Origin: a bacterium
Lineage (GTDB): Bacteria; UBA8248
DNA: 64,000 nt
Assembly (NCBI GenBank): GCA_963692865.2
Contig: OY843592.1
Location: 2,752,001-2,816,000 of the forward strand
Reading direction: 5' to 3'
Shown: piece after piece, positions 1-64,000 of the stretch
Layout: each line of letters opens with the position of its first letter
Numbering within the stretch: the stretch's first letter is position 1
Notes under the pieces: model-generated
The model's database searches: none
Seen by the model: the letters and a program-made list of their open reading frames with translations, nothing else
Told to the model about the DNA's origin: nothing
Program-made: the position numbers and the translations under genes

Positions 1-492
1 TGGTGAATACAGGTATCGCCAGTCTCCTTTCTCCTCCCCCAACGGTCCGGCGGCGTCGCCGAACAGACGGTTCTTGGCGCACCCGATGGAAGGCAGACCC
101 AGGCGCAATCCCAAATGCGAGGCGATGCCGAATCCCCTGGGGTGGGCCGCGCCCTGCCCGTCGAAGATGACGAGGTCCGGTTTCTCCCTCAAGCCCAGAA
201 AGGCTCTTTCGAGCAAAAACCCTTCCCGGAAAGATAGGAGCCCCGGCACGTAGGGGAAACGCAATTCCCCGCCGTGGAAGGATTCGTCGATGGGACGCAT
301 CTGCGGCCAGGAGAAAACGACCACCCCCCCGACGCCGAACCGCCCGCGCCACTCGCATGAGATGTCCGCGCCCGCGATCGTTTTCGGCGAGGCGGCCAGC
401 GGTTGCAGGGCCAGGCGCTCCACGAGCGCCTTCTGGAGGCGAATCGCTTCAGGAGATGTAATCTCCCAGGAATGGTGGAGCAAATCGGTCAT
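1..492 (-). CDS. nfi: Endonuclease V (deoxyinosine 3'-endonuclease), 5' part; gene runs off the window edge
   Basis: Not in the ORF track. Manual minus-strand translation from ATG at 492: MTDLLHHSWEITSPEAIRLQKALVERL...IAGADIS...FPYVPGLLSFREG...DGQGAAHPRGFGIASHLGL...PSIGCAK. These are the EndoV signatures (PYxPGLLSFRE wedge, DGxGxxHPR). Confidence 0.93.
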   Translation of the reverse strand, partial: MTDLLHHSWEITSPEAIRLQKALVERLALQPLAASPKTIAGADISCEWRGRFGVGGVVVFSWPQMRPIDESFHGGELRFPYVPGLLSFREGFLLERAFLGLREKPDLVIFDGQGAAHPRGFGIASHLGLRLGLPSIGCAKNRLFGDAAGPLGEEKGDWRYLYSP

Positions 493-584
493 TGATCCGT
501 CATCAATTCATGAAGCTGCCTGGTCTCGCAGCGAGGATAAGGTTCGTAGCGTGAAACCGGATGTCCCGAATCGCGGGCGCGAGG

Positions 585-2930
585 CTAATCCGCGCGCATT
601 TGCGGAACCTTGCCCTTGAGCGGGGCCACCTCGGGCGCGATGCGGTTGACGGAGAGGATGAATTTTTCGTCGCGAACCCTCTTGACGACGTCGTTGAGCT
701 GGGCGAGGTCGCGCACCTGCACGTCCAGGCGAATCGCCGCCTTGTCCTGAGAGGCCTCGGCCGCCACGCGGGAGATGTTCGCCTCGCAACTGGCGATGGC
801 GGCGCTCAGGCTCGCCAGCACGCCCGGCCTGTCGCGCGCTTCGACCACGAGCGTCACCATGTGCATCTGATCCTTATCCACCTCGCCCCAGGATACTTCC
901 ACCAGGCGCTCCTGATCGTCCATCAGGGCCTTGATGTTGGGGCAACCCTCGTTGTGCACCGTCACGCCGCGTCCGCGCGTGATGAAGCCGACGATCCCGT
1001 CGCCCGGAATCGGCTGGCAGCACTTCCCGTAACGAATCAGAACGTCGTCCTGGCCCTTGACGAGGACGCCCGCCTTGTTCTTGTGGCGGCTCACGCGGTT
1101 CACGAGACGCCTGAGGCGGGAGTTCTCCCGCTTCTCGCGCTCGTGTACGAGTCGTTCGGGCAACAGCTTGTTCGCCACCTGCCGGGCGGATACGCGGCCG
1201 AAGCCAATCGACGTCAGCAGGTCTTCATCGCTCTGAACCCCGAAGGAGCGCGCCACCTCCTGCAATTCCCCGGGCTTCATGTATGCGGCGACTTGCTTCT
1301 TCTCCACGCACCGCTCCAGTTCATGTTCGAGCAACTCATGGCCGAGCGTGAGGGAGCGCTCCCGCTGCTCCTGTTTTATCCAGTTCCTGATTTTCTGTTT
1401 CGCCCGGGCGGTGACGACGAACTTCATCCAGTCGGCGCTGGGCTTTCTGTGCGGGTTCGTGATGATCTCGACGATGTCGCCGTTATCGAGCAGCGTGCTC
1501 AGCGGCGCGATTTTCCCGTTGACCTTCGCGCCCACGCAGCGGCTGCCCACTTCCGTGTGGATGGAGAAAGCGAAATCGACCGGCGTCGCCCCGCGCGGAA
1601 GGCTCTTCACCTCGCCCCTGGGCGTAAAGACGAAGACCTCGTCCTGAAACAGGTTGACCTTGACGGAATCGACGAGGTTCCTCGGGTCGGACTCTTCGTT
1701 CAGGCTCTCCACGATTCTCCTGATCCACTCGAACTTGTCGGCCATGCCGTCGTCGGCCTCGTCGCCCTCCTTGTACTTCCAGTGCGCGGCGATGCCCTCT
1801 TCCGCCACGCGGTGCATCTCCCCGGTGCGGATCTGGAATTCCACCCGCTGGCCTTCCGGCCCGACGACGGTGGTGTGGAGGGATTGGTACAGATTCGCCT
1901 TGGGCAAGGCGATGTAATCCTTGAAGCGTCCGGGGATGGGCGTCCACTTCGAGTGCAGAACCCCCAGCACCGCATAACAATCCTTCACGGTCTCCACGAT
2001 GATTCTCACGCCGCAAATGTCGTACACCTGGTGGAAATCGAGGTTCTGCGTCTGCATCTTCTCATAGATGCTGGAATGGAGCTTGAACCTGGCGGACGCG
2101 GCGCCGTCGATGCCCTCGAGTTCGAGAATTTCCTTCAATCGCTCCATCACGAGATCCATATACGCTTCGCGGTCTTTGAGGCCGTCGCGGAGCATGTCGT
2201 CGATTTCCAGGAATTCCCTGGGATGGAGGTGCTTGAACGCCACGTCCTCGAGCGCGCCCTTGAGCCACCCGATGCCGATGCGATTGGCGAGCGGAGCGTA
2301 TATTTCCGCCGTCTCCCGCGCGATGCGCTCTCTGCTTTTCTGGGGAAGGTGGTGGAGCGTCAACGCGTTGTGGAGCCTGTCGGCGAGTTTGATGATGATG
2401 ACGCGAATGTCCTTCGCCATGGCGATCAGCATCTTGCGGTAGCTTTCCGCCTGGCGAACCTGCGTGTTCGAAACGTCGATCTTGGCGAGTTTCGTGACGC
2501 CGTCCACGAGCTCGGCGACGTCTTCTCCGAAATGCCCGTCAATTTCCTTGAGCGTCGTGGCGGTGTCCTCCACGGTGTCGTGGAGAAGCCCCGCGCATAC
2601 GGTCTCGGGGTCCTGGCGCAACTCCGCCAGGAGGCGGGCCACCTCCAGCGGATGGGAAATGTAGGGCTCGCCGGATATGCGCGATTGCCCCTTATGGACT
2701 TTCGCGGTGAAGATGTAGGCCTTGGTGAGCAGATCCGAGCAGTCGGGCGAGTATTCCTCGACCAGATCGACGATGTCCATGATCCGGGCGGGTGGGCGCG
2801 GCGCCAAAACTGGAGGCAACGAGTTTCCTCCTCTTTCGACCTGCTCGGCTCCGATGCGAAAAAGCGCAAGCCCGGGCTCTTTCGATGAACATGGAGCCTC
2901 TCTCGAGGAAAACGCTACCTGAGCCTCCAT
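585..2930 (-). CDS. rel: Bifunctional (p)ppGpp synthetase/hydrolase, long RSH; true start probably near 2780 (MDIVDL)
   Basis: HD hydrolase (PYISHP, LLHDTVED, KLADRLHN), synthetase (YQSLHT, EFQIRT, GIAAHWKYK), TGS (FTPRG...DFAFSIHT), CCxPxPGD and C-terminal ACT domain. Confidence 0.96.
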   Translation of the reverse strand: MEAQVAFSSREAPCSSKEPGLALFRIGAEQVERGGNSLPPVLAPRPPARIMDIVDLVEEYSPDCSDLLTKAYIFTAKVHKGQSRISGEPYISHPLEVARLLAELRQDPETVCAGLLHDTVEDTATTLKEIDGHFGEDVAELVDGVTKLAKIDVSNTQVRQAESYRKMLIAMAKDIRVIIIKLADRLHNALTLHHLPQKSRERIARETAEIYAPLANRIGIGWLKGALEDVAFKHLHPREFLEIDDMLRDGLKDREAYMDLVMERLKEILELEGIDGAASARFKLHSSIYEKMQTQNLDFHQVYDICGVRIIVETVKDCYAVLGVLHSKWTPIPGRFKDYIALPKANLYQSLHTTVVGPEGQRVEFQIRTGEMHRVAEEGIAAHWKYKEGDEADDGMADKFEWIRRIVESLNEESDPRNLVDSVKVNLFQDEVFVFTPRGEVKSLPRGATPVDFAFSIHTEVGSRCVGAKVNGKIAPLSTLLDNGDIVEIITNPHRKPSADWMKFVVTARAKQKIRNWIKQEQRERSLTLGHELLEHELERCVEKKQVAAYMKPGELQEVARSFGVQSDEDLLTSIGFGRVSARQVANKLLPERLVHEREKRENSRLRRLVNRVSRHKNKAGVLVKGQDDVLIRYGKCCQPIPGDGIVGFITRGRGVTVHNEGCPNIKALMDDQERLVEVSWGEVDKDQMHMVTLVVEARDRPGVLASLSAAIASCEANISRVAAEASQDKAAIRLDVQVRDLAQLNDVVKRVRDEKFILSVNRIAPEVAPLKGKVPQMRAD

Positions 2931-2951
2931 ACAGCGTCAAGGAGTCCGCAC

Positions 2952-2980
2952 AAAAAAACTCCCCCGAATCGGGGGAGTCT
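2952..2980 (-). terminator. Intrinsic terminator after the ferredoxin gene
   Basis: Minus strand reads GACTCCCCCGATTCGGGGGAG followed by a T7 tract. Confidence 0.75.
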
Positions 2981-3000
2981 CATGTGATATATGTCTCGTC

Positions 3001-3480
3001 TTAGTATGCGCGCAGCGGGGAGGTCACGAACTCGTGCATGAACGGCGTCATGTATTCGGATTCGTCCTCGTGCTTGGGCACGATGATCGCCCCCTTGTTG
3101 CAAATCTCCTCGCACAGACGGCAGCCGACGCATGTGGACTGATCCACCACGGCCACCGCGCTGTGGTCGCGCTCCACCGAGGAGGGCGCCATGCGGATAC
3201 AATCGAACGGGCAAACGTCCACGCACCAGATGCAGCCCGTGCAGTTCTCCTCCAGCACGAACGCCTTGGGCATCTCCTTGTGCTTGATGTTCTTGATGAT
3301 GTCGCCCGTATCGTCCTGAATGGCGAAAGCCGGGCAGTATTTGCCGCACACGCCGCAGTCGATGCAGAGCGTGGGGTCGATCATGTAGATATCGCGCGGC
3401 TCGCCCGTGATGGCCTTCGTGGGACAGACGGGCTCGCAGACGGAACAACCGATGCAAGCGTCGAAGATGAAATGGGGCAT
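3001..3480 (-). CDS. Polyferredoxin-like protein with four 4Fe-4S motifs
   Basis: Four CxxCxxCxxxC(P) motifs (CIGCSVCEPVCP, CIDCGVCGKYCP, CTGCIWCVDVCP, CVGCRLCEEICN). Start MPHF at 3480 follows a GAGG RBS. Confidence 0.9.
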   Translation of the reverse strand: MPHFIFDACIGCSVCEPVCPTKAITGEPRDIYMIDPTLCIDCGVCGKYCPAFAIQDDTGDIIKNIKHKEMPKAFVLEENCTGCIWCVDVCPFDCIRMAPSSVERDHSAVAVVDQSTCVGCRLCEEICNKGAIIVPKHEDESEYMTPFMHEFVTSPLRAY

Positions 3481-3606
3481 ATCCTCGCCTCTTGGACAAT
3501 CCGCTTCATAAAGGGCGACGCGCCGGAGCGATACGGCAGTCCGACGACATACTCTCGATACCAAAGATATATCCATTCCGCGCGCCGGTTGTCAAGGCTT
3601 CCCGCA

Positions 3607-3757
3607 AGGGCTTGTTGAAAAAGTCTTCCGGGGGAATGATGCCCCAAGGGCGCCGTTCAATGCGGGAAGGTGGTTTTGCTCCTCGCTTTTGATCGTCATT
3701 CCGGCTTTCGCCGGAATGACGGCAAACCCTCCCTCTTCGGGGTTTTTCGGCAATCTC
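3607..3757. repeat. Composite intergenic repeat: TIR-like ends with a CGTC-type REP hairpin
   Basis: GGGCTTGTTGAAAAAG at about 3608, perfect hairpin CGTCATTCCGGC-TTTC-GCCGGAATGACG at 3694-3721, degenerate right end TTTTTCGGCAATCTC. Confidence 0.75.
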
Positions 3758-3874
3758 GCAAGTTGCGGCCTCATCACAGGGAGCGAAACTCGTGATTCCC
3801 TTGCCCTCGGCCCGGATTTGCGCCACAATAAGTGCGCCGTTTTTTACCGCCAATTCGACCGAAAAGGATTCGAG

Positions 3875-4042
3875 ATGGAAAATTTCCTGCTCATTCTGAC
3901 GAAGCCCGACAACATCCCCATCGCGTTCATGATTCCCCTGGTGGCGTTCTTCGTCTGGCTGGCCATCTCCCAAGGCCTCAGACACGACAGGCTCATCAAA
4001 AAGGGGAAAAAAGACGACGTCTACGACGAGATGATCCGATAG
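3875..4042 (+). CDS. 55-aa single-pass membrane protein with a KPDNIPI motif; possibly a detached N-terminal helix of the cytochrome b subunit IV-like protein
   Basis: AAAGGA RBS before ATG 3875. MENFLLILTKPDNIPIAFMIPLVAFFVWLAISQGLRHDRLIKKGKKDDVYDEMIR has one hydrophobic helix and host-like codon usage. Confidence 0.75.
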   Translation: MENFLLILTKPDNIPIAFMIPLVAFFVWLAISQGLRHDRLIKKGKKDDVYDEMIR

Positions 4043-4166
4043 GCTCCCCGGCTGCCCACTCGATCCCGCGCCGCTGCGTCAATCTCCCCCGTGAGCGGCA
4101 TTTTGAATCCCGCATGAGCGGCTCCGTCCCGACGGCTCCCCGATCACCCGCGCCTGGAATACCGAC

Positions 4167-4679
4167 ATGCTAGAACTCATCTTCGTCGCGCTCTTCCTGG
4201 GATTCATCACCATACTGTTCGTCAAGAAAACCTCCTCGAACATCGCGCTCGAAGCGGATGCGGAGCAAGCCGGAAACGATTCGGAAATCGACTCCCTCCG
4301 AAAACTCTCGCCGAAGGCGTTCGAGCGCATGCTCATCGACCTGCTCGAGAGCATGAACATGCGCATCGTGGAGGTCCACTGGGTCAACGAGGAGGAAATC
4401 GACATCCTCGCGCACAACCCCGCGCCCATTCTCGGGGGCGACTACATCATCCACGGCATTCTCGTGCCCGAGGGCGACTTCGTGAGCTCGATACGGGTCA
4501 TCGGCCTCTCCGACACCGTGCGCGCCGAAAGGGCCTTGAAGGGAATCTTGATATCGACGGGATACTTCACCGAAGAGGTGCAGAAATACTCAGAAGGCGC
4601 TCCGATGGAGCTCATCAACGTCGCCAAGCTCCGCGAGATACTCCACGCCCACGACATGGCCTGGCCCGATACGGAGTGA
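4167..4679 (+). CDS. Membrane-anchored Mrr_cat (restriction endonuclease-fold) protein, probably catalytically degenerate
   Basis: N-terminal TM helix, then LSPKAFERMLIDLL...IDILA...KGILISTGYFT...MELIN typical of Mrr_cat. The usual (Q/E)xK motif position reads HGI. Confidence 0.7.
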   Translation: MLELIFVALFLGFITILFVKKTSSNIALEADAEQAGNDSEIDSLRKLSPKAFERMLIDLLESMNMRIVEVHWVNEEEIDILAHNPAPILGGDYIIHGILVPEGDFVSSIRVIGLSDTVRAERALKGILISTGYFTEEVQKYSEGAPMELINVAKLREILHAHDMAWPDTE

Positions 4680-4705
4680 GGCGCCGGATTGGAGGATACC
4701 ACCCC

Positions 4706-5674
4706 ATGGAACCGATAAAGAGAGAAAGAATCCCCGTTTTCCTCGCAATCGCCGTGGCCATCATCCTGACCGCCTCGCCGGCGTTGGCCGGCATCACCAC
4801 CCGCGCCGTGACCTTCGAGAACGAGGGCGCGGCGCTGTCCGGCACCCTCTATCTGCCTGCCGATGCGCCCGCCGCGCGCTTGCCCGTTGTCGTCGTCACG
4901 GGCGCCTGGACCAGCGTCGAGGAACAGATGCCCAGCGTCTATGCCCGCGCAATGGTCGAGCGCGGTTTCGCAGCCTTCACATTCGACTTCCGCGGCTGGG
5001 GCAAGTCGGGCGATCTGCCCGGCCGGGTCCGCTTCAAGGAAGACCCCAAGGCGAAGATTTCAGACATCCGCGCAGCCATCGAGTTCGTCTCCACGCTGGC
5101 CGAGGTCGACGCCAGGCGAATCAACGGACTGGGGATTTGCGCCTCCTCCGGTTACATGGTCGATGCGGTCTCGGGGAATCCGCTGGTCAGCCGCGTCGGC
5201 CTGGTCGCTCCCTGGCTGCAAAATGATGAAATCGTCAAGATAGTCTACGGCGGCGAAAAGGGCGTCAATGCTTTGGTCTCGGTCAGCCGCGCTGCCGCAG
5301 CCAAGGGCGGCGAGATCATTCCGGCGGCCGGTCCCAAGGGAGCCAAAGGCGTGCTCATGCCGATCGGCGGCTACTACCACGACCCGAACCGCGGCGCGAT
5401 CCCCCAGTATGACAACAAGTGGAACCAGGCGGGCTGGGAAGGCTGGCTGACGTATCACCCGGCGGAAAATCCCAGGCGTCTCAACAAGCCGCTGGCCATC
5501 GTCCATTCCGAGGCCGCCGCAATCCCGAACGGCGTCAAAACCTTCGTCAAAGGTCTTGCCGGCCGGGCGACGTTGAGATGGCTCGAGAACGTCACCCAGT
5601 TCGACTTCTACGACAATCCCGAGGATGTCCGGCGCGCCGCCGACGTCATTGCGGAGCACTTTCGCAAGAACTGA
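4706..5674 (+). CDS. Secreted alpha/beta hydrolase (YcjY/peptidase S15-like)
   Basis: Signal peptide (LAIAVAIILTASPALA), GTLYLP, FDFRGWGKS and nucleophile elbow GICASSG with Cys. Confidence 0.85.
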   Translation: MEPIKRERIPVFLAIAVAIILTASPALAGITTRAVTFENEGAALSGTLYLPADAPAARLPVVVVTGAWTSVEEQMPSVYARAMVERGFAAFTFDFRGWGKSGDLPGRVRFKEDPKAKISDIRAAIEFVSTLAEVDARRINGLGICASSGYMVDAVSGNPLVSRVGLVAPWLQNDEIVKIVYGGEKGVNALVSVSRAAAAKGGEIIPAAGPKGAKGVLMPIGGYYHDPNRGAIPQYDNKWNQAGWEGWLTYHPAENPRRLNKPLAIVHSEAAAIPNGVKTFVKGLAGRATLRWLENVTQFDFYDNPEDVRRAADVIAEHFRKN

Positions 5675-5705
5675 CCTCTCCAGTATACGCCGATGGCATT
5701 GAGCC

Positions 5706-5793
5706 GCCCATCTCTCAAGCCTCAGATAACGCGGCAGGGCAGGCCAATCAAAAAGGGAAAGAAAGACGACGGCTACGACGATATGATTCGATA
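5706..5793 (+). pseudogene. Degenerate duplicate of the 3' half of the 55-aa gene (3961-4042)
   Basis: CCATCTCTCAAG-CCTCAGA...ATCAAAAAGGGAAAGAAAGACGACGGCTACGACGATATGATTCGATAA aligns with CCATCTCCCAAGGCCTCAGA...ATCAAAAAGGGGAAAAAAGACGACGTCTACGACGAGATGATCCGATAG, with indels. Confidence 0.8.
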
Positions 5794-5853
5794 AGCGCTT
5801 TGCTCATCCACTCGGACTCAGCCCAGGAAATCAAATCAACTCGGTTGGAGCCT

Positions 5854-6276
5854 TCACGCCCCCAGCCACGAGTCGATGACGTCAACCCCTAAGTCTGTGA
5901 AATCCCGCACGTTGCGCGTCGCCAGCGCCATATCACGCGACCGCGCGATGGCCGCAATCCGGCTATCGGCTATCGGGACAGACCGCCCGGAGGCGCGGCG
6001 CGCGGATGCGATCTCTGCATAGGCGCGCGCCGCCTCGCTGTCGAAAGGCAAGACGCGGCCTTCGAAATCCTCGTGAAGCATGGCTTCGATCTCGGAAGAA
6101 AGTCGGTCACGTCGCCTCCCCGCCGGCATAACGGCAACGCCGTAGCGGAGTTCCGCTTCACCGATCGCAGAGAAGAACAACTCCTCCACGGGATATCCGG
6201 CTACCCACGCTTCGACGGCTGAATCGGGTGAAGAGCGCATCAGTTCAAAGATGACATTGGTGTCCAACATTACCAT
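5854..6276 (-). CDS. vapC: PIN-domain toxin (VapC/FitB family)
   Basis: MVMLDTNV...AELRYG...LPFD...ADSRIAAIA...LATRNVRDF, with the conserved PIN acidic residues. Confidence 0.93.
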   Translation of the reverse strand: MVMLDTNVIFELMRSSPDSAVEAWVAGYPVEELFFSAIGEAELRYGVAVMPAGRRRDRLSSEIEAMLHEDFEGRVLPFDSEAARAYAEIASARRASGRSVPIADSRIAAIARSRDMALATRNVRDFTDLGVDVIDSWLGA

Positions 6277-6286
6277 GCTTGCCGCC

Positions 6287-6529
6287 TCAATCGAACCGGG
6301 GCGGCTCGCGCGCAGGCTCACGCGGCGGCAACTCCAGATCCACGCCGCCCAAAGGCCCGAATCGGGCGCGGATGAGGCTTGCGAGGTTTTGTGAACCCGG
6401 TTTGCGCCCGACCGCCTCGCGCAGGATCACTCGCACTTCTTCTTCCATGGAACGGCCGTTCTCCTCCGCTCGCTCGCGGAGACGGGTTTTCACGTCGTCG
6501 TCGAGGTTGCGAATCGTGATGCTCGCCAT
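6287..6529 (-). CDS. Ribbon-helix-helix antitoxin (FitA family)
   Basis: MASITIRNLDDDVKTRLRERAEENGRSMEEEVRVIL...GGVDLELPPR, directly upstream of the PIN toxin. Confidence 0.92.
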   Translation of the reverse strand: MASITIRNLDDDVKTRLRERAEENGRSMEEEVRVILREAVGRKPGSQNLASLIRARFGPLGGVDLELPPREPAREPPRFD

Positions 6530-6567
6530 GCTCCTACCCTCCTCTGCAATACACTTCATCTACACAA

Positions 6568-6584
6568 TGCTTGCAATGCAATCA
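6568..6584. promoter_or_regulatory. Candidate autoregulatory operator of the FitAB-like pair
   Basis: Inverted repeat TGCTTGCA-A-TGCAATCA (7/8 match) about 40 bp upstream of the antitoxin start. Confidence 0.55.
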
Positions 6585-6709
6585 ATCAGCGGCCTTCGCA
6601 AGACGCCCCGAAGGTTGCAATACGAGAAAAGGGAGCAAAATCGCAATCCGACCTGGAAGAGAGAGCCGTAGGGACAGGTCGCGTCACTGCAAATTGACGC
6701 CCGGCTCAC

Positions 6710-6788
6710 CGTCATTCCGGCGCATGCCGGAATCCAGAACCGACGAAAATGACGACATGGCGGGGCATCGGGCTTTTTCAGCAAGCCC
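6710..6788. repeat. CGTC-type REP hairpin plus TIR-like end
   Basis: CGTCATTCCGGCGCATGCCGGAATCCA at 6710-6736 and GGCTTTTTCAGCAAGCCC at 6771-6788. Confidence 0.7.
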
Positions 6789-6836
6789 ATGTACGGACAC
6801 GCAGATCCTCCCCTGCAAAAACGAGGCGCACAAAAC

Positions 6837-6867
6837 AAAAAAACCGCCTCCATGTGGAAGCGGTTTC
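6837..6867 (-). terminator. Intrinsic terminator of the Rieske-cytochrome b operon
   Basis: Minus strand reads AAACCGCTTCCACATGGAGGCGG followed by TTTTTTT. Confidence 0.75.
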
Positions 6868-6915
6868 AAAATTTCGGGTAGTTATCAGCTAGTCGATCTC
6901 GTGTCCTTCAATCCC

Positions 6916-7023
6916 CTAGACCAGCAAGTAAATCACGCCCGAGACGACGAGCAGAGCGACCGCGGCCACCTTCACGCCACAGGCGTCCCACCACAGATGT
7001 TTGCGCTGTCTGTCCTGAACCAT
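6916..7023 (-). CDS. 35-aa single-TM micro-protein, last gene of the Rieske/cytochrome b operon
   Basis: Below the ORF-track cut-off. GGAGAAG RBS then MVQDRQRKHLWWDACGVKVAAVALLVVSGVIYLLV*. Lies 20 bp after the subunit IV stop and before the terminator. Confidence 0.55.
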   Translation of the reverse strand: MVQDRQRKHLWWDACGVKVAAVALLVVSGVIYLLV

Positions 7024-7043
7024 CTTCTCCGCTCAAGCAAAAA

Positions 7044-7823
7044 CTAAATGTTGAACCAGGGCGTAACGAGAACGTATTTGACGTTGAGCCCGATGCGCAG
7101 GGCCATTTTCGCCACTATCCCCATCATCGTCATGTTGAGCGACGCCTTGATGAGATAGCGCACCAGGCCGACGTTCTTCATGCGCTCGCGCCGCCAGATG
7201 TAATATGCCGGTATGGTGGCGTACCAGAGCACGATCAACGCCGTACCCGCCGCCGCCTGGCCCCAGTAGCTCCTGAAGCCCAGCATGTAGGGCAGGTCCA
7301 CGTTCGTGAGCGCCACGACCTTGTGCGGGTCCCAGTACTCCCAGGGCATGAAGAAGTTCCATCCCGGCCCGCGCAGGAAGGTTCCCTGCACCACCATCCA
7401 AATCCACAGGACCAGAAAACCGAACAGGAAGGTGAAGATGGCGAACCTGCGTTCGTGAAAGGTGTAGTACCCGTTCCCCTTGGGGTTCACGTCGATGAAG
7501 GGAATGGCCATCAGGCCCACGATGATGAGGGTGGGCAGCACGACGCCCGCCATCCACGGGTCGAAATAGACGAGCAACTCCTGGAGGCCCAGGAAATACC
7601 ACGGCGCCTTCGAGGGGTTCGGCGTGACGGAAGGGTTCGCGGGCTCCTCGAGCGGCGCGTCGATAACAATGGACCACACCACCAGGAATATGGTGATGAT
7701 TATCGCGCACATGAATTCGAGGCGCGTCAAGTAGGGCCAGACGTGAACCTTGTCGTTCACGCGCTCCCAACTCGTCTTGGCCATCTCATCGGCAGAGCCG
7801 ACTACCCTGTCTTCCTTCGCCAA
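7044..7823 (-). CDS. petD: Cytochrome b6f/bc complex subunit IV-like (cytochrome b C-terminal) protein
   Basis: KVHVWP...APLEEPANPSVTPNPSKAPWYFLGLQELL (APWY variant of the PEWY loop) and multiple TM helices. Directly follows cytochrome b6. Confidence 0.88.
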   Translation of the reverse strand: MAKEDRVVGSADEMAKTSWERVNDKVHVWPYLTRLEFMCAIIITIFLVVWSIVIDAPLEEPANPSVTPNPSKAPWYFLGLQELLVYFDPWMAGVVLPTLIIVGLMAIPFIDVNPKGNGYYTFHERRFAIFTFLFGFLVLWIWMVVQGTFLRGPGWNFFMPWEYWDPHKVVALTNVDLPYMLGFRSYWGQAAAGTALIVLWYATIPAYYIWRRERMKNVGLVRYLIKASLNMTMMGIVAKMALRIGLNVKYVLVTPWFNI

Positions 7824-7855
7824 TGTTCTCGCCCTTCCCTTTTATGCCCCGAAAC

Positions 7856-8644
7856 CTACAGGGGCCCGGATATGCCCCCGTCTTTCCGGATTCTCCAGAA
7901 GTGCACCATCATCAGAATCGCCGCTATGAGCGGAACGACGATGCAATGCAGCACGTAGAAGCGCAAAAGCGTGGGCGGACCGACGATGGTTCCGCCCAGG
8001 AGCGCGGAGCGCGCGTCGAAACGCGGCGTTACGCCCACCATTTCGGCGAACGGGCCCTCGGACCCCAGCAGGGGCGTGGCCCGCGCCATATTGGTTCCCA
8101 CCGTCACCGCCCAGATGGCGAGCTGGTCCCAGGGGAGCAGATAGCCGGTGAAGCTCAGCAGCAGCGTGAGCGTGAGCAAGAGCACGCCGATGACCCAGTT
8201 GAACTCGCGCGGCGGCTTGTAGGAACCCGTCATGAAGACGCGCAGCATGTGCAGCCACACGGCGATGACCATGGCGTGCGCCGCCCAGCGGTGCATGTTG
8301 CGCATGAACATGCCGAAGGGGGCGTCGAATTCGAGGTACTTGATGTCGGCGTAGGCGTACTCGCCCACGGGCCTGTAGTAGAACATCAGGACCACGCCGG
8401 TGACGACGAGGTAGAGGAACAGCAGGAACGTCACCCCGCCCATGCACCACGTGAAGCGGATGCGGATGGCGTGGCGCCTGATTTTCGTGGGGTGCAGGTG
8501 CAGCCAGAGGTTGTCCACCACCATGAGAACGCGGTTTCTCGGCGTGTCCTCATACCCGTGGCGGAACATCGACCTCCACACCTGGGAGTCGAGCACACTG
8601 CGTTTCACCTGCTCCAGATTCAAGCGTTCCTTCAAACTCGGCAT
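7856..8644 (-). CDS. petB: Cytochrome b6-type (short, N-terminal) cytochrome b
   Basis: WCMGG (heme ci-binding Cys position), [35 protein letters not shown] and VHFWRIRK carry the heme b His ligands. Confidence 0.93.
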
Positions 8645-8690
8645 CTATAAACCCCCACGAACTCGCATCGAACAAACATGAAAACCTACA

Positions 8691-9248
8691 TCACGTAAAG
8701 AGAAAGGAACCCGGGTCGCTCCATTGCCCCTTCTCGTGGAGAAAAAGCTTGCCCTTGTCGATAATCAACTGTCCATCCTCAGCCAGGCCGATTTTCAGCC
8801 TCTCGAGCGGCCTCGGGGCCGGACCCTCGAAGTTGATGCCGGATCTCCGGAACCCGCTCCCGTGGCACGGGCACTTGAACTTGTCCTCGGAGCCCAGGTA
8901 CTTCGGCGTGCATCCCAGATGGGTGCATATCGCGCTCAGGGCGTAGAATCCGTTCTCTTCGCGGATGATCCACACGCGCTCGCTGTTCACATAGCGAGTG
9001 TCCACCACACCCACGGCGTAGTCCGCCGGATCCCCCGCCTTGAACTCGGTGGGCGGTTCGAACAGAACGCGCGGGAACATGAAGCGCAAGAATCCCAGCA
9101 GCGCGACGTGGATGGCGCCCAGAATGCCGAGCCACCCCGTGTAGTTCATGAACCGCCTGCGGTCGATGAACGGTTTCTTCTCCTTCGCCTCCGACTCGTA
9201 ATCGGCGGGCAGCTTCACTGGAGGTGCTTTCAAACGAGTGTTCACCAT
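8691..9248 (-). CDS. petC: Rieske 2Fe-2S subunit of the cytochrome bc/b6 complex
   Basis: Tat-like DRRRFMN plus TM helix, CTHLGC and CPCHGS boxes, GPAPRPL. Confidence 0.93.
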   Translation of the reverse strand: MVNTRLKAPPVKLPADYESEAKEKKPFIDRRRFMNYTGWLGILGAIHVALLGFLRFMFPRVLFEPPTEFKAGDPADYAVGVVDTRYVNSERVWIIREENGFYALSAICTHLGCTPKYLGSEDKFKCPCHGSGFRRSGINFEGPAPRPLERLKIGLAEDGQLIIDKGKLFLHEKGQWSDPGSFLFT

Positions 9249-9605
9249 GACTCTGCACTCCTGTTCAGCGGCTCGAAACACCTTTCCACTTCGCGCATCC
9301 GACAGCCTGCTTCCCGCCAAGCGTCGCACAAGTCCATTATCCCCCATAACGACGGATAATGAAACCGATTCGCTTGGTTTCGCCACGGGCGGCGCATGGC
9401 CTCGCCGGACGCCGAGACCATAGGGATATCAGCTATCGACAAATTCTTATTACGGACGAAAGCAACCGATGTCAAGGGCGGATGCGCGTTTCTCGCCCGA
9501 TGACGGGAGATCGGCGAACTTGTGAACGGCTTTCTTCTGGAATACGATAAAATATGTGAAGCAACAGGAGAAATTCTCCTGTTGCATGAATCGACGGGAG
9601 CAGCG

Positions 9606-9896
9606 ATGAAACGGGATGAAGTCCTGAAAATTCTCCGGGCGCATAAAGGGATACTCGCGGAGCGCTTCGGCGTCGCCGAACTCGCCATTTTCGGCTCTTT
9701 CGCGCGCGACGAAGCCGGTGAGGACAGCGACGTGGATATTCTGGTGCGCTTCGAGGGGCCGGCGCACTGGAGGCGATTTTTCGACGCGCAGTTCTACATC
9801 GAGGATCTGTTGGGCCGCGAGGTCGATCTTGCGACGGATAAGATGGTGCGGGCCGAGATACGCCCCTACGTCGAGCGGGAGAGCGTCCATGTCTGA
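9606..9896 (+). CDS. mntA: Minimal nucleotidyltransferase (MNT) antitoxin
   Basis: FGSFARDEAGEDSDVDILV matches GSx10DxD. Overlaps the HEPN gene. Confidence 0.92.
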   Translation: MKRDEVLKILRAHKGILAERFGVAELAIFGSFARDEAGEDSDVDILVRFEGPAHWRRFFDAQFYIEDLLGREVDLATDKMVRAEIRPYVERESVHV

Positions 9897-10260
9897 GGCA
9901 GGTCATGGCGGACGCGAATGGCGCTTTTACGTGCAGGACATGATCGAGTTCTGCGGCAGGGTACTGGATTACACCGCGGGATTGGACCAGGCGATATTCG
10001 TCGCCAGCAAGATCACCTACGACGCCACACTGCGAAACCTCGAACTCATCGGCGAGGCGGCGACCCACGTCCCTGAGGAGGTGCGCGACAAGTATCCTGA
10101 TATCCCCTGGGGCAGCATCATCGGAGCGCGAAACCAGTTAGCTCACGGCTATATGAGAATGGACGATAACCTCGTCTGGACCATAATCGAGGATGGAATT
10201 CCCAGCCTGTTGCCGCAACTGCAAAATCTGCTGCGCACGGAGGCAGAAGACCGAACCTAG
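9889..10260 (+). CDS. hepT: HEPN (DUF86) RNase toxin
   Basis: RNLELIGEAA...IPW...RNQLAHGY matches Rx4HxY. Start overlaps the MNT stop. Confidence 0.92.
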   Translation: MSEAGHGGREWRFYVQDMIEFCGRVLDYTAGLDQAIFVASKITYDATLRNLELIGEAATHVPEEVRDKYPDIPWGSIIGARNQLAHGYMRMDDNLVWTIIEDGIPSLLPQLQNLLRTEAEDRT

Positions 10261-10469
10261 ATGGCGGTTCGCTTCGTTAAATTTTTCAGCAGGGACAGGT
10301 CGCGCCACAAAGCCATTTCGCATCCACCGCCGGGTTCTCGCTCGTCATTCCGGCGCATACCGCTTGAACCCAACGCAGAGGCAGGGTTCCAGCAACGAAG
10401 TTTTCCTCGTCCACGGCAAACGCTCCCGCATTGGTCGCGTCAATCGCTCCCTTATCAGTCGCGCTTGAC

Positions 10470-11459
10470 CTACAACCCCGCCCTGTTGTTCTCCTTCACC
10501 GCCCTGTTCACGACGTTCACGGGCCATTCGCCGGAGAGCACGCGGCGCACCTCGCCCGGCGCGCCCTGCTGGAGTCCCACCATGGACTCCTCGCTGTACC
10601 ATGCCGCGTGGGGGTTGATGATCACGTTGTCCCGCCCTCTCAAGGGGTGCGGGTCAGGCAGGGGCTCGGGGTCGGCCGTGTCCAGGGCGCAGCCGGCGAT
10701 TTCGCCCGCGTCGAGCGCGCGCACGAGGGCGTCGGTGTCGATGATGGGGCCGCGCGAGCAGTTGATGACGACGGCGGTGTTCTTCATCTGCGCGAACGCC
10801 TCGTCGTTCATCATCCCGCGCGTCTGGGGGATGAGCGGCGGGTGGATGGAGACGAAATCAGACTGCGCGAACATTTCCGCCAGTTCCATCTTCTCCCCCG
10901 GCGCGTCGAACCGGCCCTGCTCCACGAAGGGGTCGTTGAACAGCACCCGCATCCCGAACGACGCGGCGCGGACGGCCACCATGCGGGCGATGTTCCCGAA
11001 CCCCACGAGCCCCAGCGTGGCGCCCACGAGGCGGAACATGGGCTTGCCCGGCGGCACGGCCCACTCGCCCGCGCGCACCCGGCGGTCGTAGAAGGCCACC
11101 TTCCTCGCCGATGCGAGCAGGAGCGCCATCGTGTGCTCGGCGACCTCCTCGATGCAGTAGGTGGGGTTGTTGGTTACGATGATGCCCGCCTCCGTGGCGG
11201 CGTCCAGGTCTATCGTGTCCACGCCGATGCCGTAGCGCGCGATGATCTTGCAGTTCGGCATCCCCCCCATGTCCTCTCGCGTGATGGGGCCGGCGTAGGT
11301 GTTCAAGACCGCGTCGCAATCGGCGGCTTCCGCCAGGAATTCCGCGGGCGTTTTCGTCTGCATGGCGACGATATCGGCCAGTTCTCCCAAAATCTCGTTC
11401 TCCACGTCCAGGGACTCCCAGACGTAATCGGTCAGGACGACTTTCGCCTTATCCGGCAT
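10470..11459 (-). CDS. D-isomer-specific 2-hydroxyacid dehydrogenase (CtBP-like subfamily)
   Basis: RYGIGVDTID, GLVGFGNIA, INCSRG, LDTADPEP, PHAAWYSEES. Confidence 0.92.
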   Translation of the reverse strand: MPDKAKVVLTDYVWESLDVENEILGELADIVAMQTKTPAEFLAEAADCDAVLNTYAGPITREDMGGMPNCKIIARYGIGVDTIDLDAATEAGIIVTNNPTYCIEEVAEHTMALLLASARKVAFYDRRVRAGEWAVPPGKPMFRLVGATLGLVGFGNIARMVAVRAASFGMRVLFNDPFVEQGRFDAPGEKMELAEMFAQSDFVSIHPPLIPQTRGMMNDEAFAQMKNTAVVINCSRGPIIDTDALVRALDAGEIAGCALDTADPEPLPDPHPLRGRDNVIINPHAAWYSEESMVGLQQGAPGEVRRVLSGEWPVNVVNRAVKENNRAGL

Positions 11460-11622
11460 GTTGTTCCCCTTTTACTGGTTTCCATGATGGCCTGAAAAAT
11501 TTCCCGGCGATGCTATCCCACGGGCATAAGGGAATCAAGGCGTCAGGCCCATTCCTTGACCCCCGAGAGGCGCTGTAATAGCCTCGTTCATGGTTTCCCT
11601 TATCCAGAAAGGCGGAGAGCGC

Positions 11623-12189
11623 ATGGCCGACATCGACTCGTTCAGGCTCAGCCCCGAGGACTGCCTCCTGCTCATCGTCGACGCGCAGGAGCGGCTCATG
11701 TCCGCCATGCGCGAAGACGTGCGCGCGCAGGTCGTCGGGCGCATCCTGACGCTGACCGAAGCGGCGAAGCGCCTTGGTTTCCCGGTCCTCGTCACCGAGC
11801 AATACCCAAAGGGACTCGGCCCCACCGTCGCCGCGGTGGCGGAGAAGGCGCCGGGGTTCGCCCCCATCGAGAAGATCGCGTTCAGCTGCTGCGCCGAGGA
11901 GACGTTCCTGCCCCGCCTGCACGAGACGGGCCGGACGAAGATACTGCTCACGGGGGCCGAAACCCACGTGTGCTGCTACCAGACGGCGCTCGACCTGCTG
12001 GAGAACGGCTTCATCGTCCACGCCGTGGCCGACGCCACCTGTTCGCGCTCGAAGCTGAACTGGCGGACGGGGCTCTCGGCCCTGGAGCGCGCGGGCGTCA
12101 TTCCCGCCACGACCGAACAGGCGCTCTTCGACCTGCTCCGCGTGGCGGGCACCGAGGATTTCAAAATCCTCTCGAAACTGATACGCTAA
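11623..12189 (+). CDS. Isochorismatase-family cysteine hydrolase (YcaC-like)
   Basis: LLIVDAQERL, TEQYPKGLGPT, KIAFSC, GAETHVCCYQT. Confidence 0.92.
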   Translation: MADIDSFRLSPEDCLLLIVDAQERLMSAMREDVRAQVVGRILTLTEAAKRLGFPVLVTEQYPKGLGPTVAAVAEKAPGFAPIEKIAFSCCAEETFLPRLHETGRTKILLTGAETHVCCYQTALDLLENGFIVHAVADATCSRSKLNWRTGLSALERAGVIPATTEQALFDLLRVAGTEDFKILSKLIR

Positions 12190-12242
12190 ACCCTGCGCCC
12201 ACCTGAAACACTTCACACGCCCCGAGGAAGGACCCGCCGCAA

Positions 12243-13337
12243 ATGGCGTCTGCATCCCGAAAGAGAAGCGTCGGCGTGGTGTTCGGCGGCAGATCGACCG
12301 AGCACGAGGTGAGTTGCAACTCGGGCCGGGCCATCATGGCGGAGCTCGACGCCGAAAAATACGACGTCCATCCCCTCCTCATCACGAAGTCGGGCGCGTG
12401 GATCGCCCTCCCCCATCCGGACGCCCCGGAAGATGCGGGCGAAGAAGTGCTCTTCTCGGGCACGCCGAGAGAAGCGCCGCTCAAGTACGCCGAAGGCGGT
12501 GAGGATGTCAAGATCGACGTATTCTTCCCCATCATCCACGGCACGTTCGGGGAGGACGGCACGCTCCAGGGTCTCTTCGAGCTCGCGGAGGTTCCCTTCG
12601 TGGGTTCGGGGTGCGCGTCTTCGGCCGTCACGATGGACAAGGCCGTCGCCAAGGCGGTGCTGCGCGCGGCGGGGCTGCCCGTTCTGCCCGCGCTCACGCT
12701 CTACCCCGAAATCTGGACGGCGAATCGCGAGGCGATCTCGGAGGAGGCGGCATCCAAGATCGGCTATCCCCTGTTCGTCAAACCCTCTTCATCGGGCAGC
12801 AGCGTCGGCGTCCACCTGGTGGAGCGGCCCGACGATCTTCCCGACGCCGTCGCCGACGCCTTCCGCTTCGACGGCAAGGCGCTGATCGAAGAACACGCGC
12901 AGGGGCGCGAACTGGAGTGCGCCGTGCTCGAGGGGCCCTCGCTCGGAGAATTCCTCGCCAGCCCCCTCATGGAGATCAGGACGCATTCGGGCTGGTACGA
13001 CTACGAGGCGAAATACACCGAAGGCCGCGCCGAATTGATCCTCCCGGCGCCGGTGGAGGAATCACTCGCCGGGCGCGCGCGCCACTACGCGCGGGGCGCG
13101 TTCCGCGCCCTGGGCTGTTCGGGACTCGCGCGCGTGGACTTCTTCTACCGGGAGAGGACGGGCGAGACCTACATCAACGAGGTGAACACCCTGCCCGGCT
13201 TCACGCAGTTGAGCGGATATCCGCGCATGATCCGGGCGGCGGGCGTCTCCTACCCCGAAATGCTGGACCGGCTCATCTCTTGCGCGCTGGCGCGCCGCGA
13301 GAAACTTGCGATGAGGCAATACGACCGAAACGCCTGA
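12243..13337 (+). CDS. ddl: D-alanine-D-alanine ligase
   Basis: FGGRSTEHEVS, HGTFGEDGTLQG, FVKP..SGSSVG, YDYEAKY, ARVDFF, NEVNTLPGFT. Confidence 0.96.
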   Translation: MASASRKRSVGVVFGGRSTEHEVSCNSGRAIMAELDAEKYDVHPLLITKSGAWIALPHPDAPEDAGEEVLFSGTPREAPLKYAEGGEDVKIDVFFPIIHGTFGEDGTLQGLFELAEVPFVGSGCASSAVTMDKAVAKAVLRAAGLPVLPALTLYPEIWTANREAISEEAASKIGYPLFVKPSSSGSSVGVHLVERPDDLPDAVADAFRFDGKALIEEHAQGRELECAVLEGPSLGEFLASPLMEIRTHSGWYDYEAKYTEGRAELILPAPVEESLAGRARHYARGAFRALGCSGLARVDFFYRERTGETYINEVNTLPGFTQLSGYPRMIRAAGVSYPEMLDRLISCALARREKLAMRQYDRNA

Positions 13338-13419
13338 TCGCTTCTCCCCCTTTGCAACGTCGATGCGCGTCATGCCGTCTGTCCGAGAAGAGCACCCCCT
13401 CCGACAAGTTCAGGAGCGC

Positions 13420-13998
13420 CCTTCGATACAAACGCTCCTTTCTCAGTCGCGTTTTTCCTTCGGCGGCTACTCAGGGTGAAGAAAACAAAAAACACCCTCA
13501 TCCCGAGTAGGCGCGCTTGCGCGCCGTATCGAGGGATTGATCCGACCGGGGAGGGAGGGTCAAAAAGCGCGCATGGGCGCGACGGTTTTGTAGCCGGACA
13601 ACCCCTCCTCGGGGTTGTCCGGCCCTCTGTGGTTGTCCTTCATCAGGACAGGCACAGAGGCCTGTCCCTACGCGAGAACCGCGTTTTTATAGGAGCCGCG
13701 GGATGTGGGTTTTGCCCGTCATTCCGGCGAATGCCGGAATCCAGGGACTTTGCTTTTCGTTCTTTGGCCGTCATTCCGGGCGAATGAATGAGGAAATGGA
13801 ACGCGGTAATTTACCCTTCTCATCGGTTCTGGATTCCGCATTTCCTCCCGCCTTGGTCGGAAATGATGCCGGAATGACGATCAAAAGCACCTCCGCGAAC
13901 GGAGGGTTCCGTGTAGGGGCCGCATACCATGCGGCCCGTGTCAGGCGGCGAAAAAGGCCGGGTCGCATGGTATGTCGGACATATATGTCCGACATACA
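13420..13998. repeat. Cluster of REP-like palindromes (GTAG, CGTC and CCTCATCCTGAG families)
   Basis: GGACAACCCCTCCTCGGGGTTGTCC, GGACAGGCACAGAGGCCTGTCCCTAC, CGTCATTCCGGCGAATGCCGGAATCCA, GTAGGGGCCGCATACCATGCGGCCC and GTATGTCGGACATATATGTCCGACATAC. Each recurs elsewhere in the window. Confidence 0.85.
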
Positions 13999-14025
13999 TC
14001 CCATCCGTTGAACCGGTTCTCTACA

Positions 14026-15027
14026 TCATGCCCGCAGGCAATCATCGAGAAACTCGAACGCCCGCTCCTCGGCCCAGAAGAGGGGCGCGCGGGGGTCGCC
14101 GCCGGACACGAAGCCCACGTGGCCGCCCTTTTCCGATAAAACGCCGCTCAGCCATTTTGATTCTTCCACCTGTTCGCGCGGAAAAACATGAGGCGGCACG
14201 ATGGGGTCGTCCGCTGCGGCGAGGATGAGCGTCTTCACGCGGATGTGGGGCAACCAAGGCGAGGCGTCCGCCTGTTCGTAATAATCCAGCTCGTCCCGGA
14301 AGCCGTATATGGGCGCGATGACGAGGCGGTCGAAACGGTGGAACGTCCGCGCGCGGCGCACTCCCTCGATGTCGATGAGACCGGGGTGTAGCTTTTCGAA
14401 AATCTCTGCTTTTCTCTTGACGCTGCCCAAAAGGTGCCGCCTGTAGATAAAGCCGCCCGCGGAATCGAGCGCCTTCGCGCACGCGGCGGGCCTGAGGCTG
14501 GCGGAAACGCAGGCGGCCCCGCGTATGCGAGGCGAAACCTCATCGCCGCATTCCCCGAGCCACTTGAGCAGGACGTTTCCCCCGAGCGAGAAACCCGCGA
14601 GCACGAGCGGCCCGCCGAACCTCTCCAGCATACGCTTGACGACGAAGTCCAGATCCCCCGTTTCCCCGCAATGGTAGAACCTGGGCTTCCGGTTCGGCTC
14701 GCCGCCGCACGAACGGTAGTTGAGCGCCAGCGTCCGCCAGCCGAGGGCGCGCGCCCTGGCCGCCGCGCCGCGGGCGTAATGGGAATCGGCCGAGCCTTCC
14801 AGGCCGTGGAGGACGAGCAGCGTCGGGGCGTCCGGCTCGCCTGCGTCTAACGGATCTAAAAAATCAACGTCCAGAAAATCGCCGTCGGGCGTGTCCCAAC
14901 GCTCGCGCCGCCAGGGGATGCGCGGGTGTTTTCTCAGGAAATAGCCCCACACGCTCTGGAGATGCCGCCCCCGGCAGTACCAGGCCGGACGGAACGGGGG
15001 GGTGAGCGAGGAAGCGTTAAGTTTCAT
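14026..15027 (-). CDS. YheT/ABHD-type alpha/beta hydrolase
   Basis: HLQS, DGDFLDVD, HGLEGS, YRSCGGE, GFSLGG nucleophile, DDP, GGHVGF. Confidence 0.9.
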   Translation of the reverse strand: MKLNASSLTPPFRPAWYCRGRHLQSVWGYFLRKHPRIPWRRERWDTPDGDFLDVDFLDPLDAGEPDAPTLLVLHGLEGSADSHYARGAAARARALGWRTLALNYRSCGGEPNRKPRFYHCGETGDLDFVVKRMLERFGGPLVLAGFSLGGNVLLKWLGECGDEVSPRIRGAACVSASLRPAACAKALDSAGGFIYRRHLLGSVKRKAEIFEKLHPGLIDIEGVRRARTFHRFDRLVIAPIYGFRDELDYYEQADASPWLPHIRVKTLILAAADDPIVPPHVFPREQVEESKWLSGVLSEKGGHVGFVSGGDPRAPLFWAEERAFEFLDDCLRA

Positions 15028-15148
15028 GACGCGCGCATGGGAGCTGATGAACAATCCCGATGAAGCAAGGTTTGACTCGACTGATGAGAGAGCAAGATAC
15101 GCTTCCTCCTTGAAGACCGATCTTTTCTCCTCGGATACCGACCCCCAA

Positions 15149-15531
15149 GGGGCTGTTGAGAAAGTCCCAGGCAGCGAATTTGAGTTGCGCGCGCTTTTGA
15201 AGTTCACTCCCCCCTTGAGGGGGAGTCGGTGAGGTGAGGGAGCTTTTTCCCCGAAACCGAACCGGTGGGGGGAGTTTTTGATTTTGCTTGGAAATTACAA
15301 TTGAAAATCATCCCCCCACCGCATCAACCTTCGCCCTTAAGGGCTTGGTTTCTGCGACTCCCCCTCAAGGGGGGAGTGAAATTCAGTGCCCTCCTTTTGA
15401 GGGCTTTTTCAACGGCCCCATAAGGGGGAGTTGATGTTAAGTGCTCTACAAAGGGGGGAGTGATTCGAACCCTCCCTCCCCGGTCGGCTCCATAGGCCGA
15501 ATCACGAAATCATGACTTTTCCAACAACCCC
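15149..15531. repeat. MITE-like composite repeat with TCCCCCTT/AGGGGGAG hairpins
   Basis: Left end GGGGCTGTTGAGAAAG at 15149, right ends GGCTTTTTCAACGGCCCC (about 15402) and CTTTTCCAACAACCCC (about 15516). Internal ACTCCCCCCTTGAGGGGGAGT and ACTCCCCCTCAAGGGGGGAGT. Confidence 0.8.
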
Positions 15532-15547
15532 GCATGCGGGGCTGCGA

Positions 15548-16465
15548 TCAGGCGTCCTGATCGAGGAACGCTCTATAGATGCCCTCGCGGTGCGTCGGCG
15601 GGTCGAAGCGGTATTCCTTCTCGTATTTCTGCGCCAGCACCTGGTAGAGGCCCAGCGAATTGCAGAAAAACGCGTTCGACGAGCAGACCAGCCAGACCCG
15701 GTAGATCCGGTAGGTGCGCTCGCCGACGAGTTCCCGTATCCGCCCGGCGTTTTCCTCGAACTTCTCGTACCAGTGCTTGCACGTGCGCGCGTAGTGGAGC
15801 CTCAGGTTCTCGACGTCCAGAATCTCCCAGTGCGCCAGTTCCATGACGTCCTGGATGTGGGAGATGTTGTCCATCTCTCCGTTGGGGAAGACGTTTCGCA
15901 GCAGAAACTCGCTCTGGCTCGTGGGCTTCCAGAACTTGTTCGTCGTGATCCCGTGGTTCAGGAACAGGCCCCCGTCGCGCAGGCGGTTTCTCACCGAGGT
16001 GAAGTAACTCATGTAGTTCGCGATGCCGACGTGTTCGATGATGCCGATGGCGGAGATCTTGTCGAACGTCCTCTCTTCGGGAAAGTCGCGGTAGTCCATG
16101 TGGTGGATCTCGCACCTCTCCTCGACCCCCTCGCGGCGCGCCCACTCCCGGCCCCACTTCGCCTGCTCGCGCGAGAGCGTCACGGCCGTCGCGTTCACGC
16201 CGTAGCGCTTCGCGGCCCATATCGCCAGCGAGCCCCACCCGCAGCCGATGTCGAGGTAATCCTCGCCGGGCGAGAGCCTGAGCTTCCGGCAGACGAGGTC
16301 CATCTTGTCGCGCTGCGCCTGGGCGAGGCCGCCGTCCGGCGTGCGGTAGTAGGCGCACGTATAGAGCATGTTCTCGCACAGGAACTGCTCGTAGAACTCG
16401 TTGGAGAGATCGTAGTGGTGCGATATCGCCTCTGCGTCGAATTCCTTTGTCCGCTCTTTTACCAT
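15548..16465 (-). CDS. Cyclopropane-fatty-acyl-phospholipid synthase-family methyltransferase, catalytic domain only
   Basis: HYDLSNEFY, YTCAYY, LDIGCGWG, TLSREQ, DYRD, FDKISAIGIIEHVG, VFPNG, HYARTC, YRVWL. Starts just before HYD, so it lacks the N-terminal lipid-binding domain. Confidence 0.92.
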   Translation of the reverse strand: MVKERTKEFDAEAISHHYDLSNEFYEQFLCENMLYTCAYYRTPDGGLAQAQRDKMDLVCRKLRLSPGEDYLDIGCGWGSLAIWAAKRYGVNATAVTLSREQAKWGREWARREGVEERCEIHHMDYRDFPEERTFDKISAIGIIEHVGIANYMSYFTSVRNRLRDGGLFLNHGITTNKFWKPTSQSEFLLRNVFPNGEMDNISHIQDVMELAHWEILDVENLRLHYARTCKHWYEKFEENAGRIRELVGERTYRIYRVWLVCSSNAFFCNSLGLYQVLAQKYEKEYRFDPPTHREGIYRAFLDQDA

Positions 16466-16484
16466 GGCCGCCTCAATGTTTGGT

Positions 16485-17612
16485 TCAACCGATCCCGAAC
16501 GCGCCTTCCAGAACCAGCCGGCGCCTGAGCCACGCGTTGCCGCAGATGAACTTCGCCGCGCCGAAAAGAACCTTGTCGGGAAGACGATCGATCAATTTGT
16601 CGAACACCCCTTCCCCGCCGCCTCCGTATTTCGCATAGAGCGCCTCGCCGTATTCGGCGAGACCCTCGCCCGTCTCCAGATACCCGTGCGCGGCCTCCGC
16701 CGCCATCCCGGCGCTGTGGACGGCGGGGCCGATGCCCTCCCCGCTGAAATCCTTGGCCAGTCCCGCTGCGTCGCCGATGAGCGCGAAGCCCTCCCCCGCC
16801 GGACGCCGGACGTGCGCGCGGTGGACCGAATAGGCGTGTCCGCGGAACTTGGTGAGTTCCATCCCGGCGGGCAGCCTGCCCGTCGCGCGGAATTTTTCGA
16901 GCAGGATTTCGAGGCGCTCGTGAACGCTGGGCTTCTTGCCGATGCAGCCCACGCCGATGTTCAGGAAATCCCCTTTGGTGAAATACCACGCATAGCCCTT
17001 GAAGTCGGGCTCCGCGAAGAGCTCGGGCAAGCCGTAGTTGGGCGCCAGGGCGCTCAGTCTGTCGGCGCCCACGTTCGTCTCGCTCTCCTGCGTGAGGACG
17101 ACGGATTCCCTGGAGGATACGTCGCCGAACGCCCTCGCGACCGGGCAGGTATGCCCGCCCGCCCCGATGACGACGGGAGCCTCGATTTGCTCGCTCCCGA
17201 TATCCACGCGCATTCCGTTCGCCGTCTTCTCCACCCCCCGGACGCGAACGCCCTCGCGCACCTCGGCGCCGTCTTCCTGCGCGCGCCTTAATAGATACGT
17301 GTCGAACTGGCTCCTGATGATCCCGTAGCTCGCGGGCTCGCTCCACCTCGTCTCGAGCAGCTTGTCGTCATAGCCCACGAACACGCTCTGGAACGGCTGG
17401 ATGGTGTGGGGATATTCATTCGGGTTTAGTTGCAGGTCGGCCATCACCTGCTTCGTCACCCAGCCCGCGCAGAGCTTGACGCGCGGGAACGCGGCCGCAT
17501 CGAGCACGAGGACGCGGCGGCCGCGCTTCGCCAGCTCCCGGGCGGCCGTGCTGCCTCCCGGGCCTCCTCCGACGACGATGACTTCGGGCGCGCTCATTCC
17601 GATAGTTTCCAT
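16485..17612 (-). CDS. Geranylgeranyl-reductase-family FAD/NAD(P) oxidoreductase
   Basis: VIVVGGGPGGS, FPRVKLCAG, IIRSQFDTYL, GYAWYF, NIGVG, IGDAAGLAKDFSGEGIGPA. Start at 17612 or 17597 overlaps the upstream gene. Confidence 0.9.
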   Translation of the reverse strand: METIGMSAPEVIVVGGGPGGSTAARELAKRGRRVLVLDAAAFPRVKLCAGWVTKQVMADLQLNPNEYPHTIQPFQSVFVGYDDKLLETRWSEPASYGIIRSQFDTYLLRRAQEDGAEVREGVRVRGVEKTANGMRVDIGSEQIEAPVVIGAGGHTCPVARAFGDVSSRESVVLTQESETNVGADRLSALAPNYGLPELFAEPDFKGYAWYFTKGDFLNIGVGCIGKKPSVHERLEILLEKFRATGRLPAGMELTKFRGHAYSVHRAHVRRPAGEGFALIGDAAGLAKDFSGEGIGPAVHSAGMAAEAAHGYLETGEGLAEYGEALYAKYGGGGEGVFDKLIDRLPDKVLFGAAKFICGNAWLRRRLVLEGAFGIG

Positions 17613-17950
17613 ATTCGCAGGGCCATCTTGAACTTCCGCATCGCGGTCAATTCGATCTTCTCGAAGCTGTCGGCCACCTTCATGGCCTCGAACAGATCGC
17701 CCTCGAAATCGATGGCCGAGTCGCAATAGGCCTCGGCGAAGGCGTCGGCGGTGGGATTCAGCAGAACGCGCTTGAAAGAATCGAGCGAGGGGAACGTGAT
17801 TTCGAGCGGCAGCACCTCGCGTCCCACCGTGAGGGCCGTTCCGTCCCACAGGCGGAAGCGGAGTCCGTAGTCGAGATCGGCGAAAATGTCCCTGAGAATC
17901 CCGGCGGCCCCCGAAGCGGCGGAGCGGCCGTTCGCAGTAGACGTGTTCAT
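17594..17950 (-). CDS. Stand-alone N-terminal (lipid-binding) domain of CFA synthase
   Basis: FRLWDG...RVLLNP..DAFAEAYCDSAIDFEGDLFEA matches the FRLWDG / LGEAY.DG.IDVEGDL pattern at the N-terminus of full-length Cfa proteins. GGAGGA RBS. Confidence 0.78.
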   Translation of the reverse strand: MNTSTANGRSAASGAAGILRDIFADLDYGLRFRLWDGTALTVGREVLPLEITFPSLDSFKRVLLNPTADAFAEAYCDSAIDFEGDLFEAMKVADSFEKIELTAMRKFKMALRIWKLSE

Positions 17951-18337
17951 GGCCTCATCCTCCTATGCGGAATCCAAAGGGGATGATCGTTCAACGGGCG
18001 TCTTGCGTTTCGACTTTCTCATGGCCTCGTGAAGCGGACGAAAATCATACCAAGAATCCAAACTTCCATCTATTTTGAATAAACGCCCACGGGCCGTTCT
18101 GTCAACCTCTTTTTTGAGAGCGTGGGGATCAATCGCGATTGATGAGGGAGTGACTGACGCGAGCGGGGAGAGAGGGGTTGACAAATTTCAAAATTAAACC
18201 GATGAATGCTATATTGTGTAAAATCAACATGATTTAATTAATTATAGGAATGGTGAGTGAGTTGATCCGCTTAATTCTATCAACTAACTACGGAAGCTTA
18301 TAGTGACCTCTCCCAGGTCAGAATCAATTGCGATGAA

Positions 18338-19657
18338 TTGTACGCCGCCCACTTGCTGGATAGCAAGATACCGCACACATCCTTAATTCCGGCAAACAAA
18401 ATTACGATGGATGACATGAGTGGTACTGAAAAATCGAATTCATACTGGGACTTCGGAGATAAAAGAGAAGATTTAATCCACAGGATTCACAGCTATCCTG
18501 CGAAATTTCCTGCTTTCATAACTACCAAGGCGCTAGGTTATGCCGAAGAGTTAGGGATCAATGTAAAGGTTGTTGCGGATGTATTTTGTGGGTGCGGGAC
18601 TACTGCGGTGGAGGCAAAAAGGAATGGAAAAGACTTTTGGGGATGCGACATTAATCCTGTCGCTTCATTAATCGCACAGGTGAAAACTCATCATTATCGG
18701 GACTCAGTTCTGGCCCGGTACTTTGAAGCTATTAAGGCCGAATTTAGTAGAACGAATCCTAGTGAAGAGGACTATGCACGAATTACAGATAGGATGCGTT
18801 ATTGGTTCGAAGAACGAAATATCGAAGATTTGATCCGGCTAGATCGAGCAATCCGCCGACAGACTCCGGCACGAGGTCGACATCGCAAGTTCTTTCTATG
18901 TGGATTTTCCAATATTTTGAAGCCGACCTCCCAGTGGTTGACCAAATCTATTAAGGCGCAGCGGGATCTGCAAAAATCCCCGCGTGGAGTAATGGAGGCG
19001 TTCGAGGAACAGTTTGCCTTTATGAGGAAAGCAAACCGACAGAACCGCTTTCCAACCCCTAGACCGAAAGTTCGCATCCGTAGGCAGAACTTTCTGGCAT
19101 CAACGGAACCAGACTGGCGAGCTGATTTAATTGTCACAAGCCCACCGTACGTTACTTCTTACGATTATGCCGAAATTCATCAACTTTCTACGTTGTGGCT
19201 ACGCTTCGCATCTGACTATCGCGTGCTACGAAAAAACATGCTCGGCAATCAGTACGGCGTGATACCACCCGAACCTGATAAAATAAATAATCTTGGGCCG
19301 ACAGCAGTTGAGACATATCATTACCTGTTGCGTGAGGACCGACGCAAGGCACATTCGGTCGTGCGATATTTTCTAGATATAGATAAAGCCGTGGACAAAT
19401 GCGGACGTATATTAAACGAGGGCGGGATGGGAGTTTTCGTTATCGGGAACACGCAGTATAAGAATGTCGTGATAAACAATGCGAAACACTTGGTGCACTG
19501 TATGGAGCGTGCGAATTTTCATAGCTTAGAAATTATCCCACGCAAAGTTTCATTGAAAATTATGACTCCATATCGAGATGCCCAAGGTCGGTTTACCCGA
19601 GATTCGACACAACGCAAAGTATACAGCGAAGAATATGTCGTCATAGGGAGAAAATAA
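18338..19657 (+). CDS. Amino-DNA methyltransferase, probably N4-cytosine, alpha motif order; start may be about 18407-18416
   Basis: HSYPAKF (motif X), DVFCGCGTT (motif I), GCDINP, IVTSPPY (motif IV), VFVIGN. AT-richer than the flanks. Confidence 0.9.
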   Translation: MYAAHLLDSKIPHTSLIPANKITMDDMSGTEKSNSYWDFGDKREDLIHRIHSYPAKFPAFITTKALGYAEELGINVKVVADVFCGCGTTAVEAKRNGKDFWGCDINPVASLIAQVKTHHYRDSVLARYFEAIKAEFSRTNPSEEDYARITDRMRYWFEERNIEDLIRLDRAIRRQTPARGRHRKFFLCGFSNILKPTSQWLTKSIKAQRDLQKSPRGVMEAFEEQFAFMRKANRQNRFPTPRPKVRIRRQNFLASTEPDWRADLIVTSPPYVTSYDYAEIHQLSTLWLRFASDYRVLRKNMLGNQYGVIPPEPDKINNLGPTAVETYHYLLREDRRKAHSVVRYFLDIDKAVDKCGRILNEGGMGVFVIGNTQYKNVVINNAKHLVHCMERANFHSLEIIPRKVSLKIMTPYRDAQGRFTRDSTQRKVYSEEYVVIGRK

Positions 19658-21864
19658 TGAGGTCCCAAACGCTGGTGATGCGACCCTATGCTCGTCTGCT
19701 AACCATGCTAGGTGACCAATTAATCAAGAACGAGCGAATCGCGTTGGTTGAACTTATCAAGAACGCCTATGACGCAGACGCTGGCCGAGTTGAGGTGCGT
19801 TTTGAAAATTTTCATGAGGATATGTCGCACAACGAAGATTCCCGAATCGTTGTATGGGACAACGGTAGCGGAATGAAATTAGAGACCGTTCGGACTCAAT
19901 GGATGAATCCCGCTGGACCAGAAAAATATTTTGAAAAGAAGGATGGAAGCGGGAAAACACCCAGGAAGAAGCGAGTAATCCAAGGAGAAAAGGGTATCGG
20001 GCGCTTTGCTGTCCATAAACTTGGCAGAGTGGTTACAGTTACGACACGCCCGAAGGAAGCGGATTTGGAAACGGTGCTGGTTTACGACTTTTCTCGATTT
20101 GATGATGACTTCGTGCTTGAGAACAAACGACGTAAAGAGATTTTTCTAGATCAGATCAAAGTCGATTGCGCACAGTCCGAGCCCCAAAAACTTGCGGGTA
20201 AAAAGCACGGTACTGTAATCGAGATACAGAAACTAAAGGGAGTTTGGAATGATAAAATCATTGGGGATCTATGCCGGGACGTCTCTAATTTAACAGATCC
20301 GGTGTCGCGGATCACCAGGCGCAGCCGCAAGGCTTCCGACCGGTTCGAGATTGCCGTTTTCTGCAACGGCAAACCTCGGTCAATTGAAGCCGATAGCATG
20401 GAGACGTTGAAATCTCTAATCGAGGATAAGTCGGTATTGAAAATCCAAGGCCGCTTTAGTTCTCGAGAAAATCTTTTCCACTTCAATACAGAAAACAAGA
20501 AGGACAAAATTAGTCTCAAGGATGCAAAAATCACAGGTCTTTGGGTTTGGAGGCAACGATTTCGCAAAGTTGCTCCTCGTTCGGCACTTAACCAAAAGTA
20601 CAACTGCGGAAATTTCACGTTCCATTTTTACATCTTCGATTTTTCACGAGCCATCGACGGCCGATACGCCTTGACTCAAGCGGAGAAGAATCTGCTCAAG
20701 GATCATCGGATATATCTGTATCGAGACGATATGCGAGTGTACCCATACGGCGATCCGGATGACGATTGGCTGAGCATTGACGTGACCCGTGGTACCGGGC
20801 GTGCGGGCGATTTTTTCAGCAACGACCAGATTATCGGCTGGATCGATATTACCCAGAAAGGCAATCCGAGGCTGCGGGACAAGACAAACCGCGAAGGCTT
20901 GATTGAGTCCGGTGGTGCAGTCGAGGATTTCATTTTTTTAGTAAAAATCTTTTTATCCTATATCAAACAATATCCTTACGCGCGCTATCAGGAACAGCAA
21001 CGACAGCGCAACACCGCCCAGTTTGTTCGTGAAGGAGTAGTAGCCCGACGTTTAGCAGATCTAAAGGATAAGTTAAAGAAATCGGGGAACAGAGCCCACG
21101 TACGCCAGATCACAAAAGTCGAAGCGGATTATAAAAGAGAGAAAGGCTTTCTATCTCGGCGCGCCGAAATGACAGAAGACTTGGCTGGTGTTGGCTTATC
21201 TGTGGAAATGGCTTCTCACGACATTATGCTACTTATGAAGCGGGCTGAAGACATTGGTAGCCGCATCGCTCGCATAGCGCGAAGTCTAGACAGTGACGAA
21301 ATTCAGGAGCAGGCTGATATGTTAGTTGGAGTGTTACACCAAATTACGAACGGAATGCGAGATATACAGAGTTTGTTTAAGTCATCTAGGCGGCGACGGA
21401 AAGTGCTCAAAGTCGAGCCGATTCTAGACAAGATCCACCAGATTTACAGGAGTCTGCTCGAACGATCAGAAATTCGTTATCAAAAGGTTGAGGTGGGCAG
21501 TTCGCCACTGACTGCGAACACTACTGACGGTGTAATCATGCAAGTTCTGATTAACTTGTTCGACAATGCTTCTTATTGGTTAGAAACTGTCGACCCAGCC
21601 AAGCGAGAAATCCGGGTCACTGTTGACAGGGAAGAAGGGGAACTGACTTTTTCAGACAGTGGCCCCGGTGTCGATACTGATGATCTGCCGTATATATTTG
21701 AACCTTTCTACTCCGGGAAAGGACAGGAAGGAAGGGGCTTAGGCCTGTACATCGCTCGCCAGCTATTGGAACGACATGACTATTGCATTAGGACCGTGGA
21801 GGAAGACCAGAAAGTTCTGCCGGGTGCTAACTTCGTCGTCAGTTTTGTGAAAGAGGATGCCTGA
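19657..21864 (+). CDS. Fusion of a MORC/MutL-type GHKL ATPase (+S5 domain) and a histidine kinase
   Basis: N-terminal ALVELIKNAYDADA, DNGSGM, GEKGIGRF, HGTVIEI. S5-like YRDDMRVYPYG..DDDWL and DKTNREGL. Coiled coil, then H-box SHDI, N-box NLFDNA, G1 DSGPG, F-box IFEPFYS and G2 GRGLGL. TAATG overlap with the MTase. Confidence 0.9.
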   Translation: MRSQTLVMRPYARLLTMLGDQLIKNERIALVELIKNAYDADAGRVEVRFENFHEDMSHNEDSRIVVWDNGSGMKLETVRTQWMNPAGPEKYFEKKDGSGKTPRKKRVIQGEKGIGRFAVHKLGRVVTVTTRPKEADLETVLVYDFSRFDDDFVLENKRRKEIFLDQIKVDCAQSEPQKLAGKKHGTVIEIQKLKGVWNDKIIGDLCRDVSNLTDPVSRITRRSRKASDRFEIAVFCNGKPRSIEADSMETLKSLIEDKSVLKIQGRFSSRENLFHFNTENKKDKISLKDAKITGLWVWRQRFRKVAPRSALNQKYNCGNFTFHFYIFDFSRAIDGRYALTQAEKNLLKDHRIYLYRDDMRVYPYGDPDDDWLSIDVTRGTGRAGDFFSNDQIIGWIDITQKGNPRLRDKTNREGLIESGGAVEDFIFLVKIFLSYIKQYPYARYQEQQRQRNTAQFVREGVVARRLADLKDKLKKSGNRAHVRQITKVEADYKREKGFLSRRAEMTEDLAGVGLSVEMASHDIMLLMKRAEDIGSRIARIARSLDSDEIQEQADMLVGVLHQITNGMRDIQSLFKSSRRRRKVLKVEPILDKIHQIYRSLLERSEIRYQKVEVGSSPLTANTTDGVIMQVLINLFDNASYWLETVDPAKREIRVTVDREEGELTFSDSGPGVDTDDLPYIFEPFYSGKGQEGRGLGLYIARQLLERHDYCIRTVEEDQKVLPGANFVVSFVKEDA

Positions 21865-23054
21865 TGGATCTAAAGTACCTGATGTCTGGTATCGGTGTAG
21901 TGATCGACGACAAGATCGAAAACACGGCCATAGATGAAGACGATAAAAACGGGAATGCAGATCCAATCATTCAGATTGTAAAACGAATCGAACAGGAGTG
22001 GAACCTGCCATTCTACAAGATGGACGGAATGCCTCAGGAGGAAGTGTGGTCCAATCTGCTACAGACCGCTAGTTTCATTATATTAGACTGGAAGCTGTGG
22101 CCAAATGGTGCTTCCCATCTAAAGAAAATGGGCATCGCAAAGAATATCCGCTTCCTTAAGCAAGCAAGAGACTATTTCGTGCCAGTGTTCATTTTCACCA
22201 ATGAGAATAGGGTCGATGTAGAAAGCGAATTGCCTGAGGATGTGTACCAGGAGGATTCGCCGGAGAAAAATTTTGTGTTTATTCAGGAGAAGACCCGCCT
22301 TTTGTCTGATGACTCTTTGGATTTAAGCGTAATCGAAGAATGGATCAAACAAAACGCGTCGGTGTATGTCCTAAAAACTTGGGAGCAAGCTTTCTATACA
22401 GCAAAAAGAAATCTGTTCAGCACGATGTACACAAGAAGCCCAGATTGGCCTAGGGTGTTCTGGGAATCGTATATACAAGACAATATCGATCCTAGTTCAT
22501 CCCTCACACATTTGATCAACGACAATTTGCGTGGGCGTATGCGAACAAATGCTTTCGAGGCAGACATTCTAGCCACTCCTCATGCTGAGGTTGCTACACA
22601 AGATTTGCGTTCTTTGATTGGTGAAACTAGTTTTTGTTCAAATGAAACTTTGCCAGAAGACGAAATCAGATGCGGGGACTTGTTCAAACTACCTAAACAG
22701 AAGTTTCTGCTCAATATCCGTCCGGATTGCGATTGTATTCCTAGAAAGGGAAAAGCTGACGAATTGGAGCTTTATTGCATCGAAGGCAAAAGGATAAGAG
22801 ACACAGAAGTTAGCAATAAATTCAGCAATGGACATTTTCTTGAACATGTCTGGGAGAATATTATTTTTTCGGTTCTCGATGGGAAAAGCGTGCGGTTTGA
22901 TTTCAGGAAACTCCGCGTTGAGAAGTATGCAGAGATAAAGGATCAGCGTATTGGTCGTCTATTACACCCCTATGTGACCAGAATCCAGCAGCGTTACGCT
23001 CTATATTTACAAAGACAAGGTTTACCCCGCATCCCGGAAGCGGCTGTCCAGTAG
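21864..23054 (+). CDS. Receiver-domain protein with an uncharacterised C-terminal domain
   Basis: VVIDD, IILDW, VFIFT and QEK give the REC acidic pocket/Thr/Lys. C-terminal CGDLF...RPDCDC...IGRLLHPY..RIQQRY..YLQRQGLP. TGATG overlap with the kinase. Confidence 0.8.
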   Translation: MDLKYLMSGIGVVIDDKIENTAIDEDDKNGNADPIIQIVKRIEQEWNLPFYKMDGMPQEEVWSNLLQTASFIILDWKLWPNGASHLKKMGIAKNIRFLKQARDYFVPVFIFTNENRVDVESELPEDVYQEDSPEKNFVFIQEKTRLLSDDSLDLSVIEEWIKQNASVYVLKTWEQAFYTAKRNLFSTMYTRSPDWPRVFWESYIQDNIDPSSSLTHLINDNLRGRMRTNAFEADILATPHAEVATQDLRSLIGETSFCSNETLPEDEIRCGDLFKLPKQKFLLNIRPDCDCIPRKGKADELELYCIEGKRIRDTEVSNKFSNGHFLEHVWENIIFSVLDGKSVRFDFRKLRVEKYAEIKDQRIGRLLHPYVTRIQQRYALYLQRQGLPRIPEAAVQ

Positions 23055-23431
23055 TTCAAAATTTTTTAAGTGATTCGTTTTTTTTCAATATCCCTGATAT
23101 AGAGCGAAGAATTCTTGGACAAGCTCTCCCCCGATCCGAGGCTGACGGACTACAATGCCGAAAGTTACTCGATCTCAGAATTAGTTCTATGCCTTTTTAT
23201 TAAATGATTTCTATCGAACGGTTCGCGGCCAAATGAAAGGCTGTGGATTGTTTTTTGTTCTTACTCTGCCATAAATATCGTTATCCTTAACCGGACGAAC
23301 CACTAAGACGGGAAGCCCGACTCACGCGCCGCCGCGTCTGTTGCGCCATACTGAACCGCCGGTACCATCGCCCGCCGGGGAACACGCAGCGCCCCGGGCG
23401 ACTTCTGCGGACGACGCCAAAGGAACATCTG

Positions 23432-24178
23432 ATGTTCGACGCCGCCACCCTCATCGCAATCGCCGGAACCTTCCTCCTCGCGGGCGCGGTCAAGGGGGTC
23501 ATCGGCTTAGGCCTCCCGACGGTCAGCCTCGCCGTTCTGGCGGCGGCGCTCGACCTGCCGAACGCGATGGCCCTGCTCCTCGCGCCTTCGCTCGCGACCA
23601 ACGCCTGGCAAGCGGCCGCCGGCGGCCACGGGCGGGCCCTCCTGCGCCGGATATGGCCGTTCCTGCTGGTGGCGGCGGTCACCGTGCGGTTCGGGGCATC
23701 CGCGCTGACGCGCGTCGAGTCCTCCCTGCTGACGGCGCTCCTCGGGCTGCTGCTCGCGGCCTACGCCGCCGCGAGTCTGGCGGGACTGCGGTTCCACGCC
23801 CGGGCCCGCCATGAAAAGTGGCTGGGCCCGCTGGCGGGGCTCGCGAACGGCGCGCTGACGGGCATGACGGGGTCCTTCGTCGTGCCGGGGGTGATGTACC
23901 TGCAAGCGCTCGGCCTCCCGCGGGACGCGCTGATCCAGGCGATGGGCATGCTCTTCACGGTATCCACGCTGGCGCTGGGGTTCGCGCTCAAGGAGAACGG
24001 CCTGCTGCGGCTCGAGCACGGCGCCCTCTCCGCCTTGGCCCTGCTGCCGGCGGCGGCGGGGATGGCCGCCGGGCAACGGATACGGAAAAGGCTCTCCGAG
24101 CGGCTGTTCCGCAGGATATTCTTCCTCTCCCTCTTGGCGCTTGGCGCCTACCTCGCCTCCCGCGCGTTCGGCGGCTGA
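23432..24178 (+). CDS. TauE/SafE-family permease (sulfite exporter-like)
   Basis: LAGAVKGVIGLGLP, GALTGMTG, eight or more hydrophobic helices, GMAAGQRIR...FRRIF. Confidence 0.9.
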   Translation: MFDAATLIAIAGTFLLAGAVKGVIGLGLPTVSLAVLAAALDLPNAMALLLAPSLATNAWQAAAGGHGRALLRRIWPFLLVAAVTVRFGASALTRVESSLLTALLGLLLAAYAAASLAGLRFHARARHEKWLGPLAGLANGALTGMTGSFVVPGVMYLQALGLPRDALIQAMGMLFTVSTLALGFALKENGLLRLEHGALSALALLPAAAGMAAGQRIRKRLSERLFRRIFFLSLLALGAYLASRAFGG

Positions 24179-24261
24179 ACGCCGCGCCCGCCCCGCCCGC
24201 CCGGGCGCGCCTTCGCCCGGAACCGGCCTCCTCCGTCAGCCGCGCCGAACCCTCCCTCCAC

Positions 24262-24677
24262 GGGGTTGTTGAATAAGTCCCGATGAGTGAGGGATTGCCG
24301 GTTTTGCGTAGGGACAACCCTCCGTGGTTGTCCCCCATCGGACAGGCACGGAGGCCTGTCCCTACGGAATCATCGCGTCGCCGACCGAGAGCATACATGG
24401 GGTTTTTCAACAACCCCGAGAAAGAAGCGTTTGTATCGAAGGGCCAATCCCTACGAGATGGTGCGGTTTTGTTCGTCATTCCGGCGAAAGCCGGAATCCA
24501 TTTGCGGGTGCGGGTGAACAGGCGGCGGCTTTTCATTCCCCGCCGATGCGCGGGACCCCGACGAAAGGCAAAAGGCGAAAAAATGGATTCCGGCAAACCC
24601 TCCCGCCTTGGTCGGGTCCGACACCGGAATGATGGCGGTGGCCAATTCCGAGCGAGGAGGACTTTCTCAACAGCCTC
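24262..24677. repeat. MITE-like composite repeat containing REP hairpins
   Basis: GGGGTTGTTGAATAAG at 24262. GTAGGGACAACCCTCCGTGGTTGTCC and GGACAGGCACGGAGGCCTGTCCCTAC form an inverted GTAG pair. TTTTTCAACAACCCC at about 24403, CGTCATTCCGGCGAAAGCCGGAATCCA at 24474, CTTTCTCAACAGCCTC at about 24662. Confidence 0.82.
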
Positions 24678-25145
24678 TCCACGGCCGGGTTCGACTTCTT
24701 CGCCCGGGGCCGGCGCGCGCATTTCCCCGCATTTGCCGTCATGGCGCGCGGCGGGGCTTTCGGTATGGTGGCGAAGCGCTCCGCCCCCTTCACGCGGGCG
24801 GGGCGGGCGAATCCCTCGCGGGCCGGAAGAATTCCTCCTTCTTCTGCCGGAATTCCCCCCCGCGGCCCTCTCATGAGGAAGACCCGATGCCGGGCGAACC
24901 CCGATCAATCTCTTCCCGCGGACGGGAGCGGGGCGGCGGAACGGCCCCGGGGCGGGAGGAGAACGGCGAATTCGGAATTCCTGAAAAATTGTATAAATTC
25001 GGATAAATTCACGGGGTTTTTCGACAAATTCCTGAAAATTTATTTCATTGATTTTCAAGGGGTTATCGATTTCAAGCGGCGTTTTCCGCCGAATTTCGAC
25101 ACGAAAAAATTCAGGGGTTACGTAAAATTCAAGGGCTGGAGGCGC

Positions 25146-26003
25146 CTAGCGCAGCGAGGTCACCAGCGCCACGCCCGCCACGATGAAGAGCGCGCCCCAG
25201 ACGATGCGCGGGGTGATCCTCTCGCGCCTCCCGAGAATGAGCGGCGCGAGGGCGAGCGTGAACAGCGGCACCGTCGCCACCATGGGCGAGACGCTCGATA
25301 CGTCCCCCATGCTCAGGGCGGCCATGAGCGTCAGCTGGGCGGCGCCCATGGCGAGACCCGCCCAGACGAAGTTCGCGAGCGATGCCCTGTTGAACACGAA
25401 CGGACGCCACCCGGCGCTCGCCTTCAGGAACACCGGCCCCACGATGCAGGCAGAGACGGACTGCAGGAATCCACCGAACACGAGCGAATCCATCCCCCCC
25501 AGGCCCAGTTTCCGGAGCATGTGCGCCAGACCGAAGAACGCGGCCGACGTGAACGGAAGGAGCAGCGCCCGCCCCCTGGCGAGCGGGCCTCCCCCGCTCG
25601 TCATCCAGAACACGCCGGCGACGACCAGGAGGATCCCGAGCCACACCATGGCGGGCGGGCGCTCGCCCAGAAACATGAAGGCCCAGAGCGCCCCGAAGAT
25701 GGCGTGGGTGTTCGAGATGGAACTCGTGGGCGCCACGCCGATTCGCTGGATCGATCTATACAGGAACAGCAGGGACAGCGCGGGCGAGGAAAGCCCCGCC
25801 GCCAGAAAGGCGAGCCAGTATACCGAGAACGATATGCGCGAGAAATCCACCACCGCCAGAGAGGCGGAGAAGAAGACGAGCTGCATGACGAGGACGACGA
25901 GGCTCCCCGTGTGTGGCGTGCTGCCGTCCAGCCCTCTCCTGGTCATGATGCTCGAGAGGGAGAAGAAGACTGCCGGGCTCAGGGCGACCAGTTCGAACGG
26001 CAT
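25146..26003 (-). CDS. EamA/DMT-family transporter
   Basis: Ten TM helices in two EamA repeats (IQRIGVAPTS...FLGER; GDVSSVSP...RERIT). Confidence 0.9.
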   Translation of the reverse strand: MPFELVALSPAVFFSLSSIMTRRGLDGSTPHTGSLVVLVMQLVFFSASLAVVDFSRISFSVYWLAFLAAGLSSPALSLLFLYRSIQRIGVAPTSSISNTHAIFGALWAFMFLGERPPAMVWLGILLVVAGVFWMTSGGGPLARGRALLLPFTSAAFFGLAHMLRKLGLGGMDSLVFGGFLQSVSACIVGPVFLKASAGWRPFVFNRASLANFVWAGLAMGAAQLTLMAALSMGDVSSVSPMVATVPLFTLALAPLILGRRERITPRIVWGALFIVAGVALVTSLR

Positions 26004-26058
26004 TCAGACTCCGACCCGGCCGGCCCGCATCGACACGTCCGGCGGCAGTTGAAACGTA

Positions 26059-27006
26059 TCAGACGACCCCCGGATTCACGATGTTGACGGGCCTTTCGCC
26101 CGCCAGGGCCAGGCGCATGTTCTCCGCCGTGCGGTCCATGGCGGCGACCTGCGTCTCGGGCGTGCGGGAGGCGTGGTGCGGACTGATGATGACGTTCTTG
26201 AGCCCCCACAGGCCGTGATCCTCCGGCAAGGGCTCGGGGTCCGTCACGTCCAGCCCCGCGCCGCCCAGGTGGCCGCCTCGCATCACCTCCAGAAGATCGC
26301 CGCTCACCACGGCCGGACCTCTGGAAACATTGATGAGGATGGCGTCGGGCTTCATTTTCAGGAGGTTCGCCCTGTTCATGACGCCCCGCATCTCGGGGGC
26401 CAGCGGCATGCACAGGATCAGGAAGTCCGCGCGCGGCAGGAGGGCGTCGAAAGACATGAACTCGAGCTTCGCCTCGGGCACGTAGGAGGGGTCTTCCGTG
26501 CGCGTGTTGACGAGCAACTCCATGCCGAATCCGTGGCCGATGCGCGCCGCTCTCCGGCCGATGTCGCCCAGCCCCACGATGCCCAGCGATTTGCCGCCCA
26601 ACTGCACCGCGGGCATGTGCTCCCAGGTCTCCTGCTCATCCTTCATCCAGGCGTGGCGCGCGACGTAGAGCGCCATGAAGAAGGCGTGCTCCGCCACGGA
26701 GCGTCCCCGGACGCCCTCGACGTTGCACACCATGACGCCGCGCTCGTTCGCCGCGTCGACGTCGATGTTGTCCACGCCCGCGCCCGGCTTGGCCACCACC
26801 TTGAGGTTCGGGGCCATGTCCATCATCCCGGGCGCGACGGGCCGGAACACCGTCAGGATGCCCTCCGCGTCCGGCAGGAGGGGATCGATGGCCTCTGGCG
26901 TGTATTCGGCGGGCGCGACGACCTCGTGCTCCGCGCCCAGCCAGTCGGAAGCCACGTTCCACGCAGGCGTCGAATAAAGCGGATCGACAAGCACTACTTT
27001 CGCCAT
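26059..27006 (-). CDS. D-isomer-specific 2-hydroxyacid dehydrogenase
   Basis: GAGVDNID, GIVGLGDIG, INVSRG, GLDVTDPEP, SPHHA. Confidence 0.92.
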   Translation of the reverse strand: MAKVVLVDPLYSTPAWNVASDWLGAEHEVVAPAEYTPEAIDPLLPDAEGILTVFRPVAPGMMDMAPNLKVVAKPGAGVDNIDVDAANERGVMVCNVEGVRGRSVAEHAFFMALYVARHAWMKDEQETWEHMPAVQLGGKSLGIVGLGDIGRRAARIGHGFGMELLVNTRTEDPSYVPEAKLEFMSFDALLPRADFLILCMPLAPEMRGVMNRANLLKMKPDAILINVSRGPAVVSGDLLEVMRGGHLGGAGLDVTDPEPLPEDHGLWGLKNVIISPHHASRTPETQVAAMDRTAENMRLALAGERPVNIVNPGVV

Positions 27007-27175
27007 GACGTAAATCCTCTTATGAACTTCTGAAAAATCGCCTGCGCGTCTGGCCCGAGGCAAGCGACGCGCCCCGGCCGAAGCCGTCTATCGGCATAAA
27101 GATAGTTCGCAGCACAGGAACGGACCGGCGCACCCGGACTTCTTGCAAGGCAGGCGTCCCCGATGATTCAAATTT

Positions 27176-28267
27176 TTACCCGATGATCTTGAGTTCGGGC
27201 ACCGATATGGGACCCGATGCGTTGGCGATAGCCACCTGCTCGGCCACCTTTCTGGCCGCCTCGCGGAACGCCCTGGCCGTCGGGTGATCGGGCTCCCCCG
27301 CCACGACGGGCACGCCGAAGTCTCCGCCCAGCCTCACCTTGACGTCGAGTGGAATGGCGCCCAGGAACGGGACTTCGTAGCGCTGTGAGGCCTTCTCCCC
27401 GCCGCCCGTGTCGAAGATGTTCTCGCGATGGCCGCATTCGGGGCACATGTAGTAGCTCATGTTTTCGATGATCCCGAGGATGGGCACGTCGGTTTTCCGG
27501 AACATCTGAAGGCCCTTGCGCGCATCGAGCAAGGCGATGTCCTGCGGCGTGCTGACGATGACGGCGCCCGCGAGGGACACCTGCTGCACGATGGTCAGTT
27601 GCGCGTCGCCCGTGCCGGGGGGCAGGTCCAGGACGAGATAGTCGAGCTCACCCCAGATCGTCTCGCTCAGAAACTGAACGAGCGCGCGCATGACCATGGG
27701 GCCGCGCCAGATGACGGGGCTGTCCTCGTCGACCAGAAAGCCCATCGACATGACCTTGAGGCCGTGCGCTTCGAGGGGCCGTATCTTGTTCCCGTCCTCG
27801 GCGATGGGCCGCGCCGCGGGGATGCCCAGCATCAAGGGCTGGCTCGGCCCGTATATGTCCGCGTCCAGAATCCCCACCCTGGCGCCTTCCCTGCCGAGCG
27901 CGAGCGCCATGTTCACCGCCACGGTCGACTTGCCCACGCCGCCCTTGCCGCTGGCCACGGCGATGATGTTCTTCACGCCCTCGACGTCCATCTTGCCCGC
28001 CATCGAGGGCCTCGCGGTGACGTGGCTCGTCACCCGGACGTTCACCGAGTTCACGCTCTCCAAAGAGCCGACCGCCAGCTTGCATTCCTGTTCGAACTCC
28101 TCCTTGCGCGGGTGCGCGGGCGTGGTCAACTGCAGGGTGAAGGCGACCGCATCCCCGCAAATCTGCACGTCCTTGATCATGTTGAGGCTCACGAGGTCTT
28201 TTCCGATCTCGGGGTCTCGCACCGCTCTCAGAGCCTCGATAACCTGGGCTTCGGTTGCTTCTGACAT
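27176..28267 (-). CDS. apbC: Mrp/ApbC iron-sulfur cluster carrier ATPase with N-terminal DUF59
   Basis: VRDPEI (DUF59), SGKGGVGKST, DADIYGPS, VIWRGPM, DLPPGTGD, STPQ, ENMS..CPEC. Confidence 0.95.
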   Translation of the reverse strand: MSEATEAQVIEALRAVRDPEIGKDLVSLNMIKDVQICGDAVAFTLQLTTPAHPRKEEFEQECKLAVGSLESVNSVNVRVTSHVTARPSMAGKMDVEGVKNIIAVASGKGGVGKSTVAVNMALALGREGARVGILDADIYGPSQPLMLGIPAARPIAEDGNKIRPLEAHGLKVMSMGFLVDEDSPVIWRGPMVMRALVQFLSETIWGELDYLVLDLPPGTGDAQLTIVQQVSLAGAVIVSTPQDIALLDARKGLQMFRKTDVPILGIIENMSYYMCPECGHRENIFDTGGGEKASQRYEVPFLGAIPLDVKVRLGGDFGVPVVAGEPDHPTARAFREAARKVAEQVAIANASGPISVPELKIIG

Positions 28268-28455
28268 AAGGGGAATCCTCTAATCCAATACAGGAAACGC
28301 GCTGAAAAATCGTCCACCGGAAAGTTTCGCTCCCATGCCGGAGCGCATTCCTCTTATGGCGCGGATTTTTTCGCCTGTCAAACGCGCGAGGGCGAAACCC
28401 CTGTCGGGGCGCACGCGGATGCGCCGCATAAAAACAGGAAAAACGCCTTTCTCGG

Positions 28456-28484
28456 TTGACGCATCGGCTCCTTCTCATTATTTT
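28456..28484 (+). promoter_or_regulatory. Candidate sigma70 promoter for etfBA
   Basis: TTGACG-17bp-TATTTT. Confidence 0.4.
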
Positions 28485-28576
28485 TAGGCCGTCTCGTTCA
28501 TCGATTCAGAACACACCCGAGCGATTCGTATGAACCCCGAAGGTTCGAACCAGTTAAAACAAGGAGAATCAACCCT

Positions 28577-29377
28577 TTGGATATCATCCTCTGCATCAAG
28601 CAAGTACAGGACCCCGACATCCCTCCCCGCGACTTCAAGGTGGACGAGGAGAAGATGGACGTCATCCCGCCCGCGAACGTATCGCCCGTCATCAACGGCT
28701 TTTGCGAAAACGCCGTCGAGGCGGCCATCAACTTGAAGGAAGCGCACGGCGGAAAAGTAACCGTAGTGACGATGGGCGACGAGAAAGCCAGGGACGGCCT
28801 CAAGAAATGCCTGGCCATGGGCTGCGATGAGGCCGTCCTGCTCCAGGATGAGGCCTTCGAGGGCTCAGACGCCTTCGCCACGGCGCGGATCCTCGCGGGC
28901 GCCGTTCAAAAGCTGGGCGCCTTCGACGTCATCCTCTGCGGCAGGCTGAGCAGCGACTGGAGTTACGGGACCACGGCGCTCGCCCTCGCCGAAGCGCTCG
29001 ATCTACCGAGCGTGAGCCAGCTCCAGAGCGTGGAGAAAACCGACTCGGGCCTGCGCTGCGAACGCGCCCTCGAGGACGGCGTGGAGGTCGTGGAAGTCTC
29101 CACGCCCTGCCTGCTCACCGCAAGCAACGAGATCAACACCCCCCGCCTGCCCTCGGTCAAAGGCATCCTGATGGCGTCGCGCAAGCAGATTCCCGTTTGG
29201 AGCGCGGCGGATATCGAGATAGACCCCGCCTCGGTCGGGAGCGCGGCGGCCACGTTTGAAGTCACCAAATTCTACAAACCCGTTTTCGACGGAAACTGCG
29301 AATTCATCGAAGGCGAATCGCTCGAAGAAGCGGCGGGCGCCCTGGCCCTGCGCCTTCGTGAAGATAAAATCATCTAA
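28577..29377 (+). CDS. etfB: Electron transfer flavoprotein beta subunit
   Basis: CIKQVQD, NAVEAA, LAMGCD, ILCGRLSSD, NTPRLPSVKGI. TTG start after AAGGAG. Confidence 0.95.
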   Translation: MDIILCIKQVQDPDIPPRDFKVDEEKMDVIPPANVSPVINGFCENAVEAAINLKEAHGGKVTVVTMGDEKARDGLKKCLAMGCDEAVLLQDEAFEGSDAFATARILAGAVQKLGAFDVILCGRLSSDWSYGTTALALAEALDLPSVSQLQSVEKTDSGLRCERALEDGVEVVEVSTPCLLTASNEINTPRLPSVKGILMASRKQIPVWSAADIEIDPASVGSAAATFEVTKFYKPVFDGNCEFIEGESLEEAAGALALRLREDKII

Positions 29378-29395
29378 GGGAGAAAGAACAACGCC

Positions 29396-30388
29396 ATGTC
29401 GAACAACGTCCTCATCCTCGCCGAGCGCGCAGGAGACAAACTCGCGCTCGTGAGCAGCGAACTCTGCAGCATCGGCCGAAAACTCGCCGACGAAAAAGGC
29501 GGCTCCCTCGCGGCGCTCCTGCTCGGCGGCGCGGGCACGAACGAGTTGGCGAAAGGACTCATCGCCCTGGGCGCCGACAAGGTGCTGGCGGCCGAATCCG
29601 GTATCCTGGCGGGCTACACCAATGCGGCGTACCTGAAAGTGATCGACGCCGCCCTGGGCGAGGAGAACCCGAATATATTCCTCGTCGCCAACACTTCCAT
29701 GGGGCGGGACGTGGCGCCCCGGCTCGCTTTCCGGCGCGGGGCCAGCTACGCGCACGACTGCACGGACCTGACGCTCGAAGACGGCAAGCTCGCCGCCGTC
29801 CGCCCGGTGCACGGGGGCAGCGCCATCAGCCACGTCCGCTCGAAAACGGACGCCCTCTCCATCGCGTCCACGCGCGCGAAGGCCCTGCCGCTGGCCGACA
29901 TACAGGAGGGCCGCGAGGGCGAGTTCATGGAGATCGGCGTTTCCGTGGACGCAGACGAGATTCGCATGAACTTCGTGGAGGCGAAAAAGGTGGAGGCCGA
30001 AGGCGTAAGGCTGGAAGACGCGGAAATCGTCGTGAGCGGCGGCCGCGGCCTGGGCGGGCCAGAGAATTTCGAATATCTCCAGGAACTCGCCAAGGTGCTT
30101 AAAGCCGCCGTGGGCGCGAGCCGCGCCGCCGTCGACGCGGGCTGGGTGCCGACGCCCATGCAGGTGGGCCAGACGGGCAAGATCGTGAGCCCCAACCTCT
30201 ACATCGCCGTCGGCATCTCGGGCGCGATGCAGCACATGGTCGGCGCGGGGCCGAGCAAGAACATCGTGGCCATCAACACCGACGCCGAAGCGCCCATCTT
30301 CCAGCGCGCGCGCTACGGCATCGTGGGCGACTACAAGAAAGTCATCCCCGCCCTCACGGAAAAATGCAGGGAATTGATGGACGCCTGA
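29396..30388 (+). CDS. etfA: Electron transfer flavoprotein alpha subunit
   Basis: [47 protein letters not shown]. Confidence 0.96.
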
Positions 30389-30394
30389 TTTTCA

Positions 30395-30843
30395 GGGGGT
30401 TGTCGAAAAAGCCCGTCCTGAGAGCGATCGCGTTTGATGCAGTTCCTCCTTTCTCAGTCGGAACTGACCTCATCGGTCGCGTCAAATCCTCGTCTTGCAT
30501 GCCACTGTATCGACCTCATCCTGAGTAGGCGCGCAAGCGCTCCTCCATCAGTCGCGTCAAACACTCATTCATCAATCGCGTTTGACCCCGCAGGCGCGAA
30601 CTTCGCCCTTCGAAAGGCTCAGGACAGGCTCCTTCGAAACGCGGCTTCGCCGCTACTCAGGGTGAGGCGGTGCGTCGGGTTGCTCAGGGGGGAGGGAGAT
30701 ATTACGCGCCGGGGCAGCGAATGCGCCGCAGGTATCGCTCTTCCCGAGAAGGGAAGACCGACTCTTGAGAGATTTTTTTCAACACGCCCCCCTGGTAGTG
30801 GAGTGGCTTGGTACTTCACGCAAATTGTTTATCAACAACCCCA
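30395..30843. repeat. MITE-like composite repeat
   Basis: GGGGGTTGTCGAAAAAGCCC at 30395. Internal CCTCATCCTGAGTAGGCGCG / CTACTCAGGGTGAGG and repeated CATCAGTCGCGT(C/T). Ends TTTTTTCAACACGCCC and TTTATCAACAACCCC. Confidence 0.8.
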
Positions 30844-30943
30844 TATGCGGTCCCTGCATTCGTATTGACAAGTCGACCATCGGAGGGTGTCGAAGGGGCT
30901 TCGAACAAGGACAGGCGCGACCTGTCCCAACTGAAAAAGCCCC

Positions 30944-31678
30944 TCAGGCGAGGGGCTGGTAGGCCCAGACGACGCGGCCCACGATTCTGTCGGCTGGTTC
31001 TTCTCCGTCCAGATCGATGTGGGTGACCGCCTCGTCGCGGTTCTCCGGCACCAGCCACAGGCGGGGCGGCGTCCACTGGAGCCGCTTGAGCGTGCAGCCG
31101 CCGGATTCGTCCCGAACGGCATAAATACCGTCGGGAACGATGGCCTTGTCTCGCCGGTCGATAACGACCACGGCGCCCGGCTGTATGAGGGGAACCATGC
31201 TGCGGCCCATCGCCCTGTCCACCCGGACCGAGACCAAATCCCCACGCCCGGCGATTTGAGAGACGTGGATGAGGGCGTATTCCTCGATGTTCTCGTCCAC
31301 GATCCTGGCGCTTCCCGCCGCGATGGAGCCCGACACCAGGGGCACGGCGCGGAAATCCGCATCGCTCACCCTGCCCGGCGCCTGCAAGTTCTCGCTCATG
31401 CTCAAAGAGACGTCCAGGGGACCGACGCCGGGGGTTTCCCGCGCGCCGCTTCTGCCGAGGAGCCAGTCGACGGACACGCCGAGCGCCCGTGCGATCTCGA
31501 AGAGCCTGCTCGCGCTCGGCTCGTTCCGGCCCTGCTCGTAGCGGGTGAGGTTCGCCCACGTGACGCCCGCCGCGCGGGCGAGCTGGTTGCGGTTCCAGCC
31601 CTTGCGCTCGCGCGCGCGCGCGATGCGAAGGCCCAGTTCGTGCGCGTACTCGGAACGGGGTTTGGGAGATTCGGGCAT
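30944..31678 (-). CDS. XRE-HTH + S24 peptidase repressor (phage CI/LexA-like)
   Basis: RIARARERKGWNRNQLARAAGV....LTRYEQGRNEP HTH, cleavage loop VPLVSGSIAAG, catalytic SMVP and TLKRL, IVGRVV. Confidence 0.9.
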   Translation of the reverse strand: MPESPKPRSEYAHELGLRIARARERKGWNRNQLARAAGVTWANLTRYEQGRNEPSASRLFEIARALGVSVDWLLGRSGARETPGVGPLDVSLSMSENLQAPGRVSDADFRAVPLVSGSIAAGSARIVDENIEEYALIHVSQIAGRGDLVSVRVDRAMGRSMVPLIQPGAVVVIDRRDKAIVPDGIYAVRDESGGCTLKRLQWTPPRLWLVPENRDEAVTHIDLDGEEPADRIVGRVVWAYQPLA

Positions 31679-31811
31679 AGGCTTCGTGGAGGGCCTTGAA
31701 GTTCCCCTCCCGGGGCGGATGTCGTCGTAAGACGCCCAGCCTATCACACTTTGGCCATCAGAGCGAAAAAAGGGTCCCCGCCACCACGCGGCGAGGACCC
31801 CCGGGGTTGGA

Positions 31812-32501
31812 TTAGTCGTCCAGAACCGCCACGGCGCGGACGGGGCTGCCCGTTCCCTCGCGGAACTTGAGCGGAAGGGAGATGAACTGGAACTCGCCCT
31901 TGCCCAGCAGGGCTTCGAGGTTGCACAAGCTCTCCAGATGCGTGATTCCCCTCTCCCAGCAGGTTTTGTGCACAAGGGCGTTCACGTCGCCCTCGGGGCC
32001 GGGGCGCATGGAGTCGATCCCGAAATGGACGATCCCCTGATCCGCGAGCCATTCGGTGGCCTCCACGTTCAGGCCGGGGTTGTCCGATCCATACGCTTTC
32101 GTGGGGTAGGTGCGTGCGTGATGGCCCGTGCAGAGCAAGATGGTGCCGCCCTTGGGGATCGAGAGGCCGGTCTTCTTCACCGCTTCATCGAGGTCGTTCG
32201 AGCTGATTTCCGCCCGGGGGGCGACGTGCTGCAGATCGATGCAGATGCCGCGGACGATGCAGTTCTCGAGCGGGTACTCGTTCATCGGCTGCGCGTCCTG
32301 GTGGAAGTGGCGCGGCGCGTCGAGATGCGTGGTGCCGTGCTCGGGCATGGTGACGAAGTTCAGGGCGTTCCCCCAGACGTTGCCCGAATCCTTGAAGGCC
32401 TCTTCGTGGTTTTTCCACTCGGCGTAGAGGATGGGCGGCTGGCCCGGGTACGCGGGCGTGCGGTGGTAGATCTCTCGTGAAAGGTCAACGATGGTAGGCA
32501 T
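31812..32501 (-). CDS. Cyclase-family metallohydrolase (kynurenine formamidase-like)
   Basis: IVDLS...PAYPG, EHGTTHLDAPRH, GIDS, HLESLCNL, PLK...GTGSPVRAVA. Confidence 0.9.
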   Translation of the reverse strand: MPTIVDLSREIYHRTPAYPGQPPILYAEWKNHEEAFKDSGNVWGNALNFVTMPEHGTTHLDAPRHFHQDAQPMNEYPLENCIVRGICIDLQHVAPRAEISSNDLDEAVKKTGLSIPKGGTILLCTGHHARTYPTKAYGSDNPGLNVEATEWLADQGIVHFGIDSMRPGPEGDVNALVHKTCWERGITHLESLCNLEALLGKGEFQFISLPLKFREGTGSPVRAVAVLDD

Positions 32502-32521
32502 AGATTTTTTCTCCTTTTCGC

Positions 32522-33763
32522 CTAAACGGTGCAGCGCAATATATGAAGTCCATGGTTCTTGTCCGTCACGTAAACGATCCCGCGCCTGTCCACGATGACG
32601 TCCTCGCTCTGGGTAACGAGCGTTTTGGGCAGCATGCCGAGGCGCTTCGCCGGGTCGGCGGGGATGTAGTGCGCGATCTCGCGCGGGTGGATGGGTTCGG
32701 AGATGTCGTAGACCCTGAGGCCTGCGTTGAAGTACGTCAGATAGACGCGGTCTTCTCTTTGCTCCAGGCAATCGAGCCCCTGGGGATGGTGCTGGTTGTG
32801 CGGGCCGAATCGTCCGCCGCGCTCGCAGAAGCTCTTGTGCGAGTAGCCGGGCGGCGGCTCGGGCACCGGGAAGAGCGACATGAGCCTCGGGTTCTCCTCG
32901 TCCTCGATGTCGACAATCGCCGTGTAGTTGAGCGGCTCGTCGCAGTTCTCCTTGAGCGCCTCGCTGTTGATGATGGCGAAACCCCGGCTGAGATAGGGAT
33001 AGGCCGTGTGCACGGCGATGGCGCTGCCGAGCGGCGGGTAGACGTTGAAGCGGCTGACGAGTTTGGGGTTGGCGATATCCTCGATATTCGCGATGACGAA
33101 TCCGCCCCGCGCATAGGGCAGATAGGCGCGCCCGTTCTCCGCATGGGCAGGCCCGTGCTGAAACACGCGCATCCCCTCGCTCCAGTCGTCCGACATATCG
33201 GTCTCCGCCCCCTCCTGTTCGGGCAGCCAGAAGCGGCCCGCCTCCCTGGGGTTTCGGGGATCGGCCAGATCCAGGATGCGGTAGATGTTCCCATCATAAC
33301 CGGGCGCGTAGGCCGAGAGGTGGGCGTAGCGGCCGCCGTTGTAGAAATTGCGGTGCGTGCCGTCGGCCCCCGTCCGCCAGTGGGAGAGAAGCTCCGGCTC
33401 CGCGGGGTCTTTTTTCACGTCCCAGATATAGACGCCCTCTGCCTCGGGCGGGTCCTCTGGCCGCGGCCCCCAGCCGGGGGGGATTCTCTCCAGTGAGGTG
33501 ATGAGCAGTCCATCCGCCACCTGCACCTGAAGCGTCCAGGTGTTGTCGGGACCCTCGATGAACCTGAGGAGTTCGGGGTTTTCGGGATCGGTTACGTCCA
33601 GAATGCTCCAGCCGCTCACCCAGAATTGCGAGAGGTAGAGGTAAAACCGCCCGTCCACCTCCTGAATCGCCGTCTTGAAGGCGGGCCTGTCCTCCAGGTC
33701 GTGGTAGCCGAGCAACTCCATGTTTTCGCTGCTGATTGCCGCAGGCGCCTGCGCGAGACTCAT
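32522..33763 (-). CDS. LVIVD-repeat beta-propeller protein, possibly a metallo-hydrolase
   Basis: Repeated ILDVTDP / IWDVKKDP / ILDLADP / VYDISEP strands. Conserved GTHRN, HTAYP and GGRFGPHNQH. Confidence 0.75.
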   Translation of the reverse strand: MSLAQAPAAISSENMELLGYHDLEDRPAFKTAIQEVDGRFYLYLSQFWVSGWSILDVTDPENPELLRFIEGPDNTWTLQVQVADGLLITSLERIPPGWGPRPEDPPEAEGVYIWDVKKDPAEPELLSHWRTGADGTHRNFYNGGRYAHLSAYAPGYDGNIYRILDLADPRNPREAGRFWLPEQEGAETDMSDDWSEGMRVFQHGPAHAENGRAYLPYARGGFVIANIEDIANPKLVSRFNVYPPLGSAIAVHTAYPYLSRGFAIINSEALKENCDEPLNYTAIVDIEDEENPRLMSLFPVPEPPPGYSHKSFCERGGRFGPHNQHHPQGLDCLEQREDRVYLTYFNAGLRVYDISEPIHPREIAHYIPADPAKRLGMLPKTLVTQSEDVIVDRRGIVYVTDKNHGLHILRCTV

Positions 33764-33956
33764 CGCATCCTCACTTATGATGTACTCTTTGACTCTTCGC
33801 CAAAATGTGGAAGAGAATGTCCGTCGAATTGTTAGCGGAGCCAAGCCTTATGTACCCCACTACCGCACGGCGGTAAAGCCCCGCAGCGAGTTTGCGCGCG
33901 CGAACGGAATCGCGGCGCGGGGCCATACGCCGGGCGCACTGCAAAGCGGAGAAGAA

Positions 33957-34721
33957 ATGACCTCACCCGGCGTGGATTTGAGCGGCAAGGTAGCCTGCAT
34001 CACGGGCGGCGGCCAGGGGCTCGGCGCATCGATGGCCGTCGGGCTCGCGGAGGCGGGCGCGGACCTCGTCCTCATCGGCAGGCGGCCCGAGCCGATGGTC
34101 GAGACCGCGAAGCGGTGCGAGAAATTCGGAGTGCGCGCCAGACCCGCCGTCTGCGACGTGACGGATTCATCTCGCGTGAACGCCCTGTTCGAGCAGGTCA
34201 ACAGGGAACTCGGCGGCCCGCACATTCTCATCAACAGCGCGGGCGTCTCGCTCCCCAGCCCGATTCTCGAAATGATGGACGAACTCTGGCGCGAGACCAT
34301 CGATTTGAACCTGAGCGGCATGTTCTACTGCTGCCGCGCGGCGGTGCGCCACATGCTCGAGGCGGGAGGAGGCAAGATCGTCAACTTGGGCTCGGGCGCG
34401 GGCAGCCGGGGCCGCCCGAACCAGGTGGCCTACGCGGCGTCGAAATCTGGGGTGCGGGGATTCACCGAGGCGCTCGCCGTCGAGCTTGCGGAGAAGAACA
34501 TCCAGGTGAACAACATCGCGCCGGGCCGCTTCCCTACCCCGATGACGCTCGATCGCATCGCCGACCCGGCGCAGAGCGAGGAATTCCTGCGCTACGTTCC
34601 CATGAAGCGCTACGGCGAAATCGAGGAAATACGGCCGCTCGTCGTCTACCTATGCGGCCCGCAGAGCGACTTCATGACCGGGCAGACGATATACCTCGAC
34701 GGCGGTAGCAACGCGCTCTAG
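33957..34721 (+). CDS. Classical short-chain dehydrogenase/reductase
   Basis: TGGGQGLG, INSAG, catalytic YAASK, VNNIAPG, TGQTIYLDGG. Confidence 0.93.
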   Translation: MTSPGVDLSGKVACITGGGQGLGASMAVGLAEAGADLVLIGRRPEPMVETAKRCEKFGVRARPAVCDVTDSSRVNALFEQVNRELGGPHILINSAGVSLPSPILEMMDELWRETIDLNLSGMFYCCRAAVRHMLEAGGGKIVNLGSGAGSRGRPNQVAYAASKSGVRGFTEALAVELAEKNIQVNNIAPGRFPTPMTLDRIADPAQSEEFLRYVPMKRYGEIEEIRPLVVYLCGPQSDFMTGQTIYLDGGSNAL

Positions 34722-35512
34722 GCCCGCACCACGTCGCACCGCCCGCCGTCCACGTTGATGGATTCGCCCGTGATGTTCGAGGCCAGGTCGGAAACCAGAA
34801 ACAACGCCGCGTTTGCGCAGTCCTCGGCCCTTGTCAGGCGGTTCATGGGCAGTTCGGCGCGTCTTTCGGCATCCACTTCATCATAAGTTCGGTTCGTGAT
34901 GTCGGCGATCCGCTTCGTCTGCCGGACGTACCTCGGCGTATCCGTCGTGCCGGGGTTGATGAGGTTCACGCGGATGTTCTCGGGGGCGAGCCTGCGTGCG
35001 AGCTGGTGCTTGTAGGCGGCGAGGCCCGCGTTCGGGATGCAGCCCGAGCCGTGGAATTCCGAGGTGTGGACGTGGCTCAGCCCCGAGAAATAGACGATGG
35101 CGCCCCCGCCCCGCTTTCTCATCTGCGGAATCGCGGCCTTCGTCAGGCGAACGGCGGCGCGGAGCTTGAGGTCGATGGCGAGGTCGATGTCCTCATCCGT
35201 CGTCACGATGGGGTCCGTGCGCCTGCTCACGCCCGCGGCGCTTACGAGAAAATTGATTCCCCCGAGCCGGGCGCAGGTCTCCTCCACCACATGCTCCGTC
35301 CGGCCCTGTTCGGTGAGGTCGCCCGCCAGCACTTCCGCGCGTCCTCCCGCTGCGATGATATCCGAGGCGGTCTGCTTCAAATTTTCCTCGTTCCGGGCCG
35401 CGAGGGCGACGCTCGCGCCCGCGCGCGCCAGCACCACCGCGCACGCCTGCCCGATGCCCTGGCTCGAACCCGTCACCAAGGCGATTTTTCCGCTCAAATC
35501 TATCGCGATCAT
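34718..35512 (-). CDS. Atypical SDR lacking YxxxK
   Basis: TGSSQGIG, IRVNLINPG and TGESINVDGG are present, but the catalytic helix reads GSGCIPNAGL. Confidence 0.88.
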   Translation of the reverse strand: MIAIDLSGKIALVTGSSQGIGQACAVVLARAGASVALAARNEENLKQTASDIIAAGGRAEVLAGDLTEQGRTEHVVEETCARLGGINFLVSAAGVSRRTDPIVTTDEDIDLAIDLKLRAAVRLTKAAIPQMRKRGGGAIVYFSGLSHVHTSEFHGSGCIPNAGLAAYKHQLARRLAPENIRVNLINPGTTDTPRYVRQTKRIADITNRTYDEVDAERRAELPMNRLTRAEDCANAALFLVSDLASNITGESINVDGGRCDVVRA

Positions 35513-35692
35513 CTATTCCCCTTTCCTTGCAATCCGTTCATACTCAAAACTGCGCCTGGATTGAATGCAGACGAAACGTCAACACCGCGACTCTTCAGCC
35601 GGGCGCTGGATTTTCATGACGATTTTTCTTATACACGAGTTGTCCTTCGGCGGCATTCCAGGCGGCGTTGACATTCACTGAGGCGGCGGGCC

Positions 35693-36931
35693 ATGACGAA
35701 GAAAAGCATTTCGGACATCGACGTGCGCGGCAAGCGCGTACTCATGCGGGTGGACTTCAACGTCCCGCAGAGCGCGAATGGCCGCATCGCCGATGACCGC
35801 AGAATCCGCATGGCGCTGCCCACGATCAACCATATCTTGAATGGCGGCGGCCGCCTCGTTCTCATGAGTCACCTGGGGCGCCCGACGGGAGAAGGCCCCG
35901 AGGCCGACGCCAGATGGACGCTCGCGCCCATCGCCGAGCGCCTGGGTGAGCTGCTCGGCGAGAGCGTCTTATTCGCGCAAGACAGTGTGGGACCCGCCGC
36001 CGAGAGCGCGGTCGCGGCACTTGGAGACGGGGAATGCTGCCTGCTCGAAAACCTGCGCTTCCACAAGGCCGAGCAGATCAGGGACAAGGCGGCCTCGGGC
36101 GATGCGGCCTTAAAGAGCGAAAAAGACGCCTTCGCGCGAGGACTGGCGTCGCTGGCTGAAGTATATGTGAACGACGCCTTCGGCACCTGCCACCGCGACA
36201 ACGCGAGCATGCTCACCGTACCCCAGATGATGGCGAATCAACCCCGCGTCGCGGGATTCCTGCTCGAAAAGGAGCTTCAGTACCTGGGCGGCGCGCTCGA
36301 TGCGCCCGAGCAGCCTTTCCTCGCCATCATCGGGGGCAAGAAAGTTTCGGACAAGATGATGGTCATCGAAACTCTGTTGGGCAAATGCGACCGTGTGCTC
36401 ATCGGCGGAGCCATGGTCTACACCTTCATGCGGGCGAACGGCCAGGAGACGGGCGCGAGCCTCGTGGAGGAAGACAGGGTGGACGTGGCCGCTCGGCTGC
36501 AGGCCATGGGGAGAGAAAAACTCGTTCTGCCCACGGACGTCGTGGCCGCGCGCGCCATCGAGGAGGGCGCGTCCTTCGAGGTGTTCCAGGGCGTGATTCC
36601 AGAGGGCCTGATGGGTCTCGACATCGGCCCCGAATCCGCGCAGCGGTTCTCGGAGATGATTTCAGACGCGAAAACCATCGTCTGGAACGGTCCGATGGGC
36701 GTCTTCGAGGTCAAGCCCTTCGACGCCGGCACGTTCACCGTCGCGCGCGCCCTCGCGGAAGCGACGAAAAACGGGGCGACGAGCGTCATCGGCGGCGGCG
36801 ACAGCGCGGCGGCCATCGAGATGGCCGGGCTGAGCGGGCAGGTGAGCCACGTGAGCACGGGCGGGGGCGCGAGCCTCGAGTTCATGGAGGGGAAATCGTT
36901 CCAGGCCGTCGAAATTCTCGATGATTTGTAG
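35693..36931 (+). CDS. pgk: Phosphoglycerate kinase
   Basis: RVDFNVP, SHLGRP, LENLRF, YVNDAFGTCHR, GLDIGP, WNGPMGVFE, GGGDS, HVSTGGGASLE. Confidence 0.98.
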   Translation: MTKKSISDIDVRGKRVLMRVDFNVPQSANGRIADDRRIRMALPTINHILNGGGRLVLMSHLGRPTGEGPEADARWTLAPIAERLGELLGESVLFAQDSVGPAAESAVAALGDGECCLLENLRFHKAEQIRDKAASGDAALKSEKDAFARGLASLAEVYVNDAFGTCHRDNASMLTVPQMMANQPRVAGFLLEKELQYLGGALDAPEQPFLAIIGGKKVSDKMMVIETLLGKCDRVLIGGAMVYTFMRANGQETGASLVEEDRVDVAARLQAMGREKLVLPTDVVAARAIEEGASFEVFQGVIPEGLMGLDIGPESAQRFSEMISDAKTIVWNGPMGVFEVKPFDAGTFTVARALAEATKNGATSVIGGGDSAAAIEMAGLSGQVSHVSTGGGASLEFMEGKSFQAVEILDDL

Positions 36932-37009
36932 AGGCCGCACGGATGCCGCATAATCGTCCCGCAGTATGAGGCTTTCAAGTTTTCAAGCCGTTTTCGAGGG
37001 TGCAAGCAA

Positions 37010-38017
37010 GTGAAGAACAACATTCTGGAGGCCATCGGCGACACGCCGATCGTCAGGCTCAACTCCATCGGCGCAGGCGTCGAATCGGAACTGTTCGTCA
37101 AGGTCGAATACATGAATCCGGGCCTCTCGGTGAAAGACCGCATCGCACAGCTGATCGTCGAGGACGCCGAGAAAAAGGGCGAACTGAAGCCCGGCGGCGC
37201 CATCGTCGAAGCCACCTCGGGCAACACCGGCGCGGGGCTCGCCATCGTCGCCGCCATCAAGGGCTACCGCTGCGTTTTCGTGATGCCCGACAAGATGAGC
37301 CAGGAGAAGATCGACCGGCTGCGCGCGTACGGCGCCAAAGTCATCGTAACGCCCACGGTCGCGCTCGACGATCCCGAAAGCCACTACAGCGTCGCGCGCC
37401 GGATCGTGGAGGAGACGCCCAACTGCATCCTGGCGAACCAGTACAACAACCCGAACAATCCCGAGTCCCACTACCGCATGACGGGGCCCGAGATATGGCG
37501 CCAGACGGGAGGCGAATTCGACGCCTTCGTCACCGGTCTCGGCACGGGCGGCACCATATCGGGCACGGGGAGGTTTCTCAAAGAAAAAAATCCCAATATC
37601 AGGATCGTCGGCGTCGACCCCATCGGTTCGATTCTCTACGGCCTGTTTTACGGGGAAACCGACCCAGAAGCCGGCTCCTACAAGACAGAGGGCATCGGGG
37701 AGAGCTTCAAGCCCAATACGCTCAGTTTTGAGAACATCGACGAGGTCGTCCGCGTGACCGACGGGGAATGCCTCCTGATGGCGCGCAGGCTGGCGAGGGA
37801 AGAAGGCATCCTGGCGGGAGGGTCTGCGGGCGGCGCGGTGGCGGGCGCCGTGCGCTACGCGGAATCGCTCGATAAGCCTAAGAGAATCGTCACCCTTATG
37901 CCGGATTCGGGCATGTTTTACCTCAGCAAGATATTCTCCGACGAATGGATGGTCGCCAACGCGTTCCTCACCGAGGAGGAACTGGAAGAAGAAGCGGCAC
38001 CCAGGAGCGCGTCCTAG
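37010..38017 (+). CDS. cbs: Cystathionine beta-synthase / cysteine-synthase-family PLP enzyme, catalytic core only
   Basis: EYMNPGLSVKDRIA (PLP Lys), EATSGNTG, NQYNNP, GTGGT, EGIG, YLSKIFSDEWM. Upstream of cystathionine gamma-lyase. Confidence 0.88.
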   Translation: MKNNILEAIGDTPIVRLNSIGAGVESELFVKVEYMNPGLSVKDRIAQLIVEDAEKKGELKPGGAIVEATSGNTGAGLAIVAAIKGYRCVFVMPDKMSQEKIDRLRAYGAKVIVTPTVALDDPESHYSVARRIVEETPNCILANQYNNPNNPESHYRMTGPEIWRQTGGEFDAFVTGLGTGGTISGTGRFLKEKNPNIRIVGVDPIGSILYGLFYGETDPEAGSYKTEGIGESFKPNTLSFENIDEVVRVTDGECLLMARRLAREEGILAGGSAGGAVAGAVRYAESLDKPKRIVTLMPDSGMFYLSKIFSDEWMVANAFLTEEELEEEAAPRSAS

Positions 38018-38065
38018 AGTTCGACGCCGAAAACAGAAGCCGCCCCCACGCCTACCGGGAGTCCC

Positions 38066-39241
38066 ATGAAAATATCCACCAGAGCGATTCACCATGGAAA
38101 AGAACCCAACGAACTCACGGGCGCCGTGAAGCCCGACATCTGCCTGAGCAGCACGTTCAGGCAGCATACGCCCGGCGACCCGGTGGGCGATTTCGAATAC
38201 TCGCGCTCGGGCAACCCGACGCGTGAGGCGCTCGAGATGAACATCGCGGGTCTGGAGCGTCCCGACGATGCGGACGCCGAGTGCCACGGGCTGGCGTTCT
38301 CATCGGGTCTCGGCGCGACGACCACGATACTCTTCGCCCTTTTGTCTCATGGCGATCACATGCTCTGCTCGGACGACGTGTACGGCGGTACGTTCCGCCT
38401 CATCACGGGCAAGGATTTCAGGGGATTCGAGAAGTTCGGCGTCGCGTGCGACTACGTCGATATGGCGGACGAGGAATCGCTGGCCGGGAAAATCAGGGAG
38501 AACACGCGGCTCATCTGGATAGAGAGCCCCACGAACCCGCTGCTCAAGATGGCCGACATCCAAAGCATCGCGGCGACGTACGGGAGCGACGGCGCAATCG
38601 TCGCCGTGGACAACACCTTCATGAGCCCCTACTTCCAGAGGCCGCTCGCCCTGGGGGCGGACATCGCCGTCCACAGCACGACGAAATACATCGGCGGACA
38701 CAGCGACGTCGTGGGCGGGGCGCTGGTGACGAAAAGCCGGGCGCTCCATGAACGCATCCGGCACTACCAGAACGCGTTAGGGGCGACGCCCGCCCCCTTC
38801 GATTGCTACATGACCATGCGGGGCATCGACACCCTGCCCGTGCGGATGGAGAAACACCAGGAAAACGCCATGAAAATCGCCAGGCATTTTGAGGGGCACC
38901 CCGGGGTGGAGAAAGTCATCTATCCGGGATTGGAATCCCACCCCCAGCATGAACTCGCCAAAAGGCAGATGAGCGGCTTCGGCGGCATGCTGGCGTTTTA
39001 TCTCAAAGGCGGCCTGCCCGAGGCGAGGAGGTTCCTCGAAAACGTCCAGCTCTTCACCCTGGCGGAGAGCCTGGGCGGCACGGAATCCCTCGTGGAGCAT
39101 CCCGCCATCATGACGCACGCCTCGCTCACCGAGGAGAGCAGAGAAGCGCTGGGCATCAGCGACACCCTGATCCGGCTGTCGGTGGGCATCGAGGACGCGG
39201 ACGATCTGATAGAGGATCTGGATCAGGCCCTGAAAGCGTAA
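38066..39241 (+). CDS. Cystathionine gamma-lyase/synthase
   Basis: YSRSGNPT, DDVYGGT, ESPTNP, DNTF, HSTTKYIGGHSD (PLP Lys), LAESLGGTESL, RLSVGIED. Confidence 0.93.
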   Translation: MKISTRAIHHGKEPNELTGAVKPDICLSSTFRQHTPGDPVGDFEYSRSGNPTREALEMNIAGLERPDDADAECHGLAFSSGLGATTTILFALLSHGDHMLCSDDVYGGTFRLITGKDFRGFEKFGVACDYVDMADEESLAGKIRENTRLIWIESPTNPLLKMADIQSIAATYGSDGAIVAVDNTFMSPYFQRPLALGADIAVHSTTKYIGGHSDVVGGALVTKSRALHERIRHYQNALGATPAPFDCYMTMRGIDTLPVRMEKHQENAMKIARHFEGHPGVEKVIYPGLESHPQHELAKRQMSGFGGMLAFYLKGGLPEARRFLENVQLFTLAESLGGTESLVEHPAIMTHASLTEESREALGISDTLIRLSVGIEDADDLIEDLDQALKA

Positions 39242-39338
39242 CCAATGGAAATCCGGCGAACGCTCAGACCGCCTCTACGGAAAACTGGAATTTAATTTCA
39301 CTCACCTTGAGTCGCGCTCCGAAATAACTCCCCCCTTG

Positions 39339-39942
39339 GGGGTTGTCGAAAAACCCTCCCTGGAGAGCTCCGAAGAAGGGAGGGATTGCCGGTTCTCCCA
39401 CCGCCTTGAACCGGGCGCTTTTTCCTCAACCTGCGCAGCGCTTCTCAACTCGCCTCATCCTGAGTAGCGGCGAAGCCGCATATCGAAGGATGCCCCTCGC
39501 CCCGGCGCGAGGCGTTCGACTCCCCTCGCCCTTCGAAAGGCCCAGGACAGGCCCCTTCGATACAAACGCTCCTTTCTCTGGGCTGTTGAAAAAGCCGGAG
39601 AGAGACAATTTGTTTGTAGGTGACAACCCCTCCTCGGGGTTGTCACACACATTCGGGGTTGTCACACACATATCATGCGACCCTGATTTTCGCCTCCACA
39701 AGGCGGGCCGCATGATATGTCAGACATATATGTCTGACCTACAAAAACCGTTCCTCCCCGGTCGCGTAAAACACTCGTTCATCAGGACTTTTTCAACAAC
39801 CCCTTCTCAGTCGCGTTTGACCTTCGGCGGCTACTCAGGGTGAGGAGGGGTGGTTGTGCGCAAGGGCGGCAAATGCGTCGTCAATTCCGGGCGATGAAGA
39901 AGAAAATACCACCGTCACTCCGGCTTTCGCCGGAATGACGAT
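39339..39942. repeat. Nested MITE/REP composite; includes a 95-bp unit duplicated at 54648-54742
   Basis: GGGGTTGTCGAAAAACCC at 39339, GGGCTGTTGAAAAAGCC at about 39580, GGACTTTTTCAACAACCCC at about 39786. Palindrome GTCAGACATATATGTCTGAC. 39704-39798 matches 54648-54742 at 94/95 positions. Confidence 0.88.
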
Positions 39943-39971
39943 GAACACTCTCGACGGAGAGCGACAACCCC

Positions 39972-40976
39972 TTACATGAAATACTTCCGGTCGTTCAGGT
40001 CGGGATACATGCCCCCCACCCACTTCGCGTAGCCGTTGAACAGGAGCGTCGGCCTTCTCTCGTTCGTCCCCAGCATGCGCTCGGTGGCCTGGGACCATCT
40101 GGGGTGATGGAACTTCGGGTTGATGTTCGCCCAGAAGCCGTATTCGGTGGGCGCCGCCCGCTCCCAGAACGTGCGGGGCCGCTTGTCGGTGAACTCGATG
40201 GAAACGATGGATTTTATGTTCTTGAAGCCGAATTTCCAGGGAACCACCAGACGCAGGGGCGCGCCGTGCTGCTGCGGCAGGGGATGCCCGTAAATGCCCG
40301 TGCCCATCATCGCCAGCTCGTTCATGGCCTCCTTCATCGTGAGGCCCTCCACGTACGGCCACGGGTACCAGACCTGGAGCTGCCCCAACGCCACCTTGCG
40401 GTTCAGGAAAGTCGTGAATTTGACGTATTTCGCCTTGCTCGTGGGCTCCACCTTCTTGATCAACTCGGAAATCCTGAAACCCGTCCACGGAACGGCCATC
40501 GCCCACGCTTCGACGCAGCGGAAACGATAAAGCCGCTCCTCGAGCGTCATGCCCTTGATCAACTCGTCGATGTCGTAGGTTTTGGGCTTCTTGACGTGGC
40601 CTTTCACCTCCACCTGCCAGGGGCGCGTCTCCATGCGCCTGGCCAGCCAGGAGATAGCCTTGGAGCCGCCGAATTCGTAGAAATTGTTGTACTCGGCCGC
40701 CACTTTTTCATCCGTCAGGGGCCGATCCAGCGTGAAGGCGGGATTCCGGCGCGCCGGGTACAGACCCACCGTTTGATCCTTGGGATGCGCAATCCCTTTT
40801 TTCGCCTGCGCCAGAGCGAGCGGCCCGTCGCGTTCGGGCCAGTAGGGAGGGGTCACCATCTGGCTCAGCATCAGGCCCGCGCCGCCCGCCAAAAACTTGC
40901 GGCGGTTCAAGAACACGGATTCGGGCGTGGCCTCGCGCTCGGGCATCGACCATTCGGGCTTTTTGATGTAATTCAT
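39972..40976 (-). CDS. msrP: Protein-methionine-sulfoxide reductase molybdoenzyme subunit MsrP (YedY)
   Basis: Tat motif NRRKFL, YNNFYEFG, YRFRCVEAW, HGAPLRLVVPWKFGFKNIKSI, EYGFWANINP, HPRWSQATER. Confidence 0.96.
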   Translation of the reverse strand: MNYIKKPEWSMPEREATPESVFLNRRKFLAGGAGLMLSQMVTPPYWPERDGPLALAQAKKGIAHPKDQTVGLYPARRNPAFTLDRPLTDEKVAAEYNNFYEFGGSKAISWLARRMETRPWQVEVKGHVKKPKTYDIDELIKGMTLEERLYRFRCVEAWAMAVPWTGFRISELIKKVEPTSKAKYVKFTTFLNRKVALGQLQVWYPWPYVEGLTMKEAMNELAMMGTGIYGHPLPQQHGAPLRLVVPWKFGFKNIKSIVSIEFTDKRPRTFWERAAPTEYGFWANINPKFHHPRWSQATERMLGTNERRPTLLFNGYAKWVGGMYPDLNDRKYFM

Positions 40977-41215
40977 TTTATCCCCTTTCGGGTGGCGGCT
41001 GGAGTCGGGTGTATTCTCCAGAACAGGCGAATCGTTTTGAGCAAAGCCCATGGATGCGGATCCGCCTTCCAAGACGGCCTTTGGGAATATATCATACAAA
41101 TCTCACCAAAGTGAGGAAAACCGAGGTTAAGGAATCTTGACAGTTGGACCTGGCGCATACACTGGGCAAGCGTGTCCCACAAGCACAGCGTCCGCCATTC
41201 AATCGTGGAGACCCG

Positions 41216-42274
41216 ATGTCTGAACTACGCTACCCCGTCGAACGCCTGGAGAATTTCATTCACGCCGTTCTCGTGGCGCACGACGTTCTGGATGACCACG
41301 CGCGCATCTGCGCCGTCCGCATGATCGAGGCCGACCTCCACGGGATGCACGGACACGGCATCTTCCGTCTCCCGCCCTATTGCCGCAGAATCCGCGAAGG
41401 CGGCTACAACCTGAGGCCCGACATCCGCGCCGAGCGCGAAACCCCCGTGAGCGCGCTGGTCGACGGGGACAACGGCTTCGGCCAGGTGGTCGTTACGTTC
41501 GCGGCCGAACTCGCCATTCAGAAGGCGCGAGAAAACGGGCTCGCGTGGATCGGCATACGCCACGGAAACCACGCGGGCGCCGCTGGCGTCTACGCCGCCC
41601 TGCCCCTCGCGCACGACATGATCGGGATGTACATGGCCGTCGCCAACGCCAACCACATGCCCCCCTGGGGCGGCGTGGACATGCTCCTGAGCACCAACCC
41701 CATCGCCTACGCCATCCCCGCGGGCGAGGAGCCGCCCTTCCTCCTCGATATGGCCACCACGGAGACTTCCTACGGGAAAGTGAAGGTCTACGCCCAGGAG
41801 GGAAAGCCGATGCCCGAGGGCTGGATGATGACCAGGGACGGAAAACCCCTCACCGACGCCACGCGCGCCGAGGAGGGTTTTCTGCTGCCCATCGGGGGGC
41901 ACAAGGGCTATGGTCTGAACATGATGATCGGCGCGCTCGCCGGCGTACTGAACGGAGCGGCCTTCGGCTCGGACGTGATCGACTTCAACAAGGACTTCAA
42001 GACGCCCACGAACACCGGCCAGGTGTTTTTCGCCATGCGGCCGGACATCTTCCGCGATCCGGAGGAGTTCAAGGCGGAGATGGACATGAGGATCCGCGAG
42101 ATAAGGAATTCCGCGCCCATGGAGGGCAAAGGCCCCATCCGGATCCCCGGCGAGAACCTCGCGCGCAGAAAAGAGCGGATGCGCCGAGAGGGCGTGCCCG
42201 TCGCCGCGCCCGTGCTCGTCCGACTCAGGGAACTGGCCGAAGGACTCGGCCTGGACGACAAACTCGCCGACTGA
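41216..42274 (+). CDS. Type 2 malate/L-lactate dehydrogenase family (AllD/ComC-like)
   Basis: ADLHGMHGHG, VDGDNGFGQ, NHAGA, STNPIA, LDMATT, PIGGHKGYGL, RIPGE. Confidence 0.92.
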   Translation: MSELRYPVERLENFIHAVLVAHDVLDDHARICAVRMIEADLHGMHGHGIFRLPPYCRRIREGGYNLRPDIRAERETPVSALVDGDNGFGQVVVTFAAELAIQKARENGLAWIGIRHGNHAGAAGVYAALPLAHDMIGMYMAVANANHMPPWGGVDMLLSTNPIAYAIPAGEEPPFLLDMATTETSYGKVKVYAQEGKPMPEGWMMTRDGKPLTDATRAEEGFLLPIGGHKGYGLNMMIGALAGVLNGAAFGSDVIDFNKDFKTPTNTGQVFFAMRPDIFRDPEEFKAEMDMRIREIRNSAPMEGKGPIRIPGENLARRKERMRREGVPVAAPVLVRLRELAEGLGLDDKLAD

Positions 42275-43135
42275 TCACGCGAGGCTGATAAGCGCGCCTC
42301 CCGCGACGATGAAGGCCGCGCCCAGAACCATGAGCGGCGTCAGCGGCTCCATTCCTTGCGGCAGAAACCGTGAGAACAGGAGCACGAACAGGGGCTGCGC
42401 CGAGGTGATCGGCGTCACGACGACGATTCTCCCCTCCTCCAGCGCGAAGAAAAGCGCCGTCAGCGCAGAGAAACTCGCGACGCCCACGAGGATGAAATAG
42501 AACAGTCCCTTTCCGCTAAAATCCTTGCGACCGCTTCTGGAATTCGCAAGAACCAGGGCCATGACGATGCTCGACGTTCCCGCCATCACGAAAATCGCCA
42601 GCGTCTTGTAGGGCACGTCGGGCGAGGAGTAGCGGATGATGAGGTCGCGCATGACCCAGATGAGCGTGGCGCCGACGGCGTAGGCGATGCCGGTGAGCGC
42701 CCAGGAACGCATCTCGTCTTTCCTGATCGACAAGACGACGATGCCGCAGACGATGAGCGCGGTTCCCAGGGCGAGAATCGGCGTGAGCCGCTCGCCGAGA
42801 AGCAAGACGGCCAGCGTGCTGGAGAAGAGCGGCCCGAGACCGCGCAAAATACCCGAAGGCGCCGCCCCGATTCGCTGCACGCCCGCGAACTGAAACGTTC
42901 TCGATATGCTGGGGGTGATCACGCCGAGCCCCACGAACCAGAGCAGGTGCGGGTTTGCGAAAGCGCTCATCGGCACGCTCGCCGCTATCCAGGGCAGATA
43001 GAGCAGCGTCACCGTGGCCGAGGCCACGAACCCGCCGAACACGGGCGTCGCCTCCCGCGTCGCCAGACGCGAGAAGATGAACGTCAGCGCAAAGAAGGCC
43101 GAAGCCGCAACGGCCAGGGGAATTTCCGTCAACAC
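42275..43135 (-). CDS. EamA/DMT-family transporter
   Basis: Ten TM helices in two EamA repeats (LLLGERLT; VVTPITSAQPLF). Confidence 0.88.
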   Translation of the reverse strand: MLTEIPLAVAASAFFALTFIFSRLATREATPVFGGFVASATVTLLYLPWIAASVPMSAFANPHLLWFVGLGVITPSISRTFQFAGVQRIGAAPSGILRGLGPLFSSTLAVLLLGERLTPILALGTALIVCGIVVLSIRKDEMRSWALTGIAYAVGATLIWVMRDLIIRYSSPDVPYKTLAIFVMAGTSSIVMALVLANSRSGRKDFSGKGLFYFILVGVASFSALTALFFALEEGRIVVVTPITSAQPLFVLLFSRFLPQGMEPLTPLMVLGAAFIVAGGALISLA

Positions 43136-43163
43136 ATGCCTCGCCTCACAACCAGCATCATGA

Positions 43164-43195
43164 AAAAGCGCCCCCGGCTTCAGGCCAGGGGCGCC
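43164..43195 (-). terminator. Intrinsic terminator after the M24 peptidase
   Basis: Minus strand reads GCGCCCCTGGCC-TGAA-GCCGGGGGCGC followed by TTTTT. Confidence 0.65.
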
Positions 43196-43214
43196 GATTC
43201 GACCAAGCGCCTGC

Positions 43215-44453
43215 TCAGTCCTGGATGATCAACTCCTCGCAATAGGGAGCGCGCGTCATGTAGACGGGTTCATCCTCGGTGATGAGAATGTGATCCTCGA
43301 TGCGCACGCCGGCCCCGCCGGGAATGCCGGGCACGAAGATGAGCGGCTCGATGGCGAACGTCATCCCCGGCACGAAATCCACGCTCTCGGCCCCGGGCAT
43401 CACCTCGCCCACGTAGGGCGGCTCGTTGGGCGATATGCCGCAGCCGTGCCCGATGAAGAGCTTGATGAAGTTGTCCTCAAGGCCCGCGGAGCGCGCGACT
43501 TCCAGGAACTCCGCCGCCGAGTCGTCGTTCGTGTAGCCGGGGCGCATCTTTTCGATTCCCGCCTTCAGCGACTTGTAGACGGTCGTATACACCTTCTTCT
43601 GCATGGGATGGGGCGGGCCGCCGGCCACCTTCGCGCGTCCGCAGTCGCCGAAATAGCCGTTCCAGCACGCGCCGATGTCGATGAAAACGATGTCGCCGTT
43701 TCTGATGATCTTATCGGTGGGAAAGCGCGTCGGCGGCGCCATATGCTCGCCCGAGGCGACGAACGGAGACGCCAGGTGCCCGAACTCCCCGCCGTGGGTG
43801 AAGAGCGTCTTCATGGCTTCGGCCGCCACGTCGAACTCGCGCACGCCCGGCTCGGCGTGGTTCAAGGCCGTGATGGTCACGGCGTCGGCGATGGCGCACG
43901 CCTGATGGAGGCAGGCTATCTCGTCGGGCGTCTTCTGCACCCGGCTCATGTACATGAACTGCTCGCCGTCCACGAAGGTGGCCTCGGGGAAGTATTTCTC
44001 GATCATCGCCCGCTGGGTGAACGTGTGCCCGTCCAGCCCGATGGTTCCGCTCGAAACCCCCCACTCGTCGAAACGCTTCTTGATGTCGGTGCCCACCGTG
44101 TGCTCGACCAGGCCCGGCTCCTCCAGGATGCCGATGGGCACGTAGTCGTCTATCCAGGGCATGCACTCCTCGATGCGGTGCGCCTCGCCACTCGAGGCGA
44201 GCAGCGTCGGGTTGCCCTCCTGCCGGAGCAGGACGCCGTAGGTGGTGGAGGAGCGGTACTGAATCATGATGACGCGCGCGCTGGTGAGGTAGCGCACGTT
44301 CTCGTCCTTCCAGAGGATGAGGGCGTCGATGCCCTTTTCCTTCATCGCCGCCTGGGTCTTCTCGACGCGCTCCCGGCGCATGCGATCCATGTCGATGCGG
44401 TGCTCCCAGTCGACCATCATCGAGCCGCGCGCCCACGTGGGGTAGTCCGTCAT
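43215..44453 (-). CDS. M24-family Xaa-Pro aminopeptidase/creatinase-like hydrolase
   Basis: Creatinase N-domain (ENVRYLT) and metal ligands FIDIG, FGDCG, IGHG, AIEP, RIED. Confidence 0.92.
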   Translation of the reverse strand: MTDYPTWARGSMMVDWEHRIDMDRMRRERVEKTQAAMKEKGIDALILWKDENVRYLTSARVIMIQYRSSTTYGVLLRQEGNPTLLASSGEAHRIEECMPWIDDYVPIGILEEPGLVEHTVGTDIKKRFDEWGVSSGTIGLDGHTFTQRAMIEKYFPEATFVDGEQFMYMSRVQKTPDEIACLHQACAIADAVTITALNHAEPGVREFDVAAEAMKTLFTHGGEFGHLASPFVASGEHMAPPTRFPTDKIIRNGDIVFIDIGACWNGYFGDCGRAKVAGGPPHPMQKKVYTTVYKSLKAGIEKMRPGYTNDDSAAEFLEVARSAGLEDNFIKLFIGHGCGISPNEPPYVGEVMPGAESVDFVPGMTFAIEPLIFVPGIPGGAGVRIEDHILITEDEPVYMTRAPYCEELIIQD

Positions 44454-44629
44454 TGCGTATTCCTCCTCGAAAAACAAAGATTTCGGCCTGAAAATATCGA
44501 GTCCGCAAACGATTGCTCTGAATATGAAATTCGCGGCGACGCTAGCACCCGCGCCTTTGGCTGTCAAGAAATCGCAGGCTCGGCGGGGTTTCGAGGGCAA
44601 GCGAAAATGCGTGCGCAATCTCCTGCTCA

Positions 44630-44658
44630 TTGACTTACATCCGCCGCCTCGCTACTTT
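44630..44658 (+). promoter_or_regulatory. Candidate sigma70 promoter for the crotonase gene
   Basis: TTGACT-17bp-TACTTT. Confidence 0.45.
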
Positions 44659-44712
44659 CGGCGCAAAAGACACGCAACGAGCGCATTCGCCAAATCAATA
44701 TGGAGAAACCCT

Positions 44713-45480
44713 ATGAGCGGCATCTTGTATGAAGTGGAAGGCAGAACCGCCATCATCACCCTCAACCGGCCCGAGAAGCGCAACTCCTACACCGAGGAAA
44801 TGGTGGACGATTTGTACGACGTCTGCCAGAAATTCATGAAAGACAAAGACGTATGGACGGCCATCATCACAGGCGCCGGGGACCGCGCGTTCTGCGCCGG
44901 GCATGACCTCACTTCGGTCGTTGCGAGCGAAGGCCAGTACAATGAGCACGACTCGCCCACAATGTGGTACGGCGAATTCGAGATATACAAGCCCATCATC
45001 GCCGCCGTGAACGGCTACGCCTATGGCGGGGGGTGCTCGATGGCGCTCTCGTGCGACATCCGAATCGCTTCGGAGAACGCCGTTTTCGGCTACCCGCAGC
45101 CCAAGTACGGCGCGATGAGCCTTGGCGGACACCAGCGCCTGCCCAAGACCATACCGCCCGGCATCGCCATGGAGTTCATGCTGACGGGCAGGAACATCAC
45201 TGCGGATGAGGCCGAGCGCTGGGGCATGGTGAACAAGGTGGTGCCCCAGGACGCGCTGATGGACGAGGCGCGCGCCATGGCCGAACTCATCAACCAGAAC
45301 GCGCCGCTGGCCGTGCAGCACACGAAAGAGGCGGTGCTGAAGGGCTTGAGAACGCCCGACGTGCGCGAGGGCATCGCCAACGCCAAACTCATCAGCTACC
45401 GCCTCCAGACCTCCCGCGACACGCAGGAAGGCCTCGCGGCCTTCATGGAGAAGAGAAAACCCGAATGGGAGGGCCGCTAA
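44713..45480 (+). CDS. Crotonase/enoyl-CoA hydratase-family protein lacking both catalytic glutamates
   Basis: ITLNRPEKRN, AFCAGHDL, KPIIAAVNG..YGGG, EGLAAFMEKRKP. The Glu positions read GGGCSM and GYPQP. Confidence 0.9.
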   Translation: MSGILYEVEGRTAIITLNRPEKRNSYTEEMVDDLYDVCQKFMKDKDVWTAIITGAGDRAFCAGHDLTSVVASEGQYNEHDSPTMWYGEFEIYKPIIAAVNGYAYGGGCSMALSCDIRIASENAVFGYPQPKYGAMSLGGHQRLPKTIPPGIAMEFMLTGRNITADEAERWGMVNKVVPQDALMDEARAMAELINQNAPLAVQHTKEAVLKGLRTPDVREGIANAKLISYRLQTSRDTQEGLAAFMEKRKPEWEGR

Positions 45481-45553
45481 CAGATATTTGCTGTCCGCCT
45501 CTCCATTCGCTTTAGGCGTAGCGCACATATTTCTTCATACGAGGAACCCATAG

Positions 45554-46591
45554 ATGAACGATTCACCGAAAATCGGCATGGCCTTCATCGGCCTCGGCTG
45601 GTGGGGCGCCGTGCTCGCCGACGCCGCCCTCGCCTCCGGGAAAGTGCAGGTAACCGGCGGCTTCGCCCGCACGCCCTCTTCCCGCGAGGAATTCGTGGGC
45701 AAATACGGCGGGAAGAATTTTTCTTCTATTGACGAGGTGATGGCCGACTCCGAAACAGAGGCCGTCGTCATCGCCACGGCGAACTCGGTACACAAAGAAA
45801 TCGCGCTCGCCGCCGCCCGCGCGGGCAAGCACGTTCACCTGGAAAAGCCGATGGCGCTCAGCGTCTCCGACGCCAAGGCCGTCGAGCAGACGTGCAGAGA
45901 CCACGGCGTCAAACTCCACATGGGGCAGAACTTCAGGCGCTGGCCGATGTTCCGAAGAGCGAAGGAAATCGTGGAGAGCGGGAGTCTCGGCCTCGTGAAC
46001 TACACGGTCGCCACGTTTTCGAACAACCACGGCTTCACCTCGGGTCCAAATAGCATGAGATGGGACGCCACGGAGAACCCGGGCGGCCCGCTCTACAGCT
46101 ACACCATCCACCTGGGCGACGTGATGGAATACCTCTTCGGCGACGTGGAGGAAGTGAGCGGCTCATGCGCCAAGGTGGGCGGCCCCAACCCCCAGGAAGA
46201 CGCCGCCGCCGCCATACTGCGCTTCAAGAGCGGGCTGATGGGTACGATATCGGGCAGCTATCTGGCGCCCTTCCATTTCGCCTTCGACGTGCAGGGCACC
46301 GAAGCGAACCTGAGCCTTTCCACCACCGAGAACCCCACCCTCAAGCGGCCCATCGACCTCATGGGCGGCCTCGAAACCGAAACCGTGGAACTCGAACACG
46401 ACCTGGTGGAGGGGAGACTTCTGGCCAACCGCGAACAATTCGACGATCTGGTCGCCGCGATTCGAGAGGACAGGGACCCCGAAGTCACCGGACGCCACGG
46501 GGTGCGCGCGCTCGCCATCATGCGGGCGATTCTCAAGAGCAACGCCGAGAGGCGCATCGTGTCGATCGAGGAGATTCTGGAGACCGACTAG
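45554..46591 (+). CDS. Gfo/Idh/MocA-family oxidoreductase
   Basis: IGLGWWG, GKHVHLEKPMA, GQNFR, GGPL...IH. Confidence 0.92.
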   Translation: MNDSPKIGMAFIGLGWWGAVLADAALASGKVQVTGGFARTPSSREEFVGKYGGKNFSSIDEVMADSETEAVVIATANSVHKEIALAAARAGKHVHLEKPMALSVSDAKAVEQTCRDHGVKLHMGQNFRRWPMFRRAKEIVESGSLGLVNYTVATFSNNHGFTSGPNSMRWDATENPGGPLYSYTIHLGDVMEYLFGDVEEVSGSCAKVGGPNPQEDAAAAILRFKSGLMGTISGSYLAPFHFAFDVQGTEANLSLSTTENPTLKRPIDLMGGLETETVELEHDLVEGRLLANREQFDDLVAAIREDRDPEVTGRHGVRALAIMRAILKSNAERRIVSIEEILETD

Positions 46592-46705
46592 GCCGGAAAC
46601 CAAGCCTCTCGCCACGGGGGCTCGATTCGCGTATAATCTCGACCGTTGGCCCATCGCATGTCTGCGACTTGTTCCGCCCGGACTCGTCCCGGAAACGGTT
46701 TTCCC

Positions 46706-47521
46706 ATGGGCAGGCGCCGCGATACGCCGGATTTCACCCGCTCCAACAAAATCCCGGCGCTCGAATACCAACCCAAAGCCCAGGAGCGCGAACTCACCAG
46801 CAGGCTCATCGCATCCCGGAGCGCGAGCGAGCGCGAGGCGCTGGGCCAGAATCTGCTCGACGGCATCTGCCGCAGCCTCAAAATCTCCCGCGCGCGCCTG
46901 CGCGTGTTCGAAGAGCGCCAACCCCACAAGTTGCGCGGGGGAAGACTCGCCTACAAGCTCTATGGCGTCTATCACTGCGACAGCGCGGTGATCGAAATCG
47001 CCAATCTCACCTCGATCCGCAAACAGGTCGTCGCAGGCAAGACGTTTCTGGATACCCTCATCCACGAACTCATGCACCACATCGACAGAAAACTGCTCCG
47101 AATACCCTCCACGCCCCACGGCCCCGGATTCTACGCGCGCATCGAGGACTTGAAAGCCAAGCTCATGCGTGGGAGGGGCGGGGAGCGGGAAGCTCCGCAA
47201 GAAGCCGCCTGGCAAAAACCCAAGGACCTCACGGCGGCTCTTGAGTCGGCGGCCGCAGACGCCCGGTCGAGAAACGATCATTCGAACCGGGAACAGCCGA
47301 GTGAGGCGGTCTCCGGTGAGAGCCGCGTAGAAACGAGAAATTCGAGATCGGCCCTTCCGGAAGAATCCGACTCCCTGGCACAGGCGCCACTTGTAGATGC
47401 GAACGCAGAGAACCCTCCCCAAAAACCGCCGCGCGCCCGAGGAGAAGAGAGCATTTCTGCGAATCATCCCCCAAAAGACGCTTCGGGAGAGAAGGAGCCG
47501 CAACTGTCGTTTGATTTTTAG
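46706..47521 (+). CDS. SprT/Wss1-like zinc metalloprotease-domain protein with a disordered tail ending QLSFDF
   Basis: YGVY...IEIAN...TFLDTLIHELMHHID...PHGPGFY gives HExxH plus a third His. The C-terminal about 115 aa are low complexity. Confidence 0.7.
   Translation: MGRRRDTPDFTRSNKIPALEYQPKAQERELTSRLIASRSASEREALGQNLLDGICRSLKISRARLRVFEERQPHKLRGGRLAYKLYGVYHCDSAVIEIANLTSIRKQVVAGKTFLDTLIHELMHHIDRKLLRIPSTPHGPGFYARIEDLKAKLMRGRGGEREAPQEAAWQKPKDLTAALESAAADARSRNDHSNREQPSEAVSGESRVETRNSRSALPEESDSLAQAPLVDANAENPPQKPPRARGEESISANHPPKDASGEKEPQLSFDF
47493..47519 (+). repeat. 27-bp direct repeat, left copy (3' end of the SprT-like gene)
   Basis: AGGAGCCGCAACTGTCGTTTGATTTTT matches 49572-49598 at 26/27 positions. 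Confidence 0.9.
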
Positions 47522-47732
47522 CAAAATGACAGATTTTGATTCATTAGAAAGTTTTCTTCTGAAACTGTCATTTTAGGAAACAACTATGGTTTCAATATGT
47601 AAAGACAATCAGAACAGAAAAGTCGCGTTCTAAGCCAACATTTAATTTTCCGAGAGCACTCGGCTTTGGGGCAGCTGCGGCGATAGTGTATCCTATGCGC
47701 ATTAGTTGGAAGCGCCATCTGGAGACGTGCCC

Positions 47733-48944
47733 ATGAAATTCATCCACAAACTCGGAATGCGGGGTCTCCTGTCGTTTCCTCCAGACATGGAACCCTTTGA
47801 GCTTCATGACCTCAATGTTCTTATCGGCCCGAACGGCTCCGGCAAATCGAACATCATCGAAGTCATTGAACTCCTTCGCGCCACGCCGACGGATTTCGCC
47901 GCCGCAATCCGGGACGGCGGCGGGGCGGAGGAATGGATTTGGAAAGGGGAAACCAATAACAGGGTTGCTGAAATAGAAATTGAAACCGGTGACATGTCCA
48001 CCGGTCTCAAGACGCCGACCGGGCGGGCTTTACGCTACCGCCTCGAGTTCGTGGACAACAATACTCGCGTCGAAGTACTCGACGAAGCGATTGAAGAGAC
48101 AAAACCTCTCCCTGGCAAAACAGATACTTATTTCTACTACCGTTTCCAACGGGGAAACCCCGCTGTCAACATAAGGGAACATGGCGAAACCATTCAGAAA
48201 GAAAAACCCCCTCGATGGATAGAAAGGCGTGAACTACAACCGGATCAGTCTGCTCTCAAACAAATCAAGGGGCCGGAATTATATCCAGAATTGACTTGGC
48301 TGGGACGACAATTTGAAGAAATCCAGATGCTGCGCGACTGGACCTTCGGGCGCTACACGAAACCACGTGAGGCACAACGGGTGGATTTGCGCGAAGACCG
48401 CCTCCTTGACGACTGCCGCAATCTCGCCCTTATCCTCAACAAAATCGAACACGAGCAGGTTTCACTTGAATTCAACAAGCTTCTCAAGCGCTTCTTTCCC
48501 TGCTTCGAGAATATGTCCACCAGGGTATCCGGTGGCAGGATACAGTTTTATCTGCATGAAACAGGCTTCCGCTCTGCAGTCCCGGCAACGCGTCTTTCTG
48601 ACGGGACGCTCCGGTTCGTCGCGCTCCTCGCCACGCTGCTGACGCCTTCGCCGCCGCCGCTGGTCTGCATCGACGAGCCGGAATTGGGACTTCACCCCGA
48701 CGCAATATCCCTCGTCGGTGATCTCATGGTCGAGGCATCCGAGCGCACCCAACTCATCGTCGCGACCCACTCGGATGCGCTTATCTCCGTCCTGTCCGGC
48801 AAACCGGATGCAGTAATCGCCTGCGAGAGGCTGGGCGAAGGAACGACGCTGCGTCGGCTCGACTCCGATAAGCTCGCGCACTGGCTGGAGGATTATGCGC
48901 TCGGCGACCTGTGGCGCATGGGGGAGTTGGGCGCTAATCCGTGA
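47733..48944 (+). CDS. ABC/SMC-type ATPase (AAA_21/AAA_15-like), candidate defence component
   Basis: Walker A IGPNGSGKSN, signature LSDGT, Walker B/D-loop CIDEPELGLHPD, H-loop ATHS, C-terminal LGDLWRMGELG. Confidence 0.92.
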   Translation: MKFIHKLGMRGLLSFPPDMEPFELHDLNVLIGPNGSGKSNIIEVIELLRATPTDFAAAIRDGGGAEEWIWKGETNNRVAEIEIETGDMSTGLKTPTGRALRYRLEFVDNNTRVEVLDEAIEETKPLPGKTDTYFYYRFQRGNPAVNIREHGETIQKEKPPRWIERRELQPDQSALKQIKGPELYPELTWLGRQFEEIQMLRDWTFGRYTKPREAQRVDLREDRLLDDCRNLALILNKIEHEQVSLEFNKLLKRFFPCFENMSTRVSGGRIQFYLHETGFRSAVPATRLSDGTLRFVALLATLLTPSPPPLVCIDEPELGLHPDAISLVGDLMVEASERTQLIVATHSDALISVLSGKPDAVIACERLGEGTTLRRLDSDKLAHWLEDYALGDLWRMGELGANP

Positions 48945-49555
48945 AAATCGCGATCTACATGGAAGGCGGAGGGCCAAAATCCAACTCCCAGGCCATGCTG
49001 CGCCAAGGAATGGATGCGTTTCTAGCGAAAATCAAAGACGCTTACTGCAAGAAGAAATGGAATTGGAAGCTGGTTCCTTGCGGGGGGCGAGACGAGGCGC
49101 ATAAACGTTTTCAAAACGAACGCAGAAACAACAACGCCGACATCATCGTGCTCCTGGTGGATTCGGAAACCAAAGTCTTCAAGAAACCCGCCGCTCACCT
49201 AGCAGCGCGTGACGGATGGAATTTCGACGGCGTCGACGGCGATTTTATCCACCTCATGGTTCAGACGATGGAGACGTGGATAGTCGCCGATCCGGAGGCA
49301 CTCGCTAGTTATTACGAGCAGGGCTTTCAAGCAAACACCCTGCCCCGCCACCAGAATCTTGAAGCGGTGAGAAAACGCGATATCGCACAGGCTCTAAATC
49401 GAGCCACTCAAAGAACGCGAAAGGGGAAATACCACAAAATCCAACATGCCAGACATCTCCTGCAACAAATCGATCCGGTGACCGTGCGCGAAAAGTGTCC
49501 ACATTGCGAACGGCTGTTCGAGATACTCCTCGGGCGCATGGATTCCGGCGTATAA
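48941..49555 (+). CDS. DUF4276-family (TOPRIM-like nuclease) partner of the ABC ATPase
   Basis: IYMEGGG, CGGR, LLVDSE, MVQTMETWIVAD, YHKIQH. GTG start overlaps the ATPase stop. Confidence 0.85.
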   Translation: MKIAIYMEGGGPKSNSQAMLRQGMDAFLAKIKDAYCKKKWNWKLVPCGGRDEAHKRFQNERRNNNADIIVLLVDSETKVFKKPAAHLAARDGWNFDGVDGDFIHLMVQTMETWIVADPEALASYYEQGFQANTLPRHQNLEAVRKRDIAQALNRATQRTRKGKYHKIQHARHLLQQIDPVTVREKCPHCERLFEILLGRMDSGV

Positions 49556-49571
49556 ATCAGAATCCTCACTC

Positions 49572-49598
49572 AGGAGCCGCAACTGTCGTTCGATTTTT
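49572..49598 (+). repeat. 27-bp direct repeat, right copy
   Basis: AGGAGCCGCAACTGTCGTTCGATTTTT followed by GA. Still encodes EPQLSFDF-stop. Confidence 0.9.
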
Positions 49599-49797
49599 GA
49601 TTTCTATAATCTGCTTTAGATAAACGACATTAGAACCTGAAATATAAAGTGAAAAAAATTCAAGCAATACGCCCGCTTGGAGCGATCTCCCGTTTCCCGC
49701 TTCGGGCGGTTGTTTTTCGTCCGGCGATTGGGTAAAGAAGTGATCTGGGCATACGCCATCATACAATCCAGAGCATATCGCAGAGGAGTTTCCCAAC

Positions 49798-50490
49798 ATG
49801 AGACCGGCTAACGATTCCGTCCCGAAACCCTGGGGACCGCTGGCGGGTTTTTGGTCCTGGCAATACCTGAACCTGTGGAAGACCGTCAAACTCGTCACGA
49901 GCAAACGGGTCAAGAGTTTTTACGAGAAATTCCCGGACGTCCTTCCTCCCGGCGCCTCCTTCCCCGACTTCGAGCTCAAGGACATCCGCGGGAACGTCCA
50001 CCGCATGGCGGATTATCTGGGGAAGAAATACGTGGTGATCACCACGGGCGCCATCACGTGACCGCCCTACAGGCGGCAGGTGCCGTTCTATGAGGAGTTG
50101 CAGGAGAAGTACGCGGAGCGCGACGTGGTGGTCTTCAATCTCTACGTGAGGGAACCCCACGCGGGCGAGCGCGGATTCCCCGAGATCAGAAACCACGAAT
50201 CCTACGAGCACAAGCGGAGCTACGCGCAGAAGCTGGCCGAGATCAAGAACATGGGGACCAACATCCTGATCGACGAGATGGACCAGAAGGTGCACGCCAT
50301 GCTCGGTGATTTGCCGAACACCATCTGGCTCATCGGCAAGGACGGAAAAGTCGCCTACAAGTGCACGTGGTCGAACGCCGAGCACGTGGATGAATATCTG
50401 GCCCGGATGGTGAACGAGGACCCCGAGTTCGAGGGGATGCCCGAAATGGAGCAGACCATCTTCACCGCCCGCGCCGGCACGGCCATCTAG
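49798..50490 (+). CDS. Deiodinase-like thioredoxin-fold selenoprotein (230 aa, Sec at TGA 50059-50061)
   Basis: ORFs 49798..50061 and 50080..50490 are in the same frame. Read-through gives PDFELKDIRG...VVITTGAIT-U-PPY...LYVREPHAGE...ILIDEMD...GDLPNTIWLIGKDGKVAY, matching the deiodinase GSxT-U-PPF / YIxEAH pattern. SECIS-like hairpin downstream. Confidence 0.88.
50062..50095 (+). promoter_or_regulatory. Candidate bacterial SECIS element
   Basis: GGCGGC-AGGT-GCCGTT stem-loop. The apical loop AGGU starts 16 nt after the UGA and contains GU. Confidence 0.6.
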
Positions 50491-50505
50491 CGAAACCGCT
50501 CGCCT

Positions 50506-50540
50506 GAAAGCGCCCCCGGAGCCGGGGGCGTTTTTCGTTT
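50506..50540 (+). terminator. Intrinsic terminator after the selenoprotein gene
   Basis: GCGCCCCCGG-AG-CCGGGGGCGT followed by TTTTCGTTT. Confidence 0.75.
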
Positions 50541-50567
50541 CCGCCACGAACGGAGGAAAACCCGGAC

Positions 50568-51092
50568 ATGGACGCGCCGACAATCATCAAGGAGCGCCTC
50601 GAAGCCTACGGCATGAGGCTCAGAGAAGTCATGGAAGACGTCACCGATGAAGACCTCATGCTCCAGCCCGGCCCGAACGACAACCCCATGGGCTGGCTCG
50701 TATGGCACATGACGCGCTTCGAGGACAGGACGTTCTCGTTCCTCGGCAAAACCCCGGAACTCTGGATAGAAGGGAAATGGCACGAGCGCTTCGGCATGGC
50801 GCCCGACCCCGAATGCACCGGCGTGGGCTTCACGCTCGAACAGGTCCTCGCGCTTCAGGTCGGCAAGGACGCCCTGATGGGCTATTTCGAAGCGGTGCGC
50901 GGGAAAACGCTCCCCTGCCTCTCGGGGCTGAGCGCGGCGGACCTCGACCGGGAGGAAATCGATTTCTACACCAAGAAACCCATCAAACTCGGCCTCGTCC
51001 TGGGGAGATTTCTCGGCGACCACCTCTCGCACGTGGGGCAGATCTGCTACCTGAGGGGCCACATCGCGGGCTGGGGGCGATATCCCGCATAG
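50568..51092 (+). CDS. DinB/YfiT-superfamily protein
   Basis: NPMGWLVWHMTRFED...HLSHVGQICYLRG gives the three-His metal site. Confidence 0.88.
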   Translation: MDAPTIIKERLEAYGMRLREVMEDVTDEDLMLQPGPNDNPMGWLVWHMTRFEDRTFSFLGKTPELWIEGKWHERFGMAPDPECTGVGFTLEQVLALQVGKDALMGYFEAVRGKTLPCLSGLSAADLDREEIDFYTKKPIKLGLVLGRFLGDHLSHVGQICYLRGHIAGWGRYPA

Positions 51093-51096
51093 TTCG

Positions 51097-52098
51097 CTAG
51101 TCGAGTTCTCCCAGTACCTTAAGCGCGCGCTTCACGTCCTCCTCGGGCGTCTCGTCGGGCACGCGGAAAAGCGGCTGCGTGACGCCCGTCTCCCTGAGAG
51201 CGGCCAGCATCTCGTTGCACCGGGATTTGGGGCCGCAGACGGCGAGGTCGTCCACCAGTTCGTCCGAGAGCGCCTCCCCCACCGCCCGGCGGCCGCCCTT
51301 CCGCCAGGCCGCGCGGATGTTGTCGGCGTCCTCCCCGTAGCCCCACCGCGTGAGCTGGGCGTGGTAGTAATCGCCCATCGCGCCGATGTAGAACCCGAGT
51401 TCGGGTTTGACGAGCGAACGCGCGCGCTCCAGATCGTCAAAGGGCGCCGTGTAGACGAAGGGAGCCACGTCGATTTCGGAGACCGCCCTGCCCGCCGATT
51501 CAGCGCCCTCCTCCAGGAATTCAAGCGCGTCCTTCGTCCTCGAAAAAGGAATGCAGAAAGGAATCCAGCCGTCCGCGATCTCTCCGGTCAGCCTCGTGTA
51601 GTTCGGACCATTCGACCCCAGATAAATGGGCAGACGCTCCTGCACCGGCTTTCGCCTGAGCTTGAAGCCGCTCATCCGGTAGATTTCGCCGTCCAGTTCC
51701 ACGCGCTCGCCCCGGAACGCCTGGCGCAGGGCTTCGACCATCTCCCGGGAGCGCTTGAGCGGACTGCCGAAGGGAATCCCGTGCCAGTTCTCGATCACCG
51801 CCTTGCCGCTCGAACCCAGCCCCAGATGGAAACGGCCATCGCTCAACACGTCGAGTTCCGCCGCCGTCTGCGCCATGAGGCCGGGCGTTCTCCCGTAGAT
51901 GTTGAACACCGCGGCGCCCAGCTTGAGCTTGTCCACCGCCTGCGCCGCCATGGCGATGAGTATGCTCCCGTCGCGCACCCAGGTCTCGGGAAACCAGAGC
52001 GAATCGACCCCCGATTCCTCGCACCACCGGGCGAACCGCGGCACGTCGCGCGCGTCGATGGTCTCCTGATGCCACAAAACGACCCCTTTTTTCGTCAT
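51097..52098 (-). CDS. Luciferase-like (LLM) flavin/F420-dependent oxidoreductase
   Basis: SLWFPETWVRD, RTPGLMAQTAAELD.LSDGRFHLGLG, PIYLG, TGEIADGW. Confidence 0.92.
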   Translation of the reverse strand: MTKKGVVLWHQETIDARDVPRFARWCEESGVDSLWFPETWVRDGSILIAMAAQAVDKLKLGAAVFNIYGRTPGLMAQTAAELDVLSDGRFHLGLGSSGKAVIENWHGIPFGSPLKRSREMVEALRQAFRGERVELDGEIYRMSGFKLRRKPVQERLPIYLGSNGPNYTRLTGEIADGWIPFCIPFSRTKDALEFLEEGAESAGRAVSEIDVAPFVYTAPFDDLERARSLVKPELGFYIGAMGDYYHAQLTRWGYGEDADNIRAAWRKGGRRAVGEALSDELVDDLAVCGPKSRCNEMLAALRETGVTQPLFRVPDETPEEDVKRALKVLGELD

Positions 52099-52142
52099 GA
52101 ACCGACTCCCTTTTGACAACGGCAACTCATCGAGTTTCGCGC

Positions 52143-52171
52143 TTGACAGACGCGAGCATCTTCCCTATAAA
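52143..52171 (+). promoter_or_regulatory. Sigma70 promoter for the DEAD-box helicase
   Basis: TTGACA-17bp-TATAAA, near consensus. Confidence 0.7.
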
Positions 52172-52179
52172 CACTCACC

Positions 52180-53904
52180 GTGAGAATAATCAAACGTTTA
52201 GCGAGCATCATAAGCTCCAAAAGCAAAGCAGAAGCCCCTGAAAGCCAGTCCAGTCCCAAGGTTCAGGAATCCGCTTCCATGTCATCCGCAGACAATGCCG
52301 CGCGGAAAGACCCGCATTCCGCCTCGACGTCCCCAAATGGTGAATCTCCCAAGAGACAAACCGACCCGCAGGAGACGAAGTCCGCGAAACCGCGCCGCAG
52401 GCGCAGGCGTTCGCGCGCAAAACAAAATAATGGAGAAACCTTGCATAAGCAAAACGCAACGAAAGTAGAATCGAAAAAACCGGAAAACGACGAGCAGCCA
52501 TCCAAAAACCGAAGGAAAAGAAGGCGCCGCAGCAAGAAAAAACCCGCAACAGTCGGAGCGCAGGCCGCGCCGCAATCCCCCCGGAAGGACACGGGCGCAT
52601 CGTATAACGGCATCACCTACCAGAAGGACCCCGCCGACCTCGGCGTAGGCGATTTCGACCCGGCCGAGGCGCCCGAGGGATTCCGGGAACTCGGCTTCAG
52701 CGCGGAGTTGCTCCGCGGGATTCATGCCCTCGGGTTCGGCGCGCCCACTCCCATCCAGCGGGAGGCGATTCCCGTCGCGCGCGAAGGCCGCGACATCATC
52801 GGCTGCGCCCAGACAGGCACGGGGAAAACGGCCTCGTTCGCCCTGCCGACGATCGAGCGGCTGCAAGGCGGGTCGGGGACGCGGTGCCTCGTCCTGACCC
52901 CCACGCGGGAGCTGGCCATCCAGGTCTCGGAGCAATTCCACAGGCTGGGGAAACACATCGAAACCTCGTGCGCCGTCATCTACGGCGGGGTGGACTACGA
53001 GCCGCAGTTCCAGGCCTTTCAGGAGAAAGTGGACATCGTCGTCGCCACGCCCGGCAGGCTGCTCGATCACCTCAACCGGAAATCCGTTCATTTCAGGAAA
53101 CTGGAGATACTCATCATCGACGAGGCCGACCGCATGCTGGACATGGGCTTCGCCGAGGAGATCACCGAAATCCTCAAACGCCTGCCTCAAAAGCGGCAGA
53201 CCATGCTCTTCTCCGCCACCATGCCCCCAAAAATCCAGGATCTGGCGAACCGCGCGGTGAGCGACCCGGCGCAAATCAACATCTCGCCGCCCTCGACCCC
53301 GGCGGAGGGCATCCACCACGGCGTCTACCCCATCAGCATGGCGAACAAGCCGCGCGGCGTGCTGGGCATCATCGACAAATACAACCCCACCAGCGTCCTC
53401 ATCTTTACGAGAACCAAGGCCGGGGCCGATGTGTTGTGCGATTTCCTGGTAAACGAGAAAATTTCCGTCGCCAAAATTCACTCCGACAGAAGCCAGCGCC
53501 AGAGGGAGAACGCGCTGGCGGGCTTTCGCCAGGGCAAGCACCGCATTCTCGTGGCGACGGATATCGTCTCGCGCGGCATCGACGTGACGGGCATCTCGCA
53601 CGTCATCAATTACGACGTGCCCGAATACCCCGAGGACTACGTGCACCGCGCGGGCAGGACGGCGCGCGCGGGCCGCATCGGCTACGCCATGACGCTCATG
53701 TCGCCCGGCGAAATCACGCCCGTCAAGAACATCGAGCGCTTCATCGGCAAGGCGCTGCCCAGGGTCGGCATCGAGGATTTCGCAGACGACATCCACCAGC
53801 AAAATCTCGAGAGTGAACCCAAGCCCCTGGTCGGACAACCCACCGTCGCGCGTTACGAGCGGCTCCGCAAAATGCCGCGCCGCACCGGCCTCTCGCTGCG
53901 CTAG
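52180..53904 (+). CDS. DEAD-box RNA helicase (RhlE-like core) with a long basic N-terminal extension
   Basis: Q motif PTPIQ, AQTGTGKT, PTRELA, TPGRL, DEAD, SAT, SRGID, YVHRAGRTAR. Confidence 0.95.
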   Translation: MRIIKRLASIISSKSKAEAPESQSSPKVQESASMSSADNAARKDPHSASTSPNGESPKRQTDPQETKSAKPRRRRRRSRAKQNNGETLHKQNATKVESKKPENDEQPSKNRRKRRRRSKKKPATVGAQAAPQSPRKDTGASYNGITYQKDPADLGVGDFDPAEAPEGFRELGFSAELLRGIHALGFGAPTPIQREAIPVAREGRDIIGCAQTGTGKTASFALPTIERLQGGSGTRCLVLTPTRELAIQVSEQFHRLGKHIETSCAVIYGGVDYEPQFQAFQEKVDIVVATPGRLLDHLNRKSVHFRKLEILIIDEADRMLDMGFAEEITEILKRLPQKRQTMLFSATMPPKIQDLANRAVSDPAQINISPPSTPAEGIHHGVYPISMANKPRGVLGIIDKYNPTSVLIFTRTKAGADVLCDFLVNEKISVAKIHSDRSQRQRENALAGFRQGKHRILVATDIVSRGIDVTGISHVINYDVPEYPEDYVHRAGRTARAGRIGYAMTLMSPGEITPVKNIERFIGKALPRVGIEDFADDIHQQNLESEPKPLVGQPTVARYERLRKMPRRTGLSLR

Positions 53905-54004
53905 CTCGATTCGGAAAATGCGAAAATGGAGAATGCGAGTCCGTATTTTCCGGCGGCCCGATATTGAACAAAGATATAATTCAGGATTTGTGTTCGCCCG
54001 CGTA

Positions 54005-54033
54005 TTGACCTCCGCCGGGGTCTGGGCTAGATT
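54005..54033 (+). promoter_or_regulatory. Candidate sigma70 promoter for hup
   Basis: TTGACC-17bp-TAGATT. Confidence 0.55.
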
Positions 54034-54107
54034 AGCCGTCAATTATCCCACAGGTTCAATGAACCCGAGAATTTCTATAAAGCCCGAACGTTCTGGGAGA
54101 CCATGAA

Positions 54108-54383
54108 ATGCAAAAATCCGACCTGATTGAAAAAATCGCCGGGGACGCCGGCATATCGAAAGCAGCGGCGGACCGCGCTCTCAAGTCCCTGCTCGACTCC
54201 GTAACGCAATCCCTGAAGAAGGGGGACCGCGTTTCCCTGGTCGGATTCGGAACCTTTTCTGTTTCCAGGCGCCCCGCGCGCACGGGACGCAATCCGCAAA
54301 CGGGCGAGACAATCTCCATCAAGGCGAGCAAGGCGCCCAAGTTCTCCGCAGGCAAGAGCCTCAAGGACGCAGTGAACAAATAA
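54108..54383 (+). CDS. hup: DNA-binding protein HU
   Basis: MQKSDLI...VSLVGFGTF...[10 protein letters not shown]...[13 protein letters not shown]. Confidence 0.97.
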
Positions 54384-54430
54384 ACGCGGGCTCCTGAGGG
54401 CGGCTCGTACAGGAATCGCTACAGGGTAAA

Positions 54431-54478
54431 ACCCCCGACGCTGGAGGTGGAATGTCCCGCGTCGGGGATTTTTATTTT
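54431..54478 (+). terminator. Probable terminator after hup
   Basis: CCCCGACGC...GCGTCGGGG stem followed by ATTTTTATTTT. Confidence 0.55.
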
Positions 54479-54540
54479 CAAAAACATTTTGTGGCGGGCG
54501 CCTTCGCCTTTGCTCGGCATCGTTCTCTCTTCGTCCGTCG

Positions 54541-54923
54541 GGGGCTGTTGAAAAACCCCTCCTCACTCGGATTGACCACCGCCTTCATTGTCGTTTCGAT
54601 TGTAGGGGTCGCATAGTATGCGACCCGTATTGTGAAGGCGGAAAGGCCGGGCCGCATGATATGTCAGACATATATGTCTGACCTACAAAAACCGTTCCTC
54701 CCCGGTCGCATAAAACACTCGTTCATCAGGACTTTTTCAACAGACCTTGTCAGGGGGGTAAGAAAAAAAAACAAAAGCCCCCCAACCCGGCAGGGGGCAT
54801 CGCCTTTTTATGTCCCCCTGACAAGGGGGGTGATTTTAAGCCAACGAGAGGCGTAAAGATGGGTGGTTCTTCAATCGAGAGGAGCGTCCCCTCTACCTAT
54901 GGCAAGGGCTTTTTCAACAACAC
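54541..54923. repeat. MITE/REP composite; second copy of the 95-bp unit
   Basis: GGGGCTGTTGAAAAACCC at 54541, GTAGGGGTCGCATAGTATGCGACCC, GGACTTTTTCAACAGACC at about 54729, CTTGTCAGGGGG / CCCCCTGACAAG and GGCTTTTTCAACAAC at about 54907. Confidence 0.85.
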
Positions 54924-54948
54924 GATTTGGCGCTGCTTGGAAACAACC

Positions 54949-56037
54949 TCAGGCGAGGAAGTCCTTGAACTTCGAGAGGAAGCGCGCATTCTCCGCCTCG
55001 AGTCCGACGGTGACGCGAATCCATCCGGGATGCCCGAACGCGCTGCCGGGACGAACGATGACGCCTTCGCGCATCAGGGCGTCCGTCGCCGCGTCGCCCT
55101 CGCCCACGCGCACGAAGATGAAATTGGCCTGGCTCTCGACGTATTCGAGCCCCATCCCGCCGAACGCCGCATAGAGCGCTTCCCTCCCCGCCCGCACCAG
55201 AGCGACGGCGCGCTCCTTGTAGTCGTCGTCCTCCAGAGCGGCCAGGGCCGCCGCCTGCGCGAGCTGGTTCACGTTGAAGGGATCGCGAACGCGGTTCATG
55301 TACTCGACGACGCCCTCGCGGCTCACGGCGAAGCCCACGCGGAGGCCGGCCAGGCCGTAGATTTTCGAGAACGAGCGCAAAACGACGAGCGGAAAGCGGT
55401 CGATCAGGGAGACGCTGTCGGGATACGCCGGGTCGTCAACGAAATCGCCGTAGGCCTCATCCAGGAGCACGAGGAGGCCTTCGGGCAGTTTTTCGAGAAA
55501 GGAGACGAGTTCATCCTCGGCCAATATCCCGCCCGTGGGGTTGTTCGGCGAACACAGGAACACGATTTTCGTGCGCGCGGAAACGTTGTCGAGAACATCG
55601 CCCAAGTTTATTTTCATGTCCCGCAAGGGAGAGAAAACGACGCTCGCGCCCATCACCCGGCTCACGTGCGCATAGGGGCTGAAGGTGGGCCGGGGGATAA
55701 CCACCTCGTCGCCTTCGTTCAGGAACGTTCTGCCTAGGACGGAGAGCACGTCGTCGCCCCCGTTTCCCATGAACACCCGCGCCGGGGAGACGCCCAGTTT
55801 CTGCGCCAACCGGCCCGCCAGCGCCTTCGCCCCGCCGTCGGGATAGCGATGCAGGCCGTCGAGCGCGCCGCGAATCGCATCCATCGCGCCGGGCACGGGG
55901 CCGAGCGCGTTCTCGTTGCTGGCGAGCTTGACGACCTCGCTCAGCCCGTACTCGGCGGCCACCTCCTCGATGGAGCGCCCCGGAACATAAGCCTCAAGCG
56001 AGGAGACGCCTTTTCTCAGTAACTCTTCCACGTTCAC
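54949..56037 (-). CDS. hisC: Histidinol-phosphate aminotransferase
   Basis: YVPG, KLASNEN, RYPD, CSPNNPTG, LDEAY, RSFSKIYGLAGLRVG, WIRVTVG. Confidence 0.95.
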   Translation of the reverse strand: MNVEELLRKGVSSLEAYVPGRSIEEVAAEYGLSEVVKLASNENALGPVPGAMDAIRGALDGLHRYPDGGAKALAGRLAQKLGVSPARVFMGNGGDDVLSVLGRTFLNEGDEVVIPRPTFSPYAHVSRVMGASVVFSPLRDMKINLGDVLDNVSARTKIVFLCSPNNPTGGILAEDELVSFLEKLPEGLLVLLDEAYGDFVDDPAYPDSVSLIDRFPLVVLRSFSKIYGLAGLRVGFAVSREGVVEYMNRVRDPFNVNQLAQAAALAALEDDDYKERAVALVRAGREALYAAFGGMGLEYVESQANFIFVRVGEGDAATDALMREGVIVRPGSAFGHPGWIRVTVGLEAENARFLSKFKDFLA

Positions 56038-56142
56038 AGTCTTGCACCTCTCTTTACCGTCTTCGCCTCAAACTCCTCGAACGGCGAACATATAGACCAT
56101 TCAAGGCGATTTGACCATACACTCCCAGACGGGCGCGCACAT

Positions 56143-56640
56143 GGGGTTGTTGCCCCCCTGACAGGGATTTTTGAAAAACCTAATTCCGTGAGCGGGCGAA
56201 TTTGGCGCTTCCTCATCAGTCGCGTTTGACCCTCCCTACTCGGTCGAATCAAACCCTCATCTTGCGTGGCTGCCGTATCGATCTCACCCTGAGTAGCCGC
56301 CGAAGGCGGCGTATCGAAGGGCGCTCCCCTTCGATACGTTGACGACAGGCCCTTCGACGTGCTCCTTATGCGCTCCCTCGATACGGCGCGCAAGCGCGCC
56401 TGCTCGGGATGAGGAAGTTAGTACGCGCAAGGGTGGCAAATGCGCCACAGGCGCTTTTCCCTTGATGGGCTTTTTCAACAACCCTGGCAAGGGGGGTGGG
56501 GGTTCGGAGGGAATCACACTTCACCAGCCCCACTCCCTCGGCTTGAAAAGCATCCCCCTTACTGCTCTCGCCTTGAAAGGCAACCCCCCTGTCAGGGGGT
56601 AAAAACGATGCCTCCGGCGAGGGATTTTTTAACAACCCCA
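56143..56640. repeat. MITE/REP composite
   Basis: GGGATTTTTGAAAAACC, CCTCATCAGTCGCGTTTGACC, CCCTGAGTAGCCGCCGAAGGCGGCGTATCGAAGG, GGCTTTTTCAACAACCC and GATTTTTTAACAACCCC. Confidence 0.8.
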
Positions 56641-56767
56641 CATAGAGCCCCCTTACGAAGGAACCGCACATCGTCATACGCCATGAAGCCCGGAATGTCG
56701 ATGCGTTGCCCTCGGTGAGGGGGACGGGATAGAATATCCCTAACCAGCCGTCGAACGGAGACTCGTC

Positions 56768-57616
56768 TTGAGCGATGCGAAGCCCGACGTGAAACTGAAA
56801 AGACTCCAGGAAACCCTCGAAGAGATGGGGAGCGTTCTGGTCGCGTTCTCAGCGGGCGTGGACAGCACCTTTCTGGCCAAGGTCGCCCATGAAGTTCTCG
56901 GTGCGGGAGCGCTCGCCGTAACGGGCCGCTCCGTTACCCTCGCGGCGTCCGAACTCGAAGAATCCGGCATACTCGCGGCGCAAATCGGGATTCGCCACAT
57001 CATCGTGGACACCGACGAGATCGCGGATGAATCGTTCGGGAACAACCCGCCGAACCGCTGTTATTTCTGCAAGAACGAGCTTTATTCCGTCCTGAGCCGC
57101 GTGGCGGCCGAGGAGAAGACGGCCGTCATCGTCGACGGCTCGAACGCCGACGACGTGGGCGACCACCGCCCCGGAATGCAGGCGGCGCGCGAGCTGGGCG
57201 TGAGAAGCCCGCTCATGGAAGCGGGCATGACGAAAGCGGACATCCGAAGCCTCTCCCAATCGTTCGGCCTCCCCACCTGGGATAAGCCCGCGCAGGCGTG
57301 CCTCTCCAGCCGGTTCCCCTACGGAGACCGCATCACGCCCGAGAAGATCGCCCAGGTCGAAAAGGCGGAAAGCGGCCTGCGGGCGCTGGGCTTCCGGCAG
57401 TTGCGGGTGCGCCACCACGGCGACGTCGCCAGAATCGAGGTGCCGAAGAACGACATCGCGCGGCTGGTCGACCAGGAGACCTCCAGGCAGGTGATCGCCC
57501 GCATGAAAGAGGCCGGCTTCACCTACGTGACCATCGATCTCGAAGGATTCCGCTCGGGGAGCATGAACGAAGTGCTCAAGTCCGCGCGCGGCTCCGACCT
57601 GCTCATCCTCTCGTGA
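56768..57616 (+). CDS. larE: Nickel-pincer cofactor sulfur insertase LarE (CxxC-C, Fe-S type)
   Basis: PP-loop AFSAGVDS, NRCYFCK, DGSNADD..DHRPG, WDKPAQACLSSRFPYG, RVRHH, FRSGSMN. Confidence 0.94.
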   Translation: MSDAKPDVKLKRLQETLEEMGSVLVAFSAGVDSTFLAKVAHEVLGAGALAVTGRSVTLAASELEESGILAAQIGIRHIIVDTDEIADESFGNNPPNRCYFCKNELYSVLSRVAAEEKTAVIVDGSNADDVGDHRPGMQAARELGVRSPLMEAGMTKADIRSLSQSFGLPTWDKPAQACLSSRFPYGDRITPEKIAQVEKAESGLRALGFRQLRVRHHGDVARIEVPKNDIARLVDQETSRQVIARMKEAGFTYVTIDLEGFRSGSMNEVLKSARGSDLLILS

Positions 57617-58371
57617 ACCCGAACCTCATTCTCGAACTCCTCGAACAGGTGAAAGAGGGCCGCCTCGCGCCGGATGACGCCGCTGCGCGCCTTCGGGACC
57701 TGCCCTTCGAGGATCTGGGGCACACGCGGGTGGACCATCACCGCGCCCTCAGGAACGGCTTTCCCGAGGTCGTCTTCGGCGCGGGAAAAACCAGGGAGCA
57801 GGTCGTCGAAATCGCAAGGAGCCTGATGGCGAAAGACCAAACCGTCATGGTCACCCACGCGGGCGCCGAGCAGGCGGAAGCCCTGCTCGAACTCTCTCCC
57901 CGCGCGAACCACCACGAAACCGCGCGCATCGTCGAAATCCCGTGCCAGAACCCGCCCGCTCCGGTCGGCTCGGTCGCTATCGTTTGCGCCGGCACCTCCG
58001 ACATGCCCGTGGCCGAGGAGGCGGCGGTTACCGCGCGCATCCTCGGTTCGAATGTGACGCGCGTCTACGACGTGGGCGTGGCGGGCCTGCACCGCCTCCT
58101 GGCGGAAGTCGAGACCCTGCGCGAGGCGAACGCCGTCATCACGGTGGCGGGCATGGAGGGCGCCCTGCCCTCGGTGGTCGCCGGTCTGGTGGCGCGCCCC
58201 GTCATCGCGGTGCCCACGTCCGTGGGCTACGGCGCGAACCTGGGCGGACTCACGGCGCTTTTCGCCATGCTGAACTCGTGCGCCTCTGGCCTGAGCGTGG
58301 TGAACATCGACAACGGCTTCGGCGCGGCCTGCCAGGCGCACCTCATCAACAGGCAGACGGCCGCCTCGTGA
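57613..58371 (+). CDS. larB: Nickel-pincer cofactor carboxylase/hydrolase LarB
   Basis: DHHRALRNGFPEVVFG, AGTSDMPVAEEA, DVGVAGLHRL, AGMEGALPSVV, PTSVGYG, VNIDNGFGAA. GTG overlaps the larE stop. Confidence 0.95.
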   Translation: MNPNLILELLEQVKEGRLAPDDAAARLRDLPFEDLGHTRVDHHRALRNGFPEVVFGAGKTREQVVEIARSLMAKDQTVMVTHAGAEQAEALLELSPRANHHETARIVEIPCQNPPAPVGSVAIVCAGTSDMPVAEEAAVTARILGSNVTRVYDVGVAGLHRLLAEVETLREANAVITVAGMEGALPSVVAGLVARPVIAVPTSVGYGANLGGLTALFAMLNSCASGLSVVNIDNGFGAACQAHLINRQTAAS

Positions 58372-59603
58372 AGACGATCTACTTCGACTGCTTCGCGGGG
58401 GCGGCGGGCGACATGCTCGTGGGCGCCCTGATAGACGTAGGCCTCGACTTCAAGGCCCTTGAAGGCGAGCTCGCGAAACTCGAAGTCGGGGGCTACTTTC
58501 TTTCTTCCGATAGCGTTATTAAACAAGGAGTTACATCCCGAAAGTTCAGCGTGAACATTACGCAGAAAACCCGCCATCACCATCACGAAGGGCATCATCA
58601 CGGCGCGCACCATCATGGCCGCTCCTACACGCAGATCCGGGAAATACTCGAAAAAGCGCCGATTCCCGAGATTCCCAAAAGCCGCGCCATCCGAGCCTTT
58701 CACCGCCTGGGCGTCGTGGAGGCGGGCATCCACGGCGTCGATCTCGACGCGGTCCATTTCCACGAAGTCGGCGCGGTGGATTCCATCATCGACGTTACGG
58801 GCTATTTTCTGGGCCTCCACATGCTGGGCGTCGAGCGGGTGGCGGCTTCTCCGCTGCCGATGGGGAGCGGGTTCGCGCAGTGCGCGCACGGGCGGATGCC
58901 GGTTCCGGCGCCCGCGACCGCCAAGCTGCTCGAAGGCATACCCGTGGCGAAGAGCAACCTCGAGGGCGAGGCGCTGACGCCCACGGGGGCCCTGCTGCTC
59001 ACGGAGAGCGCGGCGTTTTTCGGCCCCATGCCCGAGATGACGATAACGCGGGTGGGCTACGGCGCGGGCGACAAGGACCAGCCGGACACCCCGAACGCCG
59101 TTCGCGCATTCCTGGGGGAGAGCGAAGCGGGCGCCGAGGGCGACGGGCCACCCAACGCGGTCGCCGTGCTCGAAGCCAACATCGACGACATGAACCCCGA
59201 GCTTTTTCCGCACGTCATCGAAGGGGCGCTCAAAGAAGGCGCGCTCGACGCGTTCTCCATGCCCGTGACGGGCAAGAAGGGAAGGCCCGGGCAACTGCTC
59301 ACGATTTTAAGCCCTCTCGCGAAACAGGACGCCCTCACACGCTTCATGTTCCGCGAAACCTCGACCCTGGGCGTCCGCCGCCGCACGACGCATCGCGCGG
59401 TCGCCGGGCGCGCGTGGGTGGAGGTCGACCTCCCCTGGGGCCGGGTGCGCGTAAAAAAAGGAACCTTCGAGGGTGCCCTCACGAATCTCGCACCCGAATA
59501 CGAGGATTGCAGGCGTCTGGCCGAGGAAAGCGGGGTTCCGCTCAAGGAGGTAATGGAGGCGGCCCTCGCGCGCGCGAGAGAGATGACGGGGAGCGGGTGT
59601 TGA
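58368..59603 (+). CDS. larC: Nickel insertase LarC (full-length, His-rich)
   Basis: YFDCFAGAAGDM, HHHHEGHHHGAHHHGR, VHFHEVGAVDSIID, AHGRMPVPAPAT, TPTG, EANIDD, ETSTLGVR, PEYEDC. GTG overlaps the larB stop. Confidence 0.95.
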   Translation: MKTIYFDCFAGAAGDMLVGALIDVGLDFKALEGELAKLEVGGYFLSSDSVIKQGVTSRKFSVNITQKTRHHHHEGHHHGAHHHGRSYTQIREILEKAPIPEIPKSRAIRAFHRLGVVEAGIHGVDLDAVHFHEVGAVDSIIDVTGYFLGLHMLGVERVAASPLPMGSGFAQCAHGRMPVPAPATAKLLEGIPVAKSNLEGEALTPTGALLLTESAAFFGPMPEMTITRVGYGAGDKDQPDTPNAVRAFLGESEAGAEGDGPPNAVAVLEANIDDMNPELFPHVIEGALKEGALDAFSMPVTGKKGRPGQLLTILSPLAKQDALTRFMFRETSTLGVRRRTTHRAVAGRAWVEVDLPWGRVRVKKGTFEGALTNLAPEYEDCRRLAEESGVPLKEVMEAALARAREMTGSGC

Positions 59604-59672
59604 AGGTCCGCATTCTCAGATGATGCGCCGGACGCGGCGCAAGCCCGGTAAGAAAGAGTCGAGAAATCATCC

Positions 59673-59915
59673 ATGAAGATCCGCCTGAAATTGTTCGCCG
59701 ATTTCGCCGATAAAATGCCGCCCGAGCAGGACGCGGAGGGCGTCGCCGAGATCACGCTGCCCGAGGGCGCGAGCGTGTACGACGTGCTCGACCGATTCGG
59801 GATTCCCTACGAGGAGGCCTACATCGTCCTGCTCGACGGGCGGCACGCGAAGAAATCGGTCGTGATACCGGCGGGTGCGGAGCTTTGCGTGTTCCCGCCC
59901 ATCGTGGGAGGGTGA
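59673..59915 (+). CDS. MoaD/ThiS-family ubiquitin-like sulfur carrier
   Basis: 80 aa, MKIRLKLFA...VFPPIVGG ending in Gly-Gly. Confidence 0.9.
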   Translation: MKIRLKLFADFADKMPPEQDAEGVAEITLPEGASVYDVLDRFGIPYEEAYIVLLDGRHAKKSVVIPAGAELCVFPPIVGG

Positions 59916-60036
59916 GGAGAGAGGCTGAACAGCATCCGAAGAGGAAAACAGGTCAAACACAGGGGCAAACACGCAGGTTCGCTCTACGTCATTTTTGCCT
60001 TCGATTCTGTTATTTCTTACTTTTCTTCTGCACGAC

Positions 60037-61428
60037 TCATCGTTTCCCGCCGAACGCGGCGTTCAGATCACGACGCTCAAGCACACCGCCCATGCCTTCG
60101 TGCCTAGGCCCGAAGAACGCGCCGGTGACCGAACCGGCGTCACCGCCGGTCTGAACAAAGGTATTGCCGCGCACTGCGACCGAATAGCCGAGGTCGCCAT
60201 CCCCCCACGTTCCGCCGCCGTCAATTTGCATATTGGTGAAATCGAGTCGTCCGTCGAAGTTCGCCAGATCGACCGTAAGATCAGAATCGCCGACGACCAC
60301 TCGCGCGGATGACGCGATTCCCAAGAGCGCTCCGCTCCATGTCACGCTCTTTGTCAACTCTTCATTGTCCGCCAGATTCGTCCACGGCGTTGGACCCGAC
60401 GCCCAAGGCTGCGCCAAGCCGTTTCTCACAGCGACGCCGAAGGAAACCTCGCCACCCTCAATGCCCAAATCCCCGCGAACGTGAAACGACGTGTCGGTCC
60501 ATGGCCCGAGATTCTCCACCGATATGTCTTTCGGCAGATCGCCGGGGGAAAATCGAGCATAGGCCGCAAGGAGAGCTTCGCCGTCGATTTTTCCCAAGGC
60601 GTATCCGGTAAAATTCCTGGGCGGGTGGGGTTTCAGGGTGGCATTCGGGAATCGTTCGGGATCAACATGGCCTGCAAATCCCACTGCATGAAGCAATTCG
60701 TGAACGATGGTGCGGATCATTCTCTCTTGCGGGTAAGATGCAAGCTGCTCGATGTCAATCAGCACATGCGCGCGTGAGGCCCTGGTCACCTCTCTCCTTC
60801 CCGTTCGTGGGTCCGTGCGGACAAAATACCTTTGACGCGCAAGTCCAATAAATGAGTCCTTCGCTTCATAAGGCCACTCCGCCTGTGGGATAAACTCGAT
60901 GACGACGCTCCCCTCCGGCACGTCGAGGGTTGTCTCAGGGTCGGGTGCCGGAAAAATGCTGAACGAAAGCCTTTTATCGTACGGCAACGCCGCATTGATG
61001 ATTTGAACGGCGTGAACCGCGTTATCCGTGAACCTCCCGCTCGTCCCTACGGCGACGCTGACGACTGGCGGCGTCTGAAATGTTCTGAGTCCTACGGCAT
61101 TGCCTTCAGTTGTTCTTGGATGTAGATAATCGATGACGTCCCGCGCCCCCGCGCCCTCTCGAACTCGACCGGATGAAACGGAAACTCCGTTGCGCGCACC
61201 CGTCTCCACGAGCCGGTCCCTGGGCGGCGCGACGTCGGGGCCGATATGCAAGGAACCATCAAAATCCACGATCGGCGCCTGCGGCGCGTGAGCAGGCGTT
61301 TGCAGCGGCAATTCAGGAAGAATGGCCGGGCGTCGCGGCATCCTCGAACCGCCACCGCCGCCTCCACCACAACCCAAAATAAGAATCGTCGCCAAGAAAA
61401 ACGCCAGCATGTTCCTGAACATTCTCAC
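60037..61428 (-). CDS. Lipoprotein with a zincin (matrixin-like) motif and C-terminal beta-barrel-like domain
   Basis: Lipobox-like LILGC followed by poly-Gly, HELLHAVGFAGH, and C-terminal VTGAFFGP...GGVL...AAFGGKR as in transferrin-binding-like barrels. Confidence 0.75.
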   Translation of the reverse strand: MRMFRNMLAFFLATILILGCGGGGGGGSRMPRRPAILPELPLQTPAHAPQAPIVDFDGSLHIGPDVAPPRDRLVETGARNGVSVSSGRVREGAGARDVIDYLHPRTTEGNAVGLRTFQTPPVVSVAVGTSGRFTDNAVHAVQIINAALPYDKRLSFSIFPAPDPETTLDVPEGSVVIEFIPQAEWPYEAKDSFIGLARQRYFVRTDPRTGRREVTRASRAHVLIDIEQLASYPQERMIRTIVHELLHAVGFAGHVDPERFPNATLKPHPPRNFTGYALGKIDGEALLAAYARFSPGDLPKDISVENLGPWTDTSFHVRGDLGIEGGEVSFGVAVRNGLAQPWASGPTPWTNLADNEELTKSVTWSGALLGIASSARVVVGDSDLTVDLANFDGRLDFTNMQIDGGGTWGDGDLGYSVAVRGNTFVQTGGDAGSVTGAFFGPRHEGMGGVLERRDLNAAFGGKR

Positions 61429-61540
61429 TTCCTCTCTATGATTGCGTATTTACGGTTGCGCCGAATTGGGACAGATTTTGTGCCTCTCTACAGAGAGCAC
61501 TCCCTAGACAGAATGAGCAGATTCCCTTGGCGCTTGATGA

Positions 61541-62302
61541 TTAAGGGTGATATCCGTTCTTCTTTAGCCATTGACGAGCAAGGTGTTTAGCTTCTTCGAT
61601 ATCGCTCTGGAACATTTCCTCCGTGAACACTCTTTTGCTTAAGTTCCTTTTCGCCAAGGTTCTACCGCGTCGATCAAGAACGATGCTCCTGTCTCCGATT
61701 ACCTTGGCGATGCTGTACCACATGTAGGCTTTGATCGGGTCTTTAGGGATGATATGCCCGTTATGATAAAGTGCTCCTATATTGTTTGCGGCCAATGACA
61801 CTCCTTGCTTCGCGGCCTTCTCGTACCACTTGATGGCCTTCTTCTCATCCCAAGAGACTCCGTGCCCGCTTCTGTACAACCAGCCGAGATAGAATTGAGC
61901 TAGCTTATAGCCAGAATCCGCCGCTTTCTTGAAGTGCTCTGCCGCCTGTTCATGATCTTCCTCGACCCCATATCCTCGGTAGAGCATATGTCCGAGCATC
62001 GTGAGGGCTTCAAGGTCTTTTCCCTTTGCCAGTTTGCGCAATCCGTCCTCTGATTTTTGGAACCACTTGTTTGCTTCTTCTTTATCCTTAAAGAACCCTC
62101 TTCCCGTTTGATACATGATGCCTATGGCGTACTGTGCGCGCGGGTCCCCGCTTTTCGCCAAGGGTAATATTTTCTCCCGCGCCAACTTATACTTTCCTTG
62201 TCGGTAGGCCTTTCGCGCCTCAAGATAATCAGCACTTGCAACTCGGTATGCACCTAAATTCAGAACGATGAAAAGGACAATCAGAATCGTTTTCTTGAAC
62301 AC
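61541..62302 (-). CDS. Secreted Sel1-repeat protein
   Basis: Signal peptide (GTG start, AGGAGG RBS) and repeats AQYAIGIMY..G.G, LGHMLY.G.GV, AQFYLGWLY..G.GV..D..KA..WY.KAA.QG. Confidence 0.92.
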   Translation of the reverse strand: MFKKTILIVLFIVLNLGAYRVASADYLEARKAYRQGKYKLAREKILPLAKSGDPRAQYAIGIMYQTGRGFFKDKEEANKWFQKSEDGLRKLAKGKDLEALTMLGHMLYRGYGVEEDHEQAAEHFKKAADSGYKLAQFYLGWLYRSGHGVSWDEKKAIKWYEKAAKQGVSLAANNIGALYHNGHIIPKDPIKAYMWYSIAKVIGDRSIVLDRRGRTLAKRNLSKRVFTEEMFQSDIEEAKHLARQWLKKNGYHP

Positions 62303-62324
62303 GAAATCTCCTCCTAAGATGTGA

Positions 62325-62471
62325 GTGTATCCGGCCAGCCCTTACGCCGGGCCGGTCTCCCAACAACTCACGGATTCAGGGTGGGTTCCCACCTATTCCG
62401 GCCTCGGGAGAGGCCGTGTTTTATTCAGCGGGCGACCCGGACACAAGGTCGCTCCGCAAGCTGCTGGGAGT
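62325..62471 (-). ncRNA. Candidate structured RNA (multi-branch, about 145 nt) upstream of the Sel1 gene
   Basis: An 18-bp closing helix (62453-62470 with 62357-62374) pairs fully only on the minus strand, using four G.U pairs. It encloses three hairpins and is followed by a fourth. The predicted +1 coincides with the helix start. Confidence 0.7.
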
Positions 62472-62477
62472 AAGAAA

Positions 62478-62506
62478 AGTGTATAGAAAGTGAAATTGTA
62501 GAGCAA
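62478..62506 (-). promoter_or_regulatory. Sigma70 promoter for the structured RNA / Sel1 transcript
   Basis: TTGCTC-17bp-TACACT, then 6 nt to A at 62471. Confidence 0.65.
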
Positions 62507-62514
62507 GCGATGTT

Positions 62515-63105
62515 TTATTGTGCAGAGAAAATACTAGGGTTGTCTTCTATAAACGGAGATAATGCGGCTAGAAGGCCTATGTTTTTCACTCTCTCCAAAA
62601 TGAATTTTGCGAGAGATTCATCTTTTGTTTTTATAGCCGCTTCATATGCTTTCATATAGTTTTCCATCGCTTTTTCTGATGGGCCTGTTTTAGCGTATAT
62701 TTCCGCCATGCAGTAATAAGGTTGAGGCATATCGGTTCCACCCATCTTTAGCACTGTCATGCAGTCCGCAACGGATTTCTCATAATTCCCCATATCCTTA
62801 TAGGCCATCGCCCTGTTGCTGAGGGCGGCAAGATCATCATTGCCTGATAAATCCCATGCCATATTCAGGTTCTCAATGGCTCTTTGGTAATCCCCTATAA
62901 TTCCATACGCTACCCCTCTATTGCGGTAGGCAATTTGCCGCTCCGATTCATTCTCGCTACTCTCAATAACATTCGTGAGATATCCAATAGCTTCTAAGTA
63001 GTCTTGGGAGTCAAGTGCTGCTTTAGCTTTTTGAAAATCACTGGTTTTTCCTGAGTCATTCATACAGGCCTCAACTTTGTCAATCAGGGGGAAATATATA
63101 CCCAC
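62515..63105 (-). CDS. Tetratricopeptide-repeat protein (start 63063, or continuation of the upstream ORF)
   Basis: AYRNRGVAYGIIGDYQRAIE, ALSNRAMAYKDMGNYEKS and PYYCMAEIYAKTG..EKA.E.Y TPR units. AT-rich. Confidence 0.85.
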   Translation of the reverse strand: MGIYFPLIDKVEACMNDSGKTSDFQKAKAALDSQDYLEAIGYLTNVIESSENESERQIAYRNRGVAYGIIGDYQRAIENLNMAWDLSGNDDLAALSNRAMAYKDMGNYEKSVADCMTVLKMGGTDMPQPYYCMAEIYAKTGPSEKAMENYMKAYEAAIKTKDESLAKFILERVKNIGLLAALSPFIEDNPSIFSAQ

Positions 63106-63493
63106 GTTCTCTTGCGGACTCAGTATCTCTTCTTAGCCGAGCAACTACTTCTTTAATTTGATCACGCATTTTTTCTGATTCTTGCAAATGTCCTTTGATC
63201 TCTTGCGCATTTTTTCGCGCATCTTCCATAATCCCCCGCATGCTTATGGAGTTTATCAGTCCTCCTATTGCGAACACGAAAACCGCGATCGTAAAAATAA
63301 AGCTCATAAATCTCAGTAGCATTGTAGAGGACGAGTCACGCAAAGACACGATCTTTTCTGTAATTTCAATGTTAGCTAGCCGCATTTCTTCTTTGGTGGG
63401 GGGAAGATTATCTTGAAGATATTCTGAGGCGTTTGCATAGAACACAAAGGAAAATGCGCAAAGCAGAACAAATACAAAGAGATAGCGCTTCAT
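63080..63493 (-). CDS. Signal-peptide + TM + coiled-coil protein; possible 5' half of a frameshifted TPR gene
   Basis: MKRYLFVFVLLCAFSFVFYANA signal, FMSFIFTIAVFVFAIGGLI TM, then a coiled coil. Overlaps the TPR ORF in the +1 frame. Confidence 0.6.
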   Translation of the reverse strand: MKRYLFVFVLLCAFSFVFYANASEYLQDNLPPTKEEMRLANIEITEKIVSLRDSSSTMLLRFMSFIFTIAVFVFAIGGLINSISMRGIMEDARKNAQEIKGHLQESEKMRDQIKEVVARLRRDTESARERGYIFPPD

Positions 63494-63843
63494 TGGCAGT
63501 ATCCAGATTATAGCAAAGTGAGGTAACACTATTGCACGGACTAGCGAGAGATACAAACACCATATCTCAGTGCCAGAAAGAGATTGAAAAGGTATTAAAC
63601 TTGGAAATTCCGAAGGCAAAAACAAAACCGCTATTCCGCATCCGGCAGCAATCCCTTGCTCCTGTTCAGGGTTGAATCATTGTGGCAAAGATTCCGGCCC
63701 TCCCTTTTCGCTTGAATGTCCTACAAAATAGCTCGGATCGTCGCTGTCGGCGGGCGTGGTCATAGAGAGATGCGAATTGTCTTTCGCGTCCTGCTCCTTC
63801 CCGGCCTTTGGATCCGTCTTGCCGTTCGGCTTATTACAGGTTA

Positions 63844-63857
63844 TATTACCGGTAATA
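63844..63857. promoter_or_regulatory. Perfect 14-bp palindrome, candidate TA operator
   Basis: TATTACCGGTAATA lies 15 bp upstream of ATG 63873. Confidence 0.55.
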
Positions 63858-63872
63858 ACGCGGAGGCCAGTC

Positions 63873-64000
63873 ATGAGCGATGTATCCCGGAGGCGCGCGA
63901 CAAAAAAATACCGGAGCCGTCTGGCCGAACGCGGCATGGCCCGCTTCGAGGTCCTCGGGCGCGACGCCGACAGAGATCTTGTCCGCTCGTTGGCCAGACG
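63873..64000 (+). CDS. Putative antitoxin-like protein (5' part, truncated by the window end)
   Basis: GGAGG RBS then MSDVSRRRATKKYRSRLAERGMARFEVLGRDADRDLVRSLAR, resembling small proteins I recall upstream of PIN toxins. The partner gene is not visible. Confidence 0.55.
   Translation, partial: MSDVSRRRATKKYRSRLAERGMARFEVLGRDADRDLVRSLAR

Follow-up and report, generated by a model that had tools for sequence, protein, structure and literature searches.

A previously uncatalogued, multi-copy leader RNA upstream of genes for exported proteins in several bacterial phyla

The structured RNA that precedes a Sel1-repeat gene in the window (the whole 64,000-nucleotide stretch of DNA analysed here) belongs to a multi-copy family of leader RNAs, previously uncatalogued, that spans several phyla. 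The family plan combines a variable outer helix of considerable length (P1) with a conserved core made up of P3, an asymmetric internal loop and P3a, and the genes that follow the copies overwhelmingly encode exported proteins, including lipoproteins, outer-membrane proteins and the 'eukaryotic-like' Sel1 and ankyrin proteins. We consider it somewhat probable that the Sel1 mRNA begins with the predicted RNA at 62471-62303 as its 5' leader, which would act in cis in a riboswitch-like manner.

Distribution of the leader RNA family

A covariance model search of the genome from which the window derives returned 16 matches at E<=1, eight of them scoring >94 bits. Across 61 genomes the model matched 24, including G000, and within the same genus matches were obtained in 20 of the 22 sister genomes (G000 left out). 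Full-length copies also occur in metagenome-assembled genomes (MAGs) of Acidobacteriota, Gemmatimonadota, Alpha- and Gammaproteobacteria: five genomes from other phyla carry 1-8 copies each, 15/61 relatives of a Vicinamibacterales genome were matched, and a model built from Nitrospinota copies matched all 19 tested loci of other phyla with scores of 28-84 bits. Searching for the core pattern gave 16 matches in metagenome contigs and 0 in viral contigs.

The sequence-only reading had proposed a comparison with Rfam, in which no family reached its threshold. Rfam 15 returned nothing relevant for the window, either in a scan of the region at E<=10 or in a scan of the whole window at gathering scores, and eight representative loci compared with Rfam yielded only one weak lead, RF02221 (sRNA-Xcc1). 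Our literature search, which a motif listed only in supplements would escape, found no earlier description of a leader RNA in front of lipoprotein or signal-peptide genes.

Structure of the window copy and the conserved core

The window copy is organised as a promoter, a multi-helix domain and an expression region leading into the Sel1 gene (Table 1). Its RNA folds with a minimum free energy of -85.7 kcal/mol (z = -4.63), a value equalled by 0/200 shuffles, and its outer helix P1 comprises 18 bp, among them 4 G.U pairs.

Table 1 Coordinates of the leader RNA, its promoter and the downstream gene in the window.
Feature	Sequence	Position	Strand	Remarks
Promoter	-35 TTGCTC; -10 TACACT	62478..62506	minus	-35 at 62506-62501, 17-nt spacer, -10 at 62483-62478 (sequence)
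P1 5' strand	CUCCCAGCAGCUUGCGGA	62453..62470	minus	pairs with 62374-62357 (fold)
P2 hairpin	GCGACCU/GGGUCGC	62432..62452	minus	fold; 3' strand includes U block
U block	CCGGGUCG	62440-62433	minus	conserved; part of P2 3' strand
Conserved core		62388..62432	minus	P3, internal loop and P3a; invariant or near-invariant columns
P3	CCCGCU with GGUGGG	62432-62427 with 62393-62388	minus	comparative pairing
Internal loop	GAAUAAAACA opposite GAAUA	62426-62417 opposite 62398-62394	minus	
P3a hairpin	CGGCCUC-UCCC-GAGGCCG	62416-62399	minus	
Linker	AACCCACCCUGAA	62375..62387	minus	between P3 and P1 3' strand (alignments)
P1 3' strand	UCCGUGAGUUGUUGGGAG	62357..62374	minus	partner of 62470-62453 (fold)
P4 hairpin	CCGGCC...GGCCGG	62331..62355	minus	fold; contains D block
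D block	CGGCCCGG	62354-62347	minus	conserved; complementary to U block
Expression region		62300..62328	minus	mimic of P1 5' strand, Shine-Dalgarno, start codon
Mimic of P1 5' strand	ACACUCAC	62328-62321	minus	
Shine-Dalgarno	AGGAGGAG	62315-62308	minus	
Start codon	GTG	62302-62300	minus	
Sel1-repeat gene		61541..62302	minus	253 aa; Pfam PF08238 Sel1, E 3.7e-36

The window promoter is weak, agreeing with the TTGACA/TATAAT consensus at 7 of 12 positions, and is absent from the list returned by a consensus promoter scan; the predicted +1 is the A at 62471 on the minus strand. Across the family, 65/90 copies have a TTGACA box (<=1 mismatch) ahead of the first paired base of P1, compared with 8/90 for a control region, and the distance is 34-36 nt in 58 of those 65 copies. 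Most of what the sequence-only reading had described held up on this comparison. The TTGCTC-17-TACACT promoter is present, and the position of its box is kept in the family although its consensus match is weak; the 18-bp outer helix with its four G.U wobbles folds as described; the AGGAGG site is followed by a gene whose PF08238 match confirms it as Sel1; and the inner hairpins GCGACCU/GGGUCGC, CGGCCUC/GAGGCCG and CCGGCC/GGCCGG are present and recur in relatives. A fourth hairpin, GGUGG/CCACC, does exist in the sequence, but comparative data favour the pairing of GGUGGG with CCCGCU as P3.

Covariation was assessed on a MAFFT alignment of 36 diverse copies from five phyla, which was not fitted to any structure. 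Compensatory changes were found in 27/27 pairs, and 90.9% of cells were paired, compared with 72.4% after shuffling and ~40% when slid; 0/500 shuffles reached the observed values. All 17 modelled pairs of P1 had changed on both sides, as had 6/6 pairs of P3 (95.4% of cells paired), and compensatory change was seen in 4/4 pairs of P3a. The internal loop of the core has the consensus GAAUAnAAnAC opposite GRAAUA. The helices are strand-specific because of their G.U pairs, and the covariation extends across five phyla. A lack of homologues or covariation would have counted against the sequence-only reading; both are abundant. The family presents a conserved, aptamer-like, covarying fold in a 5' UTR, one of the generic features of riboswitches.

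Outside the core, two conserved blocks, YCGGGNNG (U) and CNNCCCGR (D), are mutually complementary and can form a helix, H, while each is also able to form a local hairpin (P2 and P4, respectively). The U:D complementarity extends to 91% of cells versus <=54.5% when slid, and helix H covaries, with covarying U:D flanks in 59 copies. The P2 hairpin can be formed in 50/60 non-redundant copies, versus 57% with the 5' segment shuffled, and the P4 hairpin in 40/60, versus 32% after shuffling. The U:D helix is in competition with P1, P2 and P4, and forcing helix H in the window copy costs 18.5 kcal/mol relative to the fold with P1.

Part of the linker between P3 and the P1 3' strand, GGGAACCCACC, is conserved in Nitrospinota-type copies and variable in others, according to the alignments. 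RNAalifold on six paralogs suggested that the P2 loop and the AACCCACC linker form a pseudoknot through a GGG:CCC pairing; this idea was dropped because the linker is not conserved outside Nitrospinota-type copies.

Genes downstream of the leader

The Sel1 protein has a hydrophobic N-terminus, MFKKTILIVLFIVLNLGAYRVASA, and the gene neighbours of the window copy are Sel1, TPR and a TbpB-like lipoprotein. Across the family, 55/90 non-redundant copies are followed within 120 nt, on the same strand, by an SD-preceded ORF of >=60 aa, the ribosome-binding site lying 13-60 nt downstream of the element. An examination of these genes, which the sequence-only reading had recommended, found a signal-peptide-like N-terminus in 48/55 adjacent ORFs; by the same rule the background among the long ORFs of the window's own genome is 452/2214 (20%). 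The Pfam families represented are diverse (Sel1, Ank, TbpB_B_D, OMP_b-brl/OmpA, CsgG, BamE, GH113, Trypsin+Collagen) and point to no metabolite; the trait that the genes have in common is the destination of their proteins, not a pathway. The remaining 35/90 copies have no adjacent ORF within 120 nt, and some copies head leaders of 400-1100 nt or occur as tandem pairs or arrays. The most conserved orthologous copy, type L014, is followed by ~600 nt without a convincing ORF.

A putative cis-acting switch at the ribosome-binding site

The position and structure of the family suggest that the leader may act in cis on translation initiation. In the mechanism we propose, the P1 3' strand would have two possible partners, the P1 5' strand and a sequence resembling it that is located at or next to the SD or the start codon, and access to the ribosome-binding site would depend on the state of the sensor domain. 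A putative input, whether small molecule, ion or protein, would probably bind at the conserved loop and junction. Masking of the SD by the CU-rich loop of P3a is a further conceivable arrangement.

The alternative pairing was evaluated by comparing cognate and non-cognate duplexes between the P1 3' strand and the window preceding the start codon, which gave -12.4 and -10.5 kcal/mol, respectively (n=31, permutation p ~1e-4). This cognate-specific signal is modest, the cognate partner being the best in its row in 3/31 cases and among the top three in 8/31. In many copies (for example L146, L152, L161 and L149) the segment with which the strand pairs runs into, or lies directly beside, the SD or the start codon. 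In the window copy, GUGAGU of the P1 3' strand is complementary to ACUCAC at 62326-62321; the mimic ACACUCAC stops 5 nt short of the SD, and its pairing spans only 6-9 bp, compared with 18 bp for P1, and the mimic duplex was computed for L030, a near-identical ortholog of the window copy. Because the mimic pairing is short and the P1 fold is far more stable, a simple thermodynamic switch is unlikely in the window copy.

The covarying multi-helix domain at the 5' end of the mRNA, and a closing-helix strand with a potential alternative partner near the ribosome-binding site, are features that the family shares with translational riboswitches. It differs from them in its much longer P1, in a regulon defined by export and in lacking an Rfam riboswitch match; a P1 of 17-18 bp is unusually long for a riboswitch aptamer.

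An unlikely but credible alternative is a leader that is recognised by a protein or an RNase and senses no small molecule. The long, G.U-containing P1 might then be a substrate of, or a shield against, RNase III, RNase E or RppH, or the loop might bind a global RNA-binding protein that sets the stability, processing or membrane targeting of envelope mRNAs. The 17-18 bp P1 begins a few nucleotides after the predicted +1, no alternative fold of the window copy comes near it in stability, the regulon is set by protein destination (48/55 exported), and there is sequence conservation within the helix (GCCAAAC/GUUUGGCGAC) of the kind typical of protein recognition, all of which would be consistent with such a role. 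Against this, the partner protein is still only hypothetical, and both the copy-specific complementarity to the region before the ribosome-binding site and the conserved competing helices would be superfluous in a pure stability element.

Relationship to sRNA-Xcc1

Judged by sequence and shared architecture, the leader family is a distant relative of sRNA-Xcc1 (RF02221), its closest catalogued relative. RF02221 gives no match at E<=10 on the window region, and its scores on family copies (18-30 bits) lie below its gathering score of 53 bits, the best being 23.5 bits in the window's own genome and 30.5 bits in the five genomes of other phyla. These sub-threshold matches nevertheless fall on family copies in 3/3 cases in the own genome and in 13/18 cases in the five others, including all of the top 12. 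Conversely, the family model matches 9/12 genuine sRNA-Xcc1 members at the right place, namely the core at model positions 28-84.

Both RNAs share a helix, an asymmetric internal loop (AAUACAAnAC opposite GGAAUA in sRNA-Xcc1) and a short capped helix, with a G(U/C)CGGG before the core that can pair with a CCCGGC after it. In sRNA-Xcc1 this outer helix, GCCGGG...CCCGGC, closes the RNA; in the leader family the complementarity covaries, with 91% of cells pairing, and competes with P1, P2 and P4. Both are multi-copy, stand a few tens of nucleotides before an SD and possess a variable stretch that could pair with sequence at the SD. Genuine sRNA-Xcc1 members follow the logic seen in the leader family: their hairpin 2 apex shows complementarity to bases fused to the downstream SD, at -15.7 versus -12.9 kcal/mol (n=12, p 0.0018). 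The variable segment of sRNA-Xcc1 is a self-contained hairpin, and the 12 members inspected have no upstream partner strand, whereas the leader family has an extra 5' partner strand that forms the 17-18 bp P1, together with the competitors P2 and P4. sRNA-Xcc1 is a Xanthomonas campestris RNA that is borne on an integron cassette upstream of symE and has multiple copies in Xylella. Chen et al. (2011) reportedly describe it as a trans-acting sRNA. Its downstream genes encode small cytoplasmic proteins, including symE-like ones (10.1101/2025.06.18.660453), in contrast to the exported proteins that predominate here; no SymE-type Pfam match was found among the 55 adjacent ORFs, the window gene is Sel1, and no integron context was noticed in passing around the copies.

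By analogy, the family might consist of free, trans-acting small RNAs whose position before genes is incidental. PMC2996969 describes an 88-nt sRNA-Xcc1 species detected by Northern blot and end mapping, and the copies without an ORF within 120 nt (35/90), as well as the L014 type, would fit such a role. We nevertheless regard it as improbable: on the RNA strand of the window copy, nothing resembling a terminator intervenes between element and SD, 55/90 copies are followed within 120 nt by a same-strand SD and start codon with strongly biased cargo, and the variable strand fits its own downstream ribosome-binding region better than those of other copies.

The same likeness leads to a bolder reading, in which the leader family and sRNA-Xcc1 form one widespread superfamily of cis-acting riboswitches whose shared internal-loop core binds a single cellular signal. 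We put this forward tentatively, as a possibility that we are inclined to doubt. If it were true, uncultured Nitrospinota, Acidobacteriota, Gemmatimonadota and Proteobacteria, lineages of which several are apparently sponge symbionts, would use the switch to gate the translation of their secreted and surface proteome; the gated proteins would include the 'eukaryotic-like' Sel1 and ankyrin proteins, which are presumed to act on hosts. sRNA-Xcc1, catalogued as trans-acting, would primarily be the leader of the gene behind it.

The cis-leader reading by itself, should it hold, would mean that a single RNA fold controls envelope and secreted-protein genes by the dozen in each genome, in five or more phyla whose members are mostly uncultured, as a post-transcriptional 'export regulon' that is invisible to protein-based annotation. 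An RNA of 150 nt, amenable to probing in vitro, would offer a handle on when symbionts deploy Sel1/ankyrin-type host-interaction proteins, and sRNA-Xcc1, an RNA whose mechanism has been open since 2010-2011, would gain a testable reinterpretation. Covariance models of the family would also label several hundred intergenic regions that are now blank in annotation.

DNA repeats and transposon ends

Of the two options that the sequence-only reading had offered, a new cis-regulatory RNA and, as its leading idea, an IS110-like cassette, the former fits the data, which describe a promoter-proximal, strand-specific, covarying family just upstream of ribosome-binding sites. A purely DNA-level repeat (a REP, a MITE or a portable promoter cassette), with palindromes that have no function in RNA, would explain why the element is multi-copy, why its promoter travels along with it and why the same P1 subtype is found before different genes. 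We consider it very improbable, given that the G.U pairs make the helices strand-specific, that covariation extends across five phyla and that orientation and distance to the ribosome-binding site are fixed; REPs and MITEs have no promoter of their own and occur in either orientation, as a rule between genes or behind them, whereas the leader family has a -35 box at fixed distance (65/90) and a same-strand SD and ORF (55/90).

Least probable of all, and barely credible to us, is a non-autonomous or domesticated IS110-type end encoding a bridge-RNA-like guide, since 0/55 adjacent ORFs is a DEDD recombinase and none occurs in the window, the loops are conserved across phyla where guide loops would vary, and the closest catalogued relative is sRNA-Xcc1. 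The likeness to IS110 ends that the sequence-only reading had put forward was borne out by no test run here. IS110-family bridge RNAs, reportedly described by Durrant et al. and Hiraizumi et al. in 2024, do resemble the window element in being promoter-driven, structured non-coding RNAs of ~150-180 nt with internal loops, and IS110 elements exist in the same genome. The leader family, however, stands directly before unrelated cargo genes that have their own ribosome-binding sites, without a linked DEDD recombinase, and its internal loops are its most conserved part rather than a programmable one; bridge RNAs have two variable guide loops that are complementary to target and donor DNA. The RNA models matched none of the six identical IS110 transposase copies (PF01548), the nearest of which is 5.2 kb away from an RNA copy, and the P1 helices of the copies differ from one another by compensatory changes, unlike the products of recent transposition.

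Structure and promoter of the window copy

The predicted structured leader RNA upstream of the Sel1-repeat gene is a new architectural variant of sRNA-Xcc1 (Rfam RF02221), a catalogued RNA without a mechanistic explanation. The promoter, the 18-bp helix bearing G.U pairs, the hairpins, the Shine-Dalgarno (SD) sequence and the Sel1 gene described in an earlier sequence-only reading are all present in the sequence or in its fold. The long outer helix (P1) includes four G.U pairs among its 18 bp, and the 181-nt RNA folds at -85.7 kcal/mol (RNAfold; z-score -4.63), a stability reached by none of 200 dinucleotide shuffles, with hairpins GCGACCU/GGGUCGC, CGGCCUC/GAGGCCG, GGUGG/CCACC and CCGGCC/GGCCGG. 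The promoter agrees with the consensus at only 7 of 12 positions and is missed by a simple consensus scan. The Sel1 protein has a hydrophobic N-terminus.

Features of the leader RNA and adjacent genes in the window
Feature	Position	Strand	Remarks
-35 box TTGCTC	62506-62501	minus	read from sequence
-10 box TACACT	62483-62478	minus	17-nt spacer separates it from TTGCTC
Predicted +1 (A)	62471	minus	7 nt past the -10 box
P1 5' strand CUCCCAGCAGCUUGCGGA	starts 62470	minus	18 bp with UCCGUGAGUUGUUGGGAG
P1 3' strand UCCGUGAGUUGUUGGGAG	62374-62357	minus	partner of CUCCCAGCAGCUUGCGGA
Shine-Dalgarno AGGAGGAG	62315-62308	minus	precedes GTG start 62302
ORF, 253 aa	start GTG 62302	minus	Sel1-repeat, PF08238, E 3.7e-36
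TPR-repeat gene	62515-63105	minus	
Lipoprotein gene next after Sel1	60037-61428	minus	LGCGGGGGGGS, HExxH motif

Distribution of the leader family

Homologues, which the sequence-only reading had proposed to seek together with covariation, are abundant. BLASTN against the source genome returned five diverged copies, each behind a TTGACA box, in which the outer helix differs in sequence every time while pairing is retained. A covariance model built from these and the window copy (R1, six sequences) gave 16 matches (E<=1) in the same genome, eight scoring >94 bits, and matched 24 of 61 genomes with the source genome counted: 20 of the 22 other genomes of the genus (1-17 copies per genome), 1 of 14 further genomes of the family, 2 of 7 from another family of the class and none of 15 labelled 'same domain'. 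After 40 additional loci were fetched, R1 yielded 93 matches across 81 loci. Scanning one genome for each species with an exact pattern returned 44 stretches, assigned by record title to Nitrospinota or Nitrospinaceae (9), 'bacterium' only (17, many being sister genomes matched by R1), Acidobacteriota, Acidobacteria or Vicinamibacterales (12), and Longimicrobiales, Alphaproteobacteria, Rhodospirillales, Gammaproteobacteria, Candidatus Spongiihabitans thiooxidans and Rhodoferax (1 each). All 19 loci from other phyla checked with R1 matched. In five genomes of such phyla a second model (R2), built from an alignment of 36 diverse copies (A4), found 6, 5, 3, 8 and 1 copies, and among 61 relatives of the Vicinamibacterales genome it found copies in 15. 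A strict pattern had 16 matches in the JGI metagenome collection and none in the viral collection.

The 116 copies were reduced to 90 non-redundant ones. Upstream of P1, 65/90 copies have a TTGACA box (<=1 mismatch; control region 8/90), which in 58 of the 65 is 34-36 nt from the first pair, and this fixed distance predicts an RNA start a few nt ahead of P1 in most copies.

Conserved structure

A4 was aligned with MAFFT without structural information. RNAalifold predicted 28 pairs on it, with compensatory changes in 27, and every counted pair in P1 (17) and in the core helices P3 (6) and P3a (4) was changed on both sides (27/27). Paired cells amounted to 90.9%, versus 72.4% after shuffling and about 40% with the partner slid; 0/500 shuffles matched the observed values, for all five measures. 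P3 joins CCCGCN to NGYGGG, which the window copy supplies as GGUGGG; the GGUGG/CCACC hairpin, although present in the window fold, is therefore probably not part of the conserved fold. Conservation peaks in the asymmetric internal loop flanked by P3 and P3a, in which GAAUAnAAnAC forms the 5' side and GRAAUA the 3' side.

Local hairpins P2 and P4 were found in 50/60 (57% with the 5' segment shuffled) and 40/60 (32% shuffled) non-redundant copies, respectively. The conserved P2 3' strand (YCGGGNNG) is also complementary to the conserved P4 5' strand (CNNCCCGR), a pairing termed helix H, whose cells on A4 are 91.0% paired versus 87.7% shuffled and <=54.5% slid. Across 59 non-redundant copies its four central pairs are almost invariant and its flanking pairs vary (C-G, U-A, U.G or G-C). 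Helix H is mutually exclusive with P2 and P4 and would form a pseudoknot when P1 is present. A subtype with an extended P3a carrying a conserved GGGUAGCUCCC (or GGGUCGCUCCC) insert occurs in Nitrospinota-type, alphaproteobacterial and Longimicrobiales copies (L027, at C1:60062-60229 of the source genome, L052, L148, L150, L152, L154 and L156).

Relation to sRNA-Xcc1

The Rfam model RF02221 matched one gammaproteobacterial copy weakly (26.5 bits versus a gathering score of 53); genuine members exceed the cut-off in 9/151 sampled genomes of that class and reach E<=1e-3 in 13/151. Two unpublished genomes are counted in these tallies: G164, which is over the cut-off, and G266. At E<=10, all three RF02221 matches in the source genome fall on leader-family copies, as do 13/18, including the top 12, in the five genomes from other phyla, with scores of 18-30 bits that are below the gathering score. 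Conversely, R2 matched 9/12 genuine members at the right place (E 3e-4 to 0.86). The RF02221 alignment has the core in common with the leader family, and the outer helix drawn by Rfam is the counterpart of helix H. In contrast, the 12 published sRNA-Xcc1 loci are without the P1 5' strand, P2 and P4, and lie about 35-45 nt ahead of small ORFs without signal peptides. Published work describes sRNA-Xcc1 as an 88-nt RNA confirmed by Northern blot (PMC2996969), places it ahead of symE in an integron cassette that is widespread in Xanthomonas (10.1101/2025.06.18.660453) and counts seven copies of it in Xylella fastidiosa (PMC12189769).

Genes downstream of the RNA

Adjacent ORFs (>=60 aa, SD motif, start <=120 nt, same strand, picked regardless of protein sequence) were found in 55/90 non-redundant copies and were absent from 35/90. 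The cargo of exported proteins is strikingly coherent across phyla: 48/55 have a signal-peptide-like N-terminus and 17/55 a lipobox by a strict rule, against 452/2214 long ORFs (20%) in the source genome by the same signal-peptide rule, a rough single-genome background for copies that, being related, are not independent. Both GT25 enzymes are among the seven without a signal peptide. Pfam families were assigned to 17/55 proteins and none to 38, and comprise Sel1, ankyrin (2), TbpB-type beta-barrel (4), OMP beta-barrel/OmpA (2), CsgG, BamE, GH113, trypsin with collagen repeats, astacin/M10-like, DUF4875 and GT25 (2). The window type of P1 (CUCCCA...) precedes Sel1 in the source genome and at L054, and other exported proteins at L030, L049 and L068, indicating that the promoter-leader unit is modular. 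Paralogous secreted ankyrin-repeat proteins behind two copies of a gammaproteobacterial MAG (L163, L164; PF00023, E 6e-33 and 4e-16) parallel the window case.

Several copies without an adjacent ORF start 400-1100 nt leaders ahead of 'GCGGGGG' lipoprotein genes, and others are in tandem. Two or three copies per lipoprotein gene occur at L016, L062, L063, L066, L076, L077 and L083, where the distal copy is degenerate (35-60 bits) and sits 15-40 nt ahead of the start. At L016/L025, the single tandem that was inspected, the promoter-distal copy is equipped with a separate TTGACA box. At L014, L031 and L040, loci of the orthologous copy with the highest conservation, one or two long inverted repeats of the type GGGGGUUACUCAUUA...UAAUGAGUAACCCCC follow the RNA at a distance of 200-700 nt; they are a separate repeat or structured element. 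L014-type loci have no ORF for about 600 nt downstream, and CAAUCCGCGUGUGGAUUGGGAAGGAUUGUAUGGG, within the first 40 nt after the RNA, repeats both P1 strands, which would allow an attenuator-like chain of alternative pairings.

Putative mechanism and alternative explanations

Many copies carry a second segment resembling the P1 5' strand past P4, at or adjoining the SD or start codon, to which the P1 3' strand is likewise complementary (CCUAGACGUU-AUG in L161; CAGGAGA within the partner in L146; also L152, L149, L150 and L153). Cognate duplexes averaged -12.4 versus -10.5 kcal/mol for non-cognate ones among 31 non-redundant copies with an adjacent ORF (permutation p about 1e-4; wider window, n=39, p about 4e-4), the cognate duplex ranking first in its row for only 3/31 and in the top three for 8/31. 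In genuine sRNA-Xcc1, the apex of hairpin 2 is complementary to bases fused to the downstream SD (-15.7 versus -12.9 kcal/mol, n=12, p 0.0018), clearly so by eye in most of the 12 published loci. From these complementarities to the ribosome-binding site (RBS) region we infer that the family acts in cis to control translation; sRNA-Xcc1 was reportedly called trans-acting by Chen et al. in 2011. The proposal of a new cis-regulatory RNA in the sequence-only reading is supported, its regulatory effect being predicted. P1, or hairpin 2 in sRNA-Xcc1, would keep the anti-RBS-region strand off the RBS, and the conserved loop and junction, with the choice between H and P2/P4, would set the equilibrium of that strand. 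The GUGAGU of the window copy (within 62371-62366) has its partner in ACUCAC (62326-62321), which ends 5 nt before the SD, and the P1 fold is more stable than the H-forced fold by 18.5 kcal/mol; any switching there would have to be kinetic or factor-driven.

A serious alternative to cis-acting translational control is an element that acts on stability or processing through a protein or an RNase. An IS110-type end without its recombinase, the other half of the sequence-only reading, is not supported: no recombinase was found among the neighbours of the window copy or the 55 adjacent ORFs, the loops, which would vary in a guide RNA, are conserved, and the six identical PF01548 places in the source genome, the nearest 5.2 kb from an RNA copy, are not matched by the RNA models. 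A REP or MITE is countered by G.U pairs that are specific to one strand and by the constant placement of promoter and RBS. The IS110-type transposase matches themselves (C1:11809, 834036, 1781080, 1824889, 1957551 and 3896297) have 364-aa open frames and identical scores (50.9 bits), which suggests a recently active IS.

Genomic neighbourhood

The stretch 61400-63700, containing the Sel1 gene, the TPR-repeat gene and an unannotated 181-aa ORF, has a GC content of 41-50%, versus 57-71% across the preceding 7 kb (54000-61400), and appears to be an islet of 'eukaryotic-like' repeat proteins that was acquired. The lipoprotein after Sel1 has a weak, below-cut-off match to a TbpB-type C-terminal beta-barrel (PF01298, E 0.0023) and falls within the large family of 'GCGGGGG' surface lipoproteins, whose genes many other RNA copies precede. 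Long ORFs overlap one another at 57298-59603 (GC 65-70%), one of which (MLVGALIDVGLD...) we take to be LarC-like and the ORF before it LarB-like.
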